This document shows positions 1 through 64,000 of a DNA stretch of 64,000 bases, piece after piece. The notes beneath the pieces were generated by a model, which worked only from the letters and a program-made list of their open reading frames with translations, searched no databases and was not told the DNA's origin. Each line of letters begins with the position of its first letter. Within the stretch, counting starts at the first letter, position 1. This DNA is from Rebecca billardiae RCC1528 (lineage: Eukaryota > Protista > Haptophyta): the NCBI GenBank assembly GCA_965240325.2, contig OZ251229.1:2356001-2420000 (forward strand), read 5' to 3'. Both the position numbers and the translations under genes were made by a program.

Positions 1-252
1 GCTCAGCCCGTGCCGCTGGCTCGGGCCGCCGCAGCCGTCTTCGAGGCCGACGCGGCGGAGGAGGCGGCGGGCGAGCACGGCGGCGCGGTGGAGCAGGCGC
101 GCACGCGCGGCGGCAGGCGCGACGCGCCGCTCGCCTCGTTCCACCCCGAGCTCCGCTCGGTCTCGGTGTGCGGCTGCCGGCAGCGCAGGCCGGGGCAGCA
201 CTGCGCGGCGCGCGCTCTCGCTCCGTCTGCCGGCACGAGGTGCGCCGGCTGA
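1..252 (+). CDS. possible 3' end of an unidentified ORF (truncated by window edge)
   Basis: Frame 1 is open from base 1 to TGA at 250-252 with coding-like codon usage; no recognisable motif. Confidence 0.25.
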   Translation, partial: AQPVPLARAAAAVFEADAAEEAAGEHGGAVEQARTRGGRRDAPLASFHPELRSVSVCGCRQRRPGQHCAARALAPSAGTRCAG

Positions 253-525
253 GTGAGCGACCAGCGGCCCGTCGTCGAGCGCATGGCGCCGCGCGAGCAC
301 GTCAAGCAGACTGTGCGCCCGCACGCGCGCACGCGCTGGCCCGCGCCGCGCGGCGCCTATCGCCCTGCCTGCGCGCGCGCGCCGCCCCGCGGCGGCCGCT
401 TCCCCGCGCGGCGGCCCGCCGGCGACAGTCCTCGGCCCGCCGGCCCGGTGGGCGGTAACTGAGTTGTGGCGGTGGCAGCTCCGAGGCAAACGAACTGTTA
501 CACATGTCCGACTGAGACAGCAGCC

Positions 526-590
526 GACGGAGGGTGCACCGCGGGCCCCTAACTGCGTTGGTTCTACGGAAGGACCGCGGAACGCGGTCA
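526..590 (+). mobile_element. 3' end of Helitron2/Helentron-like element (copy C)
   Basis: TGCACCGCGGGCC (535-547), then ~25 bp, then hairpin GACCGCG-GAA-CGCGGTC (573-589); same terminus as at 3117-3173 (+) and 29275-29338 (-). Confidence 0.6.
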
Positions 591-798
591 TATAATAATA
601 ATTTAATATGCCCCTCGCTCCACCCTAGGTGGGACAGGGGGTGCGGGGTGTGACGAGCCCAGGGGCCAGGTTCCCCAGCATCAAGCACTGCATCTGCAGC
701 AGCCCGCCGGCGGGCCGGGCTGCGACATCGACTACCACCTCATCTGCTTCATCGCCCAGAGCGCGCTAGGCGGCGCCCTCACTCTCCGAGCCCCTCTT

Positions 799-1190
799 CT
801 GCAGCTGCGCGCCGCTTGGCCGGCGCGCGGCGACGCGTACTACGACCTCATCCTCATCCAGCCTTTCCAGGCGCCCACGCGGGCGCACGGGGGCGACAGC
901 CGCGGCTGCCGCTTGCCGGAGCTGCTCGCCGCTAGGTCGGCGGGCGGCGACATCGACTACGACCTCACCCTCATCCAAGTGCTCCGGAAGGCGCTCGGCC
1001 GCGGCGGCATCTGCCGTCGCCGCCGCGTGCCCCAGGCCGAGGCGGTGCTCCACCCCGGCCCCGCTCCCGTAGGGGGGCAGGGCTGCGGGTGGCGCACTGT
1101 CTGACCTGGACGGAAGGCGCGGACGCATTTTATGTGTCTGTTGCACTCTGAGCCTGACGCTTGTCCGATGCTGCCACGTCGTTAAATATA
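799..1190 (+). repeat. dispersed ~390-bp SINE-like repeat (copy 1)
   Basis: Highly similar to 6166-6589; has an internal duplicated unit (GCGGCGACGCGTACTACGACCTCATCCTCATCCA / GCGGCGACATCGACTACGACCTCACCCTCATCCA); ends GCCACGTCGTTAAATAT followed by an AT-rich tail. Confidence 0.75.
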
Positions 1191-1386
1191 TTATTACTAG
1201 CGCCGCCTACTACTTGATTATTCAATATCGGTCGTATAAAGCGCTGCGTCAGCCCGAGGCCGGGCCGAGGCGGGCCGAGCCACCGAGCCGTGGCGCGTCC
1301 TGACGCGGTGCCCGGACGGCAGTCTGAACAGCCGCCGGTCCGAGGCCGAACACGGAACAGCTCAGATAGATAGATAGATCTAGTTA

Positions 1387-3175
1387 TGGCCCGCGGTGCA
1401 GGGCGGAACGCGCAGCGTGGAGCCCGCTCCGTGGGCCCTAACCACGTTTCAAAAAGATCTTTGATCAAGAAAAAAGGGACGGGGGACGATTTTCAAGGCT
1501 GGAAGAGACCGAGTTTCGAATTTTGAGACCGCAAAGAGACATCGATTAGCGAGAAATGGACGCGCCCACGACTTCAGATAAGCAAAGCGGGAGTGACGCC
1601 CGTCCATAAACTTCACGCCCTTTAGGATCCCTAACGTAACGAACCGTTACACGCGATTTTTTCCAGCCAATGAGATTGCCGCAAGGTCAAGGAGCGACGA
1701 CGACGTATCTAGATAGCCAAGCCGGCACAGCATTACTTGTGTGCTGGGCTGCCGCTTTGGGGGTTCTGATCAATCACCCAGGGCCCGGTCTGGTCATAAA
1801 TGAGCCCGCCGTTTATGACGACCCATTCATGTACATGTATGAACAATGGGTCATTAGACCGCGTCGTATCTTAAAAAACCGCTTCATCACGTTGGACCGC
1901 GTCGTATCAATGCTCGTAAATGAAATTCTATTCTACCGCTTCACGTAGTAACCCTGATGATGATCATAGATTATGGAAGATGCTCGCGTCGAGTCGTCGC
2001 GGCGCCCCCCGTCACACGCGCAAAACAACAGAGCAGTGGGCCCGATCGCACGTGGGGGGCGATGGCAAGCAGCACCTCGACCGGCGACGCCGACCAGGAC
2101 TACGTTCGCCGCGTATTGAACGCGCTGCTCGACTCGAGGACGGTGACGCGGGTGAACAACACCACGTTCCAGAGCACCGCTGCCGCCATCTCCGTCGCCA
2201 GGCACAAGCAGACCATCCCCGGCGCCGCGAGCGAGTACGGCGTGTCAACAAAAGCGATCAAGAAGCTCCTTGGCCAGGTCCGCGAGGTGCTGGCGGCGGA
2301 GGGCGCACTCGGCAGCGGTGGCGCTGCGCGGTTGATCACCGACTTCACCACGCGCCCCGCAGGCCAGCTCCCTCCCTCCTCCTCACCCGGCCCAAAAGCT
2401 GGCAGCCGCTTCGAGGCACTCGCCGCGCTCGACGGGGAAATGCCCGCTGCAGAGCAAGCACAACCACAGCGGGGGCGCCCGGCCGGCTCGCTCAGCCTGC
2501 TGGGCACGCTCAACCTAGGCGTCACGTGCTACCTCGGCTCGCTGCTGGCTGCGCTGCTCGCGTGCCCTTGCATCGTCTCGCTCGCCACATCTGCCGCGGC
2601 GGAGCAGTGCACCAACCCCATCGTGTCCAGCATGCGCTCGCTGGCGCTCGCGCATGTCAACTGCGAGTGGCCCAGCGAGGTGGGGCCGACGCGTAGCTTG
2701 CTCGAGCCGCTCCACGACGCGATCGCGGAGGTCTGTCGGTGGACAACGGCGTTTGGGCAGCAGCAGCAGGACGCGTGCGAGGTGCTGTACAAAATCATGG
2801 AGGCCCTCGGGCTGGCTGCGACGAGGCGTGCTCGTACCTTGGCTTGCTCGAGTGCCTCGGTCAGTTGGCGAGCGAGCAGCCCTCGCAGCAGCAGCGCGTG
2901 CCGACGCCGACAATCTCGCAGCAGCAGCGCGTGCCGACGATCTCAGTCGGCCATGACTTCGACTGTACACAATCGGCGCCGCGCCGGCGGCTGCGATGGG
3001 CCCGCCCGGCCGCGCGGCGGGCGGCGGCGCGCCGCTGGAGTCTACTCGCTGCCGGGCTCGTGGCCGGGCGGGCCCACTCTCAATCGCGACGGAGGGTGCG
3101 ACGGAGGGTGCACCGCCACCGCGGGCCCCGAACTACGTTCGTTCTACGGAAAAGGACCGCGGAACGCGGTCCTAT
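1387..3175 (+). mobile_element. non-autonomous Helitron2/Helentron-like element (copy A)
   Basis: 5' T-GGCCCGCGGTG (1388-1398); subterminal inverted copy CACCGCGGGCC (3117-3127); terminal hairpin AGGACCGCG-GAA-CGCGGTCCT (3153-3173). The first ~130 bp and the 3' end are shared with 29275-30363 (-). Confidence 0.65.
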
Positions 3176-3177
3176 AG
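2062..3177 (+). pseudogene. truncated ORF: HTH-like motif plus N-terminal half of a USP (peptidase C19) domain
   Basis: AISVARHKQTIPGAASEYGVSTKAI is HTH_psq-like; GTLNLGVTCYLGSLLAALLACP is Cys-box-like; FGQQQQDACEVLYKIMEAL is QQDAxE-box-like. No His box; the sequence degenerates after ~2830. Confidence 0.6.
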
Positions 3178-3445
3178 ATATGATGTAGATATGTATACGT
3201 ACAAGTGCGTAGACTACTACTGATATATGCGATGAGTAAGAGCCTCGCACGCCACCGCGGCTCCGACGGACACATCGCGCGGCGCACGTCACGACCCGCG
3301 TCGTCGGGGTCGTCGTCGCCGTAATCGCGTCAAGGACAACTTGGGCGCCGTCCGCATCTCGACGACGCTGTGCCAGCGGCGCACTCCGAGGATGGATGCG
3401 CCGCCACGCCGCGGGCGGTGTCACTCCGCCTCCGGACGTGCGCGC

Positions 3446-5479
3446 TCACGACGCCGCGTCCATCCGGCGGCGTGCGACCTCTTCGGACGCCTCGTTGAAG
3501 TGCATGTCGAAGCGCGCCTTGTACGCCGCGCGGCCGGTCGCCGACGTGCCCCACGACTTGAACTTGTCCCACTGGCGCGCATCGTCGACCCAGTGCGAGC
3601 GCGGCCGCGCCTTCGCGCGTCGGCCGACACCGACGGGCGTGGGCGCGGGCGGCGCCCGGCTGCCCGCGTGCGAGATCCCGGCGCGCGCCGCCGAGTCGTT
3701 GACGTGCGTCGCAATGTCGGGCAGCTCGGGCATGGGCGGCGGGCGCCCCTGCCCCTTGCGCGGGCGCGAGCCGGGCGGCGGCGGCGCCGTGGCCGCCTTG
3801 CGCGCCGAGCGCACGGCCATGTCGAAGAGCGAGGCGCGCTCCACGGGGGTCGAGAAGCCGTCCTGGCAGATGTAGTAGTTGGCGCGCACGCGCGCGTTTG
3901 TCGCGCCCGGCGGCCGCACCTGCGGCACCGCGCGCGGCCGCTCGCCGATCGGCGGCGCGTTGGGCGGGCGGACGGCGTGCGCGTTCACCATCCGCTTCAC
4001 GAGCGCGCGCTTGTACCCGCGCCACTGCCGCCCGTCGATCAGGCTCGCGATGATCTCCGAGTCGGTCACGTACCTCGACGCGTTCGCGCGGAAGAGCGCC
4101 TCGATCTCGGCGTCGGCCGTGTTCCGAAAGTCGATGGTGTGGATCGAGAAGAGCTTCATGTCGGTGCACGAGACGATGGAGGCGAGCGAGCGGCCGCCGA
4201 CGTGCTCGGAGAGGATCGCGAGCTCGCCGAAGAAGTCGCGCGGGCCGAGGCGGCGCAGCTCGAGCGTGCGCCCCGGCACGGAGAGCGGGTCGGTGTCGGC
4301 GCGCGCCGCTTTCTCCAGGATCCGCTCGGCCGACTGGTCCGCCTGCGCGTCGTCGCCCGGCTCGATCACGCCCGCCGAGATGGCGATCATCCTGTCGTCG
4401 CCCTGCGCGCGCGTGAGCCGGATGGAGTGGTCCTCCGGCACGAGCACGCCCATGTGCGAGGTCGCCTCCGCGCGCATCTCCGCCTCGCGGAACGCGCTCT
4501 CCGGCACGTGCCGCAGCACGCGCGCCTCGCCCGACAGCACAAAGTAGAGCTTGGTGGGCAGCTCGCCCTGCTTGATGAGCACGCTGTCCTTGTGCACCTT
4601 CTCGAGCTGCAGCTTCTCGACGAACGGGCGGAGCGACTTGCGGTCCAGCCCGCGGAGGAGCGGGATCGAGGTGAGGAAGTCCACCTTCTGCCGGAACTGC
4701 TCGTCGAAGGACGAGGCCATCACCGCCGAGAAGGCCGTCTTGGTCACGACGATCACGCTCGCCGGCTCGAGCGCGCGCACCTAAGGCCGCGCGCGGCGCA
4801 AAGGGGGGGGCGGGGGCGGCGGCGCCGAGCGCGGTCAGGCGGGGTGCGCGGACGCCGCGGCCACGCGCGCCACCGCGCGTGCGGGCGGCCGCCTGCGCGC
4901 GCGCACCTCGAGCGGCTTGTGCGCGCGCTCGTCGCGGCGGCCGGCCGCGGCCGCAAAGCTCGCCCACGCCTGCCCCGGGTAGAGATGGCCTGCGACGCGC
5001 CGCCCGTACTGCAGCGCGAGCACGCCCTCGAGGACGATGTAGAAGTGCTCGTCCTCCTCCGGCTCCGTGTGCGTCGTCGGCAGGCGCGCCGACGCGCGCG
5101 CCGTGTACGACGCCGTCAGGCCCGTGTCTGGCAGCGCCTCGCGCGCGGCGGCGGCGATGATGATGAGCTCCGACTTGACAAATGACTCGCGCACGATGCA
5201 GCCGGCGATCGCGAAGCTCGAGATGTCGCTGAGCCGGCTGAACCACTCGAACGCGTTCAGTATGTGCAGCAGCTGGTACTGGTCCGACTCCTTGCGCGTC
5301 GTCGGGTCGGTCGACGTGAGCTTCTTGGCATCCGCGATCTCGGACGCTTGGCCCGGCCACTTGCTCACGGCGAATGTGCGCTCGGTGGCGACCGCGTCGC
5401 GCTCCACGGCGGGGAGCTCATTCACCACCGCGCGCTTGAGCTTGTGCCATTCGGACTCGGTCGTGTCGCCGATCACCAT
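3446..5479 (-). CDS. protein with two cyclic-nucleotide-binding domains (intron 4781-4906; start uncertain)
   Basis: HFYIVLEGVL..GHLYPGQAW..VRALEPASVIVV, and LIKQGELPTKLYFVLSGEARV..LGPRDFFGELAIL..RSLASIVS. A GT..AG intron joins the two ORFs in frame. Confidence 0.8.
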
Positions 5480-5729
5480 CGCACCTGCTTCGCGGGGCTC
5501 GACCCCCACCTAAGCAGCCACCATGGGATGGGCCTCGACTTGGATCGATCCAGACGTTACTTCGAGCGCGCCGCCGCCGGCGGCGGCGGCGGCGGCGTCC
5601 AGTGGTGGGCTGGTGGCCTGGATTCCTTTCAATGGGTGGGCCCTAGAAAGTTTTCAATAAAGTTTTCCCGCCTGATGAGCTTACGCGCGCCGGGCGGCAG
5701 CGGCGGCGAGTGCTCCGCCGGCGCGGCGC

Positions 5730-6145
5730 GCCGGCGCTGCGGGCGCGGATGTGCCCGCAGAGCCAGCGCGTGCGGACGGCCTGTTCCGGGAGAGCATCTG
5801 CCGCCCTCCTGCCCCGCGCACCTTGTGCGAAGCCTCTTTTCGCCGCGGCTCAGGGCAGTGCGCACCGGGCGCGCGCCGCCCTCGAGGCCAGCCCTGCCGC
5901 CGTGCGCAGCGTGGTTGGGAAGGAACGGGCGCTACGTGCCGGGCGAGATGGTGATGCCGTAGTCGCACGCCATGCCGCCCAGTGAACGCCTTGACGAGCG
6001 TGTCGTCGGCCCGTTTGCATGCCTCCTCCGACTTCTCACAAATGCCTTGTGCACCGAGCCTCGCGCGGAGTGACCCTTGTCCGTTGTCGGGACGACGAGA
6101 CGATCACCGAGACACAGAACAGTGCGGGCTACTCTTGCATGAATG
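5730..6145 (+). repeat. dispersed repeat homologous to an internal arm of the 58107-59624 element
   Basis: Aligns with the reverse complement of 58835-59265 and in part with 58400-58670. Confidence 0.75.
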
Positions 6146-6165
6146 TATATATATATATATATATT

Positions 6166-6589
6166 GCAGCTGCGCGCCGCTTGGCCGGCGCGCGGCGACG
6201 CGTAGTACGACCTCATCCTCATCCAGGCGCCCACGCGGGCGCCCCGGGGCGACAGCTGCGGCTGTCGCCTCCCGCAGCTGCTCGCCGCTAGGTCGGCGGG
6301 CGGCGACATCGACAACGACCTCACCCTCATCCAAGTGCTCCGGAAGGCGCTCGGCCGCGGCGGCATCTGCCGTCGCCGCCACGTGCCCAAGGCCGAGGCG
6401 GTGCTCCATCCCGGGCCCCGCTCCGCGCCATAGGTGATAGGGGGGTCCCAGGGCTGTGCCGTGTGCGGATGGCGGCACAGTGGCGCACTGCCTGACGGCT
6501 GACCTGGTCGCGGAAGTGGAAGGCGCGGACGCGTTCTATGTGTCTGCTGCTGCACTTAGCCTGACGCCTGCCCGTTGCATACCACGTCG
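6166..6589 (+). repeat. dispersed SINE-like repeat (copy 2)
   Basis: Similar to 799-1190; preceded by (TA)n and followed by (GA)n. Confidence 0.75.
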
Positions 6590-6599
6590 TGAGAGAGAG

Positions 6600-6636
<37 letters not shown>

Positions 6637-6717
6637 GAGAGAGAGAGAGAGAGCTAGACTGCCTAGAGACTCTTGAGTAGAGAGAGAGAGAGAGAGCTAC
6701 TAGAGAGAGAGAGATCT

Positions 6718-6809
<92 letters not shown>

Positions 6810-6820
6810 AGAGAGAGAGG
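6590..6820. repeat. (GA)n microsatellite
   Basis: Directly visible, interrupted. Confidence 0.95.
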
Positions 6821-7003
6821 TATGTATGTGTATGTATGTATATCCCTGTACAGTCGTGCAGAAGTAGTGGGGGCTGGCCAGGGTAGGGCTGGAGGCTTCG
6901 GCCGCCAGCCTGATCACCCGGAGCCCGTTATTTATCAATAAGGGGAATTTATTAGTGCGGAACGCCGGGAACGCGACGCTTCGTCCTCGCGCTAATCCGA
7001 TTA

Positions 7004-7511
7004 CAGGCAATCGCGGGCAATAAGAAGTCAGAGATCTCACGGCTAGCCTCGGTTTCTTAGCCGTTCGGTAGCCCGAGCGCCTACGGAGTCTCAGTTTCTT
7101 AGCTAGGTCCGCCCGCCGCGCAGGCGCGGGGGGCGCAGGGGGGCAGAGCCCCCCGCTGACTCTTTAGGCCCGGCCGGCGAGGCCGACGAAAATTTTGGGT
7201 CTTTTTGGAGCAAATCTGGCATGATGTTGCATGGATGCTGCGGTGCACTGGCCAGGAGTCAGTCATCAGGAGAAGTCAGGGACTTGGCCTGTACTCGTAG
7301 TCGGGCCGCGCGCCGCGTCCCCGACGGCCCGACTGCGCCTCGCCCCTCGGCGGACCACTCGTCAGCCGGGACGACGTAGTCCCGGTTTCTTAGTGTGACT
7401 ATGCGTATAGCGAACCAGCCAATCGCTAGCCTCAGTTTCTAGGCCAGATCCGCAGATAGCAAGCCCCAGTTTCTTAACGTGACAGCTCCTAGTATTGCCC
7501 GCGATTGCCTG
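7004..7511. mobile_element. MITE, Tc1/mariner-type (TA target-site duplication)
   Basis: 19-bp perfect TIRs CAGGCAATCGCGGGCAATA (7004-7022 / 7493-7511) flanked by TA on both sides; five internal C(A/G)GTTTCT(T)A motifs. Confidence 0.85.
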
Positions 7512-7919
7512 TACTGTACTGTAATCCTCTAGTCATATCATCTTCTGAGTCGAGCACGTTGTCAGCCTCAGGGACAGCCTGGGCGGCTCGGGACTGCGGT
7601 CTGTCTCACTGTCTGAGACTGAGTGTCTGTCACACTGCGGGTTATTAATGGAATTCCGATCGGTTCTGAGTTTACTATGAGTAAATCAGAAGAGACGCAC
7701 ACAGCTCAGGCAGGCGTGAGATTGACGCCCGCCAACTGTCACCGCCCATGTCAAAGCCGTCGCCGATGGTAGCGCCGTCGGATGATTCGTTCAGCCGTCC
7801 GCCTGCGAGGCCTGGATGAGCGGGCCGCGGCCGCCTCGCGAGTCGCGGCCGGCAGCCAGCGCCCGCCGTCTACTCAAAAATGCCGCACAATTAAACACTG
7901 TTCAACTCACGTGATGGAT

Positions 7920-8060
7920 GAGCACTCGTCAACAGCTGTGCGGATCCGTTATCGTGCCCTGTCGTAGCGTCGTGGGGCGGGCGGGCGGCATGGCGTGCGC
8001 CTATGACGTCGCCATCTTCGCGCGGCACCCGTTCCTTCCCGACCACGCGCGTGCGCACGC
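7920..8060 (-). repeat. repeat homologous to the left internal arm of the 58107-59624 element
   Basis: Reverse complement matches 58600-58723 (AGGGCACGATAACGGATCCGCACAGCTGTTGACGAGTGCT). Confidence 0.7.
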
Positions 8061-8611
8061 GCGAGGTCGGTTGCGAGCGGCAAGATTCTGATATGTTATC
8101 AATAACCAATAAATTCGGACGAAATTTACCGGCCGACAGCTGACCCAACTACCCCTATCCGAGCCTAAACAGCTCTTGAACAGGTATAATCAAGCATGAT
8201 GAGCAAGTCGGATTCGCACGACGCCAACCTGCCGCCTGGTGTTCATTAGCGTCGTCTAATACGCGTCGTTTTTCCAAAAGGATCTAAGTAAATGCATATG
8301 AGAGTAATTAGTGTTTGATACGACGCGAGGGGCCGAGGTTATGTCGAATGCCCGTTCAGATGATATATCTGAACCTCCAGAATATGGCGAGATATCGACA
8401 TCTCCTCATAATCTCTCTGAACATCTAGAACGCGGTACTACTGATTACTATGACCAAATTCCTTGATGAAGATTAACCAAGATTCCCCGCGCAACCAAGG
8501 GTTGCCGTTCGTCAATGGCTGGTTAGGAGTCGGAGCCACGTCGAACCACGGCGCGCGGGGCTTTTTTGCCTTTTCCGAACAGGAGCACTGGTTGCGAAGG
8601 CGGGGTGCCAC

Positions 8612-11600
8612 ATGCGCGGCTTCTGCGCGCGCCAGTGGTGCTTCGGCTACATCGCGCCGTCGACGGCCGCTCGGCGCCACGTCGAGGGCGTGCGCGATGC
8701 ACGGCACGACATCTCGCTCCTCACCTCGCGCTTCCGCGCTGCGGACGTGAACGCGCGGTACGAGCGCTCGGTCGGCGTGACGAGCTGCTGCCTCTACAAG
8801 AGTCTGCACCTCGCGTTCCTCCTCGTGCCGGCTGCGCTCGTCGTCGGGCAATCGATGCAGCACGGTGTCAAGCCCGCCGTCTTGCTGTCGCACGCGGAGC
8901 GGGCGTTCGTCCTCGTCCACTTTGCGCTCTGGCTTGGGCGCGCTGCGGTCGCGGTCGCGCACCTGGCGGGTCGCGCGCCGCGCGCCGCGCTCGAGGGCGC
9001 GACGGTGCTGGAGGTGCTCGCGCGCATCATCGCGCAGGTGGGCGTGGCGATCCCGATCGCCCTCGCCTGGCACAACGACGGCCTCCTCATCACCTCGCAG
9101 CTCTCCGCCGCCGTCGCGACGCTCGAGGTCGCCGCGCTCACGCGGTACGAGCAGGCCCTCCCGGTCGCGGCGGCCGTGGTCGGGACGCAGCTGTACACGA
9201 TCGCGCGCGCGCCGGCGGGCGCGGCGGAGTACGGCCAGCCGGCCGTCATGCTCGTCGCGCTCGTCACGCTCCCCCTCTTCGTGCACATCGAGGTCGTCAA
9301 GCGCAGCGCGTGGCTGCAGGGCGAGCTGCTCACCTCTCTGAGGCAGGAGGTGTCGCACTTTGGTGCGCGGCCGCGCGCGCGCCGACACGTGGCGGCGGCG
9401 CCGCGGCGGGCGTCGTGCGCGCGCAGTGTGAGGCTGCGCCTGGCTGAGCGCGCCGCTGCCGCGCCGCCGCTGCCGCGCCGCCTCGCCCGCAGGCCTGAAC
9501 CACCTGTACCTCGCGTCGTCGGCCATCGAGCACACGCTGGAGACTGCGGACGGGGCGGCGGGTGGCGGCCGGACCGACGTGGCCGAGCCGCTCAAGGCGA
9601 TCGGTGAGATGGTCGAGGAGGTGACGAAGCTGCTGCAGATCATCGTCGACGACGAGCACCCCTCCGACCTCGTCCTCTCCGAGTTCAACCTCAACCAGTT
9701 CGCGGCGCTCGCCTTCCGCGGGAGCACGCACGAGCTCGACCCGAGCGCGGACGGGCAGAGCGCGCGCTTCGCCTCGTGGGCGGCGCGCTCCATCATCGCC
9801 GACGTGATCGCGGTGGCGCGGCGGCACGGCCGCGGCGCGGTGCGCGGCACGCTGGCGCTCAACACCGACGCGGGCGGCGGCGGCGGCGGCGGCGCGCCGT
9901 GCGAGCTCGTCATCACGGTGACGGCGGAGACGGCAGGCGTGGAGCACGTCGACCCGACGACGGCAACGCTCCTGCGGAAGGCGCGGCAGAGCTCACGGTA
10001 TGGGGGCGTCAGCCAGCCTGAGGATGGCTCGCCGCACTCGCCCTGCCGGAGCCAGCGCGTGAGCCTCGACGTGGAGGCGGGCGCGGTCGAGCTGGGCGCC
10101 TTCCCCGGCCCCTTGCACCCACCGCAGCGCGCGCGCGATTCCACGAGCGCTGCCGGCCCCGCGCCGCGCGGCAGCGCAGGCAGGCGGTTCCTCCCAGCCT
10201 TTGCCAGCAGCACGCCGCTCCGTGCGCTCGAGGGGGCGGTGCAGCTCGCGGAGCGCGCGGGCGGGCGGATCCTTTGCCTGCAGGACGACGCGTGCCTCAC
10301 CACCGTGTACACGCTGCACCTGCCCGCCGACCGCGTCAAGCTGCGCACGCCCTTCGCAGCGTCGGAGCGCCGGCCGGACGCGCGCACGCCCTCGCGCCTC
10401 TCGTCAGGCGGCATCTCCGAGCGCACCTCCGCAGCGCTCGACCCGCTCCGGCGTGGGCTGAGCACCGCGACGGGGGGCGCGCACGCGCTGTGGCAGTGGC
10501 AGCGGGGCCTCCGCTCGTCCGACGCCTCGCCCGTGCAGGCGGCGAGGCGGGGCAGCATGCTGGCCAAGGACCCGCCATCGCCCACGCGCAAGGCGCCCTC
10601 GACCGAGCCGATGCTATCCCGCTTCCGCAGCCGCGCCCTGAGCCAGGCGAGCGACGATTCGTTCAAGCTGACGGGCGGCGGGCATTGCTCGCCCATTGCG
10701 AGCACCGGCGTCTCGGTCTTCTCGAGTCTCGCCGAGCTCCCCGCCGTGGAACCCGCCATCGCCATCAACTTCCCGAGCGCTAGGCGTCGCGACGCGATCC
10801 CAGTCGAGGCCGCCTGCGCTCCGCCGGCGGGCGGCGGCGAGCCGACGAGTGCGGGCGGCGGCGAGCCGTCGAGTGGCCACCGCATCGAGGGCGAGGCTGC
10901 GCGCGCCGCACACCAGGCGCCGCCGGCGCCGTCCAGCCTGGAGCTCGATGGCGCTGCCGCAGCGCACGAGGGCGTCGGTGCGCGGAGCCCGCGCTTTCGC
11001 TTCCCCTCGCTCGGCGGGGCGGCGGTGCAGCCCGTGCTGGAAGCGGTCCGCCCGGCAGCGGGCAGCGAGCCGCACGCCGCGCCGGCGGCCGCGGGCGAGG
11101 GCGCGCAGACGCACGCGCACACGCTCCTCGACGTCGACAGCGCGTCACCCGCGTTGAGGCTGCGCGAGTGCACGCCCACCCCCGTGCTTCCCATCGCGCT
11201 GCCCGCACCCGCGCCCACGCCGCCTGCGCGGCTGCCGCTCGAGCTCGCGCCGATGCCCTCGAAGCACTGCGGCATCGAGCGGAGCCGCTTCCGCCCTCTG
11301 CGCGCGGACGAGCGAGCCGCGCGCATCCTGGTCGTGCTCGACAACAACCTCGACCCGCCGGCGTGGGACGGCTCGACCTCGGGCAAGCAGATCGCACGGC
11401 GGCTGCGCGAGATGCAGCTTCCGGGGCTGACGGTGGTGATGCACACGGGCTGCGCGCCGACCGAGCTCGCCGGGCTGCTCGCCTCGAGCGATGTCGACCA
11501 GGTGATCGCAAAGGACAAGGCGGGGCGCGAGCATGTGTGCAACCTGTGCGCGCAGCACGACCTCTGCCTCTTCGTGGACGACATGGCCACCGTGCTCTCG

Positions 11601-11798
11601 GCGATCGACCTCTCGCTCGCCAAGCTGCTGTACGGCAAGGTGCGCGCGGCCGAGCACGCCGGCGGCTGGGCAGCGACCGCGAACACGCACGTGCGGTACG
11701 CCATGTTCTCGCGGCAGGCGGAGCTCGATCTGCTCTACGCCGTGTGCGCGCGCGAGCTCGTCTTCGACGACAACCTTCTGCTGTGGCACAGCAAGTGA
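8612..11798 (+). CDS. multi-pass membrane, divergent hybrid histidine-kinase-like protein with atypical receiver domain (intron 9363-9492)
   Basis: Several hydrophobic helices. Splicing yields LRQEVSHFGLNHLYLASSAIE, a degenerate H-box. A degenerate HATPase-like region follows, then C-terminal receiver motifs VVLDNNL, SGKQIARRLRE, VVMHTG, VDQVIAK and LFVDD. Confidence 0.65.
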
Positions 11799-13588
11799 AG
11801 AAAGAACTGGAGAGCTACTGTGTCATCTCGCCTGCCTGAGCTGTGTGCGTCTCTTATTCTTAGTAAACTGTTCTCGCCTGCCTGAGCTGTGTGCGTCTCG
11901 CTCTTATTCTTAGTCAACTGTACTGCTAGCTCATGCTCGAGATGATTCATGTATCATGATACATATCTACCCCTCTTTAGGCTACGAATTTTGGATGTCT
12001 TGAGAATTCTCATCGCGTTCAAGATCGGACGTGATTGGGGCAGATACTACAAAAAATGGCGAGATATAGTCTACGACCGATGCTCGCATCATTCACAATC
12101 CTGCGACCTGCGAGGCATGAATAAGCATTCCGAACCGCAGCGGCTCTTCCTGTACACGTCTCTATTCACAGACATGCTATGACACAGCTCGCTGATACAT
12201 GTTCGTCTATACTAGTGGGGTCCAACACTAGGCCTGCGTCCCATCCACACACTAGTAGTGTTCGCCGCTGCCGAAATCCCCAAAGTCGCCCGAGCCTGCC
12301 TAGGCGGCATCCCCGTTCTGAGACGAGCTAGCTTCCGATCGAGTCCGGATGACGAGCGGTTCATTCTATGATTTAACGACACAGGTAGGACGACTGCGAC
12401 CAGCCCCTCTGGCTGCTCTCGCCCTCTCGGACGCCGGGGGGGAATAAAGACTACAAGGGCTTGATTAATACGACCAAAAGCGATGAGAATTAAGTGGGTA
12501 ACCGAAACGATTACAAGATCTGAATAATCATCCGCACATTGTCGGTCTTCCCTGAATCCGTCAACGATCGTTCCCCCTTGATTCCTTTGGTTAGACGACT
12601 CCATGCAATTGAAGAAAGAACTGGAGAGCTACTGTGTCATCTCGCCTGCCTGAGCTGTGTGCGTCTCTTATTCTTAGTAAACTGTTCTCGCCTGCCTGAG
12701 CTGTGTGCGTCTCGCTCTTATTCTTAGTCAACTGTACTGCTAGCTCATGCTCGAGATGATTCATGTATCATGATACATATCTACCCCTCTTTAGGCTACG
12801 AATTTTGGATGTCTTGAGAATTCTCATCGCGTTCAAGATCGGACGTGATTGGGGCAGATACTACAAAAAATGGCGAGATATAGTCTACGACCGATGCTCG
12901 CATCATTCACAATCCTGCGACCTGCGAGGCATGAATAAGCATTCCGAACCGCAACGGCTCTTCCTGTACACGTCTCTATTCACAGACATGCTATGACACA
13001 GCTCGCTGATACATGTTCGTCTATACTAGTGGGGTCCAACACTAGGCCTGCGTCCCATCCACACACTAGTAGTGTTCGCCGCTGCCGAAATCCCCAAAGT
13101 CGCCCGAGCCTGCCTAGGCGGCATCCCCGTTCTGAGACGAGCTAGCTTCCGATCGAGTCCGGATGACGAGCGGTTCATTCTATGATTTAACGACACAGGT
13201 AGGACGACTGCGACCAGCCCCTCTGGCTGCTCTCGCCCTCTCGGACGCCGGGGGGGAATAAAGACTACAAGGGCTTGATTAATACGACCAAAAGCGATGA
13301 GAATTAAGTGGGTAACCGAAACGATTACAAGATCTGAATAATCATCCGCACATTGTCGGTCTTCCCTGAATCCGTCAACGATCGTTCCCCCTTGATTCCT
13401 TTGGTTAGACGACTCCATGCAATTGAAGAAAGAACTGGAGAGCTACTGTGTCATCTCGCCTGCCTGAGCTGTGTGCGTCTCTTATTCTTAGTAAACTGTT
13501 CTCGCCTGCCTGAGCTGTGTGCGTCTCGCTCTTATTCTTAGTCAACTGTACTGCTAGCTCATGCTCGAGATGATTCATGTATCATGAT
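11796..13588. repeat. tandem array of an 814-bp unit (2 full copies plus ~165-bp partial)
   Basis: Units start at 11796, 12610 and 13424; copies 1 and 2 are near-identical (one difference seen: G12140 vs A12954). Confidence 0.95.
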
Positions 13589-13764
13589 ATACATATCTAA
13601 AGCTTTAGGTGATCCTTGATCTGAGATCTGGGTCATGACTATGAGGTCATCATCGTCAATTTGACTCTCAGCTACTGTGCTTAAGCGACTGTTCGTCGCC
13701 AGTGAAGATACAGTCGCCAGGAGGGTGCGCGTTGTCGCCGTGCACTCTCAACTCTGTCCAGCCG

Positions 13765-14865
13765 ATGCAGCGGAGGCTGCGCTCCGCGGCCCGACAGCTG
13801 CAGCTCGCTGCATCGCTGCTGGTGCTCAGCAGGCGGCCGCTCACGGCTGGCATGACCACGGCGGCACCGCCCGCTCTCCACCCGCCGAACCTCGACGTCA
13901 TGTTCCACGTGAACTGCATGAAGAGCCGGCGGCCGACCAAACGGCAGCTGCGCACGCGCCTGCGGTTGGTGCGCCCATCAGACGAGCACGCGACCTTGCC
14001 TCAGCTGAGCCGCGTGGGCGGCGTGGACGGGCTTCTGGGCAGGCTCTACCCTCCCGAGGCCCTCGAGGAGCCGACGCGCGACTCGGACGCGTGGAGCGAG
14101 CACAACCATCGCGCGCGCATCGAGTTTGAGAGCTACTTTGCAGACAAGGGCTACTCAGCGTCGGGGCGCGAGCTCGACGGCGAGTGCGCGGTGCGCTTGC
14201 TGCGCGATGCGATGCGGCTCAGCCCAACGGACACGCTCCTCGACCTCGGCTCGTCCACCGGCCGCGTGCCCATCCTCGCATCGTATGTGTGCGGCTGCGA
14301 GCGCGTGCTTGGCGTCGAGCTGAGCCCGAGCCGGCACGCACTCGCCGAGCGGGCGCTGCGCGAGCTCGCACGCGTCGACGAGGGCGCGGCGCGGCGCGTC
14401 GAGTTGATGCAGGCGGATCTTATGGACGCGCCCCTCGGCGAGTTTGGCGTCATCTACTGCGCCGTCCAGCCCAGCGGCGCGCAGAGGCTGATGCCAGTGC
14501 TGATGCCCGTGTTGCGCGATGCCATCATCGCCGCAGCGGCGGGAGGCGCGATCGGCGGTCACGCGCCCGTGCGCTTCTTCGCCGCGGGGTTCGACCTGCC
14601 AGCGGACGTGCCGGGCATCACGCCGCGCCTCGTTGCCGGCCACATCTTCGCGCCGCCGGGCTGGACGGACGAAGAGGGCACCGGCCCGGCCCTGCGCGGC
14701 ATCCCCCTGTACGGCCTCGTTGACGGCCCGCGCACCGTGCTCGAGTACGAGCTGCACGTGGGGGCGGACGCGGGCGGCGATGGTGGGCCCGGTGCGGACC
14801 GAGCCTCGTCGCCGCGGTCGTCTTCGTCTGCTGCGACGCAGTCCTCGGCGGGCGGCGAAGCCTAA
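13765..14865 (+). CDS. class I SAM-dependent methyltransferase, DOT1-like
   Basis: MRLSPTDTLLDLGSSTGRVPILA..VLGVELSPSRHALA..VELMQADLMD. Confidence 0.75.
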   Translation: MQRRLRSAARQLQLAASLLVLSRRPLTAGMTTAAPPALHPPNLDVMFHVNCMKSRRPTKRQLRTRLRLVRPSDEHATLPQLSRVGGVDGLLGRLYPPEALEEPTRDSDAWSEHNHRARIEFESYFADKGYSASGRELDGECAVRLLRDAMRLSPTDTLLDLGSSTGRVPILASYVCGCERVLGVELSPSRHALAERALRELARVDEGAARRVELMQADLMDAPLGEFGVIYCAVQPSGAQRLMPVLMPVLRDAIIAAAAGGAIGGHAPVRFFAAGFDLPADVPGITPRLVAGHIFAPPGWTDEEGTGPALRGIPLYGLVDGPRTVLEYELHVGADAGGDGGPGADRASSPRSSSSAATQSSAGGEA

Positions 14866-15842
14866 CTAGCAGCCGTCGATATCCATCATCAGACGACCAT
14901 ATCATCATCCGCAGACGATGCTCCGCGCGGGCGGCTGAAATTGGTATTGCCGGGGTGCTGGCACTTCCAAGGCAGGCTGGCAGCCGCCTGGCCGCGCGGT
15001 CATGCAGGCCTCGCGGGAGTCGGGGTGGGGAATGAGGGAATCGCCAATCGGGATATGGCACAGCACGGCCCGCGTCCACGGCCGTATGCCCGCGGCCGCG
15101 CCCCTGCCAATCATAACTCGTACACGGTACTACCGGGCGGACAGTCGGTACGGCGGTACGCCGCGGGCGGGTACGCCGCTAACGCCGCCCCGTACGCGCT
15201 ACTCTCACTCTGTCTACTGACTTGCGGTCGCTAATAATAATAATAATTCTGAGCGGCCCGAACTCGGGCTGCTAGTAGTTACTACTCGGTCCGCGATGCG
15301 CTCGCGCGTACCGCGGCGGAAATGTCCGGCGCGGCGGTCCTCACGATCCTCACAGCTGCTCAATGATAATGCTCGTGAACTCCGACGGTCACGGGTCAGG
15401 TTCGGGCCAGTCTGGTTGACTGGTTCGGGCCTTCGGCGCCTTCGCCGCCAATTCATCAGGTTCCGGACCGCGTGGGCCCCTGCGCATTACTTGGGGCGCG
15501 CACGCTGCCGCTCGGACATGAGTTACCGGGCGTATCCAGCAGCGATGTGGGGCGCGCCGCGCGCTGCGCCCGGTCGAAGGTAGCCCAACGTCGGTCACCA
15601 GCGCAGCGTTGTGCGCAAACGCGCGCCGCGCTCTGTCCAGGGCGGCTGGGCGCGGTGGATGCTCGATCCTGTGCGAGCACAATGGACACCGGGCACGGCG
15701 CCGCCGGACGTTTGCCGCGCTCTCTGCTAGCGCGCACGAGGCAGCTCGTGCGAGGCAGCGCGCGGGCCACCGATTGCGCTCGGCCACCCGCGTCGCCGCA
15801 GCCGGGCAGCGCCGCGCAGGCCACGCAGGCCGCAGCCGGTGA

Positions 15843-16421
15843 TCACTCGCCCTCGAGCTGCGCCATCGTCTCGAGGTACCGCCTGTGCGTCGTGGCCGCG
15901 ATGTGCGCGAACGGCGCCTCGACGCCCGCGTGCTCGAGCGCGGAGCACTCGAAGAAGGCAAAGTCGTGCCGCCGCGCGAACTCCTCGCCAGCCTCGCGCG
16001 AGACCTCCGCGCGCTCGTTCAGGTCTGTCTTGTTGGCGACCAGCACGCCCGCGAGGAGCGCGTCGGTCGGCACGACGCGGCCAAGGCGCTCAAGCCAGTC
16101 TGCGCAGTGCTGGAGCGACTCGGGTCGCGTGACATCGTACACCAGGATCACAGACGACGTGTTCTCCCAGTAGTGCGGCGCCATCTCGGCGAAGAGGTCC
16201 TGCCCTGCCGTGTCGAAGAGGTAGAGCTCAACCGACGCCTGCGTGTCGGGGATCGCGACCGGCTTCATCACAAAGTCGACGCCGATGGTCATCAGGTAGT
16301 TCTTCGGGAACTTCTGGCCGTTCGACTGGAACATCTGGGTGAGCGCGCTCTTCCCCACCCCCGCATCGCCCAGCACCGTCACCTTGGAGCGCAGCTTCAA
16401 GCCCGACAGAGCCGCCACCAT
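15843..16421 (-). CDS. IFT27: intraflagellar transport protein 27 (Rab-like GTPase RABL4)
   Basis: GDAGVGKS, MFQSNGQKFPKNYLMTIGVDF, VELYLFDTAGQ, NKTD, CSAL; no C-terminal prenylation cysteines. Confidence 0.88.
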   Translation of the reverse strand: MVAALSGLKLRSKVTVLGDAGVGKSALTQMFQSNGQKFPKNYLMTIGVDFVMKPVAIPDTQASVELYLFDTAGQDLFAEMAPHYWENTSSVILVYDVTRPESLQHCADWLERLGRVVPTDALLAGVLVANKTDLNERAEVSREAGEEFARRHDFAFFECSALEHAGVEAPFAHIAATTHRRYLETMAQLEGE

Positions 16422-16803
16422 ACTGCCCTGCCCCCCTTGCTGCGCGACCTCCGTCAACGGCCGCGGCCGCCGTGATATGGGGTAACTTGTATTTTGAATA
16501 AAAGCGGACGAGAAATCAAACGAGTCGGAAAACGTCGTCGCCCTCGCGGCTCGCGCGCGCGCGACGCGAGTTTTATATTTACTTTTTCGGTTTGCAGGCG
16601 GAGGTCGAGACGGCAATCTCGGCATCTCGACCGCCGACCGAGGACCGGAATCCCGAAGTTCCAGACATCTATCGACGCGGCAAAAAGCAGTCGATCGAGC
16701 CGAACTGGACGGAACCGGTGGCAGCTGCATCCCACAGTTGCACCGCTCACGGCAGACCACCCAGCCCGTCTCCAGCGCGCACTCCACAGACCCGCACCTT
16801 TCG

Positions 16804-17422
16804 ATGGGGAAGGACGACAAGAAGGTTGAGGGCGCCGCGGTCGGCATCGACCTCGGCACCACGTACTCGTGCGTCGGCATCTGGCAGAACGACCGCGTCG
16901 AGATCATCGCCAACGACCAGGGCAACCGCACGACGCCGTCGTACGTCGCGTTCACAGACTCGGAGCGGATGATCGGCGACGCGGCGAAGAACCAGGCGGC
17001 GATGAACCCGCGCAACACGGTGTTCGACGCGAAGCGCCTCATCGGCCGCCGCTTCGCCGACGCCGCCGTGCAGTCCGACATCAAGCACTGGCCGTTCAAG
17101 GTGGTGCCGAAGGAGGGCGACAAGCCGTACATCCAGGTGGAGTACAAGGGCGAGACGAAGGACTTTGCGCCGGAGGAGATCTCGTCGATGGTGCTCGTCA
17201 AGATGAAGGAGGTCGCGGAGGCGTACCTCGGCTCCGACGTGCCCAACGCGGTGATCACCGTGCCCGCCTACTTCAACGACTCGCAGCGCGCGTCGACCAA
17301 GGACGCGGGCTCGATCGCCGGCCTCAACGTGCTGCGCATCATCAACGAGCCCACCGCCGCGGCGATCGCGTACGGCCTGGACAAGAAGACGACGCAGGAG
17401 CGCAACGTGCTCATCTTCGACC

Positions 17423-17454
<32 letters not shown>

Positions 17455-18774
17455 ACGATCGAGGAGGGCATCTTCGAGGTGAAGGCGACCGCGGGCGACA
17501 CGCACCTCGGCGGCGAGGACTTTGACAACCGGCTGGTCAACCACTTCGTGCAGGAGTTCAAGCGCAAGCACAAGCAGGACATCACGGGGAACGCGCGCGC
17601 GATGCGCCGGCTGCGCACGGCGTGCGAGCGCGCGAAGCGCACGCTCTCCGCCTCGACGCAGACCTCGATCGAGATCGACTCGCTCTTCGACGGCATCGAC
17701 TTCTTCTCCTCGATCACGCGCGCGCGCTTCGAGGAGCTCTGCATGGATTTGTTCCGCGGCACGCTCGAGCCCGTCGAGAAGGTGCTGCGCGACTCGAAGG
17801 TGGACAAGCGCTCGGTGCACGACGTCGTGCTCGTCGGCGGCTCGACGCGCATCCCGAAGGTGCAGCAGCTGCTCTCGGACTACTTCAACGGCAAGGAGCC
17901 GAGCCGCTCGATCAACCCGGACGAGGCGGTCGCGTACGGCGCGGCGGTGCAGGCCGCGATCCTCGCGGGCACGGGCTCGGAGAAGACGTCGGAGCTGCTG
18001 CTGCTCGACGTGACGCCGCTTTCGCTCGGCATCGAGACGGCGGGTGAGGTCATGTCCGTGCTCATCCCGCGCAACACGACCGTGCCGACGAAGAAGTCGC
18101 AGACGTTCTCGACGTACTCGGACAACCAGCCGGCGGTCACGATCCAGGTGTTCGAGGGCGAGCGCTCGCGCACCAAGGACAACAACAAGCTCGGCGAGTT
18201 CAACCTCACGGGCATCCCGCCGATGCCGCGCGGCGTGCCGCAGATCGACGTCACCTTCGACATCGACGCGAACGGCATCCTCAACGTCTCGGCGGTCGAG
18301 AAGTCGACGGGCTCGGAGAAGAAGATCACGATCGCGAACGACAAGTCGCGGCTGTCCAAGGAGGACGTGGAGAAGATGACCGCCGAGGCGGAGAAGTACA
18401 AGCGCGAGGACGAGGAGTTCAAGGCGCGCGTCGAGTCGAAGAACGGCCTCGAGAACTACTGCTACCAGATGAAGGGCGCGGTCGAGGACGACAAGGTGAA
18501 GGACAAGATCGACCCCGTCGACAAGGAGAAGGCGGTCGGCGCGATCAAGGAGGCGCTCGACTGGCTCGAGAAGAACCAGATGGCCGAGAAGGAGGAGTTC
18601 GAGCACAAGCAGAAGGAGGTCGAGGGCGTGTGCTCGCCCATCATCCAGAAGATGTACGCCGCCGGCGGCGGCGCGGGCGGCATGCCGGGGATGGGCGGCA
18701 TGCCGGGGGGCATGCCAGGCGGCGGCGCGCCGCCCCCGGGCGGCAACGCGCCCAACATCGAGGAGGTCGACTGA
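16804..18774 (+). CDS. HSP70: cytosolic heat shock protein 70
   Basis: [41 protein letters not shown] repeats, C-terminal EEVD; intronless. Confidence 0.98.
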
Positions 18775-19219
18775 ACGTCGAACAAAGCGGTGAGCGACGT
18801 CCCTGAACATCCTACCTCGTCAGCATCATTGCACGAAGACACGCCGACTGACCGTCTGACGGTGACGACGGTCGCAGCTCGTCACGGCGCGCGCCGAGTA
18901 CGCAGGCTGATTGACGAGGCAGTCCCGCGCGGCGGTCGGGTCACACCAAGGGCTGGTGTGACGTGATCCGCGTCATCAGACATATCGTCATCACATATCA
19001 GTAGTAGCAGCAGTACTATAATATATATATATATAGTTGTTGCATGCCACGTCGTTAAATATCTATATATATATATTTAGTTTAGTCGTACTTGTAGTCG
19101 CCGCGATGTAACTATAAGATTCTGCGCTGACGATACATATATATCTATGAGAAACTACATGCGCGCCATAGCTTTCACTGTTCACATCGTCAAGTCGCAT
19201 TGACATTCACAGTGCAGGA

Positions 19220-21700
19220 TTGGAATTTTCCGTGACGCTTCGGACGGTCCGCAGCTCGAGTCAGCGAATCCGGTCTCGGCCGGACAGTGGAACTCGGGTG
19301 GAAGCCGCGACTTCGCGGCGGACGGAGCCTCAAACGAGCGGTGCCTCGGCTCGCGGCGCGATCTACTCGGTGAAGACCGACGAGGCTGCTCGCGGGCCCG
19401 ACTATGCGTCGACGCGGGCTGGGGTCGTCTTCCGCGTGGCGCTGGGCAAGTTCCTCGCCGCCCTGACGGGTGCTCTCCTTTCGCCCTCACGGCGCGCGCG
19501 GTGCGTTTCGCGAGCTTCTTGCATGCGCCGCCCGCGGTTGCGCCCGAGCCTGATGCTTCAGTCGACACGGCAGGTGGCTCGCGCAGGGTGGGATTGTGTG
19601 CGGGTGCCGCTGGCGGTGCGTCTCGCCCTCCTGAAATTGTGTGGGAGGCTGTGACATTGCACGCGTACACCCCGCCACGCCCGCGGCCCGCCCGCGCAAA
19701 CGCCGCGCCGCGCAGTTGTCTTTGACCTCGAGCGAGCCTGAGGCGTGGAGGCGACCGACGGCGGGGTGCGACTTGCCCACCGACCCGAGCCGCATCACCC
19801 AGCGCAGCCTCGCCCGCGACGACGCTTCGCCTGGCTGCCACTGCTCAGCCGCGTGCAAGGCGGGCTGGGCGACGTCTAGTGCCGAGCGCGGCTGCAGCGC
19901 AGCACGCGAGAGGCTGGAGCGCCATGACGCGGATGGCGGAGCGGGCTTTGGGCTGGCTGGCATGAGCCGCCAGGCTGTACCGTCCGCGCAGATCGCGCTC
20001 GGCCCGGCCGCAGCCCTCCTGAGCGCGCGCCTCAGAGCTGAGACTGATCACGTGCACGCGCACAAGCCACACTGCCGTGGCTGTGTCGAGCAGCTGCGTG
20101 TGCTCGAGGCGCGGCGCTCGCACGGGCCACGCGGGCGCAGCGGGTGCGCGCAGCTGGCGCACGCAGTGCCACGTCCTGCCGCGCCAGTTTGGCGGCCGTC
20201 CGCCCCCCCGAGCTCGAGTTCTGCGCGCTTTGCGACGGCGCGGCCGGCCGCGCCCATCTTCATGCTTGGGCACGCCAGCATGGCCGCCGCCGGGCCTGCT
20301 GCGCGCGCCGAAGCTGGAGGGCGGAGGAGGGCGCTGGGCTGCTCCTACGGCGTGCTGCAGCCCGGGCAGGCTTTTCCGCGGCGCGGCGAGGCCGTCGCGC
20401 CTGCTCGCCGCCGTCGAGTCGCCCGTGCTGAGTGACCGTCGGCCGCATGTGCTCGGCGGCACCGCAGGCAGGCGTCCCATACCAGTGTGCTCGAGCCGCT
20501 GCGCGCACCCAAGGCGAGCTGCTCGAGCGGGCTAGGTGGGCCCACGGAGTGCGCGCAGCTGGCGCACGCAGCCCCGCGTCATGGGGTGTCGGTTTGACGG
20601 TCGCCAGCCCCCGTGGGCTCGAGCTCTGTGCGCTTCACCACGGAGGTGCCGACGGCGCCCCGCGGCGCGCAACGGCGTGGCAGCATGGCCGCCGCCGGCG
20701 CCGCCGCACATGCCGCCGCTTACGGGCAGTCGAGAGCTTGGGGCAGCACCTACGGCATGCTGCAGCTCGGGCGGGCTCTGCCAGCCTGCTGTGGCGTGAT
20801 CGCGCATTTTCCAGACCGTCGACTCGCCCGCGCTGCATATTTGTTTGCTGCGCGTGCTCGACGGCGCCGCTGCTGCCGCTACGGCCGCGCGTTGCTGCGT
20901 CGCGAGCGAGCCCGATGCGAGCTGAACGGCGGCGTGCTCATCGCTGCTGGCGCAGATGGGCGCGTCATGGTGGCCACGCACGGTGCTGAGTGCTCGCGCG
21001 TGCCAGACGAGGCGCGTGCTCGCGCTGTGGCTCAATGTCCGGCAGTGCGCGTGGCAGGCCGCAGCTGCTCGACAACAGAACCAGCGGGCAGTGATCGGGC
21101 TGCGCGCGCGCAGCTGATGGCGGCGAACGAGCGAGCCCGCACCGCCGCGCAAGGGCTGGGCGACTGGCGCCGAGGTGGCGCGCACGTCGTCCGCTGCCGT
21201 TGGCATCGCGGCGGACGCTTCAAGCTCGTTCGGCCGGCGTGTTTTCTCCGACGCCCACCTGCGAGCGCTGCCGGCACCGTGCTCGGGCGTCAGTATCGGT
21301 GGGCTCGAGCACGCGTGGTGAGGCGCTCGGAGCGGTCGACGGCCATGATCGGGCAGCGCACGGTGGGCGCAGGCCACGCGCACGCCAGCGCCCCGCGTGG
21401 CGTGGCTTCACGGGGCGCAGCCACCAGGAGACTGTGCTGCGACGAGCTCGGGCGCGCTCGGGCGCCGCTGCTCTGCATTTTCCCGAAAAATCGGTTTTCG
21501 TGCCCTCGACCGGCGTTATGCCGCCGGGGTGGCCGCAGCTGCGCTCGGAGCAGCGCGCACGGGCACCGCCGTGTGCGCCCGCCCGCTTTCGCCGCCGCCG
21601 AGCTCGAGCACAGCGCTGCGCGGGGCTGCGTAATGCCAACGGCGCATGATTTTTTGCCCGCGCCGAGCGCGCGTCGGCGCGCGCAGCGCGCTCAGGTGTG
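19220..21700. other. degenerate GC-rich region, probable decayed TE or pseudogene with internal diverged duplication
   Basis: No consistent coding frame; ~20095-20400 and ~20505-20800 are diverged direct copies (GTGCGCGCAGCTGGCGCACGCAG..CAGCATGGCCGCCGCCGG). Confidence 0.35.
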
Positions 21701-22462
21701 GCCTGCTACCAAGGTCTGTGCCACGATTCGACGCGCCTATGGTGCGCCGAATTTAGGCGCACCGCTTCAGAATTGTCCGATGATTCGACTAGTGATGTAC
21801 AGTGCGGACAACTTAAAACGTCACCCTGAGCAGTTTTCCGGCACTGTGTTGTCATTGGCATATGCATATTGGCGGCGGATGGCTCGATCATCAATCATAG
21901 CTGCTACTATAGCAGCAGCGCTGACCGCGGTGGCTAACCGCGACTCGTGATGATGTCAGCAGCAGCGTGCCGGTACCGCGTAGACTCTTAGCTAGCTAGC
22001 AGATGACCTCGGCTACTAGCTCGTCCGGTCATCAGCCTCCGTCGCCTCGTCAGACTCCTCACGGTCACTCTATGCACTCTAACGACGTCACAGCGCAATA
22101 CGTCCGAGCAGCTGCTGCCTGCATGCAGTCGTCAGACTTAGTGAGCATGCATTCGCCGCCTGCGCTACTCACCGTTTATTTTAATCGCGAGGTCACTGCG
22201 CTGCCACTGCGTCTGCGAGCGACGGGACTTCAGTCTGCACTGAGTAGTCAGAAGTCAGCACATCTATTATGCGCCTCTAGCTCGATTACCGCGCGAATAA
22301 TAGCCTTGATGGCATCAGCAGGCATCAGTGGCTCCGACTGATGATGACGACTACTGTTATTGCAATTGATGGGTGCTGATGACGATGATAAATATATAAC
22401 ATATGCAGTATATAGTCGCATTTGATGGACCTGATGATGACTGAGTCCTGTACAACCCGGCT

Positions 22463-22584
<122 letters not shown>

Positions 22585-22847
22585 GCCCACGGGTACCGGG
22601 TTTGGGCGTACGTCACGACAGGCGCCTACGACTGCTTAGGACTGATGATGAGTGATCGCGTATACGTACTGTATCGCCCATCATGAGTGCCATCATCCGC
22701 TGGTCAGATCGGAACCGTAGTCAATCATCTACGACGACTAATGATCATTCTAGCAGTTGTCCGCGACTCCGCGTTCCGCACCACGCCTTCATTCACGGCC
22801 GCACCGGCCGCGGCACGGGTGGGAGCGCGCAACGCCGCGGCGCGCGC

Positions 22848-23894
22848 TCAGCCCGTCGGCACCACGCGGAAGCTCACGCCGTTGAGCTGGTCCACCGCGG
22901 CGGCGACCTCCGGCAGCGAGCGCACGGTGAAGTCGGGCGAGACGCCGCGCAGCCCGCTGTCGCGGCTGGCCGCACCGCCGTAGCTCTTGCGCAGGTAGCA
23001 GGTGAGCATGTGCGCGCGGCGCGCGGCGGCGATGGTGTCCAGGTCGGAGCTGAGGAGCAGCACCGAGCGCAGGTCGAGTTCGAGCCGCGCCGCGAGCTCC
23101 GCCAGCTCGTCCACGCCCGCGCCCGCGTGCGTGCACGCGAACGGCGACACGGCCATCTGTCGCAGCACCTCGGCCGCGTCCGCGGCGAGCGCCGCACGCG
23201 CCGCCTCCTCGTCCTCCGCCTCCGGGCGCGCGTCGTCCTCGGGTGCGCGCGGCGCGCGGCGCGGCGGGCGGAGCACGACGGCGCGCGTGATCCCCCGGTT
23301 GTCCAGGTAGTGCACCAGCTGCGTCGCGCCCGGCTGCACGATCCAGCCGCCACCACCGCCGCTGCCGCCGCTGCCGCCACTGGGCGGTGTGCCAGGACGC
23401 TTTGCCTGCGCGGCCTTCGCCTTGAGCAGGCTGAGCTTACCCGCGTACTTGTCGCGGATGCTGCCGCCCTCATCCACCCCGCCGCCGTCGCCCGCCTCGG
23501 CCGCGTGCCCGTGCTCCTCCCGTGGCTGCGCCGGCGCCTGCGCGGCGGCCTCCTCGAGCTGCGCGCGCAGCCGCTCGACGATGACCTGCCGGGGGCCGAT
23601 CGAGTCGACGCCGCGCTCGCGCGCGGCGTCGCGCAGCTCGTGCGTGAGTAGCGTGTCGAGCGTGTCGAGCGTGAGCTCCGCGACGGGCGCGCCGAGGCGC
23701 GACTTGGAGTACCACGACTGCGCGCTGCTGGGCACCTCATGGTGCGGCTCCTCGCCCGGCTCGATGCGCAGCGCCTGCAGGTCGACAAACACGGCCTTGC
23801 ACAGCAGCGCCTTGTTCAGCGCCTTGTTGTCCATTCGCGTGCTCAGCCGCCGCGCGGCGAGGCGGAGGCCCGCGGCGGCGCGCCCGCCCACCAT
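22848..23894 (-). CDS. HAD-like hydrolase fold protein with inserted SAP-like domain; possible mitochondrial presequence
   Basis: KAVFVDL, PGATQLVHYLDNRGI, SSDLDTIAAARRA, PDFTVRSL; SAP-like LLTHELRDAARERGVDSIGPRQVIVERL; Arg-rich N-terminus. Confidence 0.6.
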   Translation of the reverse strand: MVGGRAAAGLRLAARRLSTRMDNKALNKALLCKAVFVDLQALRIEPGEEPHHEVPSSAQSWYSKSRLGAPVAELTLDTLDTLLTHELRDAARERGVDSIGPRQVIVERLRAQLEEAAAQAPAQPREEHGHAAEAGDGGGVDEGGSIRDKYAGKLSLLKAKAAQAKRPGTPPSGGSGGSGGGGGWIVQPGATQLVHYLDNRGITRAVVLRPPRRAPRAPEDDARPEAEDEEAARAALAADAAEVLRQMAVSPFACTHAGAGVDELAELAARLELDLRSVLLLSSDLDTIAAARRAHMLTCYLRKSYGGAASRDSGLRGVSPDFTVRSLPEVAAAVDQLNGVSFRVVPTG

Positions 23895-23966
23895 GCCGGC
23901 AGCACGTAGTGCGTGCCTGGCGCGCACGGCGGCCAACCGTCGTCGTCCACACGAGCCCACCACTGG

Positions 23967-25434
<1,468 letters not shown>

Positions 25435-26587
25435 CCGTCGACTCACTCACTCGACAGCTGGCGGCATCTGCACCGCCGTCCAGGGCCGCGCAGTGCGGGT
25501 CGGCAGGGCGTTGCTGCCATCATTGGCCATACAGTATACACCGCGCTGTGACAATAATACGCTGGCACTATAGGCTCCACTTGAGCCCGCTTAGTCGCTT
25601 GCCACCGGGCAGCCCGCGCGATGAGTCGCGTAGTTTAGATCATATTTGCGGCTGCTAATGATCGGCGGGCCTGTCATGCCCGGCCCGAGTGCCCAAGTTG
25701 ATGCCAGCTATCATGCCAGGCTTGGGCTGGCTTGGCCGCTTGGGGCGCTTGGCAATAACCGCCCGAACCGGGCTCGGCGACTCCGCTCGGGGCCGTCGTC
25801 TGACTCGTCTCACGACTGCTCTCGTGACCGTCCGCCGTGGCCGCGACTCGGTCGGTCACTCGGACACCAGTTGCGGACAGTCAGTCAGTAATGACGGTCA
25901 GTCTGACGACTCATCGATCATATCTCGGTCTCGGGTCCACTTATGCACGCACGTGCTCCAATCTGCGCTAGCCAGGCTGCCAGGCCCAGTGCTCCGAATC
26001 AGCTGTGCTGCGGGCACCACAGTAATATAATATCGTATAATCTGCTGCGTAATGAGTAATAACTCTCTCTGAAGCCGCTGAATACACGACTATACAGTAA
26101 CTCAGAACCGTGCCGCTGATGATGCCAGCTCGGGCCTGCTCGCGGCCGCGAGTCGGCTAGGGCACATCACGCGGCCGCTCTCAGCTAATGAGTAACCGTC
26201 TGCCGCGGATGCCAGCTCGCGCCTCGCGGCCGCGAGGGCACACGCGGCCTCTCAGTCTGCCAGTCCGCGTGACCCTGTTGGGCCCGTGTGTGAGTCGGAC
26301 GAGTCGGTGTCTGGCAGCTGACTCGGACTCAGTCTGGCCGGCCGCGCGGACCCGGTGACGGACTCGTCCAGGGCTGACGCGCAGACCACTGGCGACCACC
26401 GCCGAGTCCCGCAGAGACTGACTGGCAGAGTCGCCATTGGCATTGTCATCGTGATCGTCGACAGACGTGGAGACTGGCGTCTGGAGAGCGGCAGCATCTG
26501 AGGCTCCGATTCTGTCTTCTGACCAATGCCCGCGCGACTCGCCAACCGGCGATGCCAGCGCTGGCATGCGCCGTGCACACGCGCTGC

Positions 26588-28105
26588 TCAGTCAGCCCGC
26601 GGCGAGCGAGCGTTCAGCAGGGCATCCGCCGAGCGCACAGCCGCGTCGAGCGCCCAGCTGAAGCCGACGCGCGCGCGGTGCGAGTTGGTCGGCATGCGGT
26701 AGAGGTAGGCAGCGCGCCTCAGCGCGGCGCCCGGCAGCCCACCAATGCTGAGGAGGCCGGCGGCGTCCACCGACGCGTCAGTCGGCCCGTACGTGAGCAT
26801 CTCGCCGAGCTTCGCGTACCGGAACGGCAGCGGCGCCCGGTCCGTCAGCGACGCCCACACGTTATACGCCGCGTAGTCTGACTGCTGCACGGCCAGCTGC
26901 GCGGTGCGCTCGGCCGCAGGCGTGCCGGCCAGCGGCTGGCACAGCGCCATGTCGCCGATGCAGTAGATGCCGTCGGCGCCCTCGGCCTCGAGGCTCGCGC
27001 GCGTGGCGACGCGCCCGTCCGCGGCCGCGGCGAGCCCGAGCTCCGCCGCCGGAGAGCGCGGCACGGAGCCGGTGCACCAGATGACCAGGTCTGCCTCCAT
27101 CGATTCAGCGGCTGGCGGCGGCGGCGGCGCGGCGGGCGTGGCGTCTGCGGCCGCGTCTGGCGGCGCCGCGGCGCCGCTCGCATCCTGCGCCGTGCGGTCG
27201 GCGCGGCTGTGCGCGTGCGCGGCGTGGGCGCTCGGGCTGGCCTCCGCCGGCGTGAGCGTCGCCACGCGCTCGCTCTCCAGCGCGACGCTGCGGCCGAGGA
27301 GCACCTCGACGCCCGCGTCCTCGAGCGCGCGCTGCGCGAGCTCGCGGCTCGCAGCGCTGCCGTCCGGCAGGAGCGTCGGCCCGCGGCCCACGAGGCTGAC
27401 GAGCCCACGGCGGACGCCGAGGTCGCGCGCGATCGAGGCGGCCAGCTCAATCCCCGAGTAGCTCGTGCCCACCACAAGCACGCGGATCAGCGGCGCCGCG
27501 CTCGACTTGAGCGCGCGCAGCCGCGCGCGCAGCGCCAGCGCGTCCTCCAGCGACCGGAAGGCAAGGCCGCCCGCGCTCGGCGGCGGGGCGGGCTGCGCGC
27601 CGATGGCGAGCACGAGGCGGTCGTACGGGAGCTCCTCGGACGCGAGCGCGGGCGCGTCGGCCACGCCCGACAGCCTCAGCTCGCGCGCGCTCGCGTCGAT
27701 GCCCTCGAGGTTGGCGCGCAGCAGCTGCACGCCCGTGCCCGCCAGCAGCTCGTCCAGCCGGGGGGCGACCTCCCACTCGCTCACGTCGCCGGTGACGAGG
27801 TCGTAGAGCATGGGGAGGAAGACGTGCCGCTCGCCGCGCTCGATCAGCGTGATAGACGGCCGCTGCGCACCCGGCCACGGCATGTCCACCAGCTTGAGCG
27901 CAGCGTTCAGCCCGGCAAAGCCGCCGCCGACGATCGCAATGCGCGGCGCGCCGGTCCCTGCGTCGGACATCGACGCGAGCGCGCGCGTGTGGCGGGAGGC
28001 AGTGGCGACGGCGCGCCGGCCGGATGGGAGCCCTGCCCGCTGAAGCGACCGCGCCGCCGCCATCGATGCCACTGCGAGCACCATCGCGAGCCGGGAGGGC
28101 CGCAT
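26588..28105 (-). CDS. NDC1: type II NAD(P)H dehydrogenase, NDC1/NdbB-like, probably plastid-targeted
   Basis: IAIVGGGFAGL, FLPMLYDLVTG..WEVAP, YDRLVLAIGA, SYSGIELA, IGDMA, TAQLAVQQSDYAAYNVWA, LRRAAYLYRMPT; signal plus transit-like N-terminus. Confidence 0.8.
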   Translation of the reverse strand: MRPSRLAMVLAVASMAAARSLQRAGLPSGRRAVATASRHTRALASMSDAGTGAPRIAIVGGGFAGLNAALKLVDMPWPGAQRPSITLIERGERHVFLPMLYDLVTGDVSEWEVAPRLDELLAGTGVQLLRANLEGIDASARELRLSGVADAPALASEELPYDRLVLAIGAQPAPPPSAGGLAFRSLEDALALRARLRALKSSAAPLIRVLVVGTSYSGIELAASIARDLGVRRGLVSLVGRGPTLLPDGSAASRELAQRALEDAGVEVLLGRSVALESERVATLTPAEASPSAHAAHAHSRADRTAQDASGAAAPPDAAADATPAAPPPPPAAESMEADLVIWCTGSVPRSPAAELGLAAAADGRVATRASLEAEGADGIYCIGDMALCQPLAGTPAAERTAQLAVQQSDYAAYNVWASLTDRAPLPFRYAKLGEMLTYGPTDASVDAAGLLSIGGLPGAALRRAAYLYRMPTNSHRARVGFSWALDAAVRSADALLNARSPRAD

Positions 28106-28212
28106 GGGATGGTCGCGAGAATCTGCCCGAGGACGCCACGGCGCCCGGGCGCCGGAGAAAAGGCGAGCGTCTTCTGCCGCCACCGGACTCAGCACCCACC
28201 TCGCTCGCCAGC

Positions 28213-29016
28213 ATGGCCGGCGTATGCGCGATGTCAGCCTGCTGCCGGTCGGGACTGGCCATGGGCCTGCTGCTCTCGGCAGCAGTGGGGACAGACGTCA
28301 AATTCAAGTTCCCGACGCAGAGCATGGACGTCACGAGCCTCCGCAACTGGTGGGACTCGCCCCAAAACGATGTGTTCGCCCACCGTGCAAACTACTTCAA
28401 CTACACGCTGGCGAATGATGTCAGTGAGCTGGCCCGAAATATCGAGAGGCGCAAGTCTTTCTGGGAACGCACGTGGATGGGCGCGCTTGGCAACATCACG
28501 GGCAAGACGGTCGTCGATTACGGCGTGGGCGCAGGCCACCTCGGCCTCGTGCTGCTGCGCGACAAGGGCATTGCACGGTACGTCGCCGTCGACATCTCAC
28601 GCTCGTCGCTCGAAGCGACGCGCACGACCATCGCAGGCGCTGGCCTGCCACTCTCGCGCGTGGAGACGCACCTCGTGCCCGTCGAGTTCCGCGCGCTCAA
28701 TGCCGAGATCTTCATCTCCCTCGCCGTGATTCAGCATTTCCCCGACGCGGCATTTGTGCGCTCCTTCTTTGCCAACCTCGATCGCTCTGGCATCAGCGTG
28801 CTGATTCTGCAGACGCGCGCGACGGCGTCGCCGCAGCAGCGCGAGACGCACGGCGGTACGGCGAACGCGATTTACGGCACGCGGCTCTCGACTGCGCGCG
28901 TCGCTGAGCTGCTGCCCTCCTACTGCCTGGTGCAGCACTCGGCCATCTCGCCCAAGACCTTCTACCAGCACCTGCACCTCATCAAGAAGCTCGGAACCTT
29001 CAAATGTGGCGTGTGA
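28213..29016 (+). CDS. class I SAM-dependent methyltransferase
   Basis: TVVDYGVGAGHLG, YVAVDIS, FISLAVIQHFP. Confidence 0.8.
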   Translation: MAGVCAMSACCRSGLAMGLLLSAAVGTDVKFKFPTQSMDVTSLRNWWDSPQNDVFAHRANYFNYTLANDVSELARNIERRKSFWERTWMGALGNITGKTVVDYGVGAGHLGLVLLRDKGIARYVAVDISRSSLEATRTTIAGAGLPLSRVETHLVPVEFRALNAEIFISLAVIQHFPDAAFVRSFFANLDRSGISVLILQTRATASPQQRETHGGTANAIYGTRLSTARVAELLPSYCLVQHSAISPKTFYQHLHLIKKLGTFKCGV

Positions 29017-29274
29017 CGGTACGACGGTACGTGACTCAGCGGAACGGTTCGTCCGTTGGGTTGGCCGCTGAACCTCAACCGCGCGCCGGTTAATTCGATA
29101 CAGCAGCTATGCAAGTCGTGTCATCAATCTAATCATCGGCATCTCGCCTCAATCAGACAGTAGTCTGCCGTCCTGCCGACGACGTCGTCGTAAATGCGCG
29201 CCCGGTTCATACCGTATGGGCCTGTTTTAATTCTACGAGAGCCCAACGGCGACATCAGCCAAAACGCGGTAAAA

Positions 29275-30363
29275 TGACCGCGTTCCCGTTCCGCGGTCCT
29301 TTTCTGCATAGAATCAACGCAGTTGGGGGCCCGCGGTGGCCCGAGTGCTATCGCGTCACTCTCCGCCCTGGCAGTTCGCCAGTTGAAGTACGGTTCTGAG
29401 TCCGCGACCGTGGCATCGCCTGCCTGCGACTTCGAGACTCACTCACTCGAACACTTCACAGCAGCGCGAGACTCTAATCACAGCAGCGGACCTCGGAGAC
29501 CGCACCGGTCAAATCCGAGGACGTCCGTCTGACAACTATCTAGCTGCCAAATGTCCAACTGGCTTAATCAGCTCGGATCCGGGCGACCCGTCCCGCGTCC
29601 GCGATCGTGCCGAGTGAGTCGTGCCACAGAGCTCGGACTAGTCGGAGTATTGTCAGTACTGAAGGAGTCGGGTGTGACAGCAGGGTGCTTTAGCGCTGCG
29701 GCCCGTACCAGCCAACAACCAGACGTACTCTGGCCACTTGACCCGTTGCACGGGTGAGGGACCGTACGCCCTCAGCGGGCCAGTGACTGGCAGTCGGAAA
29801 ATGCGACGTTGTCGTTGATTGCAACTAGGGCTGGGCGATGGCGGCCGGGCGCGACGAGCCTCTTATCGTCGGAAGATTGAACGGGAACCCCCTTGGTAGA
29901 AAGAATACCCTGCTACTGTAGGACCCCCGTGCACATGCACATTTAAAAACACGTCCGGCCCTGGCGTCCGGTTGGTCCCGGGGCCGGGCTCGGGGCTGGC
30001 GACCAAGTTTTGTTCCGTATGAATATTTACAACAAATCGCAGCTAGATATTCGTTCACTACCCAGATATACTGATAAAGGCGCGTCCATCCAGGCTCACG
30101 TCCGTCCATCGACATATGGATATGCGGAATGGCGTGGGCGCGCTTATTTCGTCAATCGCGTCTTGCTAATGGAGAGCAATGGGCCAATGTACCCCTCGAA
30201 AAAGCGAAAACTCACCCTCCAGCAGCCCTCAAATTCGTCCCCCGTCATCCCCTTTTCTTTGATCAAAAGATCGTCTTTTGACTTTTTGACAACGTCGTAG
30301 TGAGGGCCCCCGCCGCCCCCGGCGGGGCTCCACGCTACGCGCTCCGCCCTACACCGCGGGCCA
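29275..30363 (-). mobile_element. non-autonomous Helitron2/Helentron-like element (copy B)
   Basis: The minus strand begins TGGCCCGCGGTGTAGGGCGGAGCGCGTAGCGTGGAGCCC, as at 1387 (+). It ends with subterminal CACCGCGGGCC and a GACCGCGGAAC..CGCGGTC hairpin. Confidence 0.65.
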
Positions 30364-31545
30364 TTAGTAGTAAACGGCGGTTGTGACGACATCGGCCCCA
30401 GACTCTGAGTCTGACAGGCTACCGTGCGCGGCCTCGAACATGAGCGGCCACCCCTCGATGCCCTGCACGAGGGCCGCCTCGGGACCGTTGTGCGCCTGGT
30501 TCATGCCCGCCGCGTGACGGGCGTTGGCATCCACCTCAGCGCCTGCTGCGCGCAGGAAGTACTGCACGAACTCGCCGCGGTACAGCACGCGCCGCTCGGG
30601 CGGCATTGCGCCGCCGTCGGCCTGCACTCGCAGGGCGCCCCGCCGCGCCACCACCTCGCCCTGCGTCTCGAGGTCGACGAGCAGGCCGACGCCGCGCCCG
30701 CCATCAAAGTGGCGGCACCACGCGAGCCGCGCCGGCTGGAGAGAGGGGTCGGCGGGGTCCAGCGCCAGCGCGGGTGGCCGCTCGGGGGACGTCGTGTACC
30801 GGATCGACGTCTCGCTGCCGCCGATGCTCACGTCGTGCGCGGGCGCGAGCATGGCCTGCTCGTACGCATTGCCCGCGCGCTCGGACAGCTGCGCAAACGC
30901 CGCGCTGTACTGCACGCCAAACATGATGTCCGCGAGCCCCGCCGCGCGCACGCTGGCGGTCGAGTCCGCGCTATCGTTCGCCGCGCGCTGCGACTCCTCG
31001 GCGAAGTACTGCTGCAGCCGCCGCCGCCGCTGCCGGCGGCGCTCGGCGACGTCCATCGCCGCGCCGTCGACCACCTCGACCTGTGTAGCTGAGGCCGGGA
31101 TGCCGGCTGCGGACATCTCGCCGGAGCTGCCCGCGTCGGCGAGGACAGCCAGTCCGGGCTGCTGCGGCGCCTGCCATCCCGAGGCCGCCGAGCTCGAGGC
31201 TGCGCCGGGCGCCCCCATCGGGGCGGGGCGAACGGCGCGAGGCTGCGCGCGCGGGCCCGCCGCCTGCGCCGCCTGCGCCGCCTGCGCCGCCTGCTCGTCC
31301 GCCTTGCTCAGCCGCTCCACAAGCTCCGCCTTGCGCCCGCTCACCTTGAGGCCCTTCGCTCGGCAAATCGCCTTGAGCTCGTAGACCTTGAGGTCAGCGA
31401 GGGACTGCGTGGCGACCATGAGCAACCGCGTGCGCCGCGGCACGCGCGCCACCCGCAGACTGCTCGGACAGCGCGCCGCAGTACGGGCGTGCACGCACGA
31501 GAGGAGCCACGCGACGAGCAAGGCACGGTGCGCCCACGGAGCCAT
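30364..31545 (-). CDS. SAP-domain protein with C-terminal cold-shock-like domain; signal/transit peptide
   Basis: LADLKVYELKAICRAKGLKVSGRKAELVERL is a SAP motif; WCRHFDGGRGVGLLVD..VLYRGEFVQY is CSD-like. Confidence 0.7.
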   Translation of the reverse strand: MAPWAHRALLVAWLLSCVHARTAARCPSSLRVARVPRRTRLLMVATQSLADLKVYELKAICRAKGLKVSGRKAELVERLSKADEQAAQAAQAAQAAGPRAQPRAVRPAPMGAPGAASSSAASGWQAPQQPGLAVLADAGSSGEMSAAGIPASATQVEVVDGAAMDVAERRRQRRRRLQQYFAEESQRAANDSADSTASVRAAGLADIMFGVQYSAAFAQLSERAGNAYEQAMLAPAHDVSIGGSETSIRYTTSPERPPALALDPADPSLQPARLAWCRHFDGGRGVGLLVDLETQGEVVARRGALRVQADGGAMPPERRVLYRGEFVQYFLRAAGAEVDANARHAAGMNQAHNGPEAALVQGIEGWPLMFEAAHGSLSDSESGADVVTTAVYY

Positions 31546-31707
31546 GCTGTGTGCGAAGAGTGTGCAACCACGCGCACAGCGACGCGCCCTCGCACGCGCG
31601 AGCACTGACGGCAGCGGCTGCCACGGCGCAGACCTGCGTGCCCGTTCGAAGTCAAAGCGCGGGGAGCGCTCCGAAGCGCAGCCACTGGAATACAGTTTAC
31701 TACTACG

Positions 31708-31744
31708 ACTATGTTTTAACGTGCACACTTGGTTAAGGCGTGAT
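31708..31744. repeat. 37-bp dispersed element (identical at 52709-52745)
   Basis: ACTATGTTTTAACGTGCACACTTGGTTAAGGCGTGAT; both copies have TACAGTTTAC immediately or shortly upstream. Confidence 0.85.
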
Positions 31745-31757
31745 AACGAAAGGGACG

Positions 31758-32642
31758 ATGGCGTCGGCCGGGCATCGCGCCGCCAACTCCACGCACTACT
31801 GGGGCGAGATGGACAGCCTCCACATCTTTTGCGAGCCCAAGTATGCAACGTCGGCGTACTTTGCCGAGTTCTACAACTCGGTCTCCTCGCTCATGTACTG
31901 TGCCGCGGGCGGCCTGCTGCTCACCAAGCAGCCGGTGAGGGCTGACTCGGTCGTCCTCACTCTCGCCTTGTGCTTGATCACGATCGGCGTAGGTAGCACT
32001 GCCTTCCACGGCACCATGCGGTACTCGTATGAGCTGTGGGACGAGCTCCCTATGGTCGCCTTCATGGCAGTCGCGCTCTACGCGAAGGCAGACTGCCTGC
32101 CGCCGCGGCTCGCGCCTCACCGTCGCGCGTTTGTCGCATGTGTCCTTGCCTGGGCCGTGGGACTCGCGGCGGTCTACGTGCACCTGCGCATGTACGAGGT
32201 GTTCATGAACGGCTTCACGGTACTCGTCGCTGCCGACTTTCTCCTGGCCCTCGCGCAGCGCTCCGAGCACGCCGCGATCCGCACCGCACGCGTCGCGTGC
32301 CTCGGCCTGACGGTCCTCGGCAAGCTTTTGTGGGAGGTCGAGAATCGCGCATGTGGTCTGGAGCCGAGGGTGTGGGTGCTGCACGTGGCCTGGCATGCCC
32401 TGTCGTGCGCCGCCGCGTACCTGGGCATCATCGCCAACCTGGCGTACCGCGTCGAGGCAGGCGTCTCCTCGTGCGTGCGCGGTCGCCGCGCGACACTCGA
32501 GATCAACTGGCCCCTGTTCCGATCCACGGTGCGCGTGAGGGGCCCCGCGACGGGTGCGCGCACAGCCGCCGGGCGCTCGTCGTCGGATGTGCGCGCAAGT
32601 GCCACGACTCGGCGCGGTGGCTCTGCGCGCAAGGTGCAGTGA
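31758..32642 (+). CDS. alkaline ceramidase (CREST superfamily)
   Basis: FCEPKY..AEFYNSVSS, GVGSTAFHGTM, WDELPM, LHVAWH; multiple TM helices. Confidence 0.9.
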   Translation: MASAGHRAANSTHYWGEMDSLHIFCEPKYATSAYFAEFYNSVSSLMYCAAGGLLLTKQPVRADSVVLTLALCLITIGVGSTAFHGTMRYSYELWDELPMVAFMAVALYAKADCLPPRLAPHRRAFVACVLAWAVGLAAVYVHLRMYEVFMNGFTVLVAADFLLALAQRSEHAAIRTARVACLGLTVLGKLLWEVENRACGLEPRVWVLHVAWHALSCAAAYLGIIANLAYRVEAGVSSCVRGRRATLEINWPLFRSTVRVRGPATGARTAAGRSSSDVRASATTRRGGSARKVQ

Positions 32643-33026
32643 GCCCGCGTCGGCAGGCCGCCGCCCCCTGCTGCCCGTGTGAGATCGGGCCGGTACACTG
32701 CAGCGCCGGCGGCCACACCGCACACGGTACTATAACTAGGTAACTAGCCTGAGGGCTAGCCTGGCACCGTGGCAGTGGCACTCTGTGGCACCGCGGGCGC
32801 GGGCCGCGCGGCACGTGACTGTCTGTCAGTCACCGCAGTCAGGCAGTCTCCCACGGGGCCGGCGACCGCGCGCACTCGGACCCGTGAGGCCCGCGGCCCG
32901 CGAGTGGCCTGAGTGGAGGTCGATCTTATAGCTTACGTATAGCTTACTAGAGTACTACGTCGACTGAGTTACCGCGCCACCGTTGACAGTGCCGCGCCGT
33001 CAGTCCGGGCCGCGCGGGGCTTGACT

Positions 33027-33600
33027 TTATCGCGGACCTTGTCCGAAGAGTGCCTCCGGAGTCACCCCGGACCGATTACCGGCGAGTGCCTGGCACGCTG
33101 ACACCGTTGGCCCGTTAAACCATGACACCAGCTTCTCGATTTTCGCCAGCAGGCGAGCGCTGAGCGGCGGCGCCGATCTGCTCATGCTGCTGTTCATGAG
33201 CTGAGCGCAGCTGCCGGGGCATTCCGGCCGCACTGTTCGGAAGTGTTCGATCGACGGAGACGATCGACGATCGCAGAGCGGGCAGTGCTCTGCCCCCAAG
33301 CAAGGGCCTCGCACCAACGCCGAATTGTGGACGCTCGGGCACTGCCGCCAACGAAGCAGAAGACCTGCACCGTCATGCCTAGTCCCTGGCAAGGCGGTGC
33401 TTAAAGAAGGGCAGGGTGGTGACAAGGGCGCTAACATCTTCAATCCTCACCGCCATCATTCACACGGGAGTTCTGTGGTCGCGAGGGCTTTTGCCTTTTG
33501 ACGCCAACGCTGGGCCGTCGTCGTCGTCGTCGGCTACATCATCGGTGGGAATCCCCGCCCGCACGGTAAAAATAAGCAAGGACCGAACCACCCGTTCCAG
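33027..33600 (-). mobile_element. degenerate non-LTR retrotransposon (LINE) ORF2 C-terminal fragment
   Basis: LLLRWR..HCPLCD..SIEHF..ECP resembles the CCHC zinc knuckle found after LINE reverse transcriptase; lower GC than host genes. Confidence 0.45.
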
Positions 33601-33671
33601 AAAGGCGATTACTGTAACCTGCCACCGTGAGCCTTACGCACGTTAAAACAAATAAACTGTAGTTCGGACAC

Positions 33672-33720
33672 GGTCCGGGAGCTCAAAAGGTGCAAGTTGC
33701 ACCTTTTGAGCTCCCGGACC
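33672..33720. repeat. perfect 49-bp palindrome
   Basis: GGTCCGGGAGCTCAAAAGGTGCAA-G-TTGCACCTTTTGAGCTCCCGGACC. Confidence 0.95.
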
Positions 33721-33825
33721 ACAGTGGGAGCACGCGGGGCCGCGGCCGTTGAGAGGGGCGGGGGCGGGCGGGCGACGTCGACGTCGCGGCGTTCCACGCG
33801 CTCTGCTGTCGATGACTTGCTGTTG

Positions 33826-34812
33826 GCGGCGCGCGCCGCGCTGGCGAGGTGGCTCGGGCCCATGCGTGCCTTCGAGCGCCCGGCGACCGCGCGCGCATCG
33901 GCTTCCTCCGCCTGTGAGTCGCCCGCGGCCGCGACCGCCGCGCCCTTTGAGTGGGTTGACCGCGCCCGAGCCTGCTCGCCGCCGAGCGCAGGGATGAGTC
34001 GAGCGCGGCGCGAGGCGGCGATCGTGATCGGGCGATCGCATGCGCCCATATGCGCCCCATCTGCCACGGCGCGACCGCTTCAGCGTGCGTATGTCACCCC
34101 ACTTGTCAGGGATGTCGAGTAGCAGGCGAGCACCGTCGGCCAGTGTGTCCGCCCGCGCCGCGTGCGCACAGGGCCATACGACGCGGAAACACGTCACAAC
34201 CGGCATCAGTGCATGGCCATGGCCGTGTACAGCCCCGCGTGGGCCACCAAGGTCATGCCATCCACTGCTCTGCCAGCTCGCAACGTGCGTCAATGCTGAC
34301 GACAACTCTGGTCGAGAAGAAGTTGCTTCTTGAGTTCTGTCACAGTGGTGCACACGGCATCAGTGGACGTCCCCATGACTACGGATGCGGACCAACCGTG
34401 CCCGCCAGCTTGCGTAGCGAAGACATCACCAGACGCCACGGAGCGACATCCGACGCGTAGAGCCCTTCGCGCACGCGGCGCGGGCGGACACGCTGGCCGA
34501 CAGAGCTCGCCCGCTCCCCGACATGCCTGACAAGTGGGGTCACATACGCACGCTGAAGCTGTCGCGCCGTGGCGAATAGGGCGCAGATGGGCGCATGCGA
34601 TCGCCCGATCGTGATCGCCGCCTCGCGCCGCGCTCAACTCATCCCTGCGCTCGGCCGCGAGCAGACTCGGGCGCAGTCAACCCCCTCGAAGCGGGCGGCC
34701 GCCGCGGGCGCGGGCGACTTGCAGGCGGAGGAAGCCGATGCGCGCGCGGTTGCCGGGCGCTCAAAGGCGCGCATGGGTCCGAGCCATCCCGCCCGCGCGG
34801 CGCGCGCCGCCC
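33826..34812. repeat. fold-back: ~340-bp diverged inverted arms with ~300-bp spacer
   Basis: 33826-34168 aligns with the reverse complement of 34468-34812. Confidence 0.85.
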
Positions 34813-35333
34813 AAGTCACGCATATCTCGGTCCGCACGGCCACGCGCCCACCTGTTCGCCATCCTTCCGCCAGTCCGCCACCAGCCGGGGCGCCTGGCGG
34901 CGGAACAACACCCCGTGGAACGGGTGGCCGGTGAGAATCGATCATCAACGAGCATACTTGTAATAATGGCTTGTGGATAGGCATCAAGCTAACCACATAT
35001 CATCGGCCCATACAATTAGTACCTGATGTAGGCTCATCATCCCAAGGCGCTCGCCGTGAAAGTTGGGAAGTGCTTATTAGCGAGTAGTTGGTGACTTTTC
35101 AAGACTTGAATAGCAATTGACGAATGCGTCTTTGTGACGTTTCGTTGATTAGTGAACCCACTTCACGAATCTCTATCTGGGATTCCATCCCAGATGAGTG
35201 GTCATCAGCATCTCCTCAACCACAATTACAAATATCGAACCTACCAGAAGCTCTCCATCGGCGACGACCACCCAACACGGCCCCACCCGGCCGGGAGAAA
35301 GTGACGCCTCCCACGCCCCGGGCTATCCCCCCC

Positions 35334-37902
35334 ATGTCGTGGCACTCGATGCGATCTTGGCGCGACAGGCGTCGCACGGTGTCGCCGACGCCGGTGTCGT
35401 CACCGGTGCGCTCGACGATGGCCGCGACGCTTCGCGCAATGGAGGAGGGTGCGCGCGCCTCCGGCGACGGCGCGCGCGACGGCTCGAACGACGATGCTCC
35501 GCGCCCGACGGATGTGCCGATCATCCTCGAGCTGCCAGAGTGCGACCTGGCCGGGGACTGGAAGGACGCGGTGCTCGAGCGCGCGTATCAGGACGAGCAC
35601 ATGCTCCCCCTCCTGTACAAGCACCTCACGCGCGGCGGCATGGTCTTGCTCTGCGTCTCGTCGGTCTTCACCGTCGTGAGCTTCTTGTCGTTTGGCCTCA
35701 GCTTCGCGTTGACACTCGCGGCGAGCACATGGCTGCTGGCCTTGGTTTTGGTCTTGGTCGGCACGTTTGGCAGCCGAGCGGGGCTTCCACTCGCGGCGAC
35801 GGAGGCGGTCACGATGCTGCTCCTGGGTCTTCTGCTGGCGATCCCGCTCACGCCAACGCGTCTGTCGTCGCTGATGCAGAGCGTGCATGCTGGCGTGCGC
35901 GTGCGGCTGGACAACGAGGGCGACCTGCAGCTCGTGACGATCCGCTTCGCCGTCATCCTGCTGTACAGCGCCATCTTCGTGCAGCTGCGCCCACGGCGGT
36001 TCGCCGTCGTCCTCGTCTTCACCTGCATCTCCTCGGTTGCGCAGGAGCTCATCCTCGCGCCCGGGCTGCTGGCGACCAACGCGCGAGATTCAGTGGCCAT
36101 CATCGCGCTGCACTTGCTCGCCTACTTCGCGCGGAAGCACGTGTGGGCGATCGATCGCGCGCAGTGGCACTTCCACCGGCGCGTGGGCGACGCCGTGCGC
36201 GAGCAGTACGCCAAGGAGCGCGAGGACATCCACAACCGCCTCGAGCTCGCCAAGGTCACCGCGGGCAAGGAGGCGCGCTCGAAGCTGATCCGTGTCGCGA
36301 TGCACGACCTGCGCAGCCCGCTGCTCTCGGTGCACTCGCTCTCCAAGACGCTGGAGGCGCTGCCCGAGGACACGCCGCTGCACCACATCACGGGCTTTGT
36401 GCGCGCGCTCGGCGCGCTCTCGCAGCTGATGGAGGGGATCGTGAGCGACATGCTCGACTTTGAGCGCATCGACAGCGGGCGCATCACCCTCGTCAAGCGC
36501 CCGCTCTTCCTCGCGGATGTCCTCGGCGGTGTGCGCGCCACGTTCGAGACGGTCGCCGCCGGCAAGGGGATCGACTTCCGCATCGAGCCCCTGCCCGCCG
36601 TGCTCGCGGCGCCGCACGCGTACGAAGGCGACGCGGGGCGGCTGGCGCAGGTGCTGAACAACGGGTGCAGCAACGCGGTCAAGTTCACCGAGGCGGGCGG
36701 CTCGGTGAGAATCAGCGCGTGGCTCGCGCCCGAGCCGCCCGCGGGCAAGGGCAAGGGCTGGGACACGGTGCACGTGCGCGTTTCGGACACGGGCACCGGG
36801 CTGTCGGCGGCCGAGCTCAAGAAGCTGCAGGACGGCGACCTCTTTGTGCAGGTCGGCCGGGGCCAGCTGCAGGGCAACGGCGGCACGGGCCTCGGCCTCT
36901 CGATCGCGATGGAGCTGCTCAAGCTGCACGACGACTCGGAGCTGCGGCTGCGCTCGGCCGGCCCGGGCCAGGGCACAGACTTTGAGCTCGTGCTCAACCT
37001 CAAGCGCGCGCTGCCGCCTGCGGGCAGCGCGAGCGACCCCGCCTCCTTCGCTGGTGCTGGCGCGCTCTGCGCGCCGGCGGCGGACCGGCCCTTTGGCGCG
37101 CTCTGCGCGCCGGCGGCGGACCGGCCCTTGGCCTCGCGCTCGACGTCGCCCGCGCCCTTCCGCCACGCGGTGAGCGACATGGAGCAGATCACGGGCACTG
37201 CGACGACGATGCCGCCGCCAGGGAACGGCGGCACGCTGTCTGCGCCGTTGACCCCGGTGGCGCACTACCAGGTGGCGTCGCCGCCGCCGCCGATGCCGGC
37301 CACGGCGCCGTCGCAGCGCCGGCGGCTCAGCAGGCCGCCGCCGAGCGCGCCTGCGCCGAGCGTGCCGCCGGGCAAGCTCCGCTTCCCGCCGGGCTTCCGC
37401 TGCCTGCACGTCGAGGACGACAAGTTCGTGCAGATGACGCTGCCGCTCGCCACCTTCGAGCTCTTGGGCGCGGCGTACGACACGGCGAACGACGGCGAGC
37501 AGGCGCTGCGCATGGTCGAGGAGACGCAGTACGACTTCATCCTCATCGACAACCAGGTGAGTCCCCCGTGCCCACGCGCCGCACGCCACGCCGCGCTGCG
37601 CGCACGTCGCGCGCGCCGTCCACTCACGCCGCACCCTTCCGCGTCGCCTCCCTGTCTTCGTGCAGATGCCCAACCTCGGCGGCACGGAGACCACGCGCCT
37701 CCTACGCGAGCGCGGCTTTGTGAACACAATCATCGGGCTGACGGGCGATCCGGAGGGCTCGGACGACCGGGATGCTTTCGAGCGCGCGGGGCTGGACGCT
37801 TGCGTGGACAAGAACAGCAAGGGCACCGACTTCATTGTGAGCGAGCTGCGCAAGCTCGCCCATGGGGACAACCGGGTTTTCGAAATGCGCGCGCCAGCCT
37901 GA
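35334..37902 (+). CDS. membrane hybrid sensor histidine kinase/response regulator (intron 37557-37665)
   Basis: TM helices; H-box AMHDLRSPL; N-box QVLNNGCSNAVKFT; G1 DTGTG; G2 GTGLGL; receiver LHVEDD..DFILIDNQ|MP..GLTG..VDK. Confidence 0.92.
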
Positions 37903-38625
37903 GCGGCTGGTTGTAAGCGTCAACGACTGCGCGCCGCGATGCCTACGATGTATGACGATGCTGACTAGTCAGTCGCGCTACGCGCTAGTAACTCACTGAG
38001 GGAGTCACTAACAGCAGCAGTGCGTATTTATAATAAGATGACGCGACGACGCTCGATCTATGATGATATGCTGACGAATGGCGCGGACAGGCGGTGTCGA
38101 TCATCGTCATCAGTCGTACCGGGTGCCAAATCGGATTGACGCTGACGACGGAGTGATGACACGACTGCTTATTGACATCAGCCGAACTCAGTCAGTCGTG
38201 ACAGTCGTACTCGATCGGATATCATCGCAGGGTAGTAGTTCGTCGTATGATGATGATGATGATGATGATTCGTCGCGGACGCCGGACGGCCTCGTCACTC
38301 GTCGTCTCGAGTCCCGACTCCGACTCCGTCGATCGACCTGCAGTGAGTGCAGTGCTCGAGCCCTCGCCTCTCCGACGGAGCTGCTCGACCGCTTGATAGT
38401 TGATAGTCGTTGTTGTCGCTCGTCACTCCGGAGTCCGGACTCACTCGTCAGTCTTAAATTGCTAGTCGTCAACGCGGTCATCATCATCATCAATGACAGG
38501 CGGCATGTCGTCAGCAGTGTTGTCGACTGAGTAGTGACGAGTCTCAGACGACTGCGTCAATCACTGCGCTGACAGTGCTCACGCCTCGGCCTCGTGGCTC
38601 GTCGCGTGCCGCCGCCTCATCATCG

Positions 38626-40025
38626 TCACCGTTGCATCAATGGTCCCAGAGTCTCGCGCAGATCGCACGTGAGCTGCGCCTTGTCCCCGTAGTAGCACCG
38701 CGCCTGCTCGAGCACGTGTGCAAGCTGTTCGACGCCCTGGCGATCGGAGTGCCCCCACAGCCGGAGCCGCATGAGCGCGACCGCCCGGCGGATTTCGATT
38801 TGCTGCGCGGGGTCGTCGCTGCCGCTGGCAGCGCGGAGCATGCCGTCGAGCGCGTCTTGCCAGCGCACGAGGCGCGGCGCGCTGCTGGACGCCCACTCGG
38901 CGGCGCCCTCCTCTGCGTCCGCGGCAGGCGCCGTGCCCTTGCCCGCGTCGCGAGCGAGCTCGGCGGCGCTGAGCAGCGCGTGCTGGACCATCTCCTCGCA
39001 GAAGAGGTTGAGCCCAGCAGGGCCGACCGTCTCGCGCACGCGGCGGAGCACCTCGGCGCGGTCGGTCCAGCAGAACGCGGCCGCGTTCTCGATGTCGACG
39101 GCGCCGGCGATCCGCGCGATCTCGGCGCGCATCGTGCGCTCGTCGGCCGCGGCCTGCGCCTTGAGCGTCGCCGCTGCGCTCGGCGGCATCAGCGCGCGCA
39201 CGGGCCGGTTGAGCAGCAGCGCCGTGCGCAGCTCGTCGAGGCACCACACGCGGGAGAGCGGCGCGGGGTCGTCGTACCGCTCGAGGAAGAGCCACAGCTC
39301 GCGGCTCTCAAACACCGCCTGCCGCAGCGGGTCGAACTGGAATGCCATCAGCCCGCCCCCGCTCGCGTGCAGGTGCTGGTTCACGCAGAACACGTCCAGC
39401 CACACCATCGTACGCTCGCGCTCGGGCTCGGGCACGGCGCCCAGGATCGCCTGGACGAGGCCGCCGCGCCCGGTGCGCGCGATGGCGCTCTCGGGCACGT
39501 AGAACGTCTGCCGCCACGCGTGCGAGCAGAAGATCCGCGGCGCGCCCTTGTGCGCGTCCGCGACGAGCTCGATGAACGCGCGCCCGACCGGGTTGGGCTC
39601 GAGCAGCTTCTGCTCGCGCGTGGCCGGCAGGATGAGCCGCTGCACGACGGCGTCCGTCGAGAGCCACGCGATCTCGGACTCGTGCGCCGCGGCCCAGCGC
39701 TCGAGGAACGCCACGGAGACGCCCTCCCAGGAGACGGCCAGCGCCCCGGTGCGCGACACCTCGCTCTCCGCCGCGTGCGCCTCGCGCACGCGGCCCTGCC
39801 GCCGCAGCAGCCGGCCGAGCGCCGCGGCGCGAGGCGCTCGCGCCGCATCGTCGCGGTCGAGGGCGCGCAGGCCGGCGCGGAGGAGGCGCTCAGCGCGGCG
39901 CGAAGCGTGCTCGGCGCTGCCCAGCTCCCACAGCTCGGCCACGCGCAGGCAGAGCCTGTGCGCGAGCCGCGACCACTGCGCGGGCGCGGTCTGCTCGATG
40001 AGCTCGAGCGCCCAGTTGTCGCCGT

Positions 40026-40061
<36 letters not shown>

Positions 40062-40989
40062 CGGAAGCCTCGTCGAGGTGGGCGTGGCCGCGCAGCTCGG
40101 CGGCGAGCTCCGCCTCGGCAGCGCGTGCGTACGCCTGGCGCAGCACGTCGAGCAACCGCGGCCGTACCTCGTCCACACCGCCCAGCTCCTCGATCAGCGC
40201 CTGCACCCACGAGCGCAGCGCCTCCGCCTCCGAGTCCGCGGTCGCGGCCGCGGCGGGCTCGACCTCGAGCGCGGCGACGACGCGCAGGACGACGGAGGGG
40301 CCCGAGGCGGCGAGCGTCTCGGCGAGGCGGCGGCGCTCGTGCGGCGTCAGCGCGATCGTGAGCCGCGCCTCCGCGTGCAGCGCGCACGTCGACTCGACGA
40401 GCAGCCAGAGCCGGCGGAAGGGCGACGGGTCGTCCCACGCGTCCACCACCTGCACCATCTCGCCCGTCGAGGCGATCAGCGCCTGCTTGCGGCGCAGATC
40501 GGCGCGCACGTCGCCGCGCGGCGTGTGGATGTCGCGGCTGAGCACGGGCAGGAAGAAGCAGGCGCTCGCCCGCGCGCCGTGCGGAATCGAGCGGCTGATC
40601 GCCGTGACCGCGCTCGAGAATGGCATCGCAAACGGCACGGAGACGTAGTGCGTGACCGGGCCGGCGGCGGACGGGTCGGCGCGCGCGCGCCACTCAGCCC
40701 ACGCGCACGTGGGCTGAGGCACGGCCGCGAGGGACGCCTCGTCCTCCGGCGGCCACGAGATCGTCGCGCTCGCGCCGTCCGGCCGCGTGTACGTGCGGCC
40801 GCGGTCGCTCGAGCCAGAGTCAAAGGCGACGGTGTGGCCGTCGGGCAGCACGTCCTGCGCCCACAGGCGCTCCTTCAGCTCGTACCCGGTCAGTGCGGAC
40901 CCTCCGGCGAGGGAGCGCGCCGCCTGCTCCTGCAAGACCGCGAGCGACACGCCAAGGTCGCGCGGCGGCGCGGGGCCGTCGTCGGCCAT
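38626..40989 (-). CDS. tandem HET/TIR-like domain protein with TPR-like helices
   Basis: The C-terminal module has FCSHAW, VWLDVFCVNQH and SRVWCLDEL. The N-terminal module is a degenerate paralog. Each module is followed by helical TPR-like segments. Confidence 0.75.
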
Positions 40990-41062
40990 TTCCCCAGCCG
41001 ACCAGGCCGCCGGCCCGGGCGGTGAGAACCTCCTGCTCCGCGCGGCCGCGTGCAAGCTGTCC

Positions 41063-42427
41063 ATGCACGCGTGCGGCCACTGCGGCGGCACACTCTTCTC
41101 GGGTGACTTCGTGGGGCATGCGGCGGCGGACATGGACGCGGCTCTAGGGTTCCACTTGCGCCGCGCATGCGTCACGCGCCCCGAGGACGACCTGCGCGCC
41201 GTCATCGCGCGGGGCGGCCCGATCGACGTCGTGCTGCGCGACGCGCGGCCTGCGGCCAAGGGCGACGCGCCGCTTGCCTTCTGTGCCCGCCACTCGCTCG
41301 ACGAGCTTGCGATGACTCTGCTCGAGCGCGGCGTACCCGCGTCCGAGCTCGACGCCACAGACCGCTTCGGCTGCACCGCGCTGCACCACGCGGCTGCTCG
41401 GGGATGTGTGCGACTGGCGGAGGCGCTCGTGGCGCGGGGCGCACACGTGGACGCGCGAACGGCCGACTCTGTGCACGCGCACGTGGGTGACCGCACGCCG
41501 CTGCATCTCGTGGCGCTCACCGTGTCACCGCACGCGCTCGATCTCGCCGCCGTCCTGCTGCGTGCGCGCGCGGACCCACGCGCGCGCGATGCGGACGGCC
41601 TGACGCCGCTGCAGCTGGCGCGCCCCTGCGGCGCGGCGCCGGCGTCGGCTCTGGCGCTGCAGCTCTCGGAAGCGGCGTCTGCAGTGGCAGGGAACGCGGA
41701 TGCGTCGGCGGACGAGCGCGCGGGCCCACACGGTAGCGACGGGAGCGACAGCTCCGACGACGAGTCCGCCATGCCCCACACGAGCGCCGCCGTGCGCTCG
41801 GCGCTCTCGGCTCTCGGCCAGCGCGAGCGGCGCCGGCTGCGGCTGGACGTGACGGATCGGCCGCTGCTGCGCGGCGTGCACGTGCTGCGCGGCGTGTGGG
41901 AGCGCGGCGTGTGCGAGCACGTGCTCGGGCACGTGCTCCGCGTCGCGCGCACCCGCGGCTGGCAGAGCGCCCGGCACGCGCACCACCCGACCGTCGACAT
42001 GCCCGTGTGGCGCGTGCCCGCCGTGCACGCGCTCGTGCTGAGCACGCTCGAGCGCCGCGTGCTGCCGGGAATGGAGCGGCTGTTCGAGCTGGCGCCGGGC
42101 GCGCTGCGGGTGAAGGAGGCGTTCTTCATCAAGTACGAGGCCGCGCCCGAGGGCTCGGAGCGCGGTCGGTGCCAGCCGGGCCTCGAGCTGCATCGGGACG
42201 GCACGCTCTTCAGCTGCAACGTGCACCTGAACGGCGGCGCAGCGGCGGACGGGAGCTTCGCGGGCGGCGGCACCTTCTTCGCGCACACGGGTGAGACGGT
42301 GTGCGAGCCCGCGGGAGACTTTGTGGTGCACTGCGGCCAGATGCTGCACGGCGCGGTCTGCGTCACGGCGGGCGTGCGCTACGTGCTTGTCGCATTCGTC
42401 GACGAGAAGCGGCGCCCAGATGAGTGA
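41063..42427 (+). CDS. ankyrin-repeat plus 2OG-Fe(II) dioxygenase (PLOD-like C-terminus)
   Basis: GCTALHHAA, DRTPLHLVA, GLTPLQLA; FFIKYE..LELHRDGTLFSCNVHLN..GGGTFF..LHGAVCVTAGVRYVLVAF. Confidence 0.85.
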   Translation: MHACGHCGGTLFSGDFVGHAAADMDAALGFHLRRACVTRPEDDLRAVIARGGPIDVVLRDARPAAKGDAPLAFCARHSLDELAMTLLERGVPASELDATDRFGCTALHHAAARGCVRLAEALVARGAHVDARTADSVHAHVGDRTPLHLVALTVSPHALDLAAVLLRARADPRARDADGLTPLQLARPCGAAPASALALQLSEAASAVAGNADASADERAGPHGSDGSDSSDDESAMPHTSAAVRSALSALGQRERRRLRLDVTDRPLLRGVHVLRGVWERGVCEHVLGHVLRVARTRGWQSARHAHHPTVDMPVWRVPAVHALVLSTLERRVLPGMERLFELAPGALRVKEAFFIKYEAAPEGSERGRCQPGLELHRDGTLFSCNVHLNGGAAADGSFAGGGTFFAHTGETVCEPAGDFVVHCGQMLHGAVCVTAGVRYVLVAFVDEKRRPDE

Positions 42428-42607
42428 TGATGACGACTGACCTGTTGATTGACCATCGTCATCGAGAGTAGCTGATAAGGACTTTGGCACTTTGCCCGAG
42501 AGCAGATGCAGTCTGCAGCCAAGCCGTTTATAATACGTACGGCACCCTCCGCCTCCGTCCGCCGGAGGCGGAGGGTCAGGGTGCCGTGTAACGGCTTGGC
42601 TGCAGAC

Positions 42608-42639
42608 TCATTCTATGATTTAACGACACAGGTAGGACG
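42608..42639. repeat. 32-bp dispersed element (identical at 12361-12392 and 13175-13206)
   Basis: TCATTCTATGATTTAACGACACAGGTAGGACG. Confidence 0.85.
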
Positions 42640-42793
42640 GCGCAGGTCTCCTGATTCGTCGTCGGCAGTGCCCTTGATCGTCGACTGAGAGCAAGATGGC
42701 GAAAAACATTAATTATAAAACAAAGAGACCGGAATCAATCTCGATAGAAACTCGCCGCAGCGAAGGCGGCCCGCCTTAGGCGGGGATCGCGCG

Positions 42794-43559
42794 ATGGCGC
42801 CGGCTGAGGCCGACCACCACCGCCTGCTCGGCGTGTCGCCCGATGCGACAGAGAAGGAGATCAAGCTCGCCTATCGCAGACTAGCAAAGAAGCACCACCC
42901 AGACATGAATCCCGGCTGCAAGGTCCGGCTGAGCGGCCAACGCGCGCCCCAACTGCGCCGTGCTGAGCGCCGACTCCCGCACCTGAATGCTGCGCAGCAC
43001 GCGGAGGACTCCTTCAAGCAGATCACGATCGCGTACAACAAGGCCATCGGCGAGGTAAAACTGCGCGCAGTCCGTCCGTCCGGGGCCACCGGCCGCACTG
43101 CATCGGCACCGCGCTATCGCAGGTGCGAACTCCGCGGCGCATTGCACCAGCATGGGTCTGGACGGAGCATGCGCCATGGCAGACGGCTGACCGCGCGCCT
43201 TGCGTGACGCACGCCGACATTGCAGGAGGACAAACGCCGGCTCGTCTTCCGAGCACGTGAACTTCGATGAATGGAACCGCGCGCACTACGGCTCGGACGA
43301 CCGGTACGACTACTCGGGCACCCGCAGGTGGAACGTTGGGCCAAGCGAGCGCTCCTGGCAGGAGGCAGCGGCCAGGCGAGCCCGCCATGGCAGCGCGCAG
43401 GCGGCGTCACAAGGCATGGGCTCAGGTAGCCGAGCGCAGTGGCGCGCCCCGCCGAGAACAGCGACGCGCAAGCCGTCCGCGCTCATCATCATCGCGGCAC
43501 AGCTGGCGGCGGGGGTTGGCATCTGGACTTGGGTTGCGAGCACGTTGGTGGCCAAGTAG
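42794..43559 (+). CDS. DnaJ (J-domain) protein with C-terminal TM segment (introns 42923-42997, 43123-43225)
   Basis: [35 protein letters not shown]; GT..AG introns keep the frame; hydrophobic C-terminus. Confidence 0.85.
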
Positions 43560-43789
43560 CCACTAGCTTTATCTTAGCAGAGGCACTGAGGCTGGCAGCA
43601 TTATCATCACGATTGTCAGCGGCATCGATGATATCAGACTCATATCGTCGTACACTGCATATCGTATATAAATTTATTATATATATATATATATATATAT
43701 ATATTGCCATCCATATCGCACTATCACTCGTCCGATGGACAGTGACTAGACCGGACAGGCTGCTATATATATGGCATATCGTCTTAATA

Positions 43790-43813
43790 ATCTCTCTCTC
43801 TCGTCTCTCTCTG

Positions 43814-43844
<31 letters not shown>

Positions 43845-43849
43845 CCTCT

Positions 43850-43931
<82 letters not shown>
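43790..43931. repeat. (TC)n microsatellite
   Basis: Directly visible. Confidence 0.95.
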
Positions 43932-43932
<1 letters not shown>

Positions 43933-45078
43933 GTAATAGGCTGCTGTAGTACCGCATAGCTCATTATTAGCTGACGAGCTCGTTAATAAATAATTCCGTG
44001 CGCTCACTGCTCACTCATAATTATAATGAGGACTCTCTCGTCTAAATTCTAATCCGCCGACGCTGCTACTGACTGACCGTAGTGCTGAATGTTCGGCGTC
44101 GGATATGGTGCGGTCGCCTGCTGGCGGCCGACTCCGGGCTGTCAGAAGTTCCCATCATACTGAACAAATAACGGTCACGGTCACGACTGGCACGGTGTTA
44201 AACAGTTACATCGCGCGCAGTTATACCGGAATTGTCACGCCGCTTTGTCCGCCGCCATCAGGCAGTCGTGGCCCGGGGCAGCTAGTCCCGAGTCCGCCAC
44301 CTGTTGTTGTCCCGCCAATCGCCATGGGCCATCACTCATCAGAGTGGCCGCGTGGGGCCCGTGAGCGTGTGCGTGGTTACGGCGTTAGATAATAGATTAT
44401 CAAGGGCCTTGGTTAGGTACGGCGCAGAGTGCATGCTGTCAAAGCGTCATGCATGCGCAATATATATTCACTTTCGTCGGCCGGAAGACGGCGGCAAATA
44501 ACTGTCCCGGCGGATGCGGAGATTGGCGGATGTTAGACAGACAGCCTTGTCATCACATGCCACGTTCACAATCACAATGGCGGTCATGACTGATCGACAT
44601 TATTAAACGGCGGATGAGGATATGACGATGGATACTTATGATGATTGTCAGTGTCTGCTGTCATCACTGTCGGCCTGCGCTGGGAATCACCGCCAGCAGG
44701 CTCAGATGTGATGAGTAACTATAGCAGTAGGCTTCATACGGGACAGGGTCCGCAGCAGCTCACTCAGTCAGCTGACAGCGCCGCTGCCTGCGTCGGGCTC
44801 ACGGCCCTGATGCGGCTTACGCCACAGAATGTCAAACGCGCGGATTGACGCGGTATATATAAACCGGCGCCACGGGCGGCGGCTAACTAAAGGTCCGCGC
44901 GGCCCGAGTAGGCCCGAGTAAGTACCAGTAGGCTGAGTCGGAACGACGCATCAAGCGTCGCCGTCGACGCCGGTGGGCAGACTCTCTATATAGGCAGGCG
45001 TCACCGACATCGTATAACTAGTCAGTCTACCTGCGCTGGCGCAGCATCATATATTTCACCAGAGTCGTAACGGGCCTC

Positions 45079-46032
45079 TCACGGAGCCTGCGGCGGAGGA
45101 CCGAGGAGCACGGTTGCACGCCGCCTCGTCAGGTCTTTGAGCACGGCGCGCACGTCGCGCTGGAAGCGTTCCCTCCCTGCGGCGTACACGGGCCCGTCCC
45201 CGCCATCCACTACTTCGCCCAGCTTCCGCAGGAGTCTCTCGTCGAAGGCGCGCTTCGCCTGGCGCACAGCCTGGAACTCAAGCGGAAGCGGTGTCCCGCC
45301 GAGCAGCCTGTGGAAGAGGCACACGCTGAGCTCCCACTCCTCGACGAGCCCAACAAAGGCGAAGCCACCACGCAGCCGCTCGACGGCGGCGGCCTGCTCC
45401 TCGCGCGAGACCGCCTCGGGGTCATTGCACGCGCGCCCCGTGAGCATCTTCGCCGTGCAGCCCTGCACGGCGGACAGAGATGCGTACTGCTGCACGGAGC
45501 GAGCCTGGGCAACACTCTTGCAGCGGAAATTGCGCCGCGAATCGCGGACCTTTGTGCACGTGGGCTGAGCAGGCACCTCTGGGCTGCAGTCCTGGATGCA
45601 GTGCCGCCCGTGCTTGTACGCCGAGAGGACTCTCGATGATGGCTCGCGCAGCATCGTCACGAAGTGGCCGGCATGTGCGCGCCACTCATCAGGGCCGACC
45701 GGCTTGTGCGTCGCGGGCGTGTGGTCGACGAGGTGCGCGCAGTGCTCCTTGAGAGGATAGTCGCGGTTGAAGTTGCGCTCGTAAAAGCCAGCGTAGTCCG
45801 CCGCCGACGCGTGGCGAGGCACATCGCAGCCGTAGTGCCACACGGTGTTCATGAAGCTCGTGCCCGTCTTTGGTACATGCACCCATCGGATCGAGGTGCC
45901 GGCCGGCGCGGGAAAGGGGTGCGCATCTGCGTCGCAGATGAGCCGCCGCTCCTCTGCGGAGATCCAATCGTCGCCAGCCGCTGCGCGTGCGCCCATCGCA
46001 CAGAGCCATGCGAGGGCACACTGGGCCCGCAT
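45079..46032 (-). CDS. sulfotransferase family protein with signal peptide
   Basis: 5'-PSB WVHVPKTGTSF; 3'-PB TMLREPSSRVLSAY; FAFVGLVEEW. Confidence 0.85.
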   Translation of the reverse strand: MRAQCALAWLCAMGARAAAGDDWISAEERRLICDADAHPFPAPAGTSIRWVHVPKTGTSFMNTVWHYGCDVPRHASAADYAGFYERNFNRDYPLKEHCAHLVDHTPATHKPVGPDEWRAHAGHFVTMLREPSSRVLSAYKHGRHCIQDCSPEVPAQPTCTKVRDSRRNFRCKSVAQARSVQQYASLSAVQGCTAKMLTGRACNDPEAVSREEQAAAVERLRGGFAFVGLVEEWELSVCLFHRLLGGTPLPLEFQAVRQAKRAFDERLLRKLGEVVDGGDGPVYAAGRERFQRDVRAVLKDLTRRRATVLLGPPPQAP

Positions 46033-46162
46033 CGTAGTTGCTACAGCCTGGACGGCACGGCGGCTGTGGCATCCATGCTGAAGCGGCGGCCACAGCCCCG
46101 CGCGCGCCGGGGGGGGGGCCAACCCGCGGTGAGCGGTGGCACGTGTAACGACACCCGTCGCC

Positions 46163-47497
46163 ATGGTGCGCGCGACGATGCCGCTCCCACAGCGCTCGCA
46201 GACGTACCGGCCGTGGGGGCCGGGCGTGGTCCCGACGACCAAGTCGACGTTCGGCACGCAGTACGAGGCGCGCAGGCCCACCTCGCCCTCGTACGGCTTC
46301 GGCACCTCGCGCGCGAGCACTCACTCGAAGGTGTTCATCTCCAACGAGCACACGCGCGAGCGGCAGGGGATGTCCTCGCCGGGGCCGGTGTACGCGATCC
46401 GCTCTCGGTTCGGCCCTTTCGACGCGCCGAGCTACTCGTTTGGCACCGCCGTGCGCGACACGCTCGCCTACACGTCGCGCGCGCACTGGGGCGACGACAT
46501 CCCTGGCCCAGGCGCGTACACGCTGCCAGACCTGCAGGCGCGGAGATCGGTCAAGTTCGGCCTGAGCGAGCGCTCGGACGCGTCGAAAAGTGCGCGCGCG
46601 CCCGACTCCACGCCGCGTGTCCCGCGCCGGCGCGTGCCGTGGCCCCGTACCGCCCCTCGTGCTCGACGCGCATGACGCCCTGGCCTCCCTGCCGCACCGT
46701 TGGCATTCCTCGTGCGCGCGTGTGCACACACACACACCAGTTTACACCTCCGAAGCGCTGGCGAGGGTCGACCCGTCCCTCAACGCGTCGCCTGGCCCGA
46801 GCGCGTATGGTTCGATCTCGACCTTTGGCGAGTACCCGGACTCGCGCTTCCGCTCGAGCCGAGGCGTGGCGATCGGCACGCAGCCGCGCAGCTACGAGCA
46901 GGAGGCGCATGCGCGCGCGCGCATCATCTCGCCAGGGCCGGGCGAGTACGGGATCGTCGGCGGCCGGGCGCTCGGCTCGCAGGTTGAGTCGCACCGGCAC
47001 TCGGCACCAACCTACTCCTTCAGCTCGGCGGACCGCGAGGCCACGGCCAACGTCCTGCCCTCGCGCGCGCACGAGCGCGTGCTGCGCGGACGCGACTCGC
47101 CCTCGCCAGGCCTGTACCGCACGCGCGGCGCGCTGGGCGAGCAGATTAACTCGAGGAAAAAGACGCTGCCTGCGTACACCTTCAGCGCATCCGATCGGTT
47201 CCATATGGACAAGGCTGGTGCGCGCAGCCTGCGCGTGCCGATGTGCGCGAGATGCGGCCGCGCGCTCGCCTGCCTCGCCTGCACTCGCGTCGCGACGCCC
47301 CCCTTCCGGCTGCCCTCTGGCGTGCGCACGCTGCGGGCGCCCGCCGCACCCGCCGCCCGTCTCTTGCTTCGTGGCTGACGCGGTGCTCCGCGCGGCGCTG
47401 CTGCTGGTGTTGCGCGCGCGGCCGGCGTGGCATCGTGCCGCTGCGAGCAGCTGCGCGTGCGGCGGCGTCGCCTGGGCCCGGCCAGTACATGTTATGA
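46163..47497 (+). CDS. SHIPPO-1/ODF3-like PGP-repeat ciliary protein (introns 46590-46740, 47218-47450)
   Basis: Repeated SPGPxxY motifs and PxYSFG/S motifs; the introns restore the frame. Confidence 0.8.
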
Positions 47498-47886
47498 CGA
47501 GTCGCCGCCGGTGACACTGACCGCCGGTGACTAATCAGGAAAGCGCTGCCATGCACACTGATAGCGAGTCTCAGCACATATATCGGATCGCGTTCTTGAG
47601 CTAGCTGCTATTACTTGTCACAGTCACGGGAACCTGAGCCCGCGGCGCCAGCCCCGTACGCTCTCGGACTTGCCAGAAACGTAGTACTGTAGGAAACGCT
47701 TATTGTTTCCTACCTTTCTGCACGCAGATTTCTGCACGCAGGAGCAACAGTTTCAACTAAAACTGTTGCGCGCTTATTTGTAAGACCCCTTGATCGAGAT
47801 TACTACCGCGAGAGGTCGACGTCGTTACCCGGTACTCGTTACGAATTTGACTACCGATGTTTCAGGACGGACCGTGTGGATCAAGG

Positions 47887-50800
47887 ATGTCCGCGATGGA
47901 GGTGGTGGGCCACTCGCCGACCCTCACGGCGGCGGGGCCCGGCGGGCCCGGCTCGGCCAACAAGGAGAAGTACTCGGGTGCGCGCGCGCTCGAGCTCAAG
48001 CGCATCCAGGAGCGCATCGAGGCGTCCATCCTCGACTTCGAATGGCCCACGGACCGCGTGGACGCGGAGGTGGACTACCCGAGCAGCCTCGTGCAGCTCG
48101 AGTCGGAGCGCGCGTCGATCGAGGCGATGCTGCACCGGTACAAGCAGGTGTGCACGAACCGGATCAACTCGCTGACAAACACGCTCACCAGCCTGCACCA
48201 GGCCGCGCGCGCCAACCCGCTCGAGGACTTTGCCGAGGCGGCGCGCGGCATCGGCGAGGACGATGACGAGGGCACGGCGTTTGGCCCCGGCGTGAGCAGG
48301 AGCGAGCTGCCGCCGGACGACTCGGGGACGCACATGATCAAGTGGGCGCGCGACACGGGCATGCGCCTCGGCACCGCGCACATGCTCGGCGTCAAGGCGC
48401 TGCAGCACGAGCTCGACGCGCTGCGCGCGCTCGCGGAGGGCACGCACGCGCGGCAGCAGGTCGCCTCGCAGCAGCAGGAGGAGCAGGCGGAGCAGATCGA
48501 GGACCTCGAGGCGCAGCGCGAGGCGCTGCGGCGCGAGCGCGACGTGCTCGCCACGCAGAAGCGCTCCCTCGAGGAGCAGCTCGCCGAGCGCGACGGCGAC
48601 CTCGCCCAGCTGCGCGAGCAGTCGGTCGCCGAGCTCGCGCTCGAGAAGGCCGAGCGCGAGCGGCTGTTCCATGAGCTCGCGCTGAGCGAGGACGCGCTGC
48701 TCTCGGCGCGGGCGGAGGCGAAGGCGAGCAAGGAGCTCGCGCGGATCGCCGACGAGCGCGCCGCGAACATCTCGCAGTGGGCGCCCGTCGCGGTCGACGT
48801 GCTCCGCCGCGCGCTCGGCGACGCGGACGGCGAGCAGAGCGCGGCCGCGGACGCGATCCTCGTGTGGCAGAGCCACGCGCGGACGGGCGAGTCGACGCTG
48901 GCGGTGGAGCGCGGCGAGCTGGCGTCGCGCGAGCGGGAGTACGTCTCGCGCATCGCCGAGCTCGAGGACGAGCTCGAGCAGGCCGTCGCGCGCAGCGCCG
49001 AGCGCGGCGCCGCGGCCGAGCGCCGGCGCGCCGCGGCCGAGGCGCGCAGCATCGGCCGCACGCTCGCCGAGCTCGAGGAGTATGAGGCGGCGGTGGAGGA
49101 GGCGTGGGGCGGGGCGGGCGCGGAGGGGAGCGGCGGCGCGGGCTCGAGGCAGCGCTCCGCCGCGGCGAAGGCCGCGCGCGCGCGCTACCTCGCCCTGCGC
49201 GGCCTGCCCCCGGAGCCCGACTCCGACGAGGACGAGGGGGCCAAGGGCGCGCACCACCTGCGCCACTGGGTGCGCGAGATCACGCAAAGGCTCTCCGCGG
49301 AGGTGCGCGCGAGCGAGGAGGCGATCGAGGAGATCGCGAGCGCGGCGGGCGAGATCAAGTCGATCCAGCTCGCCGGCGCCATCGCGGAGGACGGGGGCGA
49401 CGCGCCCGCCGCGCACCTCGGCAGCTCGCCGATCCGCTCGCTGCGCGGCGCGCCGTCGTCGACGCTCACGGGCGCCGCGCCGGCCGACAAGGCCGCGCAG
49501 CAGAGGATCGGGCGCCGGAGCATCCACGCGGGCGCGGCGGCGGCGGAGGCGGCGGAGAGGGCGAGCGCCGGGTTCCAGAGCGTCTTCGGCGGCGCGTGCG
49601 CCGACGCCGCCGCGGACGCCGCCGCCCCCGCGCGCACGCAGCAGCAGCGCGCGCGCGCCACGTCCGCGCCCGAGCGCGGCGCGGGCGCGTCGCGGCCCGA
49701 GCTCGACGCGCCGATCCACACGATGGAGACGCGCATCGAGGAGCTCTCCGAGCGGCACCGCTCGCTGCAGGGGATGCTCACGGAGCTCGCCGACCCGCCG
49801 CGCCACGGCGACGGCGCCGAGCTCCCCGACGCCGCGGGGGCCCGCTCGCGCCAGCCGTCGGCCGCCGGGCTCGAGCTCGCGCGCGCGAGGCACGCGGCCG
49901 AGGTCGAGGGCCTGCAGGCGCAGCTGGCGGAGGCGCAGCGCGCGCTCGCGGCGCAGACGGCGGCGGCGCGGCGCGCGTCGGTGGGCGGCGAGGAGGACGC
50001 CGCGGACAGCGCGGCGGCCGGCCGGCTGCAGTCCCTGTACGACGAGCTGCGCCGCTCGGCGGACGTGCGCGCCGCGCTCACGCGCAAGCGCGTGAACGTG
50101 CTGCGCGACTGGGCGCGCCGCCAGCGCGTCGACTACGCCGAGCCCACCGCGGCGGCGGACGCGGGCGGTGGCGCGCCGGCGGGCGCGTCGGCGGACGCGG
50201 CCGACCCGCCATCGCCGGGCCCGGCCGAGCCCGGCCTCGCCAAGCGCCGCGCCACGTTGCACGGCGGCGCCGGCGGCGGCGCCGGGCGCGCCGGCGCGCA
50301 CGCCGAGCGCTCGCGCGCCGACGGCCAAGGCGGCGAGGCGGAGGCGCCGGCGGCGGAGGACGAGGCGGGTGTGCCCAGCCCGCGCTCGGGCCGCGCCAAG
50401 CCCCTGCGCCAAACCCTCGGCCCGGGCGGGCTGGCGCCTCCCGGCGCGCGCTCGCTGCAGGTGCCCGCGGTGCTCGAGGTCGCCGCGCGGCAGTCGCAGT
50501 CGCACGCGGCCGCGGCCGCGGCCGCGGCCGAGGGCGGCGCGGACGGCGCGGACGGCGACGCGCTGGCCTCCGCGCGCTCCGAAGGCTCGGTGGGCTCGGG
50601 CGCGTCGATGCCGCCAACGCCGCGCGGCGCGCCGCCCGGCGCGACCGTCGACTACCTGATGGACATGCTCTCGGAGGAGGTCGAGTCGGCGCTCGGCTCG
50701 TACCAGCGCGCGCTCGCGAGCATGGCGGACGACGTGCGCCGGCTGACGGCGCAGCTGCACGCGCACCTGGCCGCGGCGCAGCGCGCGGGCAGGCTGCCCG

Positions 50801-52398
50801 CGTCGCTCAAGCTGCCGCTCGGCTCGGCGGCGGAGGGCGACGACCTGGTCGCCGCGCTGCTCCGCGGCGAGCTCAGCGGCGCGCAGGCCCTCGCCGCCGG
50901 ATCGGCGCGCGTCTCGGAGCTCGAGATGGCGGTCGTCACGTTTGTGGAGGCGAGCGCGGCCGGCGGCGCGGCGGCGCTCGAGAAGATGGCGGCGGCGGCG
51001 GCGGCGGCGGCGGCGGGCGGGGAGGACCCGGGCGCGGAGCTGCTCGCGTCGCACGTGCGCGAGACCGCCGCGTGGCGCGAGCGCGAGCGCGTCGCGCGCG
51101 AGCACTCGGGCGAGGCGTCGCGCGCGCTGCACGAGCTGCGACAGACGCGCGCCAAGTACGGCGCTGACGACCGCGTGGGCAAGGCGCTCGCGCGGATGGA
51201 GGCGCACCACGCGGCGACGCTGCGGCGGTGGGAGCGGCGGCGCGAGGGGCTGCTGCTCGAGCGCCGGCTGCACCTCGAGGCGTGCCTCGAGGCCTTCGTC
51301 ACCATCGCCTACTCGGGCACGGCCTTCGGCCGCATGGGCAGCCGCCTCGCGCCCGCCGGCCCGCGCGCGCCCGCGGCCGGCGCGGACGCGCGCGGCGCGA
51401 CGCCGCGCACGCCGCCCCGGCCGCGGCCGGCGCGCACGCCGAGCCCGACGCGCGACGGCGACGAGCAGCTGCCGGCCGAGCTCAACTTCCACCTCGGGCC
51501 GAGGCGGCCGCAGTCCGCCGGCGACGCGCGCGCGCGGCGCGCCCACGCCGAGCCGGCCGCCGCGCCCGCCGAGGCGCCCGCGGCGGATGAGCCGGCCGCC
51601 GTGCGCGCGGTCGTCGTGAGCACGCCGGCGCCGCCGCCGCCGGGGCAGCCGCGCGAGCGGCTGTCGGTCACGCGCGGCACGCGCGTGCGCACCGGGCTGC
51701 CGCCCGGCTCGCCCGGCGCGCCGCGCGCGAGCTCGCCGCCGTCGCGCGTGCCGCCGCCCGAGGGCGCGGCCGCGCAGCTCGCGGTCGGCGGCGGCTGCGC
51801 GCGCACGTCCGAGCCGAGCGCGCCGCCGGCGCCCCTCTCCACCATCGAGCTGATCGACCTGGGGCTGGCCGAGGCGGGCGGGCTCGAGGGCGCCGGCGCG
51901 CGCGCCTCGGCCCTGCTCGCGCGGGGCAACCGCGGCCGGGCGTGGCAGGTGTACGCGGGGCCCGCGGGCACGCGGCCGCGCTCGGCGCACGCCGCCGGCG
52001 CGTCGCTGCCGCGCGCGCACAGCCTCGCGCCAGACGGGCCTCGCACGCCGGGCCGCTCGGCGCGCGCGCCGGGCGCGCCGACGGTGGCGGGCGGCGGCGT
52101 GCCCGCGCAGCAGCCGCTGCTCCCGCCCTCGCCGAGCTCGCAGCGCGGCCTGAGCGGCCAGGCGCACCGGCCGCGCTCGGCCGGCCTCACCGGCCGCTCG
52201 CCCGCCAACCCCCGCGCGCGCGGCGCCGCCAACTCGCTCGCCCTCGCGACCGCAGACCTGCTGCTCAGCGCGCGCTCCGAGTCGCTCCAGGCGGCGCGCG
52301 AGCAGGCGGCGCGGCTCGCGCGCGACGCGCCGACGCCGGCGACGGCCCCGCCGCCCGCTCGCCAGGCGTGGCTCGACATGCAGGCGCGCGACGTGTGA
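47887..52398 (+). CDS. large coiled-coil protein of unknown function
   Basis: ~1500-aa ORF with strong codon bias; E/A/R-rich heptads plus low-complexity regions. Confidence 0.75.
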   Translation: MSAMEVVGHSPTLTAAGPGGPGSANKEKYSGARALELKRIQERIEASILDFEWPTDRVDAEVDYPSSLVQLESERASIEAMLHRYKQVCTNRINSLTNTLTSLHQAARANPLEDFAEAARGIGEDDDEGTAFGPGVSRSELPPDDSGTHMIKWARDTGMRLGTAHMLGVKALQHELDALRALAEGTHARQQVASQQQEEQAEQIEDLEAQREALRRERDVLATQKRSLEEQLAERDGDLAQLREQSVAELALEKAERERLFHELALSEDALLSARAEAKASKELARIADERAANISQWAPVAVDVLRRALGDADGEQSAAADAILVWQSHARTGESTLAVERGELASREREYVSRIAELEDELEQAVARSAERGAAAERRRAAAEARSIGRTLAELEEYEAAVEEAWGGAGAEGSGGAGSRQRSAAAKAARARYLALRGLPPEPDSDEDEGAKGAHHLRHWVREITQRLSAEVRASEEAIEEIASAAGEIKSIQLAGAIAEDGGDAPAAHLGSSPIRSLRGAPSSTLTGAAPADKAAQQRIGRRSIHAGAAAAEAAERASAGFQSVFGGACADAAADAAAPARTQQQRARATSAPERGAGASRPELDAPIHTMETRIEELSERHRSLQGMLTELADPPRHGDGAELPDAAGARSRQPSAAGLELARARHAAEVEGLQAQLAEAQRALAAQTAAARRASVGGEEDAADSAAAGRLQSLYDELRRSADVRAALTRKRVNVLRDWARRQRVDYAEPTAAADAGGGAPAGASADAADPPSPGPAEPGLAKRRATLHGGAGGGAGRAGAHAERSRADGQGGEAEAPAAEDEAGVPSPRSGRAKPLRQTLGPGGLAPPGARSLQVPAVLEVAARQSQSHAAAAAAAAEGGADGADGDALASARSEGSVGSGASMPPTPRGAPPGATVDYLMDMLSEEVESALGSYQRALASMADDVRRLTAQLHAHLAAAQRAGRLPASLKLPLGSAAEGDDLVAALLRGELSGAQALAAGSARVSELEMAVVTFVEASAAGGAAALEKMAAAAAAAAAGGEDPGAELLASHVRETAAWRERERVAREHSGEASRALHELRQTRAKYGADDRVGKALARMEAHHAATLRRWERRREGLLLERRLHLEACLEAFVTIAYSGTAFGRMGSRLAPAGPRAPAAGADARGATPRTPPRPRPARTPSPTRDGDEQLPAELNFHLGPRRPQSAGDARARRAHAEPAAAPAEAPAADEPAAVRAVVVSTPAPPPPGQPRERLSVTRGTRVRTGLPPGSPGAPRASSPPSRVPPPEGAAAQLAVGGGCARTSEPSAPPAPLSTIELIDLGLAEAGGLEGAGARASALLARGNRGRAWQVYAGPAGTRPRSAHAAGASLPRAHSLAPDGPRTPGRSARAPGAPTVAGGGVPAQQPLLPPSPSSQRGLSGQAHRPRSAGLTGRSPANPRARGAANSLALATADLLLSARSESLQAAREQAARLARDAPTPATAPPPARQAWLDMQARDV

Positions 52399-52883
52399 GT
52401 GTCATACTACAGTACTGCTGCTCAAGAATCTGGCGCGCTGCTCGCGCCTCGCGCCAGTGACCGTGTCCGTGACGCCAGCGCAGCGCCCAGCGCCTGGCCG
52501 CCTGCCCGTCGAGACTGTCGTGAGGCTACCGTTGAGCCCCGAGGCTGTGCTCGTATATTGTTGGGATGATGCTAGGATACTGCTCTCGACTCTGTTCAGG
52601 CTGGTGTCGAGAGAGTCTCACTATCTCGTCTCAGAGGCCTCCCCGCGCTTGTCTCGCGCTCGCAAGGCGCTCGGTCACTCACAGTCCGACACTTGATGAC
52701 TACAGTTTACTATGTTTTAACGTGCACACTTGGTTAAGGCGTGATTACTGATTACTGTATGGTAATGAGTCATCGTAGTCATCAACGACTTGTCGGGTAG
52801 CGAAACCTGGCGAAACGACCTGGGTTCGCTCCGGACGCTTTCCGCCGCCGCGTTCGCCCTCCCGCCGCCGCTCGCGTCGTGCC

Positions 52884-53702
52884 ATGTCTTGCCGAGCGCT
52901 TCTCGCGTGCTGTGTGGTTCTCGCCGCGTGCGCGCCTGGCGTGGGTGCGTTCGCGCGGCCGACGACCCTGCAGGCGAAGCACTCGCCGCCGCTCGCTCGG
53001 GTCGCGGCGCTCCAGCGCGCAGGCTCCCTGCGCGGGGGCAGCGCTGCTGTGCTCGCCGACCACACTGCCAAGGCGGCGGCACTTTTTGGCAACATGCGCG
53101 TCCCGGCTGCCCTCTTCGTGGGCGCGGTGCTGCCGCTGAGCTTTGGATTCCCGATGCCACTCACGAACTCGACGCGCGTGAATGTCGCCGCCCGCCGCGC
53201 CAACATTGTGCTCGGCGTGTCCGCGCTGATGAGCGAGCTCGTGGCTCTCACCTACTCGACGGTGGCGCTGAACAAGCTGACCGAGGTGGCGCATGCGCCG
53301 GCCGCGAGCGTGATGGCCCTCCTGCATCGTGACTATGAGCGCCAGTGGCTCGGGTGCAACGTCTTCTTCCTCCTCGGGCTGTTTGGCATCGCCACCATGG
53401 TCGGGATGCGCGGCGCGCTCGCGCTCGGCGTCAAGTTTGGCGCGCTGCCGGCGTGCGTGTGCGCGTCCGCGATCATGCTCATGACCTCCATCGTTAACGA
53501 CGGCGTCCGCCAAGGCGACGGCACCGCCGACGGCGTCCGCTTCGGTGCCAGCATGCTCAGCCTGATCTTCCGCTACGGCCGCCTCCTGTGCGCGCACGCG
53601 TGGCACAGCGGCGGTCCGCTCGCCATCGCGTCGATCGTGAGCGCGTTCGCTGCCGGCGCGCTGATGGTCACATGGGTCGTCAAGCGGGAGCCCTTCGAGT
53701 GA
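52884..53702 (+). CDS. multi-pass membrane protein with signal peptide, unknown function
   Basis: Signal peptide, LRGG motif, several hydrophobic helices. Confidence 0.7.
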   Translation: MSCRALLACCVVLAACAPGVGAFARPTTLQAKHSPPLARVAALQRAGSLRGGSAAVLADHTAKAAALFGNMRVPAALFVGAVLPLSFGFPMPLTNSTRVNVAARRANIVLGVSALMSELVALTYSTVALNKLTEVAHAPAASVMALLHRDYERQWLGCNVFFLLGLFGIATMVGMRGALALGVKFGALPACVCASAIMLMTSIVNDGVRQGDGTADGVRFGASMLSLIFRYGRLLCAHAWHSGGPLAIASIVSAFAAGALMVTWVVKREPFE

Positions 53703-54424
53703 CGAGGGCTGCGCGGCGTCCGCTCATCCCAAGACGGCACCCACTTCGCCGAGTGCACCAACGGTACCGCCACCGCGACGATGTCCACGTCCGGGGGCCG
53801 GCTCCGGTCGAGTCCTCGTCGGATACTTTGCGGCGCTGTCTTCGACTTCAGAGTTCAGTCGTGACAGACGTGACTCGCCTGTCGTCCCGATGGCGCCCGA
53901 TGATGACATTGACCGACGATGATAATCTCGCGTCGCGTATATTACTATATATATAACGACGGCATCGCAATAATCATTCTTAGACCTTATTCGTCCGACG
54001 CGAATGATCCGCCGGACGCCCGGACGCCGGACCGGGCACGGGGCAGCGCTCTATGAATCATCAGCCACTCAGTCGTCGAGGCCGGACATGACGACCGCGC
54101 GGAGACCTAACGGCACCTGCTGGCACAGCACAAGATATATATAAATATAAGACACTGTTACTTTACTACACGAACCTTCTACAGGACGAGCAGTACTATT
54201 ATGCCGCAGTACTCTGCTGCTGAGCAGCCCTTATATCAGGCGGCTCTCCGCTCTGGCTTCGCGGTTGACCCCTGCCAGAGACGGGCACTGTGTCTAGTGT
54301 GAGCTCCTTGACCTTCATGATTCATGAAGTCACTCGTGAAAACTGCATTCAGGAGGACCTCAATGGATGCCTAGATGATGACTTCAGAGCGATATTCAGG
54401 GCCAACAAGCACTTCCTAGCTATA

Positions 54425-54598
54425 GTTCAGACTCTATTTTACTATGTATTTACCCATTTCAGACTCTGGTCAGACTCAGAACATCACCGCTGAGAGTGAG
54501 AACACGGTCCCGGGTCCGGGAGCGATCCGGATGCATACGTAGCTATTGGGAATACGTCATCGGATTGGGTAAATGGCTATGAAAAATAGAGTCTGAAC
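54425..54598. mobile_element. small MITE (TA target-site duplication)
   Basis: TIR GTTCAGACTCTATTTT extends imperfectly to ..ATTTACCCA; TA on both sides. Confidence 0.8.
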
Positions 54599-54968
54599 TA
54601 GCGCAGTCACAAACTGATTATTTTTTATATATATTTCACACCCTGGGCACTTAATTATGTCTTATAATAATATTGGCCATCCATAGCCGAACCCCACTTG
54701 GGCGCGGCCCTGTCGGGTCACCGTGGGACCGACTTCGGGCGCTCATTCCGCCGCCGCAGGAAAATAGGAATGCGATGACGATCATTTTCGGTATATATAC
54801 GCCCGGTTTCTATGACCGGTCACCGGACTGGCAGGGGTCAACCGGAGCCAGAGCCAGGCGTCACCAAGCACAGGCAGCAGGCCGCAGCAGCAGTATTAGC
54901 CCTTGCGCGATGCGCGGGCCGCCGATGCGGCCGCCTAGCCACTGAGCCAGTGGTGAGTTCAGTCACCA

Positions 54969-56048
54969 TCAGTGGGGTTTGAGGTCGGGTGGATGTGAAT
55001 ACAGCCTGCTGCTCAGACTGCTGATGAAAGCCGCGCGACAGCGCATGACGATCGCAGCAGTGAGCATCGCGGCGGCAACGCCGACCCCAGCGAGTCCGAG
55101 CTCACGACCGAGCCACGAGACACCACTGGCTGCGAAGTGCACGCTCTGCCGAGCGCCTGAGCCCCGCCGCAGGAGGGGCGTAGCGCCAGCCGGAGCCTCA
55201 GGCTCAGCCGCGTCTAACGCGGGACCGTGCTCGGCCTTGGACTTGGGCTCGGGCATGCTGAGCTCGTTGGGGCAGGGCGGCACACCCTGCAGCAGGAAGG
55301 AGCACAGGGCCTGGGCGACGCCCGCTGGGTCGGTGAGCTGCGGCACGTGGCCCGTGCCAAGAGAGATGACGGGCATCCCGGGCACGTATGTCTGCATCAG
55401 CCGCTGCGCCGGCAGGACCAGCATGCGGTCGGCGCGCGCCTCCACGTACAGCTTCTTGATGCTCGGACGGCCGAACCGCTCCGCCGTCGTGTGCGACGTG
55501 ATGAAGAAGCCACTGACTGGCTGGGGCGTGAGCTTGGCGGCCGCGGCCTCGGCCTCTTTCGTCGGGACGTCGCTGAAGACGTATCTGATTGCCTGAGCCG
55601 GCGGCATCGTCAGCGTGAGCCCATCGGCTGCCCGCTCGATGTGCGGTGCGGGGCCGGCCTCGTGGCCCTCCTCCACGAGCTGCTTGAGCACCTGCCCAAA
55701 TTGCCGGCCCTCGGGCAGGCACATGCCCGCGAGGTAGATGACGGCACAAACCTGCTCTGGGTACTCCTCTGCAAAGGCCGTCGCCACGAAACCACCGAGG
55801 GAGTGCCCGACCACGGCGACGCGCCCGCCCAGCTCGTCGGCGTGCGCGCGCACGCAGTCCACGTATGTCTCAAGGGTCGCGCGCCGCGCGCTGCGGCCGT
55901 CGACACCATTACCGGGCAGGTCGATCGCGCGCGCGACGAGGCCAGCGTCGTTGAGTCGCGGGAGCAAAGCGTCATACGCCCACGCGCCCATCCACGCGCC
56001 GTGGATGAGGATCACCGGCGGTGGCGACGTCGAGCTCGGGGTCGCCAT
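54969..56048 (-). CDS. alpha/beta hydrolase (methylesterase/SABP2-like) with C-terminal hydrophobic segment
   Basis: LIHGAWMGAWAY, IDLPGNG, VVGHSLGG, ADRML, TGHVPQL. Confidence 0.88.
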   Translation of the reverse strand: MATPSSTSPPPVILIHGAWMGAWAYDALLPRLNDAGLVARAIDLPGNGVDGRSARRATLETYVDCVRAHADELGGRVAVVGHSLGGFVATAFAEEYPEQVCAVIYLAGMCLPEGRQFGQVLKQLVEEGHEAGPAPHIERAADGLTLTMPPAQAIRYVFSDVPTKEAEAAAAKLTPQPVSGFFITSHTTAERFGRPSIKKLYVEARADRMLVLPAQRLMQTYVPGMPVISLGTGHVPQLTDPAGVAQALCSFLLQGVPPCPNELSMPEPKSKAEHGPALDAAEPEAPAGATPLLRRGSGARQSVHFAASGVSWLGRELGLAGVGVAAAMLTAAIVMRCRAAFISSLSSRLYSHPPDLKPH

Positions 56049-56349
56049 CGGTGTTGAGTGAGCGCGGGGCGGCCGCTTGAGAGCTGCAATGGCCCTCGAC
56101 CTGGAATCCTGAGAGACTGACTCCACTAAGTCAACTGCTGCTGTACGTCGTAACGTCGTATTATTGTCGTAGTGTATATATATATATATACACTACGTTA
56201 TTACCATAATGATTAATTCAAGCCGTGTAACGGCCGGCAGACAATGAATGAATAAGAATTGTGCAAGCAAGGATTTTAAAGTCTCCTTGGTGCAACTGTG
56301 CATGCAAGGGCCGTGAATTGTGACCCCGTGCCCATCAGCGCGCAGCAAC

Positions 56350-57946
56350 ATGCTGAGGAACGCCCTGGTGGCCAGCGTGCTCACGGCGGCGGCCGGGGCA
56401 GCTCACGCCGGCATCGTCAACGTCGCGCACGACAATGTGAGCATGACATGTGCTGCCGCGCTCTCCGCCCCCACGACGTGCTCCTTTTCGCCCGGTCCGG
56501 AGCACTCTGTGCAGCAGCCGGATGACCTCGCACGGCCGAGGGCGGCGCTGGCTCCCAGTGCGAAGCAGCTCTCGACGTCTCCGAATATCTGGCTCACCAC
56601 CGGCTTCCTCTCCGCGGCCGAGGTCGCGCGTGTGCGCGAGCGCGTGCCCAAGGACGAGGCCTCGTACATGCCGTGCATCGGGCAGACACACGAGTTTGAC
56701 TCGAAGAAGTGCACGTTCGTCCGCGTCGAGGGCGATGGTGTGCTTGAAGGCATGGTCGAGCGCCTCGGGCGCGCATGGGGTGCCGACGTCTCGCGCCTCA
56801 TCGACGGTGGCCTGCCGATCATCCGCTATCTCCCGGGCGCGCCGCCCGTGGGCAAGCATGGCGATGAGGACAGGCATGGTGTCGTGCCTGACGCAACGCT
56901 GGTCGCGTACCTGACTGAGGCCTCGGGCGGCGACGGCTCGGGCGGGAAGACGCTCTTCCCCGAGGCTGGCGTCGCCGTCACGCCCTCCGTCGGCGCGGTC
57001 CTCGCCTTCCAAAACGTGGACGCCGGCGGCGCGCCTCATCCGAACGCCAAGCACCTCGTGAGCGCAGTCCCAGCGGACGCCGCAGGCGATCGGCTCGTCG
57101 TGCAGGTGCCGATCGCGCACCCGCCCGGCTCGGACGCGTACGCGTACGCTGAGCACGTCAGCGGCGCCAAGACCTCGCCGTATCCGCCACCATCGCCGCC
57201 GCCGCCAGCGCCGCCGCCGCCGCCGCCGCCGTCCCCACCCCCGTCGCCGCCACCATCCTCCTCCTCGCCGTATCCGCCACCATCGCCGCCGCCACCAGCG
57301 CCGCCACCGCCGCCGCCGCCGTCTCCCCCCCCGTCGCCGCCACCATCCCCCTCGCCGTATCCGCCACCATCGCCGCCCCCATCTTCTCCACCGCCACCGC
57401 CATCGCCGCTGCCGCCGAAAGCGATATGCGGCCCGGTCTGCTTCTTCACGGTGCGTACTGCGTGCGCGGCGGGCCTTGCACGCGCAGTGCTCCAGCCCAT
57501 GCCATCTCTCTTGCGGCACTAGCTTGTTAGCTCGCTGGCGAGCTATGCTAGCGAGCTCGCTAGCAGTTGCGCTTCCGCTGCCATGGCCCATCCCTTGCAT
57601 GACTAGGCGCCGCCAGACGCGCGTTGTGTGCTTCGGGCACCCTGCCCTTTTCACGCTGATGAGCGCACACCATCCGCATGCCACTGGGACTGTCCGTGTC
57701 CCGCTGTGACCTTGCTCGCCCGCGCAGGTGGCTTTTTCGGCTCGCCGGATCTTCAAGGTGTTATTCTTTGATGGCGGCGAGGATGCGTCCGGACACTCGC
57801 GCTTCTTGTTGGTCGGTGACGACGTCGGACCAGTCATGGCCACCGCTGTGCTCGCTGGACTTGCTGTTGTGGTGATTGCCACTTTGGCCGCGACAGCATT
57901 CGTTTGGACTCGCGCTCGCGCTCGGCACCAGCGCAGCCAGTGTTAG
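56350..57946 (+). CDS. prolyl-4-hydroxylase-like 2OG-Fe(II) oxygenase plus extensin-like SPn stalk plus TM anchor (intron 57451-57727)
   Basis: Signal peptide; GFLSAAE, IIRYLPG..KHGD, TLVAYL..GGKTLFP, KHLVSAV..DR; SPYPPPSPPPP repeats; the last exon is hydrophobic. Confidence 0.8.
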
Positions 57947-58106
57947 CGGCCGCGGGTCCATGATGACAGATGAGCGCCCGCCTGGATCGGCGGTGCGACT
58001 TCGGATCCGGGCTGAAGCCGCCTGAAGCGCCATATGATCCCGGAATGGCAATACGATCGCGACGACACGACTCTCAGCGCTCTCTAGTCTCATGCTCCCT
58101 CTCTTA

Positions 58107-59624
58107 CCAGGTCGTTCCCCCTGCACTGGGAATCCGCGGTTTGGACATACAAGAAAAACAGCCGGAGGACGCACCCGTCGCTACCCGCGAATAAGATTTT
58201 CAGGTCTCGCGGGTGCGGATGTGCGTCAATCGATGAGCTGGTCTCGCAATCCCAAAATTGAGCCGCAACGAGATAGAGGGCAGGGAGCCCCCGGTGGCGG
58301 CTCGGCAGGCGAGGGCCGACCAAATCTTGACCTTTTGCCCTCGGCGGCAGGCGGCAGCGGCGAAGGCGGCCGAGCGCCGTTGGCGGGGCGCGCCCGGGGC
58401 ACGGCGCTGCGGGCGCGGATGTGCTCGCGGAGCCGGCTTGCGTGGACAGGCTGTCGCGGGAGAGTATCTGGCGCCCTCCTGTGCCGCGCGTCTCGCGCCA
58501 CGCCTCTTTTCGCCGCGGCTCAGGGCAGCGCGCACGCGCGCGCCGCCTCGAGGCCAGCACAGCCGCGCCGGCAGCCAACCGCGCGCGCGCCGTGCGCGGC
58601 GTGGTCGGAAAGGAACAAGGGGTGCTGCCGGGCGAGATGACGACATCATGTGCGCACGCTATGCCGCCCCGCGGCGCCGCGAAAGGGCACGATAACGGAT
58701 CCGCACAGCTGTTGACGAGTGCTGATTTCTTCAGTCGTGCCTGAAGCCAGACCTGAGCTCGAAGAAGATGATGAAAGTGCATCCGCGCGAGGAAGCGTCG
58801 CACCCAGCACTTCTACATGACCACGCGGTGATGAACATTCATGGAAGAGTATCCCGCTTGCCCGTCTGGGACTGTTCTGTGTCTCAATGATCGTCCCGAC
58901 AAGGGTCACGACCGCGAGGCCGTGCCGCACACCATTTGTGACAACTCGAAGAGGCGTGCAAACGGACCGGCGACACGCTCGGCAAGGCGTGGCGGGGCGG
59001 CATGGCGTGCGCACATGATGTCGTCATCTCGCCCGGCAGCCGCGCCCGTTCCTTCCCGACCACGCCGCGCACGGCGCGCGCGCGGTCGGCTGCGGCGCAG
59101 GCAAGGCTGGCCAGTTGAGGCGGCGCGCGCCGTGCGCGCTGCCCTGAGCCGAGGCGAAAGAGGCTTGGCGCAAGACGCGCGGCGCAGGATGGCGGCAGAT
59201 ACTCTCCCGCAACAGCCCGTCCACGCACGCCGGCTCCGCGAGCACATCCGCGCCCGCAGCGCCCTGGCCCGCATCGCACTCGCCGCCGCCCGGCCGCAGG
59301 CCGGCGGGTCAGAAATCGGTGCTCGCACCCGCGAGGGCTCCCGCCTCCGGTCGCACGCGAAGAACTCATTCCTAGAGCATCGATTTCGTGAGCGGACTAT
59401 CGCTGACGAGGCTGATTACTGCTGTTCCACGGCTTTGCCGCGCTCGGGATTTGGCTTCTCGAATGGATGGATCTGGTTTCGTCATTTTTAATTGGAAAGC
59501 TCGATTAGATCGTTCAAGTGGTCTGATAGAGCAATCGGAAGACTAAATCTGCGTTGCTATGCCGCGGCCTCGCGCTCTGAATAGTGCGAAACCGCGGATT
59601 CCCAGTGCAGGGGGAACGACCTGG
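58107..59624. mobile_element. 1.5-kb non-autonomous DNA transposon (Tc1/mariner-type, TA target-site duplication) with internal inverted arms
   Basis: 36-bp perfect TIRs CCAGGTCGTTCCCCCTGCACTGGGAATCCGCGGTTT (58107-58142 / 59589-59624) with TA flanks; 58400-58670 is inverted relative to 58990-59265. Confidence 0.9.
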
Positions 59625-59711
59625 TACTCTCTAGTACTACTCTCGTCTCGCCGATCTCTCTCGATCTCTCTCTCTCTCTCATCTACGATCTGACGACGAT
59701 GACGACGCGCG

Positions 59712-59992
<281 letters not shown>

Positions 59993-60187
59993 GCAGATAT
60001 ATAGCAGATATATATATCGATCGTCTGTATTATCCACGACGACTCTCCAGCGCGGCGCAGTCTCATGATCTGACCGCCGCGCGTGTCGGAGCGGCGGCGT
60101 GCGCGGCTCGACGCGTTCGCCGTTCGCGAGCCGGGACACCAGCTCGTTGTAGCGCGCCGTGCGTCGACGCCGATATCGTCGTCTCTG

Positions 60188-63100
60188 TCAAAAGTCGAAC
60201 TCGTCGCCATCGTCGTCGCCAGCGCGCCCAGTGGACGGCGCCGTGCGCGGCACGGCCCCGGCTGTCTGTGGCCGCGACTGCGCCGCCAGGCCGCTCGGTC
60301 GCGCAGCGACAAACACGCCGTCGTCGTCCGCGCCGTCCACATCGTCCTCCGAGTCGGAGTCCCAACGGCGCTGCCCAAGCGCGGCGCGCGTGACGGGCTG
60401 CTGCGCCGCGCGGCCACGAAGCTCAGCGCCGTCCGCCGTGACGGGCCGCGTGAGTGGCGGCGGCACGTTGGAGAGGGCAGCGGGCCGCACGCTGCGCGAG
60501 AGCTCGGCATCGTCGTCCGCGCGCGCCTGCGGCACGGCAGCGGCCGCGCGGGCGGCCGGAGCCGGCGGCGGCGGCTGCGTGGCCGTGGGCAGGTGGGCAT
60601 CCGCCGTGGCTGCTGAGCTGCGACGCGGAGGCACCTCGCCAGGCGAGCGCGGACGGCCGCCGTGCCAAGGGTCCGCCGAGAGCTCGTCGTCCTCGCTCCC
60701 GTCCTCCGCGCCGCGGGCGAGAGGCTGCGTGTGCCCCGCAGCCATGGCTGCCACCGCCTCCGCTGCGTCGCCGGCCGCGGCGCGCTCGAGCTGTGCGCGC
60801 GGAGCCTGAGAGCTCGCTGCCGCGCCCGGGCGCTCGGCAAGGCGGGACGGCCACGCGTCCGACATCGCCGATGGGCCGCTCCCCGTGCTCGACGCGCCGG
60901 GCGACGTGAGCTGCTGCCCCGTGTGCCGCACGCCGGCCGTGCCAGAGGGCGGGTGGGTGCGCCGGGTGGGGGAGTGTTGCGACAAGGCGCCGGGCTGGAC
61001 CGACGGGGGCGGGTGCGGCGGCGCGGAGGAGGGCCACGGGTCGTACTGCGGGCTGCGCACGTCCGCGCCGCTCGACTCCTCGTCCTCCTCCTCCACCGCC
61101 TCCTCGCGCTGCTGCGCGTCCGGCGGGCTCCGGACCGGCGCGGGGCGGCGCGCCTGCAGCAGGGGCTCGCTCAGCTCAGCCGCGGCGGGCGGCTCGAGCT
61201 CCGGGACGGACGGCGAGGCCCCGCCCACAGTCACCACTCGAGAGAGCCGGCCGCGCCCGGCGGAGAGCACCACGTCAGGCGAGGCTGAGCCGGGGCTGCT
61301 CAGCGCATCTGCCTCCACGCTCGTGGCGAATGTCTGTGCGCGCGCGCGGTGTGTGTGCGGTGCACGGGGAGGGGCGCGCGCGGCTGAGTGCGACGGACCA
61401 ACCGATGGCGGCGGTGCTGGTGCGCGTGTGTGTGTGCGGTGCACGGGGAGGGCCGCGCGCGGCTGAGTGCGACGGACCAACCGATGGCGGCGGTGCTGGT
61501 GCACGTGGGTGGGGCGCGCGCGCGCGCGCGCGCGCGCACTTGGCGCCGGCTGGACGGCCCCACGCCGCGCATCGGCGAGATCTCGGACGAGATGCGCAGA
61601 GCGCCATGAGCGCTGCCCGGCCGCTCCGCCTCCTCGCCCTCTGCGGCGCGGGCGAGCGTCTCAGCACCCTCCGCATCGGCGGCCTCAGCCGGTCCGCGCA
61701 AGTCGGCTCCCTGGACGAAGGCCTGTGCAGCCATGAGCGCGGAGAGGTACTGGACGGCCTGCGCGCAGTGCGACGCAGCAAGCACATCCACGCGCAGCCG
61801 CGGGGCAGGCACGCGAGCCGACTCTGAGGCGTGGCGCCGCTCTCTCCGCGCGGCGCGCGCGCGCGCGCGCGGCCGCCCACGCCGCGCGTGGCCCGCCGGC
61901 GCGCGGCTGGGGCTCTCGCGGTGCGCGCACCTTGCGCCGAGCCCACGTCGTCTGGCGGTGGTCGAGCGGGAGCACGAGCGGCGCGAGCGCCTCGGCCACC
62001 GTCAGCGCGGGGGCGCGCGTCGCGAGCGCGAGCTCGAGCGCGTGCGCGACCAGCGCCTGCAGCGTCTGCACCGCCGCGGGAGGCGCGTGCGCGCGCAGCT
62101 GCTCGTACCCCGCCGGGTCCTCGAGCAGCAGCACGTCGTACAGGAAGCGCGCGGGGAGGAGGCCGCGGCCGTCGGCGCGGGAGGTGGCGGCGTGGCGCAG
62201 CGCGCGCGCCGCCGCGGCGTCCGAGAGCGCGCCGAGCCCCTCGCCGCGTGCGGCGAGCGCCTGCGCCTGACCAAACTCGGCGGGCGCGGCCGAGGGGGGC
62301 GCGGCCGCGAGCGCTGCCGTGTGCGCCGCGAGCACGGCGGGCGCGTGCGCCGGCTCGAGCGCACGCAGCCGGTCGAGCAGCATGGCCATGAGGCGCAGCT
62401 CGCCGTGCTCGGCATCTTCGCTCGCCGCGGCCTCGGCCTCGGCCACACCGACGGTGGCCTCGGCCACCGCCGCAAGCTGCTGCGGCGGTGCGCTCGGGCG
62501 CGCGCGGCCGGCCTGCTCGGCCGTGCGCGGCGCGTGCGTCGACGCTCGCGCCGCCGCCTCTGCCGGCGGCGGTGGCGCCAGCGCCACAGCGGGCTCGGAG
62601 GCGGCGAGCGCCGGTGCGTGGCGCGGCGGCAGTGCTGGCTCGGCCGCGTCGGCGCGCAGCGCCACCGCGCAGCCGGGCGCGTCCCCGTGGCGGAGCGAGG
62701 CGCCGAGAGCGCCCGCAGCGGCGGCCGCGATCGCCTGCGCGGCCGAGCGCAGAGCGTCTGCGCACAGCGCCTGCGCCGCGCCGTCGGCGCGGGCCGAGGG
62801 GGCGCACGCGAGGCGCGGCGCTGGCGCGGAGCGCTCCGGCGCGCCGCCCTCTGCCCCCGCCTCGTCCAGCGTGAGCGCCCGGACCGCCGCGTCCATCCGG
62901 AGAGCGCCCAGCCCGAGCTGCAGCTGCCGGCTCAGCACGGCCGCAGAGTGCTCCGCCCACGCGGCGGTGGCGCCGTCGAGGGAGGCGGCGTGCGCCTCGC
63001 TCGTCGCGGCGTCCTGCGCGCGCAGCGCCTCGCGCACCCGCTCGCGCGTCAGCTCGTCCGCCTCCGCCAGCTTGCGCTCCTCCGCCACGCGGCGCTGCGC

Positions 63101-63487
63101 CTCGGAGCGCGAGGCGGCCGCGCGCATCTCCGCCTCAAACGACTCGGCGGAGCGCGCACGCCTCGCCGCGAGGAAGCGTGCTCGGTGGCGGGCGAGCTCG
63201 GCGTACCACTGCTCGGTGGCATCCTCCACGCGCTCCACGTACGCCGCGCGCGCGCGCTCGAGCTCTGCCGCGGCCGGCTCCTGGCCGCGCGGTGGCGGCG
63301 CGGCGCGCGGCGTGCGCAGCAGAGCGTTCCGCTCCTTCTTCTCCGGAAGCTCGTTGCCCAGCACGGCAAGCGCGGCGCGAAGCCGCTGCACGCGCACCTG
63401 ACCGACGCGCCCCTCGCGCTCGGCACGCGCGAGCGCTGCCTCCTCCGCCACCCGCACCTGCTGCTGCACGTGCGCCAAGGCCGCCAT
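60188..63487 (-). CDS. multi-exon coiled-coil/low-complexity protein of unknown function (introns ~61822-61930 and 61334-61539; start uncertain)
   Basis: Three coding-like frames joined by GTGCGC..AG introns; the second intron contains a ~78-bp tandem duplication. Confidence 0.55.
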
Positions 63488-63832
63488 CCCTGCCACTTGA
63501 AATGTGCGCCGCCGCAAGCTGGCCAGGGCGGGGCGGGCCAACGGGTGCGCAGCGACCGGACGCACGGCAAAGGATCTCCTGCAAAGTGCCGCGGAATAAG
63601 CATGGCGGAGGAGCACGGCCATTGGGCGCCACCATGTCGGTACTGCGGCTCGATCGAGCCACCGGCTCGGCGCGTGTGCGAGTGCCCCCACATGGCGCAC
63701 GTGGAGTGTGTCATGCGCCGTCGCGCGTTCGCGCTCGAGGAGTTCCTCCTCCACGGTCACCGGAAAGGGCGGGATTGCTTCGAGCGGTGCGAGATGTGCT
63801 TTGAGCGGTACACGCTGCCGCCAGGGGCGCAC

Positions 63833-64000
63833 ATGAGCTGGGGCCCGCGCAGGCTGCCGTACGCATGGGCGATGGTCAGTCTTGCGTGGCTCGTCGACGC
63901 GCTTGTGCTGCTGCTCACTCTCGAGTGTGTTGGCGTGGCAGTGCTGTACGGCACGCGTGCCGCGCTCGCCCTCGCCGTGTTTGAGTGGGCGGACCGCGAC
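63833..64000 (+). CDS. 5' end of a probable membrane protein (truncated by window edge)
   Basis: ATG followed by an open hydrophobic frame MSWGPRRLPYAWAMVSLAWLVDALVLLLTLE. Confidence 0.4.
   Translation, partial: MSWGPRRLPYAWAMVSLAWLVDALVLLLTLECVGVAVLYGTRAALALAVFEWADRD

Follow-up and report, generated by a model that had tools for sequence, protein, structure and literature searches.

A putative circularly permuted receiver domain at the C-terminus of a kinase-like membrane protein from a haptophyte alga

Introduction

Few signalling modules are as abundant as receiver domains, which to our knowledge have always been described with one fixed order of segments. Their conformational switch runs from the phosphorylated Asp to the alpha4-beta5-alpha5 face. 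The locus studied here raises the question of whether that order can be rearranged in nature: in a 64,000-nucleotide stretch of the genome of Rebecca billardiae (the window), the protein encoded between 8612 and 11798 ends in some 160 residues in which Asp, Thr and Lys come first and the acidic pair follows. An earlier note, made from the letters of the sequence, had read this region as either a natural beta3-first circular permutant or two half-receivers, carried by a degenerate membrane histidine kinase. On the evidence set out below, the gene appears to encode a membrane protein with the build of a hybrid histidine kinase, and its output domain is probably, with considerable room for doubt, a circularly permuted receiver.

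Results

Gene model and homologue

All motifs quoted in the earlier note lie where it had placed them, in frame 0 of the + strand, but the span from 8612 to 11798, which in this very GC-rich haptophyte alga is not one open reading frame, resolves into two predicted exons (8612-9362 and 9493-11798, + strand). The gene is laid out as follows:

8612..9362, + strand: exon 1, N-terminal membrane domain (some five hydrophobic segments) followed by the first H-box residues, VSHF (from open reading frame, GC3 frame and hydropathy)
9363..9492, + strand: GT-AG intron of 130 nt (from the frame change between open reading frames; GT donor, CAG acceptor)
9493..10340, + strand: remainder of the DHp-like pair of helices, then a degenerate region resembling the ATPase (CA) domain
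10341..11300, + strand: Ala-, Pro-, Ser-, Arg- and Gly-rich linker some 320 residues long (from composition)
11796..11798, + strand: stop codon TGA, inside the first unit of an 814-bp array

GC3 (0.87-1.0) tracks the two-exon frames exactly as far as the stop codon, and the encoded protein (hereafter the window protein) has about 1018 residues. The intron interrupts the Gly codon of VSHF-G-LNH, at a point where the homologue P0001 reads ISHFGLNHLY uninterrupted.

An exhaustive HMMER search of 1.84 billion protein representatives, in which the exons of the spliced gene were searched separately and not as one joined protein, returned only P0001 (1084 aa) and an ankyrin-repeat protein, P0002. The latter was rejected as spurious, its score adding up many repeats (TVLH...KDKTGR against TVVMHTG...KDKAGR). 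Word searches with the gene likewise returned P0001 only, and two metagenome scans found no relative, leaving P0001 as the sole relative recovered. Identity between the two proteins is 54-56% over the C-terminal domain, where the protein is best conserved, and 35-39% in the N-terminal parts (35% between exon 1 and P0001 residues 32-266). The linker is unconserved and without similarity to P0001, its in-frame GC3 still being high.

Kinase-like core

The phospho-acceptor His is retained (codon 9356-9358), as VSHFGLNH across the intron and as ISHFGLNH in P0001. In a MAFFT alignment with seven histidine kinases, in which the kinase-box columns are approximate (one alignment, ~15% identity), the N-box Asn is replaced by Val in the window protein and by Leu in P0001, DxGxG by ETAG and ETRG, respectively, and a Gly-rich G2 is missing from the window protein. 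Pfam gave neither a HisKA nor a HATPase_c match in the window protein, and P0001 matched HATPase_c only at E 0.1. Judged by these residues, the ATPase of the kinase core itself looks dead, which is consistent with the pseudokinase that the earlier note had suspected.

Motifs of the C-terminal domain

The C-terminal domain falls into three parts:

11322..11540, + strand: first half, aligning to receiver beta3-alpha3-beta4-alpha4-beta5(-alpha5)
11565..11693, + strand: second half, aligning to receiver beta1-alpha1-beta2-alpha2
11694..11795, + strand: C-terminal extension, a strand-like stretch (HVRYAMF) and a helix, outside what the receiver model explains

ILVVLD occupies 11325-11342, with the phospho-Asp-like Asp at 11340-11342; the Thr of VVMHTG lies at 11445-11447, the Lys of VIAKD at 11511-11513 and the Asp-Asp of LFVDD at 11577-11582. 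The Thr-Lys spacing of 22 residues is CheY-like, and the Lys is followed by Asp, where receivers usually have Pro. A homologue with the same motif order had been looked for, and P0001 keeps every motif, all five residues (D, T, K, DD) being invariant between the two proteins. The most conserved block, judged by invariant alignment columns, consists of the HVRYAMF extension and the preceding GGWAATANT stretch; this block (GGWAATANTHVR and the last helix) has no receiver counterpart, and domain residues 118-164 were matched by none of the profiles described below.

The beta1 strand could also have come from an upstream segment, as the earlier note had considered. This did not hold up: similarity to P0001 begins just 26 residues before ILVVLD, after the Ala/Pro/Ser-rich linker, and a beta1 from another frame or exon upstream is ruled out by the unbroken GC3 frame together with the absence of upstream conservation.

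Library searches and receiver profiles

Neither Pfam nor NCBIfam gave a match at E<=10 for the open reading frame, the domain, its halves or the domain of P0001; this includes Response_reg (PF00072), for which P0001 was searched as well, and the curated HAD models of both libraries. A PDB sequence-profile search with the domain recognised no family, and its lone match, DDX23 (E 0.45), was rejected. The conventional receiver of the same window (exons 37395-37556 and 37666-37899), against which the motifs had been compared, is genuine (Pfam Response_reg, 8.6e-5 and 0.011). Word searches with it returned nothing, and BLASTP of the domain against its exons was not significant and picked yet another register. 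Comparison with E. coli receivers and HADs by phmmer, run from single sequences, was too insensitive (p 0.01-0.6 for both families).

Further tests used profiles of our own, made from 11 E. coli receivers, the hypothesis having been chosen beforehand. Comparison with these receivers in hhalign gave two non-overlapping matches, beta3-beta5 first and beta1-alpha2 after it. The first aligned Q9-73 to CheY 51-112 (score 26.1; P 4.8e-4 to 9e-4). In the run with P 4.8e-4 and Prob 32%, the match spanned template positions 51-108 and put D13, T48 and K70 opposite CheY D57, T87 and K109. The second, given by -alt 3, aligned Q88-130 to CheY 8-53 (score 20.1; P 0.004-0.011), with D92-D93 on the columns of CheY D12-D13 in hhalign and HMMER alike. 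The colinear register ranked third (score 14.7; P 0.06-0.11). Top scores after column shuffling were 12.2 ± 2.6 (maximum 20.8), and 154 windows of real E. coli proteins reached at most 24.1, or 35.2 for the two best matches summed, against the observed 46.2.

The native receiver model in HMMER likewise picked up the two halves, permuted, in the window protein and in P0001 alike, with a score that 0 of 500 shuffles reached; the first half gave 7.7 bits over model positions 50-110, and the second took the same register in the window protein and in P0001. When the columns of the receiver HMM were rotated to begin at beta3 (length 120), the window protein aligned in one piece over model positions 5-109, across the alpha5-beta1 junction. 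Scores with this rotated model, low in absolute terms and for a domain that no curated library recognises, were 15.7 bits for the window protein (i-E 6.8e-4 among 1,158 sequences) and 9.3 bits for P0001; none of 1,154 controls, shuffled or real, exceeded 6.2 bits, and the null maximum in the run that gave these two scores was 6.0. A scan of cut points peaked at CheY 40-54, between alpha2 and beta3, in both proteins and stayed in the null range elsewhere. With this margin over the controls, and with every motif kept in P0001, the motif order is more than chance. The nearest language-model neighbours of both proteins were also Response_reg clusters (0.76; 0.90 with 22/30 matches).

Comparison with HAD phosphatases

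The order D-T-K-DD is also that of HAD motifs I-IV, a point absent from the earlier note, and it makes up the main rival to a permuted receiver: a divergent cap-less phosphatase or pseudophosphatase of the HAD superfamily, fused to a kinase-like protein, with its motifs in their normal order and its receiver likeness reflecting the known active-site similarity of the HAD and CheY folds. According to PMC10400377, which cites Ridder and Dijkstra (1999), HAD and CheY share a Mg2+/phosphate site. Against eight HAD segments, hhalign matched Q30-71 (P 0.0019; first half 3.4e-4) with a score of 26.6, compared with a real-protein null maximum of 22.9. On the alpha-beta(Thr)-alpha-beta(Lys) stretch, the HAD profile (P 3e-4 to 2e-3) did about as well as the receiver profile, indicating that phospho-Asp Rossmannoid folds in general account for some of the signal.

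The two families part on the rest of the domain. LFVDD falls on HAD motif IV in the right order, but non-significantly (P 0.16), whereas the second half of the domain matches receiver beta1-alpha2 at P 0.004. Motif I reads DNNLD in both proteins and not DxDx(T/V), and the HAD core model passes over DNNLD to align another 'DG' instead. HAD models gave 10-11 bits on the window protein and only 0.3-0.9 on P0001, whereas the rotated receiver model covers both halves and scores in both proteins. True HADs, run through the rotated-model test, stopped short of the junction every time and reached at most 5.4 bits, a spliced KdpB core giving 9.3. With no HAD match in Pfam or NCBIfam, and with receivers and not HADs as language-model neighbours, we consider a HAD enzyme distinctly improbable here.

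Structure models

Two AlphaFold runs on the domain gave low-confidence Rossmann-like folds (pLDDT 54 and 53) with the second half unmodelled; the models are poor because only two sequences exist. Both showed the same beta-alpha x4 pattern, with a helix at 138-156. Structure prediction of the last residues, which the earlier note had looked to, thus yielded the repeated beta-alpha units but, at pLDDT 53-54, no readable strand order. In topology, the closest structural matches are Rossmann/HAD folds, which is what a beta3-first permutant should give. The top shape matches to this low-confidence model in Foldseek and Atlas include HAD-type folds, namely the CopA P-domain (23-27% identity), the KDN9P/KdsC phosphatases and a Cd-ATPase, and may lend something to the HAD reading as well. 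VIA-align found generic Rossmann folds only (Z<=7.2).

This last result is also what would be expected of a lineage-specific Rossmann-like domain, or of a colinear degenerate pseudo-receiver with ILVVLD as beta1, in either case devoid of phospho-Asp chemistry and with motifs that arose by convergence or chance. Consistent with it are the failure of every library to match the domain, the P value of the colinear register, the non-significant BLASTP comparison in a different register and the lack of a receiver counterpart for the best-conserved block. Against it, two independent segments fit complementary halves of the receiver profile in a way that no control equals, the catalytic residues sit on the right columns and are invariant, and the cut-point optimum is the same in both proteins. 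We judge this explanation unlikely.

The 814-bp array

As the earlier note had observed, an 814-bp array stands at the end of the gene:

11791..13599, no strand: 814-bp units in tandem, two complete copies plus 181 bp, ~52% GC, directly adjoining the gene

The array begins at 11791, and its first unit takes in the stop codon. Neither Rfam nor Pfam gave a match in the array. The position of the stop codon and the beta3-like look of the trailing ELVFDDNL would suit a broken remnant, in which the C-terminal half of one receiver is followed by the N-terminal half of a second whose remainder was lost to insertion of the array. This is the two-half-receiver alternative of the earlier note, with ELVFDDNL as a second beta3 cut short, and it fared poorly against P0001. 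That protein shares the domain limits without any array: it ends after ~22 non-conserved residues past the domain, followed by AT-richer intergenic DNA, and it reads ELALENNA in place of ELVFDDNL. Nor do the conservation of the C-terminal domain, the highest in the protein, and the lack of any profile match to residues 118-164 fit a remnant. A receiver remainder beyond the array was ruled out, the DNA downstream being a separate DOT1-like methyltransferase gene with no receiver sequence. The broken remnant is largely refuted, and we give it very little credence.

Discussion

What is established at the level of sequence is the motif order, its conservation in P0001 and a specific, above-background similarity to receivers in rotated order. 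Of the two structures first proposed, the beta3-first circular permutant has become the best-supported reading, its basis being two sequences, profile scores that are weak and structure models of low confidence; two half-receivers have not found support. The searchable literature yielded no natural permuted receiver.

The protein would consist of hydrophobic N-terminal segments, a DHp-like module with its His, a decayed ATPase, a long disordered linker and the C-terminal output domain. The order within that domain would be beta3(Asp)-alpha3-beta4(Thr)-alpha4-beta5(Lys)-alpha5, then beta1(Asp-Asp)-alpha1-beta2-alpha2 and an extra strand-helix unit. Such an arrangement could have come from tandem receivers, one losing its first half and the other its last part, and the extra unit may be a vestigial second beta3-alpha3. 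The five active-site residues are predicted to converge at the C-terminal ends of the strands, in a sheet of order equivalent to 3-2-1-4-5, HAD-like, and the Asp at 11340 would take up the phosphoryl group. Since the protein's own ATPase looks dead, a DHp His that is charged in trans might act as donor; alternatively the protein might, like Spo0B, ChpT or RcsD, serve in phosphotransfer or as a phosphatase module. Taken as a whole, a functional natural permuted receiver that arose by duplication and truncation of tandem receivers, with a phosphorylatable Asp on its first strand and carried by a kinase-dead, His-retaining membrane protein, is a tentative proposal that may well fail in one part or another; it would represent a living intermediate, showing a way for the CheY-like (2-1-3-4-5) and HAD-like (3-2-1-4-5) phospho-Asp folds to change into each other.

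If true, a natural permutant would mean that the phospho-Asp switch tolerates rewiring of the chain. It would give the long-noted likeness of the CheY and HAD active sites an evolutionary footing and account for the failure of domain libraries to pick up output domains of this sort in the two-component proteins of algae. Signal transmission would be altered in this small soluble domain, because the alpha4-beta5-alpha5 switch face moves mid-chain and new termini arise.

With CheY-like receivers the domain shares the set of active-site residues, alternating beta-alpha units and profile similarity spanning CheY 8-112; unlike them, it has beta3-beta5 before beta1-beta2, an extra conserved strand-helix at its end and a Lys without a following Pro, and it scores below every curated receiver detection threshold. 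Like HADs and the P-domain of P-type ATPases, it has the linear order Asp nucleophile, Thr, Lys, acidic pair, and the same 3-2-1-4-5 sheet is expected; these proteins also supply the model's closest structural matches, weak as those are. It differs from them in a motif I without the second Asp and the Thr/Val and in lacking a cap, and neither squiggle nor flap can be recognised; the HAD profile is confined to the motif II-III stretch of the window protein and fails on P0001. The position of the domain, C-terminal after a DHp/CA-like module, is that of receivers in hybrid histidine kinases, including the conventional hybrid kinase of the same window. Spo0B, ChpT and RcsD are kinase-like phosphotransfer or pseudokinase proteins in which, as here, a DHp keeps its His beside an ATPase-like domain without ATP-binding residues; unlike them, the present module is anchored in the membrane, comes from a eukaryote (an alga) and is joined to the putatively permuted receiver-like domain by a linker of ~320 residues. 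Lastly, Nobrega et al. reportedly described in PNAS in 2014 circular permutants of CheY engineered for folding studies, by which the CheY fold is said to tolerate new termini; those rearranged chains are laboratory constructs, whereas the putative permutant described here is encoded in an algal genome.

Gene structure and the kinase part

The protein assigned by the earlier note to 8612-11798 is coding up to its stop, and it is spliced from an ORF at 8612-9607 and another, in a different frame, at 9579-11798, rather than read as a single ORF; the motifs quoted from it were all found in place. Since GC3 (0.87-1.0) tracks exactly these two-exon frames from ~8600 to the stop at 11796, we regard this as a real coding region of ~1018 codons. 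The window DNA is eukaryotic and very GC-rich, with short GT-AG introns, and the ORFs are joined across:

9363-9492, plus strand: intron, 130 nt, donor G/GTGCGC, acceptor CGCAG/GC

Its removal restores a Gly codon and gives the clean join VSHF-G-LNHLY. An antisense ORF of 1088 codons (8438-11704, minus strand) overlaps the whole gene; because GC3 periodicity follows the plus-strand frames, it is a shadow of the GC-rich coding sequence and not a gene.

Kinase-motif columns were read from an alignment with seven kinases. The H-box His is retained in the window protein (VSH) and in its sole homologue, P0001 (ISH), the N-box Asn is replaced by Val and Leu, respectively, DxGxG reads ETAG and ETRG, and the Gly-rich G2 is absent from the window protein; Pfam found only HATPase_c, in P0001 only (E 0.1). 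A pseudokinase, as proposed earlier, here one that would keep its phosphotransfer His, is thus a reasonable inference from these motifs rather than a demonstration.

A single homologue and the limits of the domain

P0001 (1084 aa) comes from a 6.6-kb genomic contig of 72% GC (run SRR30872636):

L001 1966-5220: P0001 gene

The H-box intron, which lies inside the Gly codon of SHF-G-LNH in the window gene, is absent there, and the two loci are not syntenic, since their neighbouring genes differ, none being common to both. The last ~160 residues are 54-56% identical between the two proteins, as against 35-39% for the membrane and DHp/CA parts, and identity is absent from the linker; the C-terminal domain is thus under the strongest constraint. 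The family is known from these two sequences only: word searches, two metagenome scans and HMMER run exhaustively over 1.84 billion representatives found no relative beyond P0001. The HMMER search also returned P0002, a 37-repeat ankyrin protein rejected as spurious, its E of 7e-8 being summed over repeats. The domain stretch TVVMHTG..ELAGLL..AKDKAGR is close enough to the ankyrin-repeat consensus to draw P0002; Pfam Ank models gave no match to the domain.

Conservation starts only 26 residues ahead of ILVVLD, after a ~320-residue linker rich in Ala, Pro and Ser, so an upstream segment cannot supply beta1, the arrangement that the earlier note had set against a permuted order. Its suggestion that ELVFDDNL is a second beta3 is not supported, as P0001 has ELALENNA and residues 118-164 are without any profile match. 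P0001 ends ~22 non-conserved residues past ELALENNA, followed by AT-richer intergenic DNA with no array. The window continues with:

11791-13599: array of 814-bp units in tandem, two full copies (99.8% identical) and a further 181 bp
13702-14865, plus strand: DOT1-like class I methyltransferase gene, 3' of the array (Pfam DOT1, E 2.4e-6)

The array has ~52% GC in surroundings of ~70%, carries a 46-bp duplication inside each unit and matched nothing in Rfam or Pfam; short fragments of the unit recur at 7690-7719 and 42608-42639. The kinase-like gene takes its stop codon from the array, which replaces at most a short unconserved tail. That the domain is a truncated remnant is therefore very improbable, given that P0001 ends similarly without an array and that the DOT1-like gene lies 3' of it. 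By eye, the DOT1-like protein has a targeting-peptide-like N-terminal stretch. Also by eye, 15843-17258 (minus strand) encodes a Rab-like small GTPase (G-box motifs GDAGVGKS, DTAGQ and NKTD) and 16738-18774 (plus strand) a cytosolic HSP70, whose exact sequence was absent from a 15-billion-protein collection.

Receiver profiles match in permuted order

We aligned the two-sequence domain alignment (Q, domain numbering) with a small, purpose-built set of 11 receivers from E. coli K-12 regions.

hhalign alignments of the domain with receivers
Official run: Q9-73, CheY 51-108, Prob 32%, P 4.8e-4
-alt 3, first: Q9-73, CheY 53-112, score 26.1, P 9e-4
-alt 3, second: Q88-130, CheY 8-53, score 20.1, P 0.011
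-alt 3, third (colinear register): Q5-85, CheY 5-76, score 14.7, P 0.11
Second domain half alone: Q88-130, CheY 8-53, score 20.3, P 0.004

In the official run D13, T48 and K70 fall on the CheY D57, T87 and K109 columns, and the second -alt 3 alignment spans beta1-alpha1-beta2-alpha2. With column-shuffled queries the top score was 12.2 ± 2.6 and never exceeded 20.8. Among 154 real 164-residue windows, taken from E. coli proteins that are neither receivers nor HADs, the maximum was 24.1; the two best alignments summed to 46.2, compared with a maximum of 35.2 among these windows. The native receiver model, run in HMMER without filters, likewise detected the two halves in each protein, permuted and in the same register, a total reached by 0 of 500 shuffles. 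The hhalign matches have beta3-beta5 ahead of beta1-alpha2. When the receiver columns were shifted so that beta3 comes first, this rotated model gave a single alignment through the alpha5-beta1 junction (model positions 5-109 of 120). The window protein scored 15.7 bits (i-E 6.8e-4 among 1,158 sequences) and P0001 9.3 bits, against a null maximum of 6.0. Scanning 13 cut points produced a plateau only at CheY 40-60 in both proteins, with its peak at 46-50, the alpha2/beta3 boundary; rotations outside it fell in the null range for most (window protein) or all (P0001). On balance, the domain appears to be receiver-derived, in beta3-first permuted order, with a conserved, unexplained C-terminal strand-helix.

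Pfam and NCBIfam returned no relevant family at E<=10, whether for the domain, for either half or for P0001, and searching all PDB sequences with a profile yielded nothing. By language-model features, both proteins lie nearest to Response_reg clusters (0.76 and, with 22 of 30 hits, 0.90), which we treat as leads only. The positive control was the receiver of:

35124-37916, plus strand: conventional hybrid histidine kinase (HisKA, HATPase_c, Response_reg)

Response_reg matched both its exon-halves (8.6e-5 and 0.011), which are separated by a 109-nt phase-0 intron (37557-37665) just past the phospho-Asp strand, between LIDNQ and MPNLGG.

Predicted structure

Two AlphaFold runs, each from the two-sequence alignment, were of low confidence (pLDDT 54 and 53; pTM 0.58 and 0.52) and agreed on:

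Strands: 7-14, 42-48, 66-69, 87-91
Helices: 25-38, 52-61, 72-84, 94-110, 138-156

The stretch between the last two helices was unmodelled in both. In Foldseek the list was headed by the P-domain of CopA and by HAD phosphatases that lack a cap (E 5e-3 or weaker), with a PhoB receiver at rank 32; an Atlas shape search gave HAD, Cd-ATPase and GT-A (TM 0.42-0.52), and VIA-align gave generic Rossmann folds (Z<=7.2). Such matches to a predicted model look as expected of a beta3-first permutant, yet they do not separate the hypotheses. A lineage-specific Rossmann-like domain or a colinear pseudo-receiver is an unlikely reading; the generic Rossmann matches belong here, and the colinear register came third in hhalign.

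Comparison with HAD domains and engineered permutants

A CheY permuted to start at beta3 would have the same strand order as the HAD core. HAD motifs I-IV run Asp, Thr, Lys, acidic pair, the same order as in the domain, and against eight E. coli K-12 HAD segments (motif II to core end; again small and purpose-made) hhalign matched Q30-71 (P 0.0019; 3.4e-4 with the first half alone), a match limited to the helix-strand(Thr)-helix-strand(Lys) stretch. A divergent HAD-like domain is nevertheless quite improbable: the domain has DNNLD where HAD motif I is DxDxT, LFVDD did not match motif IV significantly (P 0.16), and HMMER HAD models gave 10-11 bits for the window protein versus 0.3-0.9 for P0001. 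On the rotated receiver model, true HADs scored <=5.4 bits and an artificially spliced KdpB core 9.3, and genuine HADs never crossed the junction. No natural permuted receiver was found in the searchable literature; engineered CheY permutants are reported (Nobrega 2014, listed in PMC5341065). CheY and HAD folds have a common metal/phosphate site, according to Ridder and Dijkstra (1999) as cited in PMC10400377.
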